Shown here in pieces: positions 1-61,156 of a stretch of 61,156 nucleotides of DNA. Each line of letters begins with the position of its first letter. Position 1 is the stretch's first letter. Source of the DNA: Gekko japonicus (lineage: Eukaryota); contig NW_015169920.1 in NCBI RefSeq assembly GCF_001447785.1, positions 1 through 61,156 on the forward strand, in the 5' to 3' direction. A program made the translations under genes and the position numbers. The notes beneath the pieces were generated by a model. The model saw only the letters and a list, made by a program, of their open reading frames with translations. It ran no database searches and was not told the origin of the DNA.

Positions 1-9
1 TATCAATAG

Positions 10-360
10 TAAAGGTAAAGGTTTCCCTTAATCGAAAGCGAGTCGAGTCCGACTCTAGGGTTGCGGTGCTCATCTCTGTTTCAAAGCCGAAGAGCCAGCG
101 CTGTCCGAAGACGTTTCCGTGGTCATGTGGCCGGCATGACTAAACACCAAGGCACACGGAACGCTGTTACCTTCCCACCGAAGTGGTCCCTATTTATCTA
201 CTTGCAATTTCTTGCTTTCGAACTGCTAGGTTGGCAGGAGCTGGAACTAGAGACGGGAGCTCACTCCCTCATGCGGCACCCGGGTCTCGAACTGCTGAAC
301 TACCGACCTTCCACAGCCTGCAGTTCTGCGTCTTAACCACTTGAGCCACCGCAGCTCCTC
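10..360 (-). mobile_element. Sauria SINE, full length
   Basis: (ACCTTT)n tail on the minus strand, tRNA-like head, TSD tatcaata (1-8 / 362-369). Confidence 0.9.
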
Positions 361-2092
361 TTATCAATAAGTGAAGCTCAAATGAGGGTCCATTGTGCAT
401 AGCTCACAGGCCAACGCTCCCTCTAAGGTGTGGAGTCTTGTGAGCAAAAATTCTGCTTTGTGAGCTCCTGCCATTAAAGCTGTGAGCAAGGGATTTGGCT
501 GCCGCAGACATTAGTTTGCTCTGGAGCCCTCCTTCCTGAGCGAAGACAGAAATCTGTGAGCTGGAGGCTAAAAAACTGTGAGCTAGCTCACACTCACTCT
601 GCTTAGAGGGAACAGTGGTGCAGACATTCGTTTGCACTTGCGCAAGTGCAGACATTGCTTCAGAAACTACAGGGAAGGTGAAACGGAACCCGCCACAGGC
701 TGAGGTCATGAGACTTCTCGTTCCAAAGGCGGAGGTTTCTTATTCTGCTGGGAGAACAGCCTTCAGTTGCTCAGAGGGAGGTGCCTGCCAGTTTGTGTTT
801 GGCTTCGCTCAGGAATGCTGTAAAGTTTGTTCACACAATTGCTTGTTTTTCTAAAAAGCGGCAATGAGCTCTCCACTCTCCCCTCATCTCTCCTAACTTG
901 GCTGGCGGACAAGGACAGTGTAATTTAAGTAAGTGGCTGATGCTGTTTTCCCAGCGCCAGCAGTTCCAGATGTTCTGTTTGGAAATGCAGAGCAAAAGTC
1001 TTGTTAACTTCTTTTTTTCGTTCTCTCTCTGCAAAGGATTGTTTGGGGCCAGGCCCATTCCACCAACAGGAAGGCCGGCGCCCAGCCAAATTTCAGTCCA
1101 AAGCTGGAGCAGTTTTACCTATGCCAGTACTGCCAAAGAGAGAGATGTTTTTAAAAGTCAATCCAGGTTATCTTAGTGCTGAGGTCCTCTGAGCCAGCAA
1201 ATTCTTGCTTGTTTATAACACTTTCTTCCTCCCCCCCCCCTTTTTTTGCAGTGGAGCCTCCCATCGTCCCAGGAGGTCCAAAATTGCAAAATACGTTGGG
1301 TTTTCCCAGAACTCGATTTCTTCTCTCTATTTCACAGTGTGCCCAAAACAGAGGAGGAGGAACAGCCACCGGAGAGAGAAATAGTTTGCTTTGGCAAGCA
1401 AGTGGGAAGCTGTTCAGGGGCCGGACCCAAAGGTTCAGGTGAGCCACTGGGGGGTGAGATGAATGACTGGGGGGAAATCCGGCCAAAGGGAAACTGAACA
1501 CAAGGCCGGTGGATGTGTCACCAGATTCCCATTTCAGAGACAGGGGGTGGAAGACCAGTGGGGTGTCCGTGGGTCGTGGTTTAAGAGTGAGGGTGGGATC
1601 ATCTGGCAGGTTGAACGTCAAGTTCCCCACTCTAATTTGCTGGGTGACCTTGGGCCAGTCCCATTCCCTCAGTCTAGCCTACCCTGCAGGGCTCCTGTGA
1701 GGTTGAAATGGAGGGAGTGAGAGCCATGTACGCTGTCCAGAACTCCTTGCAGGAAGGGAGGGTTTAAAATGTTGTGCATGAATGCATCGGGTCCAGGCTG
1801 TCAACAGGGAGCGGGGGCCGAGAAGCAGTCTGCCTGGAGCAGAAGAGTGTAGATGCCCTCGCTCCTCACTGTCTTCCGCATGCTCCTCTCCCCCCTCCAG
1901 CCCTCATTCCCCACAGACTCTTGCTTCTTCCACCCGTCCTTTCATGCTGGTCCCTGGATCTCAGCCTGCAGCCTTCCCTCCCCACGCCCCTCTCCCAGGC
2001 CGCCCTGCTTCTGCTTGAGCATTGTAGCTCACTCGGGCATTCTGCCGCTCTCTGTCAGCTATGACAGCAGATGAGAAAACAGTCCATATATA

Positions 2093-2501
2093 CAGGGGTC
2101 ATTTCCTGCAGGAGTGCACAGGAGCGGAGCTCCGGCAGGAAAGAGCCCAGGGGGCGGGCACATGCAACAAGCCCCGCCCCCTGCTCCCAGCAGCCCTCAG
2201 TCAGAGCAAGAAGCAGCCCGGTAAGTTGCAGAGCCCCCCCCCGGTCCAAAACGGTCCAGTGGCACCTTTAAGACCAGGTCTTATTCAGGTACAAGCTCTC
2301 CCTCCTCTGCGAGGACAGATCTGCACGTCCCCCCCCCCCCAATAGCTAGCAATCCAAAACAGTCCAGTGGAGCCTGAGCGGTGGGTGTTGCCTTCTGACA
2401 CACTTCCAGTGATGTCAGGGGGTGTGGCATATTCAAATAAATTATGCTAATGAGTTATGCGAATGAGCTCCTGCACCTCTTTTTCTACAAAATGACCCCT
2501 G
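2093..2501. mobile_element. hAT MITE family A (TIR CAGGGGTCATTT)
   Basis: 8-bp TSD catatata. Confidence 0.92.
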
Positions 2502-2790
2502 CATATATATATATATCCAATGTCAGGTTAATGAAATATCATACCTGATCCCACAGATCCAGGTCTATCTGGGTCATGCGCCTTCTGTATACCAAGACTA
2601 AGAAGGAAATACCGGTGATTATAAAACATTTTCTTTCATCGTGGGGCCCCCCCCCCCAATTTTCATCCTCTTGGCAGTCACTTTCAAGCTCTGAGTCACC
2701 CAGCAAAACATTTTCCTCCATTCCTTCTTGAAAACAGCTCGCAGTCCTGTATTTCTGCTCTGCCAAAGGGACCTCTTGCTTCCCTCACAG

Positions 2791-2857
2791 GAGTTGTACT
2801 GTTAGGCAGCATTCCGTGATCACCATTTCCTTCTCCACAAATGGTTCACAAATGTTC
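2791..2857 (+). other. Putative upstream exon of the RNase gene at 3294
   Basis: Acceptor ctcttgcttccctcacAG (2789-2790) and donor C|GTGAGT (2858). TATAAAA at 2620-2626 allows an alternative reading as a first exon. Confidence 0.35.
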
Positions 2858-2977
2858 GTGAGTCTTACCAGCACAGCCAATTGACTTAGAAAGGCTTCAT
2901 GTGGCTTATAGTCAGGAACATCAGCTTCTAGCCTCTCATATGCCTAGGCCTCCACATGTTTTTGGGTGGGGTAGTTA

Positions 2978-3246
2978 CCGTGTTTCCCCGAAAATAAGAC
3001 ACTGTCTTATATTTATTTTTTCTCAAGAAGACACACTAGGGCTTATTTTCAGGGGATGTCTTATGTTTATTAAGTATAATACAACAATCTACATATTTTC
3101 AAATACAGTTAAGTCATCTTCTTCTGGAACATCGTCATAACTCTCATCACTAGGTCTTATTATCGGGGTAGGGTTTATACCACAAATGCATAGAAATCCT
3201 GCTAGGGCTTATTTTTTGGGTAGGTCTTATTTTCGGGGAAACAGGG
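2978..3246. mobile_element. Tc1/mariner (Tc2/pogo-like) MITE
   Basis: TIR CCGTGTTTCCCCGAAAATAAGAC, TA on both sides, subterminal (g)gtcttatttt repeats. Confidence 0.88.
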
Positions 3247-3293
3247 TACTTTATAAACAGTTTTTTAACTCCTCCCTCCCCTAGGGGGACACC

Positions 3294-3734
3294 ATGGCGC
3301 CAATGCCAGTCTGGTCAATGCTACTTCTCCTGATGGTCTTGCTGGGACCCTGGCCAGCCTCCACCCAGAGGGAAACCCGTCACCAGAAGTTCCAGCGGCA
3401 GCACGTCAACTACCCGAAGACCAGCCCTGAGCTGGAGCCCCGGCGCTATTGCAACCTCATGATGCAGAGCAGAAAGATGACCACGAATGCCTGCAAGCCC
3501 TCCAACACCTTCATCCATGGGAGCCCCGAGGATGTGGACGCCATCTGCACCCACGGAGGCACCCACTCCAGTGAGAATTACTACGACAGCAACGTCAGCT
3601 TTGAGGTCACCTCCTGCCGGATCTCTGGGGGCTCCCAGAGGCCCCCCTGCAGCTACAGAGGCAGACTCAGCTCCCAGCACGTCCGAGTGGCCTGTGTCAA
3701 TGGCGTGCCGGTTCACTTCAAAGCTGCCCTTTAG
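3294..3734 (+). CDS. Secreted RNase A superfamily ribonuclease, canonical (146 aa; turtle/iguana pancreatic RNase-like)
   Basis: Signal peptide; F-x-x-Q-H (His12), CKPSNTF (Lys41), PVHF (His119); 6 Cys as in non-mammalian RNases; NVS sequon. Kozak accATGg; acceptor ...cctccctcccctAG at 3283-3284 lies 9 nt before the ATG, the typical single-coding-exon layout. Confidence 0.97.
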   Translation: MAPMPVWSMLLLLMVLLGPWPASTQRETRHQKFQRQHVNYPKTSPELEPRRYCNLMMQSRKMTTNACKPSNTFIHGSPEDVDAICTHGGTHSSENYYDSNVSFEVTSCRISGGSQRPPCSYRGRLSSQHVRVACVNGVPVHFKAAL

Positions 3735-5305
3735 GTTGCCGAGCATCGGAGAGAGGGTCCGTGGTGCTGACCTGTGCAGCCCATTGTAGGTGACACTCAG
3801 CCATGTTAGACCCTGGAAAGGTTAGAGAGTCCACTGCAAATTAGTACATTTTTTTATATCTCAGTTAGGATTTGCTGTTGCTGTAGATCTACTATCCTGT
3901 CTTCTGCTGCTGCCCCTCCCCCTTTTCCTCAGTAAGCTGATATTTTGATGATTTGCCCTGACGCTTTGCATCAAGCATTATAAAATGACCCCGTCCTACT
4001 TCCGTTTATCGTTCGGTTGCCTAAAAGTTTGCCTACAAGACAGGTGTGACCTTGGATCAGTTACAACTTCGTTCAGAGCTGTTCTCTCAGGAGCAGTCCT
4101 CGAAAGAGCTCTCTCAGGCCCACCTACCTCAAAGGGTGTCTGTTGTGGGGAGGGGAAGGGAAAGGGAAAGGGATGGTAAGCCACTCTGAGACTCCTTTGG
4201 GGAGTGAAGGGTGGGGTATAAATCCAATCTCCTCCTCCTCCTCCTTTAAAGGAGTGTCAGTAACAGCCATTCTCTGTTCCCTGGGAACTGTAGCTCTGTG
4301 AGGGAAAGGATGAAGGGTCCTTAATCCTTAGCACCACCTCCAAACTACAGTTCCCATGATCCTTCAGATGAAAGTATGACATTTAAAGTGATATGAAGCC
4401 AATAGAATTCATAGCGTTGTTATCTTTGCTGGTGCAGCCAATTTCTAGCTAGCACACATTTTTTACACCTCAGGAAATGGGAGGCGAGGGAGACGGAATT
4501 TCCCAAGGCAGAGGGCCCAGTTTGATCTCCCTCCTCATTCTGTTAAGCACTGATAAAGTGGAGAGCTGAGGATAAAACCAAATCCTACCCCATTTTGTGG
4601 CAATGGAGCGACAACCCCGTGCTACTAATATCCCATCTCCTTGGGTGCATCTGTGATTAGTTTCAAGAGGATCCACATGCAAGTTGTATAGATGTGTTTT
4701 AAAAGAGGCATTCCTTCTCGCATTGGTTGGGTTCCCGACTCCAGGTTGGGGAATCCCTAGAAATTTGGGGGCGGAGCCTGGCATAGCTGGGGTTTGGGTA
4801 CGGGATAGAGTTCGGCAGGAATGTGATGTCATAGAACCCACCCTTCCGGATCCTCCTTTTCCCTCCAGGGGAACTGGCCTCTGTAACCTGGAGATCCGGT
4901 GTAATTCCAGGGTAACTCCAGCCCCCACCTGGAGGTTGGCATCCCGATGTCTGAGTGAGGAAGTGGAAAGCCTCTTCCAAGATGATGCATTTCTGCAGTT
5001 TTTATAAGTCATTTACTCAAAAATAACTCTTGTGGGAATGAAACGTGTCTGTCATTCTGAGAACTGAACAGTCTCCCTTTGCAGCTTTATATAATAAAGT
5101 CTTCTTATATACACCAGACCTGAGAGTTGGTATTATTCCATGTTATTTTGCGAAAAAGATTTTTTTTTAAAGAGTTTTCAGTCAGCAGAACATTCAGGCC
5201 CCTCCCCAACACCACTTCGGTCAAGGTCCCCCTTTCTCCTCCAAAGGGAATGGATTCAGTAAGCATGACCCCAAAGCTTCTCATTGCTCAGAGAAGGGGG
5301 ACTTG

Positions 5306-5607
5306 CAGGAGTCATTTCCTGCAGGAGCGCACAAGAGCGGAGCTCTGGCAGTAAAGAGCCCAGGGGGCAGGTACATGCAACAAACCCCACCCCCTCCTCC
5401 CAGAAGCCCTGAGCCACGTGGAGCAAGAAGCAGATAGGTAAGTTGCAGAGCCCCCCCCCCATACCCAGCAATCCAAAACAGTCCAATGGAGCCTGAGCAG
5501 TGGGTGTTGCCTTCTGACACACTTCCGGTGATATCAGGGGGTGTGGCAGATGCAAATAAGTTATGCTGATAAGCTCCTGCACCTCTTTTTCTACGAAATA
5601 ACCCCTG
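5306..5607. mobile_element. hAT MITE family A, short form
   Basis: 8-bp TSD gggacttg; lacks the ~110-bp central segment. Confidence 0.92.
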
Positions 5608-6195
5608 GGGACTTGAATAACTATAGCAATATGAAGCTGCTTTTTATCTGTACAGGATGACTGGTCCAATGATCACAGGAAAGGGGGAGGGACCTTCTGG
5701 GAGTGGGGGCAGAGCACCGTGACATGCTGATGTCACACAGAGAAGTGACGTCATCACGTCAGCGATGTCGTGCGGTGACACTCTGGTTTGGGGGCAAAAC
5801 TCTATGGTTTGAGGCGGATGGTACCATAGAGTTTTGCCCCAAAACCAGAGTGTCACCATGTGACATCACCGATGTGATGATGTCACTACTATGTGATGTC
5901 AACACATCGTGTCGGGGCAGGATTTCCCCACACCAGCCAACTGGCTGGCGGCGGACATGAGCCTGAAAAACCAGGAGATTCCCAGCCCCCAACTGGGGAA
6001 TGGCATCCCTACTGCTCCACTTGGTCTGGCATCTAGTTTCATTTGATGGTCTGCAGTGCTCCAAGATGGCAGCCAGAGGCCTTCTTTATGCAAGGTCTTT
6101 TCAAGGGGCAGCTGAACAGGACTGAACTTTAGACCCTCCGTATGCAAACCAGAGCGTTCAGAAACTCCCTGCATCCCCCTCCTCAAAACCCACCT

Positions 6196-6795
6196 GCCAG
6201 AATTGCAATAGCTTCTAAATGGAAAGATCCGAACCATAACTATCCAGTTATGGTTCCAAAAGATGTGGGATCAGTATGTAATGGAAAGCATAACAGACAG
6301 ACTTAACAAAATAACGGCTATTCATTGCAATGTAGATTTCAGTGCAAAGTGGTTTCCGATCTTAACATTCTTAGAAAATGAGGGACATATTCCCTCATCC
6401 TGGTCTGAATATATGAAATGGTTCTGATGACAGATTTTTAACAAATGTAAGAAACAGATTATTTTCATGGTTGGACTCATTGAAATTGTAGTTGGTAATT
6501 ACAAAACGGATAGATGATCGTTTGTGTTCTCTGATAGGCAAGATGTTAACCCTCCACAGTCTTTTCCCCGGAATGGCCCATACAGGTCCAATTTTGTGAA
6601 TAGCTATTGAGTTTGGTATATCCGGATGGCGACTTATACTTATGCTTATTGTTGTTTTGGTATATATTTGCTTTACTGTACAGATGTATCCTTCAAAACG
6701 GCACTTTTACAAAAAAAGAAAGTGAAGTTATATTTCATATTTTTCTTGTTTGTTAAATGTTTCAATACTTCAATAAAAATTTAAATTAAAAAAAA
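6196..6795 (+). mobile_element. 5'-truncated L1-clade LINE (ORF2 C-terminus, 3'UTR, A tail)
   Basis: ARIAIASKWK / TIQLWFQKMW; AATAAA ~6772 and A-rich tail; flanks aaaacccacct / aaaaccccacct. Confidence 0.78.
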
Positions 6796-6847
6796 CCCCA
6801 CCTTTCCCAGGAAGCCTTTGCTTTCCCCCCACTGCTTTGAGGAGGGA

Positions 6848-7058
6848 GGGACGTGGCTCAGTGGTAGAGCATCTGCTTGACGTGCAGAAGGTCCCAGGTT
6901 CAATCCCTAGCATCGCCAGTTAAAAGGGTCAAATCAGAGGTGATGTAAAAGACCTCCACCTGAGACCCTGGAGAGCTCATCTATGTAGACAAAGACAATA
7001 CTGATCCTGATGGACCCCTGGTCTGATTCAGTATAAGGCAGCTTCATGTGTCACATGT
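6848..7058 (+). mobile_element. tRNA-derived SINE with CR1-like 3' end (Squam2-like)
   Basis: gtggctcagtggtagagc...ggttcaatccc A/B boxes; tail ctgattcagtataaggcagcttcatgtg. Interrupted copies at ~25821-26370, 50565-51135, 55018-55184. Confidence 0.75.
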
Positions 7059-7299
7059 TTGTTCTTGCCCCCCAATCAAAACAAAGCACACCTGCCTGCC
7101 AATCCAGGGAGCATTGAGAGGTCCCTGATTCAGATGTCAGCACAGCTGCAAACTCTTTCAGTGGCATTTTGCAAGCCACACTCTCCCGGACTCCTAGTAT
7201 GCCAACAGGTGGACAAAGGGTAACTGGTGGGCCACCTACTAATGGCTGTATATTCTTAGACCCTGAGGATAATCTAAATAAGATAGAACATGAAGTCTG

Positions 7300-7530
7300 A
7301 CAACTAAAGTTTCTGTCTTGGAATCTTGGGGGGGGGGGCGAAATAAGCTTCACGACCCTGATTTTTTAGATTTCCTGCAAGGTTATCATATAATTTTTCT
7401 TCAGGAAACTTGGAGTCATGATCTAGAACAGCTCTCTATTAAGGGTTACAGGTCTTTACAAGCCCGTGCAGTTATATTTCATTCAAAAGGCCGGGGTTCT
7501 GGAGGTTTGGCAATTTTCATTTTAATTGTA
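7300..7530 (+). mobile_element. Non-LTR retrotransposon AP-endonuclease N-terminal fragment
   Basis: LKFLSWN (frameshift) ...IIFLQETW...GRGSGGLAIF motifs. Confidence 0.75.
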
Positions 7531-8679
7531 AACTCCTTGGGCCATAGCCTCCCCTCTCAGATTACCCTATAAAACTCCATACACAACAAAACCTGAAATA
7601 ATTTCTGCATCTGCTTCCCTCTAGTGGCCCATCTTCAACTTTCCATGGAGTCTTTTAGCAGTGCTATGAAACAATATAGGACTAAAAACTATATGTGAAA
7701 CCTAATTTATGTATTTATTTTTCAAGTGTATTTATTTTTCAAATGGTTAAAAACAATTTATGGGCCCACCTGTAGCCTCATTACAGCAAAAATACAAATG
7801 CAATGTATACAAAAGGGAACTATTGCAGCTGGTATACAATCTATACAAAAGGGCTATACATATTGTTTTTGGTTTAGGTTATACATATTTTAGTAATTGG
7901 CCCTATATTGGTTATAGGTTATACATATACATATAGGTTATACATATTTTAGTAATTGGCCCTATATTGGCTCATAACTAACCTTTTTGGTTCTTGATTC
8001 GATTCTTTTGAGTTAAGCTTCTCTCCCCCCCTTTCTTTTCTGTCTTTAAGCAGTGTGTATAGATAGTAGGAAATTGGTAGTAAGTTGTCAGTGATGCTAG
8101 TACAAAACAGAAATCCGAAAACCCAGAGCACTGTCTACAGAATACTTTTTCTTAGGCCTGGCCAAATGGCACAGTAATCAAAGTCAGTCTGAGGCTTGAT
8201 TCCTGCAGCTGAATACATTAGTAATAGCCAAGCATCAGTAAATGTAAATCAAGGTTGCATGTTTTTCTGTTGCTCGGGGGATGGCAGATAATCCCTTTCC
8301 CTGCCTCATCCTCTCTGCATTAGGGCTGCCATCTTGTCTTAGTTGTCTTTTGTTGAGCCAGGATGTTGAGAGTTCCTTGGACAGATGTATAATAGTCAGA
8401 AATCAAAGGGCTGAATCAGGGCTCTTCCACATTCTCATTTGCGTCACTTGTGCATCTCTATTGCCTCTTGGGGTTCCTGCTCATGTTTTGCTCCCTCTGG
8501 TGGTCTATTCAATATTACATCGCTGTATGTCCAGTGTATTTCCATGCACTTTTAAAATACCCGAAGTGATAGGAACGCACAAGTGACAAAAATGAGGATG
8601 TGGAAGAACCCTCATATTCTGCACTGGGCTGTATTTTGACCTGTGCACACTCTCATGTTATGGCAGGAGCACCCAAAGC

Positions 8680-9140
8680 AGGGAGTTCATATAGGAATAA
8701 GGCGGTACTTAAAGATATGTTGGTCCCAGGTTGTACTGGGCTTTCAAGGTCAATCGCAGCATCTTGAGTTGAGCCTAGAAGTGAATTGGAAGCCATGTAG
8801 ATGGAACAATACAGGAGTGATGTGATCTCTAGAATCCATTCCAGTCAACACTCTGGCGGCAACGTTCTGTACCAGCTTTAGCTTATGGACAGTCTTCAAG
8901 GGCAACCCCATGTAGAGTGCATTGTAGCAATCTAAACTAGATATTACTAGGGCATGCACAGCAGTAGCAAGTGAAAGGTACCCCAGCCACCACTGCCACC
9001 TGTTTATCCAGCAGGAGGCCCAGGTCCAGCAATACCCCCAAAGCTACAAAATCAAATATTCATTTGACTTGGGTATATCTGGATGTGGTGGAAATGCTTT
9101 CTCTCCTCATTTGGCAGGCTTCTTTCAATCTTACCCCCCC
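8680..9140 (-). mobile_element. L2 LINE ORF2 C-terminal fragment
   Basis: HALVISSLDCYNALYMGLP...LVQNVAARVLTG...HITPVL. Confidence 0.88.
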
Positions 9141-10365
9141 CGGGGGGGTAACAGACTAGGATAAATCAAGAGGAACAGAGTCATGAGGCTGAGGACTAAT
9201 CACTTTGGCTTTATCTGACAGTCCTGTCTGCATAGGGTTGTCCCTGCTTTCTTTCCCCCTTATCAGCGGTTAATATTGACCGACACAATGGAAACTGACC
9301 TTGGAGACAATGTTTTCTCATCTCAGGTCACCATCGGGGATCAGGTGCTTAGCTTATTCCCTCAATAATGTCAAGAATGAGTGTCGCTGTTGGAATCTGG
9401 CCATTTCTGCTTTTCTAGGAGTCATAAGAACATAAGAGAGGCCATGTTGGATCAGGCTGATGGTCCATCCAGTCCAACACTCTGTGTCACACAGCAGCCA
9501 AAACCCAGGTGGCATCAGGAGGTCCACCAGCTGGGTCAGAACTCCAGAAGCCCTCCCACTTTTGCCCCCCAAGCACCAAGAATACAGAGCATCACTGCCC
9601 CAGACAGAGGCCGATTTCCCACAGCCACTGCTCTGTGCTTGCCCGCGGTTTCGTCATCCTCAAAAAACAGGATCATGAAACCGCGGGGGGAATTGGGCAA
9701 AGCCGCGGGTCAAAATGCGGCTACGCGGCTTCGAGTGGGAAATTGATACGTACCATCGGGGCAAAGAGAGGAGCGAGCGCAGAGCAGCGGCTGTGGGAAA
9801 TCGGTCTGAGTGTTCCATCTACGCCTTGTGGCTAAAAGCCACTGGCGGACCTCTGCTCCATATGTTTATCCAATTACCCCCCCCTTGAAAGCTGTCCATG
9901 CTGATAGCCGCCACCACTTCCTGCGGCAGTCCACGCTATTATATCTTTATTTCACCTTTCCTCCAAAGAAATCAATGTGGCACACATGTTTCTCCCCGTC
10001 TCCATTTTTATCCTGGCAACAGTCCTGGAAGGTAGGCTAGGCCAAGCAGGGGGACTAGGCCAAGGTCCCCTGATAAGCTTTGTGATTGTGTACGGATTTG
10101 ACCTAGGTCTTCGCTTCAGATCTTGGACTGTAAGAAACGATTGATTGTTTGACCTCGGTCATCCCAGCCCTAGTTTGGCATGATAACGGATACACTACAT
10201 GAGCTCTCTGCCGTTCTGAGGGATCAGCTGTATTTGTCTGTTGCAAACAAAATAAACACAGATTTTGAGGCATGTTAAAGACTTACCAGCTTTTTATACA
10301 CAAATAAACTGTGGTGGAATAGAGTCTGCTCCAGAAGATATATCCACAAATGCTTTTGCCAGAGT

Positions 10366-10786
10366 CAGGGGTCATTTCGTAGAAAAAGAGGTGCAGGAGC
10401 TCATTAGCATAATTCATTAGCATAATTTATTTGCATATGCCACATGCCCTGACATTAGCAAAAGTGTGTCAGAAGGCAACACCCACTGCTCAGACTCCAC
10501 TGGGCTGTTTTGGATTGCTAGCTATTGGGGGGTGGGGGAACGTGAAGATCTGTCCTCACAGAGGAGGGAGAGCTTGTACCTGAATAAAACTTGGTCTTAA
10601 AGGTGCCACTGGACTGTTTTGGACCAGGAGGGGGGCCAGGGGGAGCTCTGCAACTTACCTGGCTGCTTCTTGCTCTGACTGAGGGCTGCCGGGAGCAGGG
10701 GGTGGGGTTTGTTGCATGTGCCCGCCTCCTGAGCTCTTTACTGCCAGAGCTCCGCTCCTGTGAGCTCCTGCAGGAAATGACCCCTG
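10366..10786. mobile_element. hAT MITE family A
   Basis: 8-bp TSD gccagagt. Confidence 0.92.
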
Positions 10787-11858
10787 GCCAGAGTATACAT
10801 TTATCAGCCCTCAAGGTGCCCCAAGACTCCTGTTTATTATAGTTCTAGATATTGCTGCTGCTGTTGTTGTTAACAAGAGTTTTACCCCACCTCTCTGCCC
10901 CCATAGGGCCACCAAGACAGCTAGCAAATTAAAACATAAATTAAAATCTCATTTTGGTGGTGGATGGTGCCATGAAGTCACAGCTGATTTATGGGGACCC
11001 TGTGGGGTTTTCAAGGCAAGAGAGGTTCAGAGGTGGTTTGAATCATAGAATCATAGAATGTTAGAGTTGGAAGGGACCTTGCAGGTCATCTAGTCCAACC
11101 CCCTGCACTCTGCAGGAGCATAGCTGAAAGATAGCCCTACATACCTACAACATACCCAGAAGATGGTCGTCCAGCCTCCACTTGAAAACGTCCAGCGAAG
11201 GAGCCTTCACCACCTCCCGAGGCAGACTGCTCCACTGCTCAACCATTCTTACAGTTAGGAAGTTTCTCCTGATATTTAGCCGGTAACGACTCCCTTGTCA
11301 TTTCCACCCATTGGATCAGTCTTGATCTAGTTTGCCATTGCCTGCCTCTGCATCACAACCCTGCTCTTCCTTGGAGGTCTCCCATCCAATCCAAGCACTA
11401 GCCGGGGCTGACCCTGCTTAGTTTCTGAGATTTGATGGAATCAGGCTATCCTGGGCTATCCAGGTCAGGGCATTTTGAAAGCCATTAAAACCAAGACAGA
11501 AAGACATCGTTAAAACAAGTTAAAACCAGAGTTTAAAATAAGTACGAAAGATTAAAAAAAACAGCAGCTAAAACACTGGGGAGGAAGGAAAGTTCCAGAG
11601 TTTTTGGTGCCACTACCAGGAAGGCCCTCTTGCAGATTTTCTCTGAAGCTGTACTACTCACTGTGTTCTTCTGCGGAGCTGTGGCATGCTACCAATAAGC
11701 ACAGAGTTTCGTCCTGGAGAAGAGAACCATATAGTAGGCAGGAGGTACTATTTCATTCGTGGTTCTGCACCCAAGCAAGCCAACATAGCCACCATGGAAA
11801 AGCTGCGACCTGCGTTGTGCCACCAGCTGCCTCTTACACCATTATCTTATGTGACTAG

Positions 11859-12648
11859 GGCCCCATTCACACGGTGAATTTGCCATGGGAGAGCCATGAG
11901 GGAATGGCGGATTTTCCGGGCATGATCACACCACAACATCTGGCAAGTGGAGCGAACCTGTGGCCAATCCGTGGCATGCCGCCGACCAGGACTATTTTTG
12001 GGCAGGAACGCACAGGAACGCAGTTCCGTCTGGCTCCCGAGTTGGCCACGCCCAGCAGGAACTCATTAGCATAATAGGCCACACTTAATAGCAAAAACTC
12101 ATTAGGATTGGCTACATTAAGGGTGTGTGGCCTGACATGCAAAGGAGTTCCTGATACAAAAAAAGGCCCTGGGTTTTGACAACAAACAAGGTAAACAGAA
12201 TAAGAAGCAAAAAGTGGGTGTGGCTGGATGACCACACTTCTGGTAACATGGGGGTGTGGCCTAATGTGCTAATGAGCTGTGCTGTCAGGGTGTGGCCTAA
12301 TATGCTAATGAGTTTTGCTGTTGGGTGTGGCCTATTATGCTAGTGAGTTCCCGCTGGGCTTTTTCTACAAAAAGAGCCTTGCCGCCGAAAATGCACGATA
12401 AAAAAATACCTCCTCGAAGCTACTAGTAAACGGTTTGCCATGGGCTCCCTTGGTGTGATCCAGACTCCCTCAGTGTGATCGCGCCGGCACGGCTTTTCCC
12501 TCCGGCCGTCTTCGTTGCAGCGCACACGCCGAGGGCCAGAGCCGTGGGTTGCCGCCAACACATCTAATCGCGTTGTCACGCATCTAATTGTGGCGCCACA
12601 AATAGCCACACCTCCCCCCTGTGTTTCCCGGCCCGTGTGACCGGGGCC
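11859..12648. mobile_element. Harbinger-like MITE (TIR GGCCCCGGTCACACG)
   Basis: 3-bp TSD TAG; related copy at 50709-51070 has TSD TGA. Confidence 0.78.
11987..12381. mobile_element. hAT MITE family B (TIR CAGGGCT), nested in a Harbinger-like MITE
   Basis: TSD ccgccgac / ccgccgaa. Confidence 0.88.
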
Positions 12649-13279
12649 TAGGGTTGTCAACCTCCAGAGATCTTGTGGAATTACAATGGCTCTCCAGACA
12701 ACTGGGATCAGTTCGCCTAGAGAAAGTGGCTTCTCTGGGGGGTGGACTGCATGGCATTGTCCCCTGCTGAGGCCCCTCTTCTCTACAAGCCCCACCCTAC
12801 CCCAGCTATCCTCCCAAATCTCTAGGAATTGCCCAATCTGGAGTTGGCAACCCTGTCTACGGCCTCTCCCACGAGAGATCCAAGACACTAGCCATTCTAG
12901 GAAGTGTGTTGACAGTACATATGTCCAGTGATCCCCTGGAATTTCTGCTTTATGGGCAGCTTAAAGGAAAAGTTTGAAGCAGAGGGGCCGAACTCATTTG
13001 TTACAAATGTCAGATCATGTGTGCCATAAAATGTAATGCCAGGCGCCGGAGATATGAACTTTATAAAGGACACGGGCAAACCCAATGAACAATATTATCC
13101 TTTACTCAAAACACAAACAAAAGTCATTGATCCCCAGGAGAACAGGTTCATCTGAACCTGGCTCTCGCAGATTTCCTCCCACCCCCTGTTCTCATCCCTC
13201 CTGCATTGGCCACAGGAGCAGCAGGGCCGAGGGGAAGGCATGACAGAGAGGCCGGCCACCGGTGAGGGATGGGGGGTAG

Positions 13280-13697
13280 CAGGGGTCATTTCGTAGAAAA
13301 AGAGGTGCAGGAGCTCATTAGCATAACTCATTAGCATAACTTATTTGCATATGCCACACCCCCTGACATCACCAGAAGTGTGTCAGAAGGCAACACCCAC
13401 TGCTCAGGCTCCACTGGACTGTTTTGGATTGCTAGCTATTTGGGGGGGGAGGGGGACGTGCAGATCTGTCCTCACAGAGGAGGGAGAGCTTGTACCTGAA
13501 TAAAACTTGGTCTTAAAGGTGCCACTGGACTGTTTTGGGCCAGGAGGCGGGGGGAGCTCTGCAACTTACCTGGCTGCTTCTTGCTCTGACTGAGGGCTGC
13601 TGGAAGCAGGGGGTGGGGCTTGTTGCATGTGTCCGCCCCCTGGGCTCTTTACTGCCAGAGCTCCACTCCTGTGTGCTCCTGCAGGAAATGACCCCTG
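13280..13697. mobile_element. hAT MITE family A nested in a Blackjack-like MITE
   Basis: 8-bp TSD gggggtag. Confidence 0.92.
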
Positions 13698-15347
13698 GGG
13701 GGTAGGTTTGCCAGATCCAGGCTGGGAAACTCCTGGAGATTTGGGGATGGAGTCTGGGGAGGACAGGGACCTCAGTGAGGTACAATGCCACATAGTCCAC
13801 CCTCCAAAGCAGCCATTTTCTTCACGGAACTGATTTGTGTAGTCTGGTGATGACTCCAGGGGATTCCCAGGTCCCACCTGGAGGCTGGCATCCCTGTGAG
13901 AAGGGAATCGAGATATCTTTCTCACTCTCCTCCCATTTTGCACTCTTAAAGGCCTATTCCATACATGACAATGGGTGTGTACATGGATCTCTTCCTACAC
14001 CCATGCAATGTTTCCTCGAAGCTATGCAGTCCCGTGAGCAGAAATTCTACTTTGTGAGCTACTGGCATTCAAGTTGTGAGCGAGCCATTTCGCTGCTGCA
14101 GAAATTGGTTTGCTCTGGAGCCCTCCTTCCTGAGCGAAGACAAAAAAAATGTGTGAGCCTGAGGCTAAAAAACTGTGAGCTAGCTCACACTCACTCAGCT
14201 TAGAGGGAACACTGCACCCATGTGTACCCTTGTAAGGACCATTCCATCAGCCCCTTCACGTTGCCAACTGGCTGGGCGGGAGGGAATGTCCTGTCCTCTT
14301 GATAGAAACTTAACATGCTGTAATGGGCAAGTCAAGCTTTCCACGATATGCAAGTCGCCTGCTGTTTGCTTGCCGATCAAACTGATAGTAAAAGGGACAG
14401 CCAGAGGGCCTGCTTGGACAGCTGGCTGCCCTCTCGACAGCCCCCGACGGTGTGGAGTCACACTTGTTCTCTCTCTGGCAGATGAACCCAAATCCTTCTA
14501 TAAGTCTTCCTTCTCTGAAGTCTTCCTTGCTCAAGAGATTCCTTACTCAACATGCCCTTACATAAGGCCCTGTTCGTTTTCGACAAAACACCCACACTCT
14601 GTTATGAGCACAGAGGGAGTGGCGGGATTGTGCTCTCTGGCCCTGCCCCCAGAAGGCATGTGTGCAAGATCTGGATGTGGGATTAAGAGCTTGGCTTTCG
14701 TAGTGTTCCAAATCTAAGGCTGCTGGAACAGACAGCCCTCAGAACAGGCTTCAAAAAGCTGCACTATCAGCGTCCCGGGGAGGTGAAGAATTAGATCTCC
14801 ACCAGTGTTCCCTCTAAGCTGCGTTAGCGTGAGCCAGCTCACAGTTTTCTAGCCTCCAGCTCACACGTTTTTGTCTAAGCTCAGGGAGTAGGGCTCCAGA
14901 GCAAACTAATTGATGCCGTAGCCGAATCGCTCGCTCACAGCTTTAATGCCCGTAGCTCACAAAGTAGAATTTTTGCTCACAAGACTCCACGTCTTAGAGG
15001 GAACATTGATCTCTACAAGAATGGAGAGCTTTGAGTGACAGGCTACTCCAAGCACTCTGATTGGCCAGCTCCAGCGGAGGGGAGACGTTTTGTTAGCTGG
15101 GAGCCGAGGGGGAATTGGGCATCCTGACAGATCCCTGATGTGAGGGAAGAGAGACGATTCGGGACCGTAACCGTTGAAAATCTGCTCTGAGGAAGAACTC
15201 AGGTCCATTCTGCATCTGGCACTCGCTCCACATTTTCTCAGCCCTGAGGGAAAAGTGCAGCTCAAAGCCACATTCAGATACCCCGGGCGCAATGCCGTAC
15301 TGACTGTGCACTGTGCACCCCTGAATGGCCATAAATCTATGCAGAAG

Positions 15348-15743
15348 CAGGGCTATTTTGGGGCAGGAACGCACAGGAACGGAGTTCCGGCTGGCTCCCA
15401 AGTTGGCCACGCCCAGCAGGAACTCATTAGCATAATAGGCCACACCCAACAGCAGGAACTCATTAGGATTGGCTACATTAGGGACGTGTGGCCTAACATG
15501 CAAAGGAGTTCCTGCTACAAAAAAAGCCCTGGGTTTTGACAACAAACAAGGTAAACAGAATAAGAAGCAAAAGGTGGGTGTGGCTGGATGACCACACTTC
15601 TGGTAACATGGGGGTGTGGCCTAATATGCTAATGAGCTGTATTGTCATGGTTGTGGCCTAATATGCTAATGAGTTTCTGCTGTTGGGTGTGGTCTATTAT
15701 GCTAATGAGTTCCTGCTGGTCTTTTTCTACAAAAAAAGCCCTG
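15348..15743. mobile_element. hAT MITE family B, nested in a Harbinger-like element (~15202-15870)
   Basis: 8-bp TSD tgcagaag. Confidence 0.92.
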
Positions 15744-16491
15744 TGCAGAAGGTACCATAAAACCCGATGAACAAAGGAAGTGAAAGCGGCATGCAGTGTA
15801 CAGGGGAGATTCACGACCTGACGTGGCTGGGGGGGAAACTGCGGAGAAACAGACGGGTGCAGAATCGGCCTCAGTTGAGGAACTGAAAAAAGATCTGAGT
15901 CTCAGCTTGTGCTGAAAGTAGCTTTACACAGCCACAAGAGCTGGGAATGAGATTTGGCGAGGTGGTTGGGAAGTCAGACGAGACTCCCATTCAGGCCAAA
16001 GGAAAGGGGATATGTCTTCTAAAAAAAAAGAAGAAGGATCCCTGCCCAGTTGAATGGAGAGAGTTATCTCTGGGAGGGGGAGGAGATCTTTGGTCTCTTG
16101 TGAAAGGAAACTGCTTGAGACACCTCAAGTGCTAGATAGAAACTAGGGATTAAAAGGAAGTTATGTGCTGAAAGAAGGTATCAGCCTCAAGGAAATAAGA
16201 GGAGAAATAGGAAACTCCTCCGCTTGCACCTGGCTGGATGACCTTGGACAAGCCGTAGTTCTGATAAGAGCTGTTCTTGAAAAAGAGCAGTTTCTATCAA
16301 GAGCTCTCTCAGCCCCACCTACCTCACAGGGTGTCTGTGGTGGGGAGGGGAAGGGAAAGGAGTTTGTAAGCCGCTCTGAGACTCCTCTGGATAGTGAAGG
16401 GCGGGGTATAAATCCAACCTCCTCCTCCTCTTCTTCTTCATAGTAGTGTTTGGAAAACACAGGGGAGAAAGCCTCTTGATATTAAGATCTT

Positions 16492-17141
16492 TTTTTTTTT
16501 AATCCTCGGAGGGATATTTTTTATTTTGCAAAACTACAAAAGCTACAAAGAAATAATAGGGAAGGGACTACATCTAAGGAGAAAGAAAAGCAAACCACAC
16601 TAATTTAAAACCCCAAGAGGAGGAGATCTTTTCACTGTTAGTTAAAATGTTAGTATTATTAAATGTCACAATATACTTGTAGAGTTCTTGCTTATAACAG
16701 TTTGCTATTTATATGTTATTTTGTTAGTTGTTATGAGAGAAATCTCTGATCATCTTATTCTTCGCTTTAAAAAGGCCATTTTCCAAGTCCTTCTGCGTTT
16801 ACTTTGGCTTTCTGTCTCTGAAATCGTACACCACTCTGGCAGGTCCTGCACCCTTTTCTGCCACAGAGTCCTCTTCCGTTCCCGAGGTAACAGAGTCACT
16901 AGACTTCGTTTCTTCCTCTTTGGACTCTTCCTCTTCCCCCAGCTGTCGTCTCAAAAATTCTTTAGCTTTAAAAGTGGAGTCTATCTTCTCTCTTCTGTCG
17001 TTGATTTTAAAGATGACACCTTCTGGAACCACCCATCTGTACGATATCCCATTTGTTTGAAGAAAAGAAATTAGATCCTTGTAGTTTTTCCTCTTTTGTC
17101 TGATTTCTAATGGAATATCCTTTAGTGTTTTGATGATTACA
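16492..17141 (-). mobile_element. Retroposed L1 ORF1-only (HAL1-like) copy
   Basis: ORF1 C-terminus KDIPLEIRQKRK...GISYRW; AATAAA (16520-16525, minus) and poly(A); 14-bp TSD gatattaagatctt (16478-16491 / 17142-17155). Confidence 0.8.
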
Positions 17142-17958
17142 GATATTAAGATCTTAATACCTAAGAAGATAATCTTCAAGAAGTCTCATTTGCCTGTATA
17201 AAGAAGCTGTACAACCACTGAGCGTTGCCTCGAAGTTAACAACTCCTGAGTCCGCCTGACCTTCCCCTGTCTTTTAAATGATTTTTTTCCCTGTTTGACT
17301 TTTACATTGTCTCAAGTGCCAGTGGAAGGGGTTCAGCCCAAGAGGGCTCCTGATTCTTCCCTCAGGTTCCAGGGCTGGGCTAAAAGCCAAATGATATCTC
17401 TGTGACCGGGTGGGACAGTCTTGTAAAGACAAAGAAGAAAACCATGTGACTTGGGGCGGCTCCATCACAGAAGGGAGCAAAACTTTGGAGGGAAAGATCT
17501 ACCTCTGAGGGAGGGGAGTGTGAGGGACTGTCATAGCTGCCAACCTCCAGATGGCAGCTGGAGATATCCTGGGGTTACAACTGATCTCCAGAAGACAGAG
17601 ATCACTCCACCTGGAGAAAATGGCATCATACCCCACTGAGGCCCCTCCCCACCCCACACCCCGCCCTCCTCAGGCTCCACCCACAAAGTCTCCAGGTATT
17701 TCCCAACCCGGAACTGGCAACCCTACTAAGGTATTAGACCCTGCTGAGGTCCCTCATGTCCCAGGTTTTGTCATCCCCAGGCTCCACCCCCAAATCTCCA
17801 GGAATTTCCCACCTCAGAGTTGGCGACTATCCAACCTGCATCCTTTTCTCCCTGCTGCCCCAACCCTATGTGGCTTTTCCCTGTGTGGATATTACTCTAC
17901 CTGGCATAGCCTTCTTGGGGGTCAAGAGAGTTCCATCTTCCTCCTCCCCTCGGGTGTG

Positions 17959-18243
17959 TAAAGGTAAAGGTTCCCTTGCTCGAAAGCCAGTCGAGTCCGA
18001 CTCTAGGGTTGCGGTGCTCATCTCCGTTTCCAAGCCGAAGAGCCAGCGCTGTCCAAAGACGTTTCCGTGGTCATGTGGCCGGCATGACTAAACACCAAGG
18101 CGCACGGAACGCTGTGACCTTCCCACTGAAGCGGTACCTATTTATCTACTTGCAATTTCTTGCTTTCGAACTGCTAAGTTGGCAGGAGCTGGAACTAGAG
18201 ATGGGAGCTCACTCCGTCATGCGGCACACTCGGGTCTCGAACT
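17959..18243 (-). mobile_element. Sauria SINE, 5'-truncated
   Basis: Near-identical to the copy at 10-360. Confidence 0.88.
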
Positions 18244-19433
18244 GATGAGCTGTAAAAGCAAGTGAGAAGCAGAAGTGGTTTGCCATTGCCTTGCTCTGCA
18301 GAGCCTTCCTGGGTGGTCTCCCATCCATGTACTGACCCCACTAAGCTTCCGAGATCTGAATTAATCGGGCCACACCGTACCTCCTTCCCTCCCTCTGCTC
18401 CTCTTACTGGTAGAGAAAACGATGAGGATACAACTATATTTCTAGATAGCAAGCAATTCAGTTTTGGAATCAGTGTACGGGTTTAGCACAGAAGAGCCAG
18501 AACGGTGTGGGGGCCACTGGCCTGGGTGCTATACACCTCCACCAGAACTGCGGCCACCACAGTGCGTCACTTGCATCATCCCCTTCCTGGTGGGCAGCAT
18601 ATTCTGCCATGAGCACAGGCGGCATTGGGAAAGTGCTTGCGAGTGGGTGGGAAAGAGCTCATGGGCGGGTGGCAGGGGAAGGACATGGGCAAGAGGGTCA
18701 AGGGCCATGGGCCCCAGCAGATGTCTTGGGCCGTGGTAGCTGCCCCCCTTCAAGGTATGCTGACGCTATGCATAACCACTATAGCACCAGTGACTCACAA
18801 TTGCATTTTAACAAGGTGTCTCGAAAAGGGACAATCATTTGCCAGGGACGTACACGCATTGGGACTTTCCCTGGGAAATGAAGACGGTTGGAGCCTATCT
18901 GATCTACAAAGGTGACAATACTCNNNNNNNNNNNNNNNNNNNNNNNNNNNNNNNNNNNNNNNNNNNNNNNNNNNNNNNNNNNNNNNNNNNNNNNNNNNNN
19001 NNNNNNNNNNNNNNNNNNNNNNNNNNNNNNNNNNNNNNNNNNNNNNNNNNNNNNNNNNNNNNNNNNNNNNNNNNNNNNNNNNNNNNNNNNNNNNNNNNNN
19101 NNNNNNNNNNNNNNNNNNNNNNNNNNNNNNNNNNNNNNNNNNNNNNNNNNNNNNNNNNNNNNNNNNNNNNNNGTAGAGGCGTAACACACAGCCCCCCGCC
19201 GCCTATATATATAATTGGATAAACAAATATCATGATCAATATCTGTTTTTAACCCCCTTTTGTTTTTATTTTCGACCATCTCATTTCATGCTAATAAGAA
19301 GCAAATTTGCATTTTCCCCCCAATAAAAACCTGTGTGTGATATTTGTTCATGTCACGCGGCTCTCAAACATCGGATGCTTAGTCTGCGTGGCTCTTATGT
19401 TAAGCAAGCTGGGCCAGCCCTGCTCCAGGCTAA

Positions 19434-19724
19434 GGGGTGATTTCCCACAAGCGCTGCTCCACACTCACTCCTCCCTCCCTTTTGCCCCGATGGTATGTGT
19501 CAATTTCACACAAGCTGCTGCGCGGCCGCATTTTGCCCCCGCAGTTTTGTGCGATTTCCCCCGCGTCTACTCAATCCTCAAAAAACAGGATTGAGTAGAC
19601 GCGGGGAAATCGCACGAAGCTGCGGGGCAAAATGCGGTCGCGCAGTAGCTTGTGTGAAATTGACACGTACCATCGGGCCAAAGAGAAGAGTGAGCGCGGA
19701 GCAGCGCTTGTGGGAAATCACCCC
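19434..19724. mobile_element. Fully palindromic Harbinger-like MITE
   Basis: Arms pair over the whole length around the loop caaaaaac (19579-19586); TAA/TTA flanks; related deleted copy at 9609-9806. Confidence 0.82.
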
Positions 19725-19925
19725 TTAGTCTTCCTCTGTCCAAAGTGCTATTTCTGACTGGACACAGCCAAGGTAAGAACCCAGGCTAGTGGGATGCACG
19801 CCACATGACAGCGCTCTTCGGGTACAGATTTGGAGGTCCCCCTCCCCTTTTTGCTTGCAAATGAAGACAGCCAAGGTGTACTAGACATACAAGATTAATG
19901 GCTCTCATCTACCGTGGCCCTAGAT

Positions 19926-20567
19926 CAGGGGTCCCCAACGTAGTGCTTACCGAAGCCTTTGCAGGCACCTGCCAAGTGTTTTTAGAAAGTGGACAGGGCC
20001 AGGGGTGACATCTGCCCATCAAGGTTTCTGATCGACAACTGGAGATTTCGAAGGAGGAGGAGGAGATGATTGGATTTATACCCGGCCCTTCACTACCCAA
20101 AGGAGTCTCAGAGCAGCTTATACTCTCCTTTCCCTTCCCCTCCCCACAACAGACGCCCTGTGAGGTAGGTGGGGCTGAGAGAGCTCTGAGAGAAAACTCT
20201 TCCCAGAAAAGCTCTGAGAGAACTTGTCACACCAGCAGCTGTCTGTGGAGGAGTGGGGAATCAAACCCGGTTCTCCCAGATTAGAGTCCATGCTCCTAAC
20301 CACTACACCAAACTGGCTTTCAGACTAGCTCTCAAACCAGCTGGGCAGAGTTTTAAAAACATTTTAAAAACATTGCTTTGGCAGCAGCTGCCACCACAGC
20401 ACAAGAACCTTCCCTCTGGGGCTGAAGGGAAGCCGTAGTGGTTGTTTCACGGCCGGCTCTGCCTCCTGCAGCAGCCACTCGGTGGCAGCCAGTTGGTGAC
20501 TTGTGCCCACCTCATTGTGTCAGACTTTCAAAGGTGCCCTCAGGATCAAAAATGCCGGGGGCCACTG
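19926..20567. mobile_element. hAT-Charlie-like MITE
   Basis: TIR CAGGGGTCCCCAAC; TSD ccctagat / ctctagat (NTCTAGAN target typical of Charlie). Confidence 0.82.
20050..20318 (-). mobile_element. Squam3-type SINE nested in a hAT-Charlie MITE
   Basis: Same family, reverse orientation. Confidence 0.82.
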
Positions 20568-20895
20568 CTCTAGATGGGCATGGTGGGTAACTTCTAACAT
20601 TTACTGAAAACAGGGGGGAATTGGTAGGCTTTTCAACAGTTAAGAGGTCTAGGAACTCACATGATCACTTGCACCTAGGAGAAAAATCCAAAGGCCAGGA
20701 CTCCAAGAATATTTTTGGGTTTACTGGTTAACCAAGAGAGACCCCAAATGGTGAGGTCAAAGGTGTTTTGACCCTCCTTTCGTTTATTCTTCCTAATCCC
20801 CACCCGCCTTCCTGCTGGTTCACCCATTGTCTCCGAGTTCTTTCTCCAGTTCCATGTGATCGGTGCTAATCTTTTCCCACCACCTGATTAAACTC

Positions 20896-20988
20896 TTTAT
20901 AAGAGGTCCCAGGAAGGAAAGGAAATGGGGAAGACTTGGGACTCTGCAGGCAATCGAATCCTCCACTTGTTGGAGCACACAGGTAAGT
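20896..20988 (+). promoter_or_regulatory. Putative TATA box and non-coding exon 1 of the RNase gene at 29112
   Basis: TTTATAAGAG ~20896 in non-repeat sequence, followed ~85 nt later by a consensus donor CAG|GTAAGT (GT at 20983). RNase A genes typically have non-coding first exons. Confidence 0.5.
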
Positions 20989-21344
20989 TGGGGCTAATGC
21001 TGCTTCTTAGCCATGTGCATGGTGCTATTCAACGTGGAGTAAAAATTGGCACCGGTGGCAGGTGATGCTGGGTGTCCAAAGTCAGGGTATGCTTCCGTCA
21101 AGTGATAGACTAGATTGGTCCCCAGTTGGATCTGTGGTCTGGAATCCAGCTCAAATGATGGGTCATCTTTAGAGAGTGTAGGAAGGGCTGTATGGGTACT
21201 TTATGTTGTCAATTTGTCTATTGGGGCTGAGAGAGCTCTGACAGAAACTGCTCTTTTCAAGAACAGCTCTGACAGAACTACGGCTTGCCCCAGGTCATCC
21301 AGCAGGTGCAAGTGGAGGAGTGGGGTATCAAACCCGGTTCTCCC

Positions 21345-21800
21345 TGCCACACGGGGGGGGGGGAATGCGTGGGCAAAGTGCAGCTTTTGAAAGCCGCACC
21401 AAAATAGGTGCGCGGCGGCGGGATCACAAAGATCCCGTGAGCCGCTGCGCACTTGTTCCCCGGCACGATCAGATGCCGGGGAGACCAGGGAGAAAGCCAC
21501 AAAACAGAGAGGGAGGCTGCCAAACTGCGCATGTGTGAGCATGTGCCGTTCGGCCCGGAGCCTCAGATGCGCCGGCAGAAGGACGCGGCAGCGATCCCAC
21601 GGCCGCGCTTGCCGTGGCCTTTCTGGTAAGTCCACCACCTCTAGGGGTGGTTCTTTTTTTGCAGTGGGTTTTCGGCCTGAAGGGCCGGATCGGGGACGGG
21701 TGTGCGCCGCTTCCCAGATGTTGCAGTGCGATCGCGCCCATTTGCTGCACCCCCGATCCGTCCCTCTCCCGGCCCAAACCCTTACGTGTGACCGGGCGCC
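21345..21800. mobile_element. CpG-rich Harbinger-like element inserted in a Squam3 SINE
   Basis: Ends cgtgtgaccggg; an inverted homologue lies at 29675-30113. Confidence 0.75.
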
Positions 21801-22808
21801 CCCGATTAGAGTCTGTGCACTTAACCACTACACCAAGAGTGAAATTTCCCACTGTTCCATCCAGCCAATGCCAATATAAACATGGGCTAAAGACCCGGGA
21901 TCGAGACGACCGCGAAGTTCGAAATCTAGAGCTCTTGCAAACAAACCACTCTGAGCTATGCAAAGAACAGGAAGCACTGCCCAAAGCCCCCAACAGCAGA
22001 AGTGGAGGAGGTTGGGGCTGGGTAGAATGAGAATGATAGCTTTATATACATACATCTCTAATGTACCTTAAAGATTTCCACAAGCGCCTTGAGGAGATGG
22101 ACAGAGAAACGTAGAAGGAAAAGGAACCTCACTTAAGCCGTCATAATGGCTTAATTACACCTTAATCTTCTCAACAGAAATTAGATGGGCTCCTTGGCAA
22201 GCAAGAACAGGTTAATGATTACATGATGTCAGCTTCCCTAGGCATCAGGAACCAGGCCAGAGAGAGAGAGAAACCTTTGCCAGCTGGGACAGATTTCAAA
22301 CTAAAAAAAAAAGACTTCTAAAAGAAAACCCTTGGTTCTCCACAGAATGGGGAAATAAAATCAAGCTGCTTTTCCATAAGAAAGGAATTTAGGTTTCCAT
22401 AAAAGTCTTCATGACTGGACAGCTGACGATAGCAAAGCGGGAGGAGAAGGTCTGGGGACTAGGGTTCCCAAGTACTTACCGCGATTCGGTGGGGGACACA
22501 TGATCCCCGGCCGGAACATTCCTCCCTGTAACGCACCATGCCATCGTGGTCCTGGGAAGAAGTATGTTTCCCCCGCTGAATCACGGTAAGTACTTGGTAA
22601 GCCTGCTGGGATCAGATCTGAACACTGACCGAAGCAGAATGGCACGCAGGCCTCTTTCTCTGCCTTCTTTGATTGAAATCACTTGGGGGTGCGTTTTGAA
22701 TGCTACTTACATGTATCCATGCATCATGAAGCTATGCTCTGCCATGCAGATTAATGCTATGCATCTATACACGCTTGCGTATAATACACGCTTATGTTAT
22801 ACACACTA

Positions 22809-23165
22809 TAAAGGTAAAGGTAAAGGTTCCCTTGCTTGAAAGCCAGTCAAGTCCGACTCTAGGGTTGCGGTGCTCATCTCCGTTTCAAAGCCGAAGAGCC
22901 AGAGCTGAACGAAGACGTTTCCGTGGTCATGTGGCCGGCGGCATGACTAAACACCAAGGCGCATGGAACGCTGTTACCTTCCCACCAAAGTGGTACGGTA
23001 CCTATTTATCTCCTTGCAATTTCTTGCTTTCGAACTGCTAGGTTGGCAGGAGCTGGAACTAGAGATGTGAGCTCACTCCATCATGTGGCACACTCGGGTC
23101 TCGAATTACTGACCTTTCACAGCCTGCAGTTCAGTGTCTTAACCACTTGAGCCACCGCAGCTCTT
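22809..23165 (-). mobile_element. Sauria SINE
   Basis: Same family; flanks tacacactata / tacatactata. Confidence 0.9.
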
Positions 23166-23871
23166 TCTACATACTATACACTTGGTCTTAAGCCAAAAGG
23201 CTGAAAAAGCCATTGGTTGATTCGTTGTTCAATTTTAAACCATTAACTTGATTTGAATGGTTACTGCACATCTCAAACTGATAGAATTTTTACTTGGTAT
23301 TGTGATTACTGTACTGTATTGTGTTTCTTCTGGACGCTGTTTTCTTGGTGCTGTTTGCTAAGGCCATGAGCTAATGCAATAAAGATGATGGTGATGATGA
23401 TATGCACACTATACACTACAGTATCCATTACTACTAGTAACCAGGAACTCCTGAAAGGATGGATTTGGGGGGAAACTAAGAAATAAGGAAGAATAATTGT
23501 CATGGAAGGATTGTTTCTAGAATGGATGCCATCAGGAGACAGGCCACACCTACAGTTAGGCCAAAACAGAACTGGATTCAGGAACGGTTCCAGCACAGGG
23601 CAACTTGACCCAGTAGAGTTGGGTGTCCTTGGCAAGGGGCAGTGTTTTTCATGACCAAACGATAGGAAACACATTGTTCAGGACCATATGATAATTTTTG
23701 CCAACAATGATATGTCACTGAGTTAGTAGAAACCCAAGAGTAATTGTAAGAATCTGATTGGGTTAAAAGATTGGGTGGACAAGCCAAACAGAGTATAAGA
23801 ATAGGGGAATGCCCAATAAGAGTCAGGCAGAGAAGATCCAAAGCCTCTCCCCCTCACTTCCTGTCTTTCAG

Positions 23872-23900
23872 GTGTTCATCTGAAGGAAAACCTCGTGGAG
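23872..23900 (+). other. Putative 29-nt internal 5'UTR exon of the RNase gene at 29112
   Basis: Strong acceptor cctctccccctcacttcctgtctttcAG and donor GAG|GTAAGG; no ATG inside. Confidence 0.45.
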
Positions 23901-24323
23901 GTAAGGCCTTTTCCTACCAAGCCAACTTTGGGCCAGCTTTGCATGTGATCCACTACCCTTTTCCCTGGAGGACTGGCGAGAGTCATATGCCGCTTGCTAT
24001 GTCCTTATGTTGCTTTTCATGCTCCATGCTGCTCATGCTTTATGCTGTTTTAGGCAAAACTGATGCTTCAATACAGGCAAGGATATTTTAGGTAAGGCTA
24101 AGCGACATACCCTCAATGTATCTTCCTGTGTTGGGGTAGGGTCTGGGAATTCCAAAAGTGAAGAAAAGAGAAACTCCTTGTTAGAGTTGATGTATTAATA
24201 ACATCCCATAAAATGTATGAACCTGGTGTCCAAGTTCTTTCTTCTCCTGGAAGCAGATCAAGATGGGTAGCTGTGTTACTCTGCCTGTAGCAGCAGAAAA
24301 GAGCAAGAGTCCAGGAGCATCTT

Positions 24324-24714
24324 AAAGGTAAAGGTAAAGGTTCCCTTGCTCGAAAGCCAGTCGAATCCGACTCTAGGGTTGCAGTGCTCATCTCCGTTTC
24401 AAAGCTGAAGAGCCAGCGCTGGAACTAGAGATGGGAGCTCACTCCATCCAGAGCTGTCCGAAGACGTTTCCGTGGTCATGTGGCCAGCATGACTAAACAC
24501 CAAGGCGCACGGAACGCTGTTCCCTTCCCACCGAAGTGGTACCTATTTATCTACTTGCAATTTCTTGCTTTCGAACTGCTAGGTTGGCAGGAGCTGGAAC
24601 TAGAGACGGGAGCTCACTCCGTCATGCGGCACACTCGGGTCTCGAACTGCTGAACTACCGACCTTCCACAGCCTGCAGTTCAGCATCTTAACCACTTGAG
24701 CCACCGCAGCTCCT
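24324..24714 (-). mobile_element. Sauria SINE with small internal duplication, nested in a Penelope-derived repeat
   Basis: Same family; extra copy of gctggaactagagatgggagctcactcc at ~24418-24447; flanks tcttaaagg on both sides. Confidence 0.88.
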
Positions 24715-24928
24715 TAGTCTTAAAGGCTAACAAAATCTGTGGCAGGGGAGGAGCTCTCGTGAGTCACGGCTCACTTCTTCAGATACCCGAAGAAGTGAGC
24801 AGTGATTCCTGGAAGCGTCGTTCCCAGAGAGTAACATTCAAAAGATCCCTCTCGCAAACACAGGTTTAGCCTGGAAATAATGCAGGCGAACAGATGGCTC
24901 CATGGAACAGAGGAAGGCTCAACATTTG

Positions 24929-25069
24929 GGCTGCGGTCACGCACACTAAATAATCCATCTTCAATCCACTTTCAATGCACTTTCCAACTGGATTTTTACT
25001 GTGTGAACTGGCAAAATCCAGTTAGAAGGTGCATTGAAAGTGGATTATTTAGTGTGCGTGATCACAGCC
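24929..25069. mobile_element. Short palindromic Harbinger-like MITE
   Basis: ggctgcggtcacgcacactaaataat...attatttagtgtgcgtgatcacagcc; second copy ~48511-48650; a similar hairpin MITE lies at 8421-8612 with TCA flanks. Confidence 0.75.
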
Positions 25070-25101
25070 TTAGTTGAGTGCAGTGGTGGGGTACATCCCA
25101 G

Positions 25102-25504
25102 CAGGGGTCATTTCATAGAAAAAGAGGTGCAGGAGCTCATTAGCATAATTCATTAGCATAACTTATTTGCATGTGCCACACCCCCTGACATAACCGGAAG
25201 TGTGTCAGAAGGCTCCACTGGACTGTTTTGGATTGCTAGCTATTGGGGGGGGGGGAAACGTGCAGATCTGTCCCTCGCAGAGGAGGGAGAGCTTGTGCCT
25301 GAATAAAACTTGGTCTTAAAGGTGCCACTGGACTGTTTTGGACCGGGGGCTGGGGGGGGAGGGCTCTGCAATTTACCTGGCTGTTTCTTGCTCTGACTGA
25401 GGGCTGCTGGGAGCAGGGGGTGGGGCTTGTTGGATGTGCCCGCCCCCTGGGCTCTTTACTGCCGGAGCTCCGCTCCTGTGCGCTCCGGCAGGAAATGACC
25501 CCTG
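25102..25504. mobile_element. hAT MITE family A
   Basis: 8-bp TSD catcccag. Confidence 0.92.
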
Positions 25505-26515
25505 CATCCCAGTAATAACCAAGCAGTCCTGGTAACAATGGTTTGTATCCTACTAAGCAAAGTTTGAAGCCGTCCTCCGGCCTCACACTGTGATCCCCGA
25601 GTAGAGTGACACCCTTCTAAGCCCACTGACTGCAAAAGACTCCGAAAGGTGTCACGAGGTCCTTCAGGTCTAGCTCTAGGGATCTGTCACTGGGTCTAGG
25701 TGTCTGGCACAGGGAGTTTTGACTCTTGAGAGTTCATACTCCCAAAATCTTGTTAGATCTCTAAGTTGCTACTGGACTCAAATCTACTAGGTTTGGGATG
25801 GCACCCCCCAACTTGTGGGGAGGGACTATGGCTCAGTGGGAGAGTCTCTGCTCAGCATGCAGAAAGTCCCAGGTTCAATCCCCGGTATCAACAGCTTAAA
25901 AAGGGATCAGATAGGAGGTTATGAGAAAGACCTCAGCCTGCGATCCCAGAGAGCTGCCACTGGTCTGAGTAGACAATGACTCGCCTTGGTGGATGACGGG
26001 TCTAAGGCCCCATCTGCATCGAGCATCTGCTCCGCTGTTTTACCAAACCCACACTGGAACGGAAAAAAGATGCGGCTCAAAACCACATTCCAATACCCCG
26101 GGGCCAACGCTGTACTGACTGCAGAGTCCCCCCTGAATGGCCATGAAACAGCCATAAATCTATGCAGACAGCGACCATAAAACCGAGAGATCAGAAGCGA
26201 AAGCAGCATGCACTCTGGACACTGCCATAAAAGCCGACAGTCAATCCAAGTGAAAGTGGCATGCAATGCAGAAGGGGATTTCTGTTCCAGCCTGGCTTTG
26301 GTAGGACAGCGGAGCAAATGCTAGATGCAGATTGGGCCTGAGTCAGTATGAGAGAGCTTCATGTATGTGGGTGCGAACATGTGTGGCTCTCCCTGAAATG
26401 GACCAAGGGGGTTGGTTTTGTAGTGCGAGATGAGGGGGGAGGGTTAAATGTTTTTTTTGGTCCATTTAGAGACTTTTATATATGTATTTGCTTTTAAGGT
26501 AACTAATGTTGTTAG

Positions 26516-26996
26516 CAGGGATCATTTCGTAGAAAGAGAGGTGCAGGAGCTCATTAGCATAACTTATTTGCATAAGCCACACCCCCTGACATCACCGGAA
26601 GCGTGTCAGAAGGCAACACCCACCGCTCAGGCTCCACTGGACTGTTTTGGATTGCTAGCTATTGGGGGGGGGGGACGTGCAGATCTGCCCTTGCAGAGGA
26701 CAGAGAGCTCGTACCTGAATAAAACTTGGTCTTAAAGGTGCTACTGGACTGTTTTGGATTGCTAGCTATGGGGNNNNNNNNNNNNNNNNNNNNNNNNNNN
26801 NNNNNNNNNNNNNNNNNNNNNNNNNNNNNNNNNNNNNNNNNNGGAACTCTGCAACTTACCTGGCTGCTTCTTGCTCCTCGTGGCCTGACTGAGGGCTGCT
26901 GGGAGCAGAGGGCGGGGCTTGTTGCATGTGCCCGCCCCCTGGGCTCCTTACTGCCGGAGCTCCGCTCCTGTGCACTCCCGCAGGAAATGACCCCTG
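26516..26996. mobile_element. hAT MITE family A (contains a gap)
   Basis: 8-bp TSD gttgttag. Confidence 0.9.
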
Positions 26997-27164
26997 GTTG
27001 TTAGCTCCCTTTAGCCTTTTGGAAAGGTGGCGTACAAGGTTTAAAAATGAAGTGCTGAGGGTTTGGGGGGTTTTTTTGAGTGATTTTTTCTTGCTAAACA
27101 AACAAACAGATTCCAATTCTAAAGGCAGCCACCTGTCTAGCAAAGCAGGAGGGAATGTCACACA

Positions 27165-27270
27165 GTATAGCCTGATCTTGTCAGATCTCAGAAGCTAAGC
27201 ACGGTGGGTACTTGGAAGGGAGACCACCAAGGAAGACTCTGCAGAGGACGGCAAGGGCCAAACCCACTCT
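27165..27270 (+). mobile_element. 5S rRNA-derived SINE (SINE3-like)
   Basis: gcctgatcttgtcagatctcagaagctaagca...tacttggaagggagacc follows the 5S internal control region, then a non-5S tail. Other copies ~11330-11470(-), 18262-18390(-), 33830-34005, 40558-40665(-). Confidence 0.78.
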
Positions 27271-27356
27271 NNNNNNNNNNNNNNNNNNNNNNNNNNNNNN
27301 NNNNNNNNNNNNNNNNNNNNNNNNNNNNNNNNNNNNNNNNNNNNNNNNNNNNNNNN

Positions 27357-27357
<1 letters not shown>

Positions 27358-27392
<35 letters not shown>
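27358..27392. repeat. (CA)n microsatellite
   Basis: Direct reading; next to a gap. Confidence 0.9.
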
Positions 27393-27395
<3 letters not shown>

Positions 27396-27467
27396 TCCGA
27401 GCAAAGTACAGACCACCAGCCACAGCAGCTTCCCATTGGGTGACGAACTTCCCAGTATGGTGTAGTA

Positions 27468-28070
27468 GAGAGCCAGTACGGTGTAGTGGTTAGGAGCACA
27501 GACTCTAATCTGGGAGAACCGGGTTTGATTCTGCACTCCTCCACATGCAGCTGCTGGTGTGACTTTAGGTCAGTCAAGAGTTCCTTCAGAGCTGTTCTCT
27601 CAGGAGCAGTCCTCAAAAGAGCTCTCTCAGCCCTACCTACCTCACAGGGTGTCTGTTGTGGGGAGGGGGAGGGAATGGAGAGTGTAAGCTGCTCTGAGAC
27701 TCCTTTGGGTAGTGAAGGGCAGGGTATAAATCCAATCTCCTCTTCCTCCTCCTTCGAAATCTCCAGTTGTCTATTAGAAACCTTGATGGGCAGATGTCCC
27801 CCCTGGCCCTGTCCACTTTCTAAAAACACTTGTCACTGGGTATGATTCCCCACTCCTCCACTTGCAGCTGCTGGTGTGACTTTAGGTCAGTCACGAGTTC
27901 CTTCAGGGCTGTTCTCTCAGGAGCAGTCCTCAAAAGAGCTCTCTCAGCCCTACCTACCTCACAGGGTGTCTGTTGTGGGGAGGGGAACGGAAAGGAGATT
28001 GTACGCCGTTCTGAGACTCCTTCGGGTAGTGAAGGGCGGGGGATAGATCCAATCTCTTCTTCTTCTTCCC
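27468..28070 (+). mobile_element. Squam3-type tRNA/CORE SINE, tandem pair
   Basis: Head tggtgtagtggtta...gggtttgattcccc, tail (TCC/TCT)n. Other copies at ~4043-4245, 16213-16440, 21222-21838(-), 33030-33540(-), 34338-34930(-), 46250-46405(-), 52763-52945. Confidence 0.82.
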
Positions 28071-28243
28071 ACTTCTGATAAAAACAGAAGGGGTGGTGGT
28101 GGCTTTGTTTCAGTTCTGTTTTCTGGACTTCTGGTTGGTTCTACAACCTGAATCCTATTTCATTGTTCACTCTCCCAGACCCAGTGAGTGAGTGAGTGAG
28201 TCAGTCAGCCAATCAATCAATTGATCAAATTGAGCACTTGAGA

Positions 28244-28995
28244 TAGGGTTACCAGGTCTGGGTTGGAAAATACCTGGAGAGTTTGGGGGTGAATCCGGGA
28301 GAGGGTGGTGTTTGGGGAAGGGAGAAACCTCAGCAGGGTATAATGTAGGCTTGCCAAGTCCCCCGGGGGAGGGCGGGGAAACCCCCGCCCCAGAGGCCCG
28401 TTCCCCGCTGCCGGCGGATGGGGCCCCAGGGGGAACCCCACCCCCAAAGCACGGGACGTGCCCGGCATCAGCACGTCACCCGGAAGTGACGCAGCCACAC
28501 CAGGGGCGCCGGGGGCGGGGCCGCGGTCATCTGAGGGAAAACTCTATGTTTTTCCCTCGGATGACCACAGCCCCACCCCTGGCGCGCCCGCATCAAAAAG
28601 TTCTTGGAGGCACCTGTGCACCTTCAACCAAGGTAGGCGACCACCAGTCTTTCTATGTCCCTCCAGTCAGGAGCCTAGGGTTGCCAAGTTGTTATTACTC
28701 ACCGGCGGGGGAGCGTTCCTTCGGTCCGGGAGCTGCCGCGGCATGGAAGTGACGCGCGACGTAGAGCACATTGGGGGCGTGGCCCCAGTCGTTGGAGGGA
28801 AAACCATAGAGTTTTCCCTCCAACGATTGGGGCCACGCCCCCAACGTGCTCTATGTGGTTGCGTCACTTCCTGTGACGCACCCACGCTGCACTTCGGGGG
28901 GCGGGGTTCCCCCCGGGGCCCGATTCAGCGGCGGCGGAAATTGGGCCTCTAAAGTGGGGGTTTTCCTGCCCCCCACCCCCACTTGGCAGCCCTAC
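28244..28995. mobile_element. Cluster of CpG-rich Blackjack-like MITEs
   Basis: TAGGGTTACCA, TAGGCTTGCCA and TAGGGTTGCCA starts with a TTGGCAGCCCTA end; internal aaaactctatg / accatagagtttt motifs shared with the 5675-6010 copy. Confidence 0.7.
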
Positions 28996-29111
28996 TTGAG
29001 AGGAACGGCTGTGTTCAGCTGGGGCGGCGGTTGGGGGAGACAAGCAGTCCCGGCCTGCTTTAACCCATTTGCTCTTTGCTGCCACTGCAGAGTCCTCTGA
29101 ATTCAGCGGCG

Positions 29112-29552
29112 ATGACGCTCATTCTGCAAGGGAGCAAAGCCCTGCTGCCGATCCTACTCCTTTGCTTTCTGGCTGTGACCGCCGTCTCCTCCCAGAGTCC
29201 TTTCTACACGCAGTTCCTCTGGCAGCATATCGACTTCCCCCGGAGCAACATAGCGCAGGACTATTGCGGGGTCATGATGCGACAGAGAGGGATGACAAGG
29301 CCTTGCAAAAACACCAACAGCTTTGTCCACATCTCCAAGAAAGATATTAAGGACATGTGCACTTGGGCGGCGACCTACTACCGCCGAAACCTGCGCCTCA
29401 GCAAGAAAGAGGTGCCCGTCACCACGTGCTTTCTGGAGAGGACGGCGCCTAACCGGTGCTTCTACTGGTCCTACACTGGGAAAAGATACATCTACATCAG
29501 CTGTGACAAAAAGGGGTGGCCTGTCCATTTTGAAGAGACCAATTTCATGTAG
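29112..29552 (+). CDS. Secreted RNase A superfamily protein, cationic, catalytic triad intact (146 aa)
   Basis: Signal peptide MTLILQ...AVSS; FLWQH, CKNTNSF, PVHF; 6 Cys in the mature chain. Acceptor gctctttgctgccactgcAG at 29089-29090; true ATG at 29112 (the ORF track starts upstream at a non-ATG codon). Confidence 0.96.
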   Translation: MTLILQGSKALLPILLLCFLAVTAVSSQSPFYTQFLWQHIDFPRSNIAQDYCGVMMRQRGMTRPCKNTNSFVHISKKDIKDMCTWAATYYRRNLRLSKKEVPVTTCFLERTAPNRCFYWSYTGKRYIYISCDKKGWPVHFEETNFM

Positions 29553-29674
29553 TGAGGATTCCCGACAGCAACGACCACAGAAATAATTGCTTGCACAAGT
29601 CGATGAAGGTAGAAATCCCCCCAGAGTTGATGTACGATAATCCTCTCCCCTATCACAGCAAAAAAGTTAAGACT

Positions 29675-30113
29675 GGCCCCGGTCACACGTAAGGGTTTGG
29701 GCCGGGTGAGGGACAGATCAGGGGCGCAGCAAATGGGCGCGATCTCACCACAACATCTGGGAAGCGGCGTGCACCCATCCCCGATCCGGCCCTTCAGGCC
29801 GAAAACCCGCTGCAAAAAAGAACCACCCCTAGAGATGGACTTACCAGAAAGGCCGCGGCAAGCGCGGCCGTGGGATCGCCGGCGCGTCCTTCTGCTGGCG
29901 CATCCGAGGCTCCTGGCCGAACTGCGCATGCTCACACATGCGCAGTTTGGCAGCCTCCCTCTCTGTGTCGTGGCTTTCTCCCCGGTCTCCCCGGCATCTG
30001 ATTGTGCTGGGGAGCAAGTGCACGGCGGCTCACGGGATCTGTGTGATCCCGCCGCCGTGTGCCTATTTTGGTGCGGCTTTCAAAAGCCGCACTTTACCCG
30101 CGCATTTCCCCCC
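29675..30113. mobile_element. CpG-rich Harbinger-like element just 3' of the second RNase CDS
   Basis: Starts GGCCCCGGTCACACG; reverse complement of 21345-21800. Confidence 0.75.
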
Positions 30114-31265
30114 TGAGTTGCTACTTGGCAAAGTCCCACCAGTATTCCCCATCCTCACTGGCAGTCAATGGAGTAGCAGGATGTGTGCAGAAATGGGGGG
30201 GGGGGACGGGGACACAGTGTTGCATGATGCCATAACATCACTTTGGGCTAGAACCAGGACATGGCATTGGTGCAATGTGCTAACGTCCTAGGGATTTTCC
30301 TGATCTCCATCTATGGGTTTTTACCCTAGAGATTTACCGTATCTATGGTTTTACCACAGAGACTGAGAGAAATCCCAGAGTGCCGTCACGTTGTGTCAGT
30401 GTCACTCCCAGGTTCCTAGCCAGAAACATGCAATGCTGTTTTGAAGTCTCTGCCTCCTGATGCTCCCACTGCAACTCAGTCCTGGGCTGGCAACCTTAAT
30501 CTACCATTCAGTTGTCCATTTACACAAAAATTACACTGGGTTTGATACAGCCGGCTTTTTCACAGGGTCTCGCTTAATTTCCCTTCTTACCACAGCCTCC
30601 ATCCCACATGGTTTTTGTACATGCCGGTCCCATGATCCCCAGCATAGACGGTTTTGGTAGCCAAGGGGGACTCTTCCTTCTTGTTTCGCCAGAACAAAAG
30701 GTGGATCCAGCCCAGTTGTTTCATTAAGAAAACATTCTTGGGTTGTGGTATTCTCTGTGTTAGATTGTCTACACAAAATCTGAAGAAATTAACCTAGATT
30801 TTATGGGGATGAATCATCTGTTTGGATTGGAGCAGAACAAGTTGGTACATATTTAAATCTTGGTAATTTTTGAGATGCTTGTTTTTATAAAATCAGATTG
30901 TGCTTTTGGGAGTTTAGCTCTGAGATATGGTTAAAGCACACATACGGGCACATAAACTTTATAAATTTTGTTGAAGACCGTGACTTCTCATCTTTAGGGG
31001 AAAAGAAGCTGATTCACCAAATTATTTATTTCCTTCCATGGCATTTATAAAGAACGGAAAATTCTGTCAGTTAACTTTGCCGTTGCAACAGGAGGCAATC
31101 ATCAGATTTTTTTTTTTTTAAACTATCCATGTTGTCGCTTGCTGGTATGATTCTGGATTTTGTATAATTTGGAAATGATCAATGGCAAATAAATGAGAGT
31201 CTCTTATTCAAGTCATAACTGATCACATTAACAGACCGGTCCTGTGCATTTTTACTCCGGTGTAA

Positions 31266-31494
31266 AGCTCCTGCCAACCTAGCAGTTCGAAAACAAGAAA
31301 CTGCAAGTAGATAAATAGGTACCACTTCGGTGGGAAGGTAACAGCGTTCCGTACGCCTTGGTGTTTAGTCATGCTGGCCACATGACCATGGAAACATCTT
31401 TGAACAGCACTAGCTCTTTGGCTTTGAAACAGAGATGAGCACTGCCCCCTAGAGTCGGATTCAACTAGCTTTTGAGCAAGGAAAACCTTTACCT
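31266..31494 (+). mobile_element. Sauria SINE, 5'-truncated
   Basis: Ends in ACCTTTACCTT. Confidence 0.85.
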
Positions 31495-33028
31495 TCTAAG
31501 ACTCTGGAAGATATGTAGTAAGGGATCAAGAGATCCTTAATGCATTTGAAAACTAAATATTTCCTGCTGCGCTGTAACATTTCCTGGATAGAACCCCTCT
31601 GCCCCCAACTGGTATGGGGAAAAATTTCTAAACAAATCAGACTAAAGAGGCTGAAATTCCTAGCCAGGGGCATTAGTAAACTCAAATGATGGATAAGTAA
31701 TCATTGGTCCAGGTAAATCATTGATCTATGGTTGCCAGCCTCCAGGAAGGCCCTGGAGCCCCCCCAGAATTACAAGCAGGCCCGTAGCCAGGGTTTTATG
31801 GCTTGTGGGGCAAAACATTTCCTGGTGGGCTGTCAGCTCCAATCTGCCCCCCCCCCGCGAGCCTGACCGCCGGCCACCATCCCTCTCCATCCCCTCCTGC
31901 AAGATTTAAAAGGCCCTCCAGCTGATCAGGGGGGAGCACGTGGCCGCTGATCAGCGGGAGGGCCCTTTCAATCTGGCAGGAGGGGAGGGAGAGGGGCACC
32001 AGCCATCCCCTGCTTCTTCCCAAAAGCATTTAAAGGATCCTGTCAAATCCTTTTAAGAAGTGGGGGGGGCATGCACGGCCTCCCCCCCAACTCATCTCAA
32101 AAAAATCTTCCCAAAAAACCACTTGTGGTGCTGGCCCTTTAAGGAAGGGGGGAGAGCCCCCAATAGCCCCATTGAAGCTATGGGCCAGACTACAAGTGAT
32201 CTCCGGAGTGACTACAGAGATCAGTTCCCCTAAAGGCAGCTTAAGAGGGTGGACTCGATAGCCCCACATCCCGGCTGAGCTCCCTCTCCTCCCCACACTC
32301 TGCCCTCCCCGGGGCCATTACCCCCAATCAGTGTTCCCTCTAAGCTGAGTTAGAGTGAGCTAGCCTTCCAAAGTAGCCATTTTCTCCAGAGGAAGCAATC
32401 TTTGTAGTCTGGAAATCAGTTGTCATCTTGGGAGTTCTCCAGGCCCCTACAGACCGTAAGTCCCACGCTAGGGATGCCAGCCTCCAGGTGAAACCTGGGG
32501 GTCCACTAGTATTACACCTCGTCTCCAGACCACAGAGTTCAGTTCCCCTGGAGAAAATGGATGCTTTGGAGGGTGGACTCTGTGGCATTGTATCCCACTG
32601 AGGTCTCTGTCCTCCCCCAGGCTCCACCCCCAAATCTCCAGAAGTTTCCCAGCCTGCATCTGACCAACCTACCCCCATCCCCTGCCAATCGTCAGGGGGG
32701 ACCCAGCAACCCTCAGCTTGAGAGGGGCCAGTGCTGAAAGCAACCCTGTTTCCCACTGAATTTTTCTAGCTTCTTCAGACCCAAACAGACTCCTGTTAGA
32801 AAGTTTCTCGTGTGGCAGGGCTGGGAAAGATTCATCTATAACACTACAAGCCGGCGTGGATCAAAGTAGACGGTAAAGGAAATGGAGATCTCTATCATAT
32901 TTTTTTAAATTATTAACAGATGTACTGGCGGGAGGGTTCTGGTCAGGGGTGTGGTGGCGGCAGCTGAGTGAACATTTTTTCTCTGGACCACTTGTGCCTC
33001 AAGTCCCAACTCTGACCAGTTAGTGAAA

Positions 33029-33091
33029 GAGAAGAAGAAGAAGAAGAAGAAGAAGAAGAAGAAGAAGAAGAAGAAGAAGAAGAAGAAGAAG
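33029..33091. repeat. (AAG)n microsatellite grown from a Squam3 tail
   Basis: About 20 perfect units abutting the SINE 3' end. Confidence 0.95.
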
Positions 33092-36000
33092 AGATTGGAT
33101 TTATACCTCACCCTTCACTACCCAGAGGAGTCTCAGAGCAGCTTACAAACTCCTGCCCCTCCCCACAACAGACACCCCATGAGCAATGTTCCCTCTAAGC
33201 TGAGTTCATGTGAGCTAGCTCACAGTTTCTTAGCCTCCGGCTCACAGAAAGGAGGGGGGGGGGAGGCAGAGGAGGAGGAGGAGGAGGAGATTGGATTTAT
33301 ACCCCGCCCTTCACTTGGAGTCTCAGAGCGGTTTACAAAGTCCTCTCCCTTCCCCTCCCCACAACAGACACCCTGTGAGGGGGGTGGGGCTGAAAGAGCT
33401 CTGACAGAAATGGCTCTTTTTCAAGAACAGCTGTGCCAGAACTATGGCTTGCCCCCAAGGTCATCCAGCCAGGTGCAAGGTGGGGAATCAAACCCGGTTC
33501 TCCCAGATCAGAGTCCGCGCACTTAACCACTACACCAAACAAAAGCAGCTTTAGAAAGCAGAACCAGTTAGGGAGGCAGCAGGGACAGGAAGAGTTCCCC
33601 AGTTCAAATAAGGACGACGAAATAACCAGTTTTACATTTATTTTTGTTCCCATCTGTTTTGTTTTGTTTTTTTGTTGGGGAAAGTTTTGGTCCACCCACA
33701 TCCCTTGCTGATTGTTTTGCTTATTTTAAGCACTGGGTGGTACGCAGTTTCACTTTTCCAATTTAGGCCTCATCTTGACCGTAAACAGATATCATTGGAA
33801 TGGCATTGTTAGGCTGGAAGGGAAGGCAGCGTGGTATAGCCTGAGCTCACCAGACCTGCAAAGCTAAGCGGGGCTGGTACTCAGATGGGAGACGACCAAA
33901 GAGGACTCTGCAGAGGAAGGCAACGGCAACCCACCCCTGCTTCTCACCGGGCTAGAAAGCCCCTTCCTGGGGTCACCATAACTCAGTTGCAACTTGATAG
34001 CACTTACCTGCGTACTGTGATGCTACAACTGTGCCAGCTCTTCCCTAAGAGTAAGTCCCATTGAATAAAATGGGACCCACTTCTGAGTCTATGTGCTTAG
34101 GATTGATCTCCTTCCCACTCCCACAAGTAATGGACTTCTGCTGTTGTAGTAGTGTATACTATTTTAAAAAGAAAAATGCATACATTTAACAGGGAAATCT
34201 TGGCATAAGGCAACAGAAAACAACATGAAAAGGAGAATGCACAGGTTTGATTCTCATAAAAAGATTAAGTGAAATCAAAATACACCTAGTAAGCTGGTAA
34301 AGTTCAACAGCATCCCTATTTTAAAAAAGAATTCTGAAGGAGGAGGAGGAGGAGGAGGAGATTTATACCCTGCCCTTCACTTGGAGTCTCAGAGCAGTTT
34401 ACAATCTCCTTTCCCTTCCCCTCCCCACAACAGNNNNNNNNNNNNNNNNNNNNNNNNNNNNNNNNNNNNNNNNNNNNNNNNNNNNNNNNNNNNNNNNNNN
34501 NNNNNNNNNNNNNNNNNNNNNNNNNNNNNNNNNNNNNNNNNNNNNNNNNNNNNNNNNNNNNNNNNNNNNNNNNNNNNNNNNNNNNNNNNNNNNNNNNNNN
34601 NNNNNNNNNNNNNNNNNNNNNNNNNNNNNNNNNNNNNNNNNNNNNNNNNNNNNNNNNNNNNNNNNNNNNNNNNNNNNNNNNNNNNNNCGCCCTTCACTAG
34701 CCAAAGGTGTCTCAGAGCGGCTTACAAACTCCTTTCCCTTCCCCTCCCCACAACAGACGCCCTCTGAGAGAGCTCTTGACAGAAACTGCTCTTTTTCAAG
34801 TACAACTCTTATCAGAACTACGGCTTGCCCAAGGTCATCCAGCCAGCCAGGTGCAAGGTGGAGGAGTGGGGAATCAAACCCGGTTCTCCTAGATGAGAGT
34901 CCGCGCACTGAACCACGACACCAAACTGGTTTGCAACTTTCCAGTGAACTCACACCCTCTGTACAGAATGGTTTGTCATCTCACTATGAATACTTTAAAT
35001 GATGTAATTTTTTTTACCTTCACTGGACCGAGGTCTGCCTTTTCCAGTCTTTCTCCATTCCACCCCTTTCCCATCCACTTGATTTAGGAACTTTTAGGAA
35101 CGCTGCCCCTCTATTCTCTGTACCCTCCTACAACACTAAACTTGGTGGTTTATTTCTTTGGAGGGCGGATTTCTGGACTTGCAGCTTATTGTTCAGAGTT
35201 CCTCTGGCTTCCTGATGGAGAGCCATATTGTGTGCCTCTGAGCTGCCTTCGGACGCCTTTGCCTGTTTCTACAGCCTGGGCAGGAACAAATGCTCCGAAT
35301 GTCCTTTGGTCCCCCACCCTAAGGAAGGTACCAACCAAGATGCCTTCTTTACAAAGGGCAGCTAGTTTGCTTGTTCCAGGAAGAACAAATTGCCTTTTGC
35401 AGCTGCACCGCCCCTTCCTTCTGATTTCCAGCCTAAACCAAACTCTTCAAGCTTTTTCGTAGAACAATCAGGGCATTGATCGTTAAGGGCCGAGCTTCAC
35501 AGGGTGACCAAGTTCCTCCTGGCCACTGATGGGGGGGGGGCAGGGGGAGGCTTGCGAGAAGTGGACAGAGGCCTAGGTCTCATCGCTGGCAATGCGGTGA
35601 TGTCGCCAGACTGTCGCTGGCATCACAGTAATGCTCCCGTATTTAGGCAAAAAGATCCACGGTCAAAGTGGCTTCTTCCATGGCGTTTCTGCTGCAACGC
35701 TGGGGAGATGATGACGTCGCTTCCAGGACTCAGTTCAGGCGCACGAGGCTCCTGCTCACAAAAAACCTCCAACTTTTAAAGGGTTCCTTAAGCAGCTGAA
35801 CTCCAAGTGGCGAATTCGCCGCTTGGAGTTCAGGAGTGTGGGGCAGCAGCATCCCTGCCAGTGTTCCCTCAAAGCTGAGTGAGTGTGAGCTAGCTCACAG
35901 CTTTTTAGCCTCCGGCTCACAGATTTTTGCCTGAACTCAGGAAGGAGGGCTCCAGGGCAAACCAATTTATGCAGCAGCCAAATCGCTCGCTCACAACTTT

Positions 36001-36706
36001 TTTTTTNNNNNNNNNNNNNNNNNNNNNNNNNNNNNNNNNNNNNNNNNNNNNNNNNNNNNNNNNNNNNNNNNNNNNNNNNNNNNNNNNNNNNNNNNNNNNN
36101 NNNNNNNNNNNNNNNNNNNNNNNNNNNNNNNNNNNNNNNNNNNNNNNNNNNNNNNNNNNNNNNNNNNNNNNNNNNNNNNNNNNNNNNNNNNNNNNNNNNN
36201 NNNNNNNNNNNNNNNNNNNNNNNNNNNNNNNNNNNNNNNNNNNNNNNNNNNNNNNNNNNNNNNNNNNNNNNNNNNNNNNNNNNNNNNNNNNNNNNNNNNN
36301 NNNNNNNNNNNNNNNNNNNNNNNNNNNNNNNNNNNNNNNNNNNNNNNNNNNNNNNNNNNNNNNNNNNNNNNNNNNNNNNNNNNNNNNNNNNNNNNNNNNN
36401 NNNNNNNNNNNNNNNNNNNNNNNNNNNNNNNNNNNNNNNNNNNNNNNNNNNNNNNNNNNNNNNNNNNNNNNNNNNNNNNNNNNNNNNNNNNNNNNNNNNN
36501 NNNNNNNNNNNNNNNNNNNNNNNNNNNNNNNNNNNNNNNNNNNNNNNNNNNNNNNNNNNNNNNNNNNNNNNNNNNNNNNNNNNNNNNNNNNNNNNNNNNN
36601 NNNNNNNNNNNNNNNNNNNNNNNNNNNNNNNNNNNNNNNNNNNNNNNNNNNNNNNNNNNNNNNNNNNNNNNNNNNNNNNNNNNNNNNNNNNNNNNNNNNN
36701 NNNNNN

Positions 36707-36900
36707 TATCATTCTCAGCCGTTTCAAACAGCTTATTCACATATTCTTGTTTCGTTGGTGTCTCCATTGTTTTCCAATATTTAGCATAGAAAATCCTTGC
36801 CGCTGTTGACAAATAAACAGTCAAATACCTATCTGCTTTATCAAAGTATTTTGGAAATATATTCAATAACAATATCTCTGGAGTAAATGGGACCTTGAAT
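36707..36900 (-). mobile_element. L1 ORF2 C-terminal fragment
   Basis: YLSTAARIFYAKYWK...PTKQEYVNKL; truncated by a gap. Confidence 0.72.
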
Positions 36901-37975
36901 GCCAGTCGCTCGCAAAGTCGAGTTTTTGCTCACAAGACTCCACAGCTTAGAGGGAACATTGCTTGCAAAAACTATTTAAAGGGAAGGCTCCCTTTAAATG
37001 GTTCTTGCAAGCTGGCTCCTTCTGAATGATGTCATCATGTGGAGGGACCTCCTTCCCCTCCAGGAACATCCCCCAAAGTCCCCCACCAGGGAGGAGACAG
37101 AACACACTGCTCTTTGCTAAAGGACACCTTGGCTGTGAACACTTTGGCTTGAACTAAACACTCACTGGAAGGCATTTTCTGAACCAGAAATTATTATCAG
37201 TGAAACATCATTTGGCATGTGATTGCATCTTTGGAGGCCTCATTTGTACTTTTATTCTGTGCCTAGCGGCTTCACTATGGAACCATTCTTTTCTGTTTCC
37301 ATAGTATCTCTCCTCTCTCCTTATATATAAATGAGTAGTGGGGTGGCACTTTCCAGTTCTCCCATTGGCTGTGCAATATGCTCCATCAGCCATTGGCCTG
37401 TCAGCCACCACTCAAGAGTACTTGCATGCCATTGGCTGGGTGCTAGGTCTGCTCCGCTTCCCCGCCCACTCCCACCTCAGCCACTGTTCCCTGTCAGAAT
37501 TACTGGCAAACGGCTGTCTCTCCCAACGAAGACACCTCTCCTGCTTGGCTCCTCTGTGGGACTCACTTTTCCCTCAGTGGCTGCTGGTAGAAGGAAACCC
37601 TTTCTAGGCCGTTCTCCCCGAAGGGGATTCGAAGTGGCTTACACCACTCCCCTTTCCTCCATCTCATCCTCACAACAACCTTGTGAGGTAGGTCAGGTTG
37701 GGAGAGCATGATTGGCCCAAGGTCCCCCGGATACTAGTCCAACCCTCTTAATCACTATACCACACTGGCTCTCAGTGGCCTAAGGCACAAAAGCCTTAAC
37801 AGGGCGAAAGGTGACATCCCTATAATCATGTGGCACATGTCGATACTTTTGCCTGTATTGTGATGCCAGGTGGCAAAAGGTGGCATGGGTGGGAAAGGGG
37901 GTTTGGCCTCTCCTCCTGTGGCACCTTCTCAGCCTGCAGCAATCCCAAAGGTATACTATTTGGCCTACTGAGGAC

Positions 37976-38353
37976 CAGGGCTATTTTTGGGCAGGAACGC
38001 ACAGGAACGGACTTCCGGCTGGCTCCCAAGTTGGCCACGCCCAGCAGGAACTCATTAGCATAATAGGCCACACCCAAGAGCAGAAACTCATCTGGATTGG
38101 CTACAATTAGGGGGGGTTGGCCTAACATGCAAAAAGCCCTGGGTTTTGACAACAAGCAAGGTAAAGAGAATAAGAAGCAAAAGGTGGGTGTGGCTGGATG
38201 ACCACACTTCTGGTAACATGGGGGTGTGGCCTAATATGCGAATGAGCTGTGCTGTCAGGGGTGTGGCCTAATATGCGAATGAGTTCCTGCTGTTGGGTAT
38301 GGCCTATTATGCTAATGAGTTCCTGCTGGGCTTTTTCTACAAAAAAAGCCCTG
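37976..38353. mobile_element. hAT MITE family B
   Basis: 8-bp TSD ctgaggac. Confidence 0.92.
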
Positions 38354-39977
38354 CTGAGGACACCCATGTTATGCCTGTGGGCAGGGTTGCCAACTCCACA
38401 TTAGGAAACCTGGAGATTTGGGGGTGGAGTTTGGGGAAGTGTGTGTGGAAGAGAGGGTGCTCAGTGGGCTATGATGCAAAAGCAGCCATTTTTCTCCAGG
38501 GGAACTGATCTCTGCAGTCTGGAGACCAGACGTAAGTCCAGGGTATCGACAAACCTCACCTGGAAGTTGGCAACCCTACCTGTGGACATCTGCACCAGGG
38601 CAGCATTCAGGCCAGGAAAATGGCACATCGGGGAAGGCTAAAAGCCCCTCTCTACATGTACCATAGTTGCCATCCAAATCAGGCACTGTGTGCACGGGAA
38701 CTGAGAAGAGCCTCAAGAACATAAGAACATAAGAGAAGCCAATGTTGGATCAGGCCAAAGGCCCATCCAGTCCAACACTCTGTGTCACACAGTGGCCGGA
38801 AATACCAGGTGCCATCAGGAGGTCCACCAGTGGGGCCAGGACATTAGAAGCCCTCCCACTGTTGACCCCCCCAAGCACCAAGAAGACAGAGCATCACTTG
38901 CCCCAGAGTCCCCATCTATACCTTGTGGCTAATAGCCACTGATGGACCTCTGCTCCATATGCTTATCTAATTCCCTTTTGAAGCCGTCCATGCTTATAGC
39001 CGCCACCACTTCCTGTGGCAGTGAATTCCAAGTGTTAAGACTGGCTTGGGAGATCTCGGACTCTGCCTGTCTTTACTGTTTTTGCAACCAGAGTCACGAA
39101 CAGCAAGCCCTCCTCCCACCATAAACCTCATCCCACAGGAAAACATGGAAGAACTTAGAAGCTGCTAACGGCAAAAGTTGTCGTGTGATTTGGCAACAGC
39201 AGGCAGGCAGGAATTTTGCCACACGCCGGGTAGTTTGTTTGTCTCTGTGATGATTTCACCAGATGATTTCACCAGAAGAGAGGGAGTCCAGATTAAAGAA
39301 AGGGGAGATCAGTTGGAGCTGAAAATTTGGAGCAGTCATGCAGCACATGACCCACAGAGTTGATTTTATTGCCGCCGCAGTTACAGTCGACGTGAATAGT
39401 CAGTCAGTCAGTCATAGTTTATTGTGCGTAGCCATTGGGTTTTACCATATCAAATATATACAATCAATCGGAATTTAAAATTCTAAAATTTCAACTCTCC
39501 GAGTCGATCCGAGTATGAAATCCCATCAGATCTTCCTGGCATTGCAGCTGAAGGTATTCAGGCGCACTGGCATGAATGCCCTTCTATACTTTGGAAGAAC
39601 TATCTCAGATAAATAGTTTGGCACTGATGTTGGAGGTTGAATGCCTACTGAAAAGGACGAGCACGCTCTTTGGGCTCTAATCGATGCGCTCACGTTGTCA
39701 AAGTCTCTCAGATGTCTTCTAACGAGCTGTGACAGTTCTTGTCAACCTGCCTGTATAAGCTGTAATGTGTGAATGACGGCTACCTTGGCCCGCTCCCTGG
39801 ACAGGACGGAGAAAGAACAAAGTTGCCCCTGTCGCACAGCAGTTGAGGTCCCTGCCAGGAAAAAACAGGTTGCAATCTCAGGTGGACGAGTGTTCTGTTC
39901 TAGGTGTAGTCGGGCCTTTTTGTTCCTGTCATCTCCACAGCCTATTCAATTTGGCTAGGATACTCCCAAGCCCTCTG

Positions 39978-40076
39978 TATATATATACTGGGAGGAAACT
40001 TGATGCTCTAACACTTCCTGGACCAAATTTGCCACCGTACTTGGACAACTGCATCCAGCACCAGATTCAGGTAAAA
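39978..40076 (+). promoter_or_regulatory. Putative TATA box and non-coding exon 1 of the RNase gene at 41614
   Basis: TATATATATA 39978-39987, then donor CAG|GTAAAA (GT at 40071), ~1.5 kb upstream of the coding-exon acceptor. Confidence 0.5.
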
Positions 40077-40264
40077 CCAGGCAGTGATGCTAATTTTTTT
40101 TTTCTTAGGCTCAAATTGGAATTTGGACCATTTGACTGTGATGGTTTGATGCTCTGTCCATTCAGTTCCCCCATCAGCTTTGAATAATGCAGAGATCTAC
40201 GGGAAAGCCAGTAGTCAATATTCGTAGTTTTCGATATGTATGTACATACATGCTGTGAAGTTGC

Positions 40265-41030
40265 TAGTTTGGCATAGTGGTTAAGTGTGCGGACTCTAAT
40301 CTGGGAGAACCGGGTTTGATCCCCCACGCCTCCACTTGCAGCTGCTGGATGACCTTGGGCAAGCCCTAGTTCTGTCAGAGCTGTTCTTGAAAGGGCCCTC
40401 TCAGCCCCACCTACCTCACAGGGTGTCTGTTGTGGGGAGGGGAAGGGAAGGGAAAGGAGTTTGTAAGCCGCTCTGAGACTTCGAGTGAAGGGCGGGGTAT
40501 AAAACCAATATCTTCTCATATGATGCCGTCGAACAGTGAGAACTGGGGGGGGGGCTAGCATTTGCCACCCTCTGCAGAGCCTTCCTTGGTGGTCTCCCCT
40601 CCAAGTACTGACCTTGCTTACCTTCTGAGATCTGACAAGATGAGGCCATATCATACCACTCCACATCCAATTAGGGCCAGTTCCAGGTTTTTTTTGGGGG
40701 GGGGGGCAGAGTGGCCACAGCCTCCTTCCCTCCCCTGGCTACCATCAGGCGTCCCAGATGAGAGTTAGTTTGGTGTAGTGGTTAGGAGCGTGGACTGTAA
40801 TCTGGGAGATTCGATTCCCCGCTTCTCCACATGCAGCTGCTGGTGTGACCTTGGGTCAGTCCCAAGCTCTTTCAGAGCTGTTCCCTCAGGAGCAGTCCTC
40901 GAAAGAGCTCTCTCAGCCCCTACCTACCTCACAGGGCGTCGTGGGGAGGGGAAGGGAAAGGGATTGTAAGCCGCTCTGAGACTTCTTCGGGCAGTGAAGA
41001 GCGGGGTATCCATCCAGTCTCTTCTTCCTT
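40265..41030 (+). mobile_element. Two Squam3-type SINEs (40265-40515, 40762-41030) flanking a 5S-derived SINE fragment (~40558-40665, minus)
   Basis: Family consensus head and tail in both copies. Confidence 0.8.
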
Positions 41031-41106
41031 CCTATCCACGGACTCACATGCCTGTTCACCCTTTCCCCACCCCTTCATAAATCCTCTTAGCTGCAACACT
41101 CACAGA

Positions 41107-41312
41107 CAGTGTTCCCTCTAAGCTGAGTTAGTGTGAGCTAGCTCACAGTTTTTTAGCCTCTGGCTCACTAATTTTTGTCTTTGCTCAGGAAGGATGGCTC
41201 TAGAGCAAACTAATTTATGCTGTAGCCAATTTGCTCGCTCACAACTTTAATGCCAGTAGCTCACAAAGTAGAATTTCTGCTCACAAGACTCCACAGCTTA
41301 GAGGGAGCATTG
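41107..41312. mobile_element. hAT MITE family C (~205 bp, TIR CAGTGTTCCCTCTAAGCT)
   Basis: 8-bp TSD ctcacaga. Other copies ~412-617, 14030-14214, 14803-15008, 35859-36961 (gapped), 43579-43784, 48217-48413, 51814-51927, 51985-52180, 56957-57167. Confidence 0.9.
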
Positions 41313-41613
41313 CTCACAGAGGCCTGCGATGCCCACGTGCCCGTCTCCTGATGATGCTGGGCACTGCATCTGGAGGCAGTGTGCTTGCAAGCAAGCGGGT
41401 CATAGTCAGTGGCACTGCACACTGCCAGGAGAACTGGGCCCGGGCAGCTGCCCGGCCTCTGGGTGCCAGCCCGGAAAACAATAATGAAAATCGAAGTACT
41501 GAAAATGGTACTTAGAGGGTTGCTGGGCCTCTCCGCCACCCTCTTTTGGCTATCAGTTGTTTGCTGGGAGGTGGGACCGAGGTCACCGTCCCTTCCTTGA
41601 ATTTCAGGTGGCC

Positions 41614-42060
41614 ATGTGGACCTGGAAGGGGACGCCCCTTTTCCTAGCCGCCGTGACCTACCTGTGCGTGGGCACCACCGCCTACTACAACGAGAGGTAC
41701 CAGACGTTCTTAAGCCAGCACCACGACAACCCCAAGACGAAAATCGAGAACGCCGAATACTGCGCAGTCCTGATGAATTACAGGAGCGTCTTCCAATCCT
41801 GCAAGCCGTTCAACATTTTCATCCACGCCTCCGAGGTGCAACTCCAGGACGTGTGCGGGGCCGGCGGGTACCCCTACCACGGCACTGGGAAGCGTCAGAG
41901 CAGGACGTACTACCCCATCACCATCTGCAGGCTGGGGGTGATGACCAGGTCCCGGCAGTGCGTCTATTACGCCGCCTTCAGCACCAGGCGCCTGGTCCTT
42001 AGCTGCGATGAGAACAGACTGCCCGTGCAACTAGACGAAGTCCTCACCATGAGTGGATGA
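41614..42060 (+). CDS. Secreted RNase A-fold protein, non-canonical (His119->Gln, Thr45->Ile), 148 aa
   Basis: Signal peptide; FLSQH, CKPFNIF, PVQL; 6 conserved Cys; no stops or frameshifts. Acceptor ccttccttgaatttcAG at 41606-41607; gccATG; AATAAA at 42136-42141. Confidence 0.95.
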   Translation: MWTWKGTPLFLAAVTYLCVGTTAYYNERYQTFLSQHHDNPKTKIENAEYCAVLMNYRSVFQSCKPFNIFIHASEVQLQDVCGAGGYPYHGTGKRQSRTYYPITICRLGVMTRSRQCVYYAAFSTRRLVLSCDENRLPVQLDEVLTMSG

Positions 42061-43493
42061 ACACTGGGCGGCCTCTCGGAGTGAATGCTCGGAGGACACT
42101 GGCTGGCCTCGGCACGGATGCAACCCTTCCCCTGAAATAAAGGTGTCTTTGGGCAGACAGGCTACTCAGAAGAGCGTTTCTCTGTTGCATCGTATGAAGG
42201 TTGAGGGCAATGCTCCCTGTGTTCCCAGTGTGCCGGTGTGGCTTCAATCTGGACCCTTCCCCCAATATCTCCGGGCAAAACCATTCAAGTCCTGCGTTGC
42301 CAACCTCCAGGCGGGGCCTCGAGATCTCCCAGAATTACAGCTCCTCTCCAGACAACAGAGCTCAGTTCCCCTGGAGAAAATGGCTGTTTTGGAGGATGGA
42401 CTCTACGACACTTGACCTCACTGAGGCTCCTCCCCTCTCCAAACCCCACCTTCTCAAGGCTCCGCCTCCGAAAGCTTCAGGAATGAACCGACCCAGAGTT
42501 GGCGACTGTATTCTTAACTTGCTGTTCCTCAAGGTCGGAAGGGCTTCCAAAATCCTCATCTGCGTTTCTCTCTGAAGTCTGGCATTCAAAATCATCTGGG
42601 CTTGCTTTCGAACTCGAGCGGATGCATTCTAAATTCACCACTTTCAATTTTTAAAAAAACTTACATACCGAGTTGTGGCCCACACGCAGGGCTTGCCACA
42701 CCTTGCGGCTTATCTTGTATCTTTGTATCTCCCTACACCTCCTCCAAGAAGGTGTACATGGCTAGCCCTTCCTCACTTTATCCTCACCACAACCCTGTGA
42801 GGTAGGTGAGGCTGATAGTGACCAGTCCAACGTCAACCATTGAGCTTCACGGCAAAGTAGGGATTTGAACCTGGGTCTTTCCAAATTCTAGTCTGACACT
42901 CTGACCAGTACACCGCACCGGCGCTCTGTTTCTTCCTCCCTTTCTCCTTCTCTACATTACCCATGTGCCTCTTGGTAATCGACTGTAAAACAAAAGATCA
43001 TTGTGTAACTGACTGAACCAAGAATGTTTGGGTGTGATGTATTTACTGTGTGCAGGACAGTGTTTGTGCAGGAATAAAGTTCTTCACATAAAGGCTCTCA
43101 CAGCAGTCATATGTAGAGTCACTCCTCTTCTTCCCAGGATACTCTCAATTTTGCCTCTAGACACTGATATCAACTGAGGGGAGGGATCCAAACCAACCTG
43201 AGGCAATGAAAACTGCATAATCCACACTAGACATTCTGCCTTGGGAGCCGTAGATCATTTCAGGGGGTGGCTGCGTCGATGTGCAATAAAAATAGCTAGA
43301 TTCAGATCTAGTAGCACCGTAGAGACCAACATGATTTTGGGGAATATGAACTTTCGAGCTATACAGTTATAACAAATCTGTTTGGATACATTTCACACAC
43401 ATACAGTATGTAGCTGCAGGATTTCAAGTTCTGTCTCTTCTATGGTTACAGGAACATTTTTTTTTAGTCACCCTCCAAAGTAGATATATGCAG

Positions 43494-44135
43494 AGAATCA
43501 TAGAGTAGGAAGGGATCTCCAGGGTCATCTAGTCCAACCCCCTGTACAATGTGGTAACTTCACAAATACATCCCCCCACCACTATTCCCTCTAAGCTGAG
43601 TTAGTGTGAGCTAGGTCACAGTTTTTTAGCTTCCAGCTCACACATTTTTCTCTTAGCTCAGGAAGAATGGCTCCAGAACAAACTAATTTATGCAGTGGCC
43701 AAATCACTTGCTCACAACTTTAATGCCAGTAGCTCACAAAGTAGAATTTTTGCTCACAAGATTACACAGCTTAGAGGGAACATTGCGGCCCCCACACACC
43801 TAGTGACTGCTGTTCCAGGACCATGAGATGACCAAAATCCCCCACAACCCACCAGGATCCCTGGCCAAACTGGCCTGGAGAAAAATTGCTTCCTGACCCC
43901 AAAGTGGTGATCAGCATTTCCCTGGGCATGTAAAAAGGGGCCACAAGCATGGGTGCAACCCTTCCTGCCCTCCCTCTCACGATCTGCCCAAGTTCACAGA
44001 ATCCACATTGCTGTCAGTTGGCCATCTAGCCTCTGTTTGCGAACCTCCAAGGAAGGCGAGCCCACCACCTCCCGAGGAAGCCTGCTCCACCGAGGAACCG
44101 CCCTAGCCGTCAGGAGGTTCTTCCTAAACGTTTAG
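43494..44135 (-). mobile_element. CR1 3' end with (ATTCT)-type tail, interrupted by MITE C; related fragment 11041-11330
   Basis: agaatcatagag...ggtcatctagtccaacccc signature. Confidence 0.82.
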
Positions 44136-44513
44136 CCGAATCGGAGAAGCCGTGTGTTTATCATTCCGGTTCTGGATTTCAGGAACTGTGGGCGAGTACT
44201 GTGCTTTTAAGAATTGGTGTGTGTGTGTGTGCCGATGAGACACCTGGCCTTGACAATCGGGATGCTTAGATTTCCTGCATCACTCTCTTCAGCAACTGAA
44301 CCCACGAATCAGACCATCGGTCCACCAAAGTCAGTAACATCCACTACTCAGGCCGCTTTCATATCACCTGCTGTCAGATCCTTGAACTGGAGATGCCAGA
44401 AATGAAGCCTCGGCCCTTTTATTACTGAGCCACGCCTCCCCCCCCCCATCAGCTCCTTCCCACACTGGAGTGGAAGCACCCTTACCACTTTCTGTCCAAC
44501 ATGGTGCTACAAG

Positions 44514-44909
44514 CAAGGCTATTTTTGGGCAGGGACGCACAGGAACGGAGTTCCGGCTGGCTCCCAAGTTGGCCACGCCCAGCAGGAACTCATTAGCATA
44601 ATAGGCCACACCCAACACCAGGAACTCATTAGGATTGGCTACATTAGGGGGTGTGGCCTAATATGCAAAGGAGTTCCTGCTACAAAAACAGGCCCTGGAC
44701 TTTGACAACAAACAAGGTAAACAGAATAAGAAGCAAAAGGTGGGTGTGGCTGGATGACCACACTTCTGGTAACATGGGGGTGTGGCCTATAATGCCAATG
44801 AGCTGTGCTGTCAGGGGTGTGGCCTAATATGTTAATATGTTTCTGCTGCTGGGTGTAGCCTATTATGCTAATGAGGTCCTGCTGGGCTTTTTCCACAAAA
44901 AAAGCCCTG
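44514..44909. mobile_element. hAT MITE family B
   Basis: TSD gctacaag / gctgcaag. Confidence 0.9.
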
Positions 44910-44967
44910 GCTGCAAGCATTTGGCCAGCAGGTCACATGACAGCACCCTCCTGAATGACGGGAAGAT

Positions 44968-45215
44968 GTAGGGTTTCCAGGTCCCTCCTGGTCACCAGCA
45001 GGGGGATGGGGGTGTAGGGTTGCCAGATCCAGGTTGGGAAACTCCTGGAGATTTGGGGATGGAGCCTGGAGAGGACAGGGACTTCAGTGGGGCACAATGC
45101 CATAGACCCCACCCTCCAAAGCATCCATTTTCTCCAGGGTAACTGATCTCTGTAGTCTGGAGAGAAGCTGCAATTTTGGGGGATCCCCAGGCCCCACCTG
45201 GAGGCTGGCATCCCT
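44968..45215. mobile_element. hAT Blackjack-like MITE (TIR TAGGGTTGCCA)
   Basis: Representative copy. Relatives at ~4725-4945, 5675-6010, 12649-12855, 13240-13895, 17535-17830, 22460-22605, 30115-30497, 32468-32713, 38383-38578, 42294-42508, 45290-45485, 54133-54365. Confidence 0.75.
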
Positions 45216-45496
45216 AGGAAGATGAGAAACCAGGGGATTTGAAGCCTGCCTGCGCTAAACAGGAATCCTCTGTGATTTCACCATCTCCTTATGTCGCCAC
45301 CTCCAAGTTGGGAAATTCCTGGAGATTTTGGAAGTGGAGCCTGGAGAGGGTGGGGATTTGGAGAGGGACCTCAGTGGGATATAATTCTAACACACCCACC
45401 CTTCAGCACAGTCATTTTCTCCAGGGGAACGGATCTGTGTAGTCTGGAGCTCAGATTATACTGCTCCCACCGGAAGGCTGGCAGTCACCACAGCAG

Positions 45497-45860
45497 TGAA
45501 AAAAGAACTGTGACAATTTAGCGCTTGGTACAATGATCGCCCATTGAAGAACTATAATTGCCCATTGAAGAACATAGCTGTGAGCATAGCTTTATGACGA
45601 AGTGAATCAACAGTATATTTTCAATATGCCACCAAGAGAAGTGAATTGTTGAAAGACAGTTTATGTACACATCCTTGTTCAGAAGATCATTGTCGAAACG
45701 GCACACCATTCCGGAGACCACCGTCTACATTCACTATATATATATTACTTATTTTCTGTTATTGTATATTATGATTTATGAATATAGTGCCAAGCACTAA
45801 ATTGTCACAGTTCTTTTTTCTTTTTTCATTGGTCTTATTACTGTGCCCATTCTTGTAACT
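45497..45860. mobile_element. Unclassified 364-bp insertion with 14-bp TSD and 33-bp inverted segment
   Basis: TSD agtcaccacagcag (45483-45496 / 45861-45874); inverted repeat 45499-45531 / 45787-45819. Confidence 0.7.
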
Positions 45861-46925
45861 AGTCACCACAGCAGGCCAGCGAGGAGAGACTTGGTGTGGG
45901 CGACAAATGTTTCCCACAAGGATCGAAACATGGCACATCAAGCCGGGGTTTGCAGTCCACCCGAGGGTCCCCCAACCCATGGATTTAAGGCCACTTAAAA
46001 CAGAGAAGATTCAGCATGGCTCACCCACAGTGTCGGCCTACACCTTTTAACAGGTGCTATGGCTGCCCACTGTTACCCGAGCACAACAGCCCGCCAAACT
46101 AAGAAATTTGATTGATTGATTGACTGACTGAGTTTCTCACTGGGACTGGGAGAGTGAACAATGGAAGCTTTGTTTATTTTGAAGTAGCAATAATATGAGG
46201 GGGCTTTCTATCCCCCTCCCCAAGTTTAGCAGAGAAGAGAGAGGAGATTGGTAGGTGGGGCTGAGAGAGCTCTTTGGAGAACTGCCCTTGAAAGAACAGC
46301 TCTCACAGAACCTGTGATGGACCCAAGGTCACACCAGCAGCTGCCTGTGGAGGAGTGGGGACTCAAACCCGGTCCTCCCAGATTAGAGTCCGCGCTCCTA
46401 ACCATGACAACAATCTCTTCTCTCTCTCTTCTCTGCTAAACTTGGGGTGATGGTGGTTTGCAAACCCCCTCATTTAATTGCTACTTCAAAAAAAAAAAAG
46501 CCCAAAATAACAACAAAACGAACAAAATAAGAGCCCCAAAATTTGTTAGAGGAGAGACAGCAGATCAGTGGTACAGATGGGCTGTACCCATGCAGACCTA
46601 AAGCGGAACAAAGGAGATTTTTAAAAATAATAATACGTGGGCGGAGCTTTCTTTTGCCTCCTCCGATCTACCGAGGGAACACACTTCCAAGCAAGAGGAA
46701 GATTCAGGTGGGTAGCCGGTCTGAAGCAGCAGAACAAGTTCGAGTCCAGTGGCATCTTTTAAGACCAGTAGAGTTTTATTCAAGGTATAAATTTTTGCCT
46801 GCAAAAACACACTACCTCAGACACATAACCAAATATCTCCATCTGTGTCTGTCAATAGGACAAAGCTGGAAAACGGATCAGCACTTGCCACTTGCTCTCT
46901 TCTCCTCTCTGTTACCCTCTATTGA

Positions 46926-47270
46926 GGAGTTGCGGTGGCTCAAGTGGTTAAGACGCTGAACTGCAGGCTGTGGAAGGTCAGTAGTTCAGCAGTTCGAGAC
47001 CCGGGTGCCGCATGATGGAGTGAGCTCCCGTCTCTAGTTCCAGCTCCTGCCACAACCTAGCAGTTCGAAAGCAAGAAATTGCAAGTAGATAAATAGGTAT
47101 CAGTGGGAAGGGAACAGCGTTCCGTGCGCCTTGGTGTTTAGTCATGCCGGCCACATGACCACGGAAACGTCTTCGGACAGCGCTGGCTCTTCGGCTTGGA
47201 AACGGAGATAAGCTCCGCAACCCTAGAGTCGGATTCGACTGGCTTTCGAGCAAGGGAACCTTTACCTTTA
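46926..47270 (+). mobile_element. Sauria SINE, full length
   Basis: A/B-box head, ACCTTT tail, TSD ttaccctctattgagg (46912-46927 / 47268-47283). Confidence 0.92.
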
Positions 47271-47479
47271 CCCTCTATTGAGGTCAAAGAAGACGGGGAC
47301 GGCAAAGGATGAGACGGTTAGACAATGTCATAGATGCAACGAACATGAAATTGAGCAAACTTCAGAGGACAGCGGAAGACCGTAAGGCCTGGCGTGATCT
47401 GGTCCATGAGGTCGCGAAGAGTCGGGGTGGTGGTCGGACTCGACCGTGCGACTGCGCAACAAGCCTCTATTGCCTTTGC

Positions 47480-48030
47480 GTCTGCAAATACGTAACGACA
47501 TCGTAGAGTTCTCTCCCTCCCATCTTCCCTTCAACCGCCTTATTTTGCATAACCGCTTTCGATTGGTGGAGCGATGAGAACGTTCCGACGGCCTTTCCCG
47601 GCGATTGGCCCACACTGAAGGCAAGCGAGAGTCTCCGCCTTGGGGAGGCAGGATGAAATCCCTCCTCAAGATGGCGGGCGCGAGGCGCTGAGCGGAAGGT
47701 CACGTGAGCCCTTGTCTCTGCGCAGCCTCCGTCAATCCCTTTCCGAAAATGGCGACCCTGCGGCATTTGCGGGGAGCTTGGAGAACGGCTCTTCCCGACG
47801 TCTCGTGGCGGGTAAGCTTTGGTTTTCCTCCTCCCTCCTCGCCGTCGTTCATCCCCCGTAGCGTGCCTTATCCATCATGGAATAGGTTTGCGTATTCCAA
47901 TTTCCTTTCTAGACGTATTCCCTGGTAAGTAAAGCGTGGTAACTAACTCGGTTCTTAAAGGAGTTCGGGGCTGGAACTGGGACCGACACGAGGTACGGAG
48001 GCCGGAGGGGGTAAAATGCGAAACGGCTTG
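47480..48030 (+). promoter_or_regulatory. CpG-island, TATA-less promoter of METTL17
   Basis: CpG-dense. Reverse CCAAT boxes (GATTGG ~47561 and ~47603), YY1 CAAGATGGCGG 47667-47677, ETS-like GCGGAAG ~47692, E-box GTCACGTGA ~47699-47707, second YY1-like AAAATGGCG over the start codon. Confidence 0.8.
47749..47811 (+). CDS. METTL17: METTL17 coding exon 1 (mitochondrial targeting peptide, MATLRHLRGAWRTALPDVSWR)
   Basis: aaaATGg within a CpG island; Arg-rich presequence-like peptide; donor G|GTAAGC at 47812; phase 0 matches exon 2. Confidence 0.85.
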
Positions 48031-48679
48031 GTACCAGGCTTCGATATGTAGCCATAAGGAGATGCAGCGTGCTCGTGTGGGGAGACTCTGGTGCAAAAGG
48101 AGGCCCTGAGTCACCGTGGGTTTGTACTGATTCACCTTAAAAATATTTGCACCTTGTTTTATTTCGCATTCAGAACTCTTTGCGAAAACCAGCCGTTGCA
48201 TTAAAACGGTTAGGACCGGTGTTCCCTCTAAGCTGTGAGCCAGTTCACAGTTTTTTAGCCTCCGGCTCACACATTTTTGTCTTTGCTCAGGAAGGAGGGC
48301 TCCAGAGCAAACTAATTTAGGCAGCAGCCAAATCGCTCGCTCACCACTTTAACGCCAGTAGTTCACAAAGTAGCATTTTTGCTCACGAGACTTAGAGTTT
48401 AGAGGGAACATTGGTTAGGGCGACTGCATAAGAGTTGGAGGAGGTGCAGCATGCCTTGTGTTGGTGGGAAAGGAGAGCTACCTTTTGCGGACATCCGGGA
48501 GAGACACTTGGGCTGCAGTCACGCACACTAAATAATGTACTTTTCAATGCAATTTCCAATTGGGTTTTGCCCGTTCAGACTGTAAAATCTAGTTGGAAAG
48601 TGCACTGAAAGTGGATTCAGAGTGAATTATTTAGTGTGTGTGACTGCAGCTGTGGGCTGCTTTGTTTTTGTTACATACC

Positions 48680-50045
48680 ATAGGAATATAAGAAGAGCCC
48701 TGTTGGATCAGACCAATGAGCCATCTAGGCCGGCATGCTGTCTCACACAGTGGCCAACCAGTTCCTCTGGAGGGCCAGTAACAGGGCATAGAGGCCGAGG
48801 CCTTCCACTGATGTTGCCTCCTGATTCTGGGATTCAGAGGTTCCCCTCAGTCACCATGGCTAGTAGCCATTGATAGACTTATTCTCCATGACTGTATCGA
48901 ATCCCCTTTTAAAGCTGTTTATTCCTGTGGCATCAGTACATCCTCTGGCAGCAAATTCCACATTTTAATCACTCTCTGTGTAAAGTAGTATTTCCTTTTG
49001 TCCATCGTTAACCTCCTGCCCATCAGCTTCATTGGACTCCTCAAATTCTAGTATTTTGGGAGAGGGCAAAAAATTTCTTTGTCAACTTTCTCCACCCCAT
49101 ATATAATTTTATAAGCCTCTCTATCATGTCCTTCCTTAATCGTCTCTTTTCTGAGTTGAAAAGTCTCAGACTCTTCAGCCTTTCCTCATAAGGAAGGTAC
49201 TCCAACCAGTTATCTGTGTTGCCCTCTTCTGTACTTTTTCCAGCTCTGCAGTGTCCTTTAGGAGATACGGTGACCAGAACTGTACACAGTATTCAAAATG
49301 AGGCTGCACCATAGATTTATACGGGGCATTACAATATTGTCTGTTTTATTTTCGGTCCCTTTCCTAATAATGCCTAGCATCAAGTTTGCCTTTTTCATCG
49401 CTGCAGCACACTGGGTTGACACTTCCATTGAGCTATCCACTATGATTCCAAAAGCTTTTTCCTTCTCTGTCTCAGCGAGTTCAGACCCCAGTAGCCTATA
49501 CTTGGAGTTGGGATTTTTTGTCCCAATATGTATCACCTTATACTTACCAACATTGAACTTCATGTGCCACATAGTCACCCACTCACCCAGTTTGTGGAGG
49601 TCCTCTTGGAGCTCTTCACAGTCAGCCTTGGTTTTTACCATCCTGCAAACGTGGCTCACCCATAGTTACTTCCAGATGGTTTATAAATAAATTAGATGGT
49701 GCCTACCCCAATACCGATCCTGGTGGGACCTAGCTGCTTCTTTCCATTGCGAGAACTGTCCATTTATTCCTACTCTTTGTTTCCTGTGATTTAACTGGTT
49801 TTTAATCCGTAAGAGAATCTGCCCTCTTATCCCACAACTGTTAAATATACTCAGGAGTCTTTGGTGAAGTGCCTTGTCAAAAGCCTTTTGAAAGTCCAGG
49901 TATATACTGTCTACCGGGTCACCGTTGTCTACATGCTTGTTCACTTTCTCAAAGAACTCCAAAAGGTTGGCGAGGCCAGACTTCCCTTTGCAGAAGCCAT
50001 GCTGATTTCCCCTCGGCAGGCTTTGTTCCCCTATGTGCCTAACAA
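48680..50045 (-). mobile_element. CR1 LINE 3' portion (degraded RT)
   Basis: VDSIYLDFQKAFDK...WHMKFNVGKYKVIHIG; CR1-type 3'UTR. Confidence 0.92.
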
Positions 50046-50708
50046 TTCTATCTATACCAACCCACCCCAGTGAACAGTTGTGTCTTCATTCTTTCTCATG
50101 CTGTGTTAGCCAATAATGGGAAAAGCTACCACTTTTTTTCGGTACAGATGCCTTTAATTTCAACAGACACAGCTGTTCCTGGCACAGACATTGAGGAATG
50201 GAAAATCTGCTCCTGTTGACCTTTAGCCTGTTGCATTTTGCCAGGAAAACTCTCAGAATTTATTGTGGCCCTGGCTGCTACCCAATCATCCTCCATCTTA
50301 CATTAGTCCTCTAAGTTTAACATGCTTTCCCCACCTTTTTAAAAACGTTGTTTTTCAGGTTTGAAGGTAGTAAATACATGGTGAACAAGGGTGCCTTTGA
50401 CTGTGCAGACCACTTTTCTCCCACCCTCAGATAAATTATAACTGACTGATGCACATCTAGGATTAGAGAGAAGGGTTTCTGAATGCTCAGTATGCATTTT
50501 ACACTCCAGAACAGCCAAGTTGCTATTCCCAGCATTATATTTTGACTTAATATGCCTAAAAGGGAGGGGCTGTGCTTCAGTGGTAGAGCATCTGCTTGGT
50601 ATGCAGAAGGTCCCAGGTTTGAATCCCGGCATCTCCAGAGAAAAGATTTGGCTGTAGGTGATGTGAAAGACTTGTGCCTGAGTCCTTGGAGAGCTGCTGC
50701 CAGTCTGA

Positions 50709-51070
50709 GGCCCCAAGCACACAGGCCGGATATCGCGGGGGGCGTGGCTAATTGCCCCAGCGCAGTTTGATGCGTGATTACGCGATCAGACGGGCCGGCG
50801 GCACACCACGGGTCCTCCCCTCGGCACCGGCGGGTAAACGAGGGACCGGAGGGGCATGCTGCGCGCTGGCGCGATCACACCACGGGTGTCTGGAGGCAGC
50901 CCGTGGCAAACGTTTACTAGTACCTTGGAGGTACTAGTTTTTTAAGGCGCATTGTCGGCGGTAAGCCACCGGTGCGCTCCACTTCCCAGATGTTTGGGTG
51001 TGAGCGCACCCAGATAATCCGCCCACCATCCGTGCCTCTCCCACGGCAACTTTGCCGTGTGACCGGGGCC
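50709..51070. mobile_element. Harbinger-like MITE inserted in a tRNA-SINE
   Basis: GGCCCC...GGGGCC termini, TSD TGA; the host SINE sequence resumes exactly after it. Confidence 0.82.
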
Positions 51071-51149
51071 TGAGTAGACAACACTGACTTTGATGGACCA
51101 GTGGTCTGATTCAGTATAAGGCAGCTTCATGTGATTTCATGTGAAAGAG

Positions 51150-51317
51150 CCAAGTTCGAGTCCAGTGACCCCTTAATGATCAACAAGATTTCCAGGGTAT
51201 AATCTTTCAGGAGTCAAATCTCCTTTCGTCAGATGCTGTCTGACAACAGGAGCTTTGACTCTCAAAAGCTTATCTCCCCCCCCCCCAAAGTCTTGTTGGT
51301 CACTAAGGGGCGACTGG
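51150..51317. mobile_element. Penelope-derived inverted repeat carrying two hammerhead-ribozyme motifs
   Basis: Minus strand 51195-51236 reads GCAT-CTGACGA-A-AGGAG-ATTTGA-CTCCT-GAAA-GA-TT-ATACC. Related remnants ~24260-24820, 25700-25786, 43250-43358, 46700-46825. Confidence 0.72.
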
Positions 51318-52242
51318 NNNNNNNNNNNNNNNNNNNNNNNNNNNNNNNNNNNNNNNNNNNNNNNNNNNNNNNNNNNNNNNNNNNNNNNNNNNNNNNNNNN
51401 NNNNNNNNNNNNNNNNNNNNNNNNNNNNNNNNNNNNNNNNNNNNNNNNNNNNNNNNNNNNNNNNNNNNNNNNNNNNNNNNNNNNNNNNNNNNNNNNNNNN
51501 NNNNNNNNNNNNNNNNNNNNNNNNNNNNNNNNNNNNNNNNNNNNNNNNNNNNNNNNNNNNNNNNNNNNNNNNNNNNNNNNNNNNNNNNNNNNNNNNNNNN
51601 NNNNNNNNNNNNNNNNNNNNNNNNNNNNNNNNNNNNNNNNNNNNNNNNNNNNNNNNNNNNNNNNNNNNNNNNNNNNNNNNNNNNNNNNNNNNNNNNNNNN
51701 NNNNNNNNNNNNNNNNNNNNNNNNNNNNNNNNNNNNNNNNNNNNNNNNNNNNNNNNNNNNNNNNNNNNNNNNNNNNNNNNNNNNNNNNNNNNNNNNNNNN
51801 NNNNNNNNNNNNNAGAGCAAACTAATTTAGGCAGCAGCCAAATCGCTCACTCGCTCACCACTTTAACGCCGGTAGTTCACAAAGTAGAATTTTTGCTCAC
51901 GAGACTTAGAGCTTAGAGGGAACATTGGTTAGGGCTCTATTATGGCTGCAGTCACACGGAGCATTAGCCACGACGATCCTGCAGCATGTTCCCTCTAAGC
52001 TGTGGAGTCTTGTGAGCAAAAATTCTACTAAAATTCTTCTAAGTTGTGAGTGAGCGATTTAGCTACTGCATTAATTAGTTTGCTCCGGAGCCCTCCTTCC
52101 TGAGCTAAGACAAAAAGGTGTGAGCCGGAGGCTAACAAACTGTGAGCTAGCTCACACTAACTCAGCTTAGAGGGAACACTCCCCCCCCCCGCTTTGCTTC
52201 TTAGCCATTATGCCTCTGTTTTCATGTCTCTTTCCTCCTCAG

Positions 52243-52396
52243 GGCATGGCGACTGTCATTCCCAAGGTCACCCAAGTGGATAATTCCTCCGATTTCTTGG
52301 GCAACGTTCCTCACCGCAAGCACCCCGGGATTGTCCACCTCAAAGCGGTTACGCTTCCACCTGAGTTAATAGAGTCTGCTCGCTTTCTGGTGGCCG
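52243..52396 (+). CDS. METTL17: METTL17 coding exon 2
   Basis: GMATVIPKVTQVDNSSDFLGNVPHRKHPGIVHLKAVTLP matches human [25 protein letters not shown]; tttcctcctcAG acceptor and G|GTGAGT donor. Confidence 0.95.
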
Positions 52397-53552
52397 GTGA
52401 GTAAAATCCAGAGTGGGGGACGGGGGAAATGAGATGGATGAGGGCCTTTCTGGGGGTCTTTTGGGACACAGGACTGTTAAATGAGCCCAACTGAATTTTT
52501 CGTGGCATCCAGAACGACCGTTCTGTATCCTTTTTAGCTGGTCCTCTGAGTGGCTTTGGGCAAGGCGTGTGGGTTCCGTGTGCCCCCCGTCGTCGTGGAG
52601 AACGGCAGTCTCAGTGCCTTTTTGCTCAGAAGTACTGGGAAGCTATCGGAATAGTTGAATCCTCCATCAGTGTTCCAAAATCTCTTCTTCCTTAAAAGGA
52701 AAAAAAGAGAATGGCAGTATGTGTCTGCTTCTAAAATGAAGCCATGCTCTGCTTGGTGTAGGAGAGCCAGTTTGGTGTGGTGGTTGAGTGCGCGGAGTCT
52801 AATCTGGGAGAACCGGGTTTGATTCCCCACTCCTCCACTTGCACCTGGCTGGATGACCTTGGGCGAGCCGTAGCTCTGATAGGAGCTGTCCTTGAAAAAG
52901 AGCCATTTCTGTCAAGAGCTCCCTCAGCCCTGCCTACCTCACAGGCAATGTTCCCTCTAAGCTGTGGATCCTTCGATGTTCCTTCGAACCTGAGTCTCCC
53001 AAACCCTAGTCTTGCACTCTAACCACTGCACCGTGTCGGCCCTCGTTATGTTTGACTTAATTCATGCATCAAGCCTTGCATTTTCCAGGAACTTGTTCCC
53101 AGTTGTATTTTAAAAGTGAATGTGCACCGGCTCTTTCTTTCTCACACACTAGTGGAACGTGTGTGTATGTTCATTTTAACGTACATGCAAGGATTTAGTC
53201 TGACTCTTAACTGCTCACCCGCACAGGCTCTCAGTCGCATTGCCATCTATTATTTATGTAGTACATTTTTATCCCATTGTTTCTCCAAGGAGCTCAGGGT
53301 TGTGGGTATTCTCCCCCCCCCTTCTGTTTCATCCTCCTAACTGCCCCGTGTTGCAGATTAGGATGTATGTGTAGCTAGTCCAAGGTCATCCAGGGAGCTC
53401 CGTGGAAAAGTGGAGGTTCGATCTTGAATCTCCCAGGTCCTAGCCTGGCACTAACCCCAGAGGCTCCGTTGTCACTGCTCCCTGGGTAGGTAGCCCCAAC
53501 CCCAGACACTCCTGTGATGCTGCCTTTGTCCCGTCAGAGCCTTCTCCAGATA

Positions 53553-53967
53553 ACATAACATAAGAACATAAGAGACGCCCATGTTGGATCAGGCCAATGG
53601 CCCATCCAGTCCAACACTCTGTGTCACACAGCGGCCAGAAATACCAGGTGCCGTCAGGAGGTCCAACAGTGGGGCCAGGACATTAGAAGCCCTCCCACTG
53701 TTGACCCCCCCCCCCAGCACCAAGAAGACAGAGCATCACTTGCCCCAGAGTCTCTATCTATACCTTGTGGCCAATAGCCACTGATGGACCTCTGCTCCAT
53801 ATGCTTATCCAATTCCCTTTTGAAGCCGTCCATGCTTGTAGCACCCACCACTTCCTGAGGCAGTGAATTCCAAGTGTTAATCACTCTTTGGGTGAAGAAG
53901 TACTTCCTTTTATCCGTTCTAACCCGACCGCTCAGCAATTCCATGGAGTGCCCACGACTTCTTGTAT
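53553..53967 (-). mobile_element. CR1 LINE 3' end
   Basis: RTDKRKYFFTQRVINTWNSLP and (TTCTTATG)n tail; related copies 38716-39035 and 9424-9930. Confidence 0.9.
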
Positions 53968-55184
53968 TGCCCACGAGATCCCACTCCTGCCATTCCCACT
54001 GCCTTAAATGTCAGAAGCCTAAAAACACAGAACTGCATTTTGTTAAAGCACTCATCTCGCTCCAGCGGTTGCCCACCGGTTGTCTGGGTGGCGGCGGCGG
54101 CTGCTGGCTGCTGTCCCTGTGGCTCTTCTGAGTAGGGCTGCCAGTTGCCCACTTCTGCCTGCTGAGGGGCCCTTGGCTTTCCAGTGGGAGAAAGGTCCAG
54201 GGGTGGCAGTTACATTGCACCATACCACATCCAGCTGAAAACAAGACCATGGGAATTTTGTGGGGGATGCCCAGAACTTTGCTGGATTCTCTTAGGGCAC
54301 GTCTGGGTTGTTGGCCAGATGTCTATCCCAGAAACATTCTGCGGGATAGAACGGCTGCCACAGATGGACTCTCTTCTACTCTGTGCCCTGTTTGTTGGCC
54401 TTGCAGGACACTATGAGAGACAGGATGCTGGGCCTGATGGGCCGCCGGTCTGATCCAGCAGGGATCTTCTTCACTGAAGCCACGCAACAATTGCTGGCCC
54501 CCATCTAAGTCGCAACACAGTCATGGCGGTATGGGAAGCTACTGTGTTGTCGTGGTTAGAGAGTACCGGACTGTCAGTCGAGAGATCACTCTCAAGTTGC
54601 TTCTCTGCTATGGAGCTCAGTGGATGACCGTGGGCTGTCTGTTCTCTCGAGGTCTAATTTAACCTCAGGAGGCTTTTGGGAGGAAGAGATGGGCCACGTA
54701 TGCCGCCTTGAGCTCGTTTGGAAGGGCAGGGTGAGCTAAGAGAGTGTGAGGGTCTGGGTGGTAGGCAGGGGGGGAGCAAAGGTGAACACAGGAACCATGC
54801 TGGATCAGACCGAAGGCCCGTCTAGTTCAGCATTCTGCTCATGCAGTGGCTGACCAGTTGCCTCTGGGAAGCTCACAAGCAGGATGACGGCAGCTGCTAC
54901 TTTCCCCAGTTGTTCTGTTGTCCTGGCTTTGGCTGCTAGCTGCTAACTGGAAGTGGCCTCATTCTATCCCATTCTCTGTAGAATGGCTGGGCTCTGGAGT
55001 CGGGGTGGGGATGGGTGTGTGTGGCTCAGTGGTAGAGCACTTGCTTTGCATCCAGAAGGTCCCAAGTTTGAGCCTTGGCGTCTCCGGTTTTTATAAAACA
55101 ATCAGTTAGTAGGTGATTTGAAAGATCTTTTCATGAGACCCTAGAGAGCTGCTGCTAGTCAAAGAAGGCAGGACTGGCCTTGAC

Positions 55185-55715
55185 TAGAGATGTGAAGGCC
55201 CGGAAAAAAACCCAGAAAAATTCAGTAAAAAAACAGTTTTTTCCCGTTTTTTTCCTGAAGCCTTTTTTGTTTTTCCCCAAAAATTGGAAACATTGAAAAA
55301 AGAAAAGGAAAGGAAAAAAAATTGATTATGGAACGTTTTATTTTAACATGATGAATAAAATATTTTAAGACAAGGTGTTCAAATATTTTCCAAATCATTT
55401 CTAAAATATATATATATGGTATCAGATTGATCTAATTTCTGTGTACTGAGGACAAGCAAGTCCTAGGTTACAAACTGAACTCTCCAATGCAAGAACAAGA
55501 TGCATTTCTTCCTTTAGGAGGTGCGATTGTCAGAAGAAAATAAAAAAGTTTCAGTTTTGTTTTTGCATGTGGATGGGTATTCTGTTTGTAATAATTGTTT
55601 GGACACACTATATTTTTAATATGCNNNNNNNNNNNNNNNNNNNNNNNNNNNNNNNNNNNNNNNNNNNNNNNNNNNNNNNNNNNNNNNNNNNNNNNNNGGA
55701 AATTTTACATCTCTA
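55185..55715. mobile_element. Non-autonomous hAT (Ac-like TIR TAGAGATGT), AT-rich
   Basis: Perfect 8-bp TSD gccttgac; inserted into a tRNA-SINE. Confidence 0.88.
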
Positions 55716-56398
55716 GCCTTGACAGACAGACACATAATGCCAGTTAACGTAACGTATATTTATTCAACGAGGTCAAGGAAAGAAGCCTTCTTCTGTGTCC
55801 CCTTCCGCCTCTGGTTGTGAGAAGGGGGGAGACAAGTGGCAGGTCACAGTGTGCACGTATTCGTCCCCTCTTGACTTCCCCTCTTTCTGTTCCGTCTCTC
55901 GTTCTATCGAAATTGACATTAGTACTTGTGGGTTCTTCGGGGCTGTATGGCCGTGGTCTTGGCATTGTAGTACCTGACGTTTTGCCAGCAGCTGTGACTG
56001 GAATCCTCAGAGATATAACACAGAAAGATGGCGTACTCTCTGTGTCCATGTGAAAAGAAGAATGGTAGGTGGGTAATTTATAGCTACTCAGGAAGGTGGG
56101 GTAGGGCTGAGTCATTACCTTGTAGGAGTTCCCCAGGCTTTTGCATGCTAATGGAGGAGCTTTCCTGTGGAGGTTCTTTTGCATATGGCTTGACTGTTGA
56201 AACTCTGATCTTACCTGCAGTGCTGTTGTGAGATGTGGAGCATTTTGTGTTTTTCACAAATCGACATTGTCAGCTCCTTGGAGCAGAGACCCGTCCTCCT
56301 TCGCTTGGTCTTTGGCACGACGCTTTAGAGCCGGAAGTACTTTAGACCACCGAAGAGGGGTGCTGTGGAGCTTTCTTAACACGTCTCCCTTCCCGCAG

Positions 56399-56545
56399 AC
56401 TCATCCATGCGCAATGTAAAAGAACAGGTCAAGGCCCTCACCAATTACTTGTGGAGCCGCAAGCGTCCCATCGAGGAAACAGAGTTGCTCAGGAAGGCCC
56501 AATACTTGGAGCAAAAGCTGCGAGGGGAGGTGGGCCCTCCAAAAG
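56399..56545 (+). CDS. METTL17: METTL17 coding exon 3
   Basis: [40 protein letters not shown] matches human QVQTLTSYLWSRHLPVE; phase 1/1; cccgcAG acceptor and G|GTGAGT donor. Confidence 0.93.
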
Positions 56546-57319
56546 GTGAGTGAGGGTTTAGAGCTGATGGGGCGGGGTAGTGATTTGAATGAAGAGTCCG
56601 GGGGAAAGTCCTAGGAGCACTCAGCAGGGTCCACGTAAGTTGTGGTCTTCTGGATTTGTGGAGTACATTTGAAGTGAACTTTCTGGAAGGACAGGGTCAT
56701 TCTCGAAGCTTTCACCCAACTGGGAGGCTCTTATAAATGAGGAATAGACTCAGAAATGGTGAGCTAGAACTTCTAGTCCAGGGCAAGGGGAGGGAAGGAT
56801 CCGGCCCTTTGAATGGACCAGGGGAAAGGAAGGCTTTCTCTCCTGGCTTGTGCTGCTGCATGGTCCGGATTGCGAGTCCGTGTGTGCTCCTCCCCATCAC
56901 TCTCCCACCAGCCAGAGGAAGGGGCAGCTTGATGACCCCAAACAATGGTATGAGTCAGGTGTTCCTTCGAAGCTGAGTGAGTGTGAGCTAGCTCATAGGT
57001 TTTTTAGCCTCCTCCGGCTCACACATATTTGTCTCGGCTCAGGAAGGGACGGCTCCAGAGCAAACTAAGTTATGCAGTAGCCAAATCGGTCCCTCATGAC
57101 TTTAATGCCAGCAGCTCACGAAGGAGAATTTTTGCTCACAGGACTCCACAGCTTAGAGGGGGCATTGGCATGATTGCCAAAGGCATCTGTAGTTGGTGAA
57201 CTCTTGGCTGTGGGTTGTGGTAAGTGGAAGGTCCGGGCGGGGGAGGGGGGGATATGTGTCACTTTAATCACTAGTCACCCTGACACTAACGTCATGTAGT
57301 GGGATAAGAGTGGCATATA

Positions 57320-57323
<4 letters not shown>

Positions 57324-57367
<44 letters not shown>
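57324..57367. repeat. (CT)n microsatellite at the METTL17 exon 4 acceptor
   Basis: Perfect dinucleotide run ending a few nt before the AG at 57372-57373. Confidence 0.95.
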
Positions 57368-57371
<4 letters not shown>

Positions 57372-57373
57372 AG

Positions 57374-57470
57374 ATCTCTTGAGTGAACTGGATCAGGCAA
57401 AAGAGAAAAAAATGGCAAAAGAAGTCCTCACCACTCTCCGTAAGACGACTTACCACTGGGTGGCGCTTAA
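57374..57470 (+). CDS. METTL17: METTL17 coding exon 4
   Basis: LLSELDQAKEKKMAKEVLTTLRKTTYHWVAL (human LRKTTYHW); phase 1/2; AA|GTGAGT donor. Confidence 0.94.
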
Positions 57471-58016
57471 GTGAGTATCCATGGCAGCCCTTCCAGAACT
57501 CACGGGCTTGATTCCTGGAGAAGATTTGGGCCAAATAGAACATGCCCCTGTTATGACGTTGGGGCTAAGAAAATGGCCGGGATCCTGGGGCGTCTCTGGT
57601 TCAGCCCTCGCTTCTGCTATGAACTGGTTGTGAGACACAAGGCAGGCCGCTCTCTCCCTCTTTTCTGCCCCGCCCCGACTGTGCAGTACAGGGATCGTGC
57701 TAGCCTACCTTACAAGGCTGTTGTGATAATGTCCTGCAATACTGTGAACACTGAAACTGTCATGTAAATTCCTGGTGCCGTTGTTCTACAGGACACTGAA
57801 TGGAAGGTAGCCTTTTAAAAAGCTTCCTTTTACAAAAAAAAGTCCTGCCCTCTTTCAGTTTTTTGTTATTTATTTATTAAAACATTTATATCCCGCCACT
57901 CCTCGTTGTCCTCCATGCTTGCGTATAAAGGAAAGGGTGGTTTTATTCCAACAGAATATATGCAAGATTGAGCTTAGAATAATCAAACACAGATTTTGTA
58001 TTTGCGCAGTCACCGC

Positions 58017-58345
58017 CAGGGGTCGTTTCGTAGAAAAAGAGCTAGGGGAACTCATTAGCATAACTCATTAGCATATGCCACACCCCCTGATATCACCGGA
58101 GGTGTGTCATAAGGCCACATCCCCTGACATCACCGGAAGTGTGTCATAAGGCCACACACCCCGCCCCCCCAGGCTGGCAGGGGTGGGGAGAGGCAGGGAG
58201 GAGGCAACTTACCCTCCCTCTTCTCCTGCCTCCTGGCTGAATGAGGGCCGGAAGCAGGGGGCGGGGCTTTGTCATGTGCCCCGCCCCCCCGTACCTCACC
58301 CGGGGGAACTGCCATCCCCTGCGATCCCCCCCGAAATGACCTCTG
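58017..58345. mobile_element. hAT MITE family A, variant subfamily
   Basis: 8-bp TSD gtcaccgc; same ends, different interior. Confidence 0.88.
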
Positions 58346-58678
58346 GTCACCGCTATTTTAGCCATCACCAGGTGTATGAGGTTTCCTGTATTTTTTGCCT
58401 GTTGACCTTTTTGGGGGGAAGCAACCTTGGGGACTAGAAACATGTCAAACTGAGATTGCTGGAAGGTTATATCAGTTTGCCAAATAAGTTACTGATACAC
58501 TTGAGGTTGGTTTCCCCGCCCCCATAATGGAGAGTTACAGCTGGAGCACACAATGCTTGTGGTGCACCTTTTACTCAGTCCTCCAGGAGCAGCTTCTTGG
58601 CTTCCCCTCTCTTTGTCATGCTTTCCAGGCCCTGTCAGTAGGACAGTGTAAGGGGAAAAGTCCCCCCTTCTTGACTAG

Positions 58679-59024
58679 TAAAGGTAAAGGTTTTTCTTGC
58701 TCGAAGGCACGTCGAATCCGACTCTAGGGGGCGATGCTCATCTCCATTTCCAAGCCAAAGAACCAGCACTGTCCGAAGACGTTTCCATGGTCATGTGGCC
58801 GGCATGACTAGACGCCAAGGTGCACAGAACACAGTTACCTTCCCACCGAAGCGGTACCTATTTATCTACTTGCAATTTCTTGCTTTCGAACTGCTAGGTC
58901 GGCAGGAGCTGGGGCAACAGACAGGAGCTTACTCTGTCACATGGCACTCAGGTCTCGAACTGCCGAATGACAGACCTTCCGGTCTGCAGCTCAGCGCCTT
59001 AACCTCTGCGCCACCACGGCCCCC
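58679..59024 (-). mobile_element. Sauria SINE in METTL17 intron 4
   Basis: Same family; TSD cttgactag (58670-58678 / 59027-59035). Confidence 0.9.
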
Positions 59025-59061
59025 TCCTTGACTAGCTGTGTCTTTTTTTCCTCCTCCCTAG

Positions 59062-59143
59062 TTACACCGAACAGCTCAGCTTTTTGTATATGGCAGCCCG
59101 GATGGATGGGATGTATGCAGCTGTGTCCCGAGCTTTCCACGAG
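59062..59143 (+). CDS. METTL17: METTL17 coding exon 5
   Basis: [27 protein letters not shown] (human [27 protein letters not shown]); GAG|GTGAGT donor. Confidence 0.97.
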
Positions 59144-59224
59144 GTGAGTTGCTGCTTCAGCTTTTGGAGGCGTCGGTGGATTAGGAACCCTTTTTTAAGC
59201 AGCCCTAATTCAAAGGGTAGTAGG

Positions 59225-59517
59225 ATGGAGCGTGTAAAACCGGACATGCCATTGGAAGGAAAAATCACAAAACTACGACTGACTTATTTTGGCCACGTCA
59301 CGCAGAACTCACTAGAAAAAGCGGTTCTGCTTGGATTGGTTAGCGGCAAAAGGAAACCAGGCCGCCAAAGAACACGGTGACTGGACACCATACAAGTCGA
59401 CACCAGCCTGAGCATGGAACGACTCAAAGAAACAGGACAAGGTCAGAAAACGTGGAGAGAGCTGGCCCACAGAATCACCAAGAGTCGAACACGACTGAAT
59501 GGCTAATAACAACAACA
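59225..59517 (+). mobile_element. RTE-clade LINE 3' end (second family)
   Basis: LEGKITKLRLTYFGHV...GKRKPGRQRTR; (CAA)n tail. Confidence 0.82.
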
Positions 59518-59573
59518 GTAGGATGTATCTGCCTCCTTTTGCTATTATTTCAGTGCTGTCTTATGTACACAGG

Positions 59574-59854
59574 GTGTAGTGGTTAAGTGCGTGGACTCTA
59601 ATCTGGGAGAACCGGGTTTGATTCCCCACTCCTCCACTTGCACCTGGCTGGATGACCTTTGGCAAGCCGTAACTCTGGCACAGCTGTTCTTGAAAAAGAG
59701 CAGTTTCTGTCAAGAGTTCTCTCAGCCCCACCTACCTCACTGGGTGTCTATTGTGGGGAGGGGAAGGGAAAGGAGTTCGTAATGCCGCTCTGAGACTCCA
59801 AGTGATGGGCCGGGTATAAATCCAATCTCTTCTTCTTCTTCTTCTTCTTCTTCT
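59574..59854 (+). mobile_element. Squam3-type SINE
   Basis: Full body with (TTC)n tail. Confidence 0.85.
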
Positions 59855-60139
59855 TAAATGCATGGAAGTGTGCGCTCAGAAGGGTGGCTAGTGTGGCATT
59901 TAGACACAGGGTTTCTGGGCTTGTACGACAGCTGAAAGTCGGACTATCTTTGATCTTAGAAGTCACTAACCCTCTGGGCCTCGGCTTCCTCAGTGTAAAA
60001 GTAGATATCGCTCCTCTGTCATGGCTGCATCCAGCTCCAGCCAACTGTCCCCCCCTCCCTAATGCCTGAGCCCCACTGCCCCCAAGAACCCCCTCCCAAA
60101 GGAACGTGGGCGTTCAGCTGTCCTGAATCCTGCTGGTTT

Positions 60140-60505
60140 CTTTGTTGTTGTTGTTCAGTCGCACAGTCGAGTCCGACTCTTTGCGACCCCATGGACCAGA
60201 TCCCGCCAGGCCCTCCTGTCTTCCGTCGTGCTCCGGAGTTTGCTCAACTTCATGTTCGTTGCATCGATGACACTGTCTAACCATCTCATCCTTTGCCGCC
60301 CCCGTCTTCTTTGACCTTCAATCTTTCCCAGCATCAGGGTCTTCTCCAGTGAGGGCTCCCTTCTCATTGGGTGGCCAAAGTATTTGAGCTTCAGTTTCAT
60401 TATCTGGCCTTCCAGGGAACAGTCAGGGTTGATTTCTTTTAGGATTGACTGATTTGATCTCCTTGCAGTCCAAGGGACTCTCAAGAGTCTTCTCCAGCAC
60501 CATAG
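60140..60505 (-). mobile_element. RTE-BovB LINE 3' end
   Basis: RVPWTARRSNQSILKEINP...LKYFGH...HGVAKSRTRL and (CAA)n tail; shorter copy at 47284-47460(+). Confidence 0.93.
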
Positions 60506-61032
60506 TTTCTTTAGGAGCTAGTTTTGTCTGAAAAGCTGTACAAAAGTATAACATGTATTTTATTGTACTGATGGCCCACTGAGAGAACTAAGGTTCAGGA
60601 AGTAAAACTAGACTGTGTCGTCGTTAAAAATAAAGAGGAGGTATTTATCAGGTATTCTGATTTTATGCAGGTTCAAGTGCAGCTGGTTCTTCCACTAGGG
60701 TTGGACTCAGACAAGATTTCCCCCATCAGCAAACTGGAATTTTACTGCCTCTTCTGACCCAGCCCTGCCCACTGATCTCCACGAAATGCTGTTTGGGTGG
60801 TGGGGGGGAGGGATGCAGGACCCTGGGGCACAACATAAAAGGGGAGGGGGAATCTGCAGTAGGAAGGGTTAACGTGTGGAAATCTAGTCTGAATCCAACC
60901 CCTACAGTTTAACCAAGTGGCAACCATAGGAGGCGGTCTGAAATGTTTGACCGTTTCACATTCTCAGCTGTCATAACAACCATCTTGTAAGGTAGGCCAG
61001 CATTTACAGAGCAATTTTTCCTTTTATGTCAG

Positions 61033-61106
61033 ATCGAGAAACGAGTTCCCGACTTCCAGCCTTCCACGCTGCTGGATTTTGGCTCTGGGACTGGCACTGT
61101 CAGCTG
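61033..61106 (+). CDS. METTL17: METTL17 coding exon 6 (SAM-binding motif I)
   Basis: [25 protein letters not shown] (human AFQPQTLMDFGSGTGSVTW); TG|GTAAGC donor; the gene continues beyond the window. Confidence 0.96.
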
Positions 61107-61156
61107 GTAAGCAGGAGTACTATTTCTTCCTCCGTGTTTCCTGAGAGATCACGGGG

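What the first reader, a model, noticed from the sequence alone, without database searches (positions are those of the whole stretch)
41614..42060. Intact but probably catalytically dead lizard RNase A paralogue (His119Gln plus Thr45Ile)
Seen: the ORF, signal peptide, six Cys, splice acceptor, poly(A) signal and high-GC3 codon use are all intact. The catalytic PVH motif reads PVQ (CAA at 42028-42030) and the pyrimidine-binding Thr of CKxxNTF is Ile (41815-41817). The mature chain is Tyr-rich (11 Tyr by my count). Known: His119 is the general acid, and inactive 'non-canonical' RNases (RNase 9-13) are described mainly from the mammalian male reproductive tract. Inference: two active-site losses in an otherwise intact gene suggest a squamate pseudo-enzyme kept for a binding, immune or reproductive role, possibly convergent with RNase 9-13.
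Basis: partly seen in the sequence, partly recalled or inferred. Interest (0 to 1): 0.8.

Follow-up and report, generated by a model that had tools for sequence, protein, structure and literature searches.

The report
Gecko RNase lacking its catalytic histidine
This gecko gene encodes a secreted ribonuclease-shaped protein that has kept its fold across gecko families but has let key cutting residues drift, an independent reptile parallel to the enzyme-dead RNases 9-13 of mammals.

Summary
Bases 41614-42060 (+) are an intact 148-codon RNase A superfamily gene (Pfam PF00074, E 1.8e-21). It has six mature Cys and reads PVQ for PVH (CAA 42028-42030) and CKPFNIF for CKxxNTF (ATT 41815-41817). A genome contig from a second individual shows the same two codons and only one difference in the coding part, a synonymous one.

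Orthologues exist in Gekko kuhli, Paroedura picta and Euleptes europaea, plus three unnamed assemblies. Together they form one clade (100/99 support). Thr45 is lost in all seven members. Position 119 reads Q, L or H, with Gln probably ancestral and the G. kuhli His a likely reversal.

Of 20 columns conserved across the family, the clade keeps 16. The four that drift are the Lys41, Asn44, Thr45 and His119 equivalents. So the fold is under constraint and catalysis largely is not.

Best reading: a retained, mostly non-catalytic secreted RNase-fold protein, gecko-wide rather than squamate-wide, and independent of mammalian RNases 9-13.

This scan had already noted other triad-less RNase A paralogues on another piece of this genome.

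The parts
41590..41607 (+). Candidate 3' splice acceptor (pyrimidine tract, then AG at 41606-41607), 6 nt before the start codon.
   Evidence: Read directly (ccttccttgaatttcag|GTGGCC ATG). The unnamed orthologue P0008 reads through an equivalent ...CAG|GTGGAGATG. No RNA read verifies it.
41614..42060 (+). Complete single-exon coding sequence, 148 codons plus TGA, of an RNase A superfamily protein.
   Evidence: Pfam PF00074, E 1.8e-21. AlphaFold2 model pLDDT 88.4. Best PDB folds are turtle RNase 2zpo (TM 0.90) and angiogenins.
41614..41682 (+). Predicted signal peptide (MWTWKGTPLFLAAVTYLCVGTTA), with cleavage after Ala23.
   Evidence: Hydrophobic core and a small residue at -1 and -3, read. Conserved in the orthologues. 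Low pLDDT in the model. No signal-peptide predictor was available.
41719..41721 (+). His36, the equivalent of catalytic His12. Retained.
   Evidence: The alignment to RNase A and angiogenin puts QHHD on QHMD/QHHD. Invariant in 7 of 7 clade members.
41803..41805 (+). Lys64, the equivalent of catalytic Lys41. Retained here.
   Evidence: In the clade the column reads K,K,V,K,K,K,R, with Val in Euleptes and Arg in P0008.
41815..41817 (+). Ile68 (ATT) in place of the pyrimidine-binding Thr45 of the CKxxNTF signature.
   Evidence: The clade reads I,V,I,I,I,I,S against Thr 85% in 115 other RNases. Unchanged in the second individual.
42028..42030 (+). Gln139 (CAA) in place of the general-acid His119.
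   Evidence: The clade reads Q,H,L,L,Q,Q,Q against His 85% in the family. Unchanged in the second individual.
41866..41895 (+). Loop GYPYHGTGKR (residues 85-94) carrying clade-specific conserved His89 and Lys93.
   Evidence: His is at 3% and Lys at 8% in other RNases at these columns, but both are 6 of 7 in the clade. It aligns with NGSPYRE-NL of mouse angiogenin.
42031..42048 (+). C-terminal strand LDEVLT, nearly invariant in the clade.
   Evidence: Leu140, Asp141, Glu142, Leu144, Thr145 conserved. The model has a strand at 137-144.
42136..42141 (+). AATAAA poly(A) signal, 76 nt after the stop codon.
   Evidence: Not verified by RNA.

Best explanation
The gene encodes a secreted, three-disulfide RNase A-fold protein of the angiogenin-like sauropsid type. 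It arose by duplication inside the RNase cluster next to METTL17.

Its lineage lost the general-acid histidine (His119 to Gln) and the pyrimidine-binding threonine (Thr45 to Ile, Val or Ser) before the gecko families Gekkonidae and Sphaerodactylidae split.

Since then selection has kept the reading frame, the signal peptide, all six cysteines and the hydrophobic core. It has also fixed about 15 new clade-specific residues. Over the same time the catalytic columns (Lys41, Asn44, Thr45, His119) were free to change.

The protein therefore most likely works by binding rather than by cleaving RNA. It may still hold an anion or nucleotide through the retained Gln11, His12, Lys41 and Asp121 half-site. 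It may also use the conserved PYHGTGK loop and the LDEVLT strand as a surface.

Shown here: fold, orthology, pattern of constraint, and the reality of the two codons. Inferred: secretion, loss of activity, and binding as the mode of action.
For: - Family and fold: Pfam E 1.8e-21; AF2 pLDDT 88.4; TM 0.90 to turtle RNase 2zpo.
- Orthologues: G. kuhli 89%, E. europaea 70%, P. picta 64% identity, plus unnamed P0005, P0006 and P0008. With the catalytic columns left out of the tree they form one clade at 100/99.
- Constraint: of 20 family-conserved columns the clade keeps 16. These include all six Cys and the Phe8, His12, Phe46, Tyr97, Pro117 and Val118 equivalents. The four that vary are all active-site columns (hypergeometric p 0.001).
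- New constraint: about 15 residues are conserved in the clade but rare in the family, among them His89, Lys93, Tyr100, Tyr119, Leu127 and Thr145.
- Open frame: the branches below the clade's stem sum to 1.53 changes per site, about 227 replacements. Under neutrality about 12.6 stop codons would be expected; none is seen in the seven sequences.
- Second individual: 1 synonymous difference in 447 coding bases against 10 in 498 flanking bases (Fisher p 0.0125).
- GC3 is 0.86 against a window GC of 0.49.
- Parsimony makes Gln119 ancestral in the clade: two changes inside it, against five or more if His were ancestral.
- Literature: an H12K/H119Q double mutant of RNase A serves as an enzymatically inactive control (PMC5730577). 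From my own knowledge, single His119 replacements lower RNA cleavage by about four orders of magnitude.
Against: - No activity measurement exists.
- His12 is invariant, Lys41 is kept in 5 of 7 members (Arg in a sixth) and Asp121 in 6 of 7. That could mean residual chemistry matters.
- G. kuhli carries His at position 119.
- Two RNA-seq runs of the same species label gave no reads on the gene. No control stretch was laid, so this is no test.
- Retention is not universal. The Sphaerodactylus townsendi member is extremely diverged (end branch 2.48) and lacks a disulfide pair. No orthologue surfaced from the Heteronotia or Eublepharis proteomes.
- The stop-codon argument is weakened because protein databases list only open frames. 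For the window's own lineage alone P(no stop) is 0.06.
- The polymorphism test falls to p 0.19 if a cluster of six upstream differences near the contig end is left out.
- No codon-level dN/dS could be computed.
Confidence: 0.6

Rival explanations
1. It is still an enzyme: a low-activity or altered-specificity RNase. His12 and Lys41 would carry out slow transphosphorylation, as in angiogenin, whose very low activity is nevertheless essential. The Thr45 replacement would change base preference.
For: In the clade His12 is kept in 7 of 7 members, Gln11 in 6 of 7, Lys41 in 5 of 7 plus one Arg, and Asp121 in 6 of 7 plus one Glu. G. kuhli has His at 119. From my own knowledge, angiogenin works at 1e-5 to 1e-6 of RNase A activity, and Thr45 variants of RNase A gain purine cleavage.
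Against: - Position 119 reads Gln, Leu or His within one clade. Leu cannot donate a proton, so that column is not constrained for catalysis.
- Euleptes also has Val for Lys41. Paroedura and P0006 have His for Asn44.
- Thr or Ser at position 45 is never restored in the gecko members.
- Net charge fell to between 0 and +4, against a family median of +7, which does not favour RNA binding.
Confidence: 0.22
2. It is a gene under relaxed selection on its way to loss in this species: open by luck, no longer expressed or useful.
For: Zero reads in two RNA-seq runs (without a control). The S. townsendi member looks decayed. No orthologue was seen in the Heteronotia or Eublepharis proteomes. Divergence from its congener is fairly fast (89% amino-acid identity).
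Against: The frame is intact with the start, signal peptide, acceptor and poly(A) signal in place. All structural columns are conserved. The only coding difference between two individuals is synonymous. GC3 has not decayed towards the background. Active-site loss is ancestral to a clade that stayed open in at least four named species of two families.
Confidence: 0.1
3. The Gln and Ile codons are assembly or sequencing errors in an ordinary active RNase.
For: None beyond the prior chance of a base error. The congener G. kuhli reads His.
Against: An independent contig at word depth about 70, from another individual (11 differences overall), has the same CAA and ATT. P0005, P0006 and P0008 also read Gln, and all gecko orthologues read Ile or Val.
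Confidence: 0.01

Closest known systems
Mammalian non-canonical RNases 9-13 (RNase A superfamily)
   Same: These are secreted RNase A-fold paralogues from the same chromosomal cluster. They are defined by a missing catalytic triad residue and/or a broken CKxxNTF signature (PMC3845642). Recombinant RNases 9-12 show no RNase activity (PMC11647505). The gecko protein meets that definition: His119 is lost and the motif reads CKPFNIF.
   Different: - The origin is independent. The gecko clade's nearest relatives are canonical turtle and lizard RNases. The literature places the origin of the 13 mammalian lineages within mammals (PMC3845642).
- The gecko proteins keep His12 and mostly Lys41, and keep all three ancestral disulfides.
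- Tissue and function are unknown. No link to the male reproductive tract was tested.
Angiogenin and the angiogenin-like RNases of sauropsids (for example green turtle egg-white RNase, PDB 2zpo)
   Same: These give the best sequence and fold matches: 2bwk at E 9e-20 and 2zpo at TM 0.90, rmsd 1.9. They share six Cys in three disulfides, a QHHD start of helix 1, similar length and a single coding exon.
   Different: Those proteins keep His, Lys and His plus Thr45, and are active enzymes. The gecko clade lacks His119 and Thr45, is less basic, and has its own conserved loop and C-terminal strand.
A second triad-less RNase lineage of sauropsids (PVR-type: Euleptes XP_056720170, Heteronotia XP_060110932 and XP_060110934, several turtles).
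   Same: It has the same cluster type and the same kind of loss (His119 replaced), and it is also present in geckos.
   Different: It sits in a separate part of the tree. His119 is Arg or Tyr and Lys41 is often lost too. It also occurs in turtles, so it is older and wider than the clade described here.

Membership tests
RNase A superfamily (Pfam PF00074) | Significant match to the family profile | tested here: met
   E 1.8e-21, 77.2 bits against a curated cut-off of 23.1, covering profile positions 2-121 of 121.
RNase A superfamily (Pfam PF00074) | RNase A fold | tested here: met
   AF2 model pLDDT 88.4. Foldseek gives 2zpo at TM 0.90 and rmsd 1.9 A, and angiogenins at TM 0.85-0.9.
RNase A superfamily (Pfam PF00074) | [quoted passage not shown] | tested here: met
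   Six mature Cys align with Cys26, 40, 58, 84, 95 and 110 of RNase A. All are invariant in the clade. The bonds themselves are inferred.
RNase A superfamily (Pfam PF00074) | N-terminal signal peptide and an uninterrupted coding exon | tested here: met
   The ORF has no interruption. The hydrophobic N-terminus was read by eye and is conserved in orthologues. No predictor was run.
RNase A superfamily (Pfam PF00074) | Location in the RNase gene cluster beside METTL17 | tested here: met
   Two more RNase A genes lie at 3294-3734 and 29112-29552. A METTL17 exon at 59060-59152 (+) matches human METTL17 residues 149-179, E 2.8e-7.
Canonical (catalytically competent) RNases, including angiogenin | Catalytic triad His12-Lys41-His119 | tested here: not met
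   His12 and Lys41 are present. His119 is Gln, codon CAA at 42028-42030, and this is confirmed in a second individual.
Canonical (catalytically competent) RNases, including angiogenin | Signature motif CKxxNTF | tested here: not met
   The motif reads CKPFNIF. Thr or Ser holds this column in 141 of 158 aligned domains.
Canonical (catalytically competent) RNases, including angiogenin | Ribonucleolytic activity | not testable with these tools
   Needs a recombinant protein assay.
Non-canonical RNases (defined as triad and/or signature missing) | Triad residue and/or signature motif missing in an otherwise intact, conserved gene | tested here: met
   Definition taken from PMC3845642.
Mammalian RNase 9-13 lineages (orthology) | Descent from one of the mammalian RNase 9-13 gene lineages | tested here: inconclusive
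   The clade's nearest relatives are sauropsid canonical RNases (89/90 for the wider group, 100/99 for the clade), which argues for an independent origin. No identified RNase 9-13 sequence was in the tree.
Mammalian RNase 9-13 lineages (orthology) | Expression in the male reproductive tract | not testable with these tools
   The RNA runs are coded and gave no reads. Tissue is unknown.

The most novel reading that the evidence does not exclude
Geckos carry an old family of secreted RNase-fold ligands in which the catalytic machinery was released from selection while a new conserved surface arose (PYHGTGK loop, Tyr-rich sheet, LDEVLT strand). In Gekko kuhli the lost general-acid His has returned by a single base change. 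That would give a natural series Gln/Leu/His at position 119 on one scaffold: a natural test of whether a pseudo-enzyme can be re-activated after tens of millions of years. Together with the second, PVR-type lineage, it would mean sauropsids evolved non-catalytic RNases repeatedly and independently of mammals.
Probability: 0.2. Interest if true: 0.65.

Novelty: new member of a known kind. Interest (0 to 1): 0.45.

Why it matters
Non-catalytic RNase A paralogues are known as a mammalian speciality (RNases 9-13). Reptiles are described in the literature I could search as having only 3-5 RNase genes (PMC3845642).

Here a reptile lineage shows the same outcome by an independent route. The pattern is unusually clean: every structural column is kept and only the catalytic columns drift.

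It offers comparative material for asking what RNase folds do when they stop cutting RNA. It also offers natural Gln, Leu and His variants at the general-acid position for enzymology.

It is not a new kind of system, and its biological role is still unknown.

Tried and rejected
No orthologue DNA could be fetched, so no codon alignment or dN/dS was made. I also could not name the species or the neighbouring genes of the unnamed (Logan) proteins P0005, P0006 and P0008.
- The first AF2 run, on a 7-row alignment, failed (pLDDT 37.5). It was replaced by a 96-row alignment.
- Read laying: RNA runs X19 and X20 gave 0 reads, and the relative's run X15 gave nothing. With only one call allowed no control gene could be laid, so expression is untested and no relative's DNA was obtained.
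- A word search with P0008 found no named relative closer than a newt RNase at 39% identity.
- A Pfam scan of six downstream ORFs did not detect METTL17. A PDB sequence search of one ORF did.
- Literature searches for gecko or squamate RNase A pseudo-enzymes found nothing specific. The library lacks most subscription journals, so this is weak evidence of novelty.
- Rejected: an assembly error and a single-species dying copy.
- Rejected: a membrane-active cationic antimicrobial role as the main function. The net charge of 0 to +4 is low for the family.
The coding part is one exon, and the 5' non-coding exon was not located.
- Runs of N in the window were left untouched.

Full report
**What is there.** Bases 41614-42060 on the + strand are an uninterrupted ORF of 148 codons ending in TGA. 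It matches Pfam RnaseA (PF00074) over the whole profile at E 1.8e-21. Its best solved relatives are angiogenins and turtle RNase.

The HMMER alignments to mouse angiogenin and bovine RNase A fix the equivalences:
- QHH corresponds to Gln11-His12.
- CKPFNIF corresponds to Cys40-Lys41-Pro-Val-Asn44-Thr45-Phe46.
- PVQLD corresponds to Pro117-Val118-His119-Phe120-Asp121.

With cleavage after Ala23 the mature chain has 125 residues, six Cys, 11 Tyr and pI 8.8. GC3 is 0.86 against a window GC of 0.49. A pyrimidine tract and AG end at 41607, six bases before the ATG. AATAAA lies at 42136.

The gene sits in a unique stretch between SINE-like repeats at 41107-41315 and 42298-42506.

A 979-nt contig from a deep genome run of the same species label covers 41353-42297. 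It differs from the window at 11 places, so it comes from another individual or haplotype.

Only one difference is in the coding part: 41739 G>A, Thr42 ACG>ACA, which is synonymous. The Gln and Ile codons are unchanged. That gives 1 difference in 447 coding bases against 10 in 498 flanking bases (Fisher p 0.0125). The value rises to p 0.19 if a cluster of six upstream differences near the contig end is left out.

Two RNA-seq runs of the same species label gave no reads. No control stretch could be laid, so this says nothing firm about expression.

**Context.** The window holds three RNase A genes on the + strand: 3294-3734, 29112-29552 and this one. The other two keep PVH and N(T/S)F.

An exon at about 59060-59152 (+) matches residues 149-179 of human METTL17 at E 2.8e-7. 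I did not test that. The closest protein here is from Gekko kuhli.

**Relatives.** Word searches found orthologues in these species:
- Gekko kuhli: KAL8176497, 89% identity.
- Euleptes europaea: XP_056720172, 70%.
- Paroedura picta: XP_077171042, 64%, listed under four XP accessions.
- Two unnamed Logan assemblies: P0005 (65%) and P0006 (59%).

A profile search of 1.84 billion representatives showed a steep drop in score. The gecko group scored 279 bits and an unnamed P0008 scored 157 bits. The next hit, a canonical turtle RNase, scored 99 bits.

In a careful maximum-likelihood tree of 44 domains, built with the five active-site columns left out, the window protein, P0002-P0006 and P0008 form one clade at 100/99. 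Its nearest neighbours are turtle RNases (P0007, P0009). Next comes the group holding the neighbouring paralogue at 29112 and an agamid RNase.

The named members belong to two gecko families, Gekkonidae and Sphaerodactylidae. No named non-gecko orthologue was found.

**State of the active site across the clade**:
- His12 is kept in all seven members.
- Lys41 reads K,K,V,K,K,K,R.
- Asn44 reads N,N,N,H,N,H,N.
- Thr45 reads I,V,I,I,I,I,S.
- His119 reads Q,H,L,L,Q,Q,Q.

Gln at 119 in the outgroup member P0008 and in three gecko members makes Gln the parsimonious ancestral state. That needs two changes within the clade: to Leu, and back to His in G. kuhli. If His were ancestral, five or more changes would be needed. 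The G. kuhli record is flagged UNVERIFIED_CONTAM by NCBI, and I could not check its reads.

**Pattern of constraint.** I compared the seven clade members with 115 other RNase A domains, column by column.

Twenty columns are conserved at 75% or more in the family. The clade keeps sixteen of them: all six Cys and the Phe8, His12, Arg33, Phe46, Ile47, Ser75, Phe79 (as Tyr), Tyr97, Pro117 and Val118 equivalents. The four that vary are exactly Lys41, Asn44, Thr45 and His119. Five of the twenty columns are active-site columns, so this distribution has hypergeometric p 0.001.

The clade also has about fifteen conserved residues that are rare elsewhere: Glu27, Leu53, Pro65, Ser73, Glu74, Leu77, His89, Lys93, Tyr100, Pro101, Tyr119, Leu127, Ser130, Leu140 and Thr145. 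His89 and Lys93 lie in the loop that aligns with NGSPYRE-NL of mouse angiogenin. From my own knowledge, that is the region proposed as angiogenin's cell-binding loop.

The gecko members are less basic (net charge 0 to +4) than the family median of +7. They are also richer in Tyr, at 5.8-8.3% against a median of 4.2%.

The branches below the clade's stem sum to 1.53 changes per site, about 227 replacements. At the nonsense-to-missense ratio of this gene's own codons (0.055), about 12.6 stops would be expected under neutrality. None is seen. This figure is inflated in meaning, because protein databases list only open frames. For the window's own lineage alone P(no stop) is 0.06.

**Fold.** A first AlphaFold2 run on seven sequences failed (pLDDT 37.5). 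With a 96-row alignment the model reached pLDDT 88.4, and above 93 over most of the mature domain. It matches green-turtle egg-white RNase 2zpo (TM 0.90, rmsd 1.9 A) and many angiogenin structures.

**How it most likely works.** The evidence fits a secreted RNase-fold protein whose fold and a new surface are under selection while catalysis is not. Gln or Leu cannot replace the general acid. An H12K/H119Q RNase A double mutant is used as an inactive control (PMC5730577). From my own knowledge, single His119 replacements cost about four orders of magnitude on RNA substrates.

The invariant His12 and the mostly retained Lys41, Gln11 and Asp121 suggest that the phosphate-binding half of the site may still bind an anion or nucleotide. 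I therefore put 0.6 on 'retained, essentially non-catalytic binding protein'. I put 0.22 on 'weak or altered catalysis that still matters', 0.1 on 'drifting towards loss in this species' and 0.01 on sequence error. The ligand, the tissue and the biological role are unknown.

**Limits of retention.** The Sphaerodactylus townsendi protein XP_048374065 falls inside the clade at 100/100. However, it has an end branch of 2.48 changes per site, lacks the Cys40-Cys95 pair and has an unrelated long C-terminus. No orthologue surfaced from the Heteronotia or Eublepharis proteomes. So the gene is not kept everywhere in geckos.

**Comparison with what is known.** Goo and Cho define non-canonical RNases as those missing the triad and/or the CKxxNTF motif. 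They also state that reptiles have only 3-5 RNase genes (PMC3845642). Recombinant RNases 9-12 lack RNase activity (PMC11647505).

The gecko protein meets the definition but is not an orthologue of those genes, because its relatives are sauropsid canonical RNases. RNase 9-13 sequences were not in my tree, so the independence rests on that placement plus the literature.

Other His119-less RNases turned up in passing:
- A PVR-type lineage in turtles and geckos: Euleptes XP_056720170 and Heteronotia XP_060110932, XP_060110934 and XP_060110535.
- Turkey and pheasant entries with Thr41 and Tyr119.
- Single Gln119 cases in tuatara and in the turtle Emydura.

I found no paper describing any of these, but the searchable library is incomplete.

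It is a new member of a known kind. Interest is moderate.

Noticed in passing
window 3294-3734 (+) and 29112-29552 (+): Two further intact RNase A genes with canonical His12, Lys41 and His119 and N(T/S)F. The one at 29112 is strongly basic (pI 9.5, net charge +10) and belongs to the group nearest the Gln119 clade. The one at 3294 groups elsewhere, with P0077.
   Followed up: partly
window 59060-59152 (+): An exon matching human METTL17 residues 149-179 (E 2.8e-7). This confirms that the RNase cluster abuts METTL17. The other METTL17 exons were not mapped.
   Followed up: partly
window 40263-40517, 40759-41032, 41107-41315, 42298-42506: SINE-like interspersed repeats with many copies across the window (75-94% identity) bracket the gene. 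The genome contig of the second individual breaks at them.
   Followed up: no
window 49261-50085 (-): ORFs with a weak reverse-transcriptase match (PF00078, E 0.014): probably a LINE fragment between the RNase gene and METTL17.
   Followed up: no
P0002 (Gekko kuhli KAL8176497): The closest orthologue reads PVH where the window reads PVQ: an apparent Gln-to-His reversal at the general-acid position. The record is flagged UNVERIFIED_CONTAM, and its model adds 60 upstream residues through a roughly 100-nt predicted intron that would end at 41607 in the window.
   Followed up: partly
P0108 (Sphaerodactylus townsendi XP_048374065): A member of the same clade (100/100) on a branch about ten times longer than the others. 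It lacks the Cys40-Cys95 pair and has a long unrelated C-terminus. It could be a decayed copy, a wrong gene model or a radical change.
   Followed up: partly
P0045, P0062, P0103, P0129, P0018, P0022, P0039, P0051, P0098: A separate set of RNase A proteins with Arg or Tyr at His119 and often no Lys41. They come from geckos (Euleptes, Heteronotia), several turtles, and turkey and pheasant. Triad-less RNases look common in sauropsids.
   Followed up: partly
P0017 (Sphenodon punctatus) and P0007 (Emydura macquarii): Otherwise canonical RNases (Lys41 and Thr/Ser45 kept) that read Gln at the His119 position. Other turtles of the same group read His.
   Followed up: no
window 41402-41442: Six of the eleven differences between the window and the second individual's contig cluster in 41 bases upstream of the gene. 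Other short contigs also pile up there, so this may be a repeat edge or a divergent haplotype.
   Followed up: no
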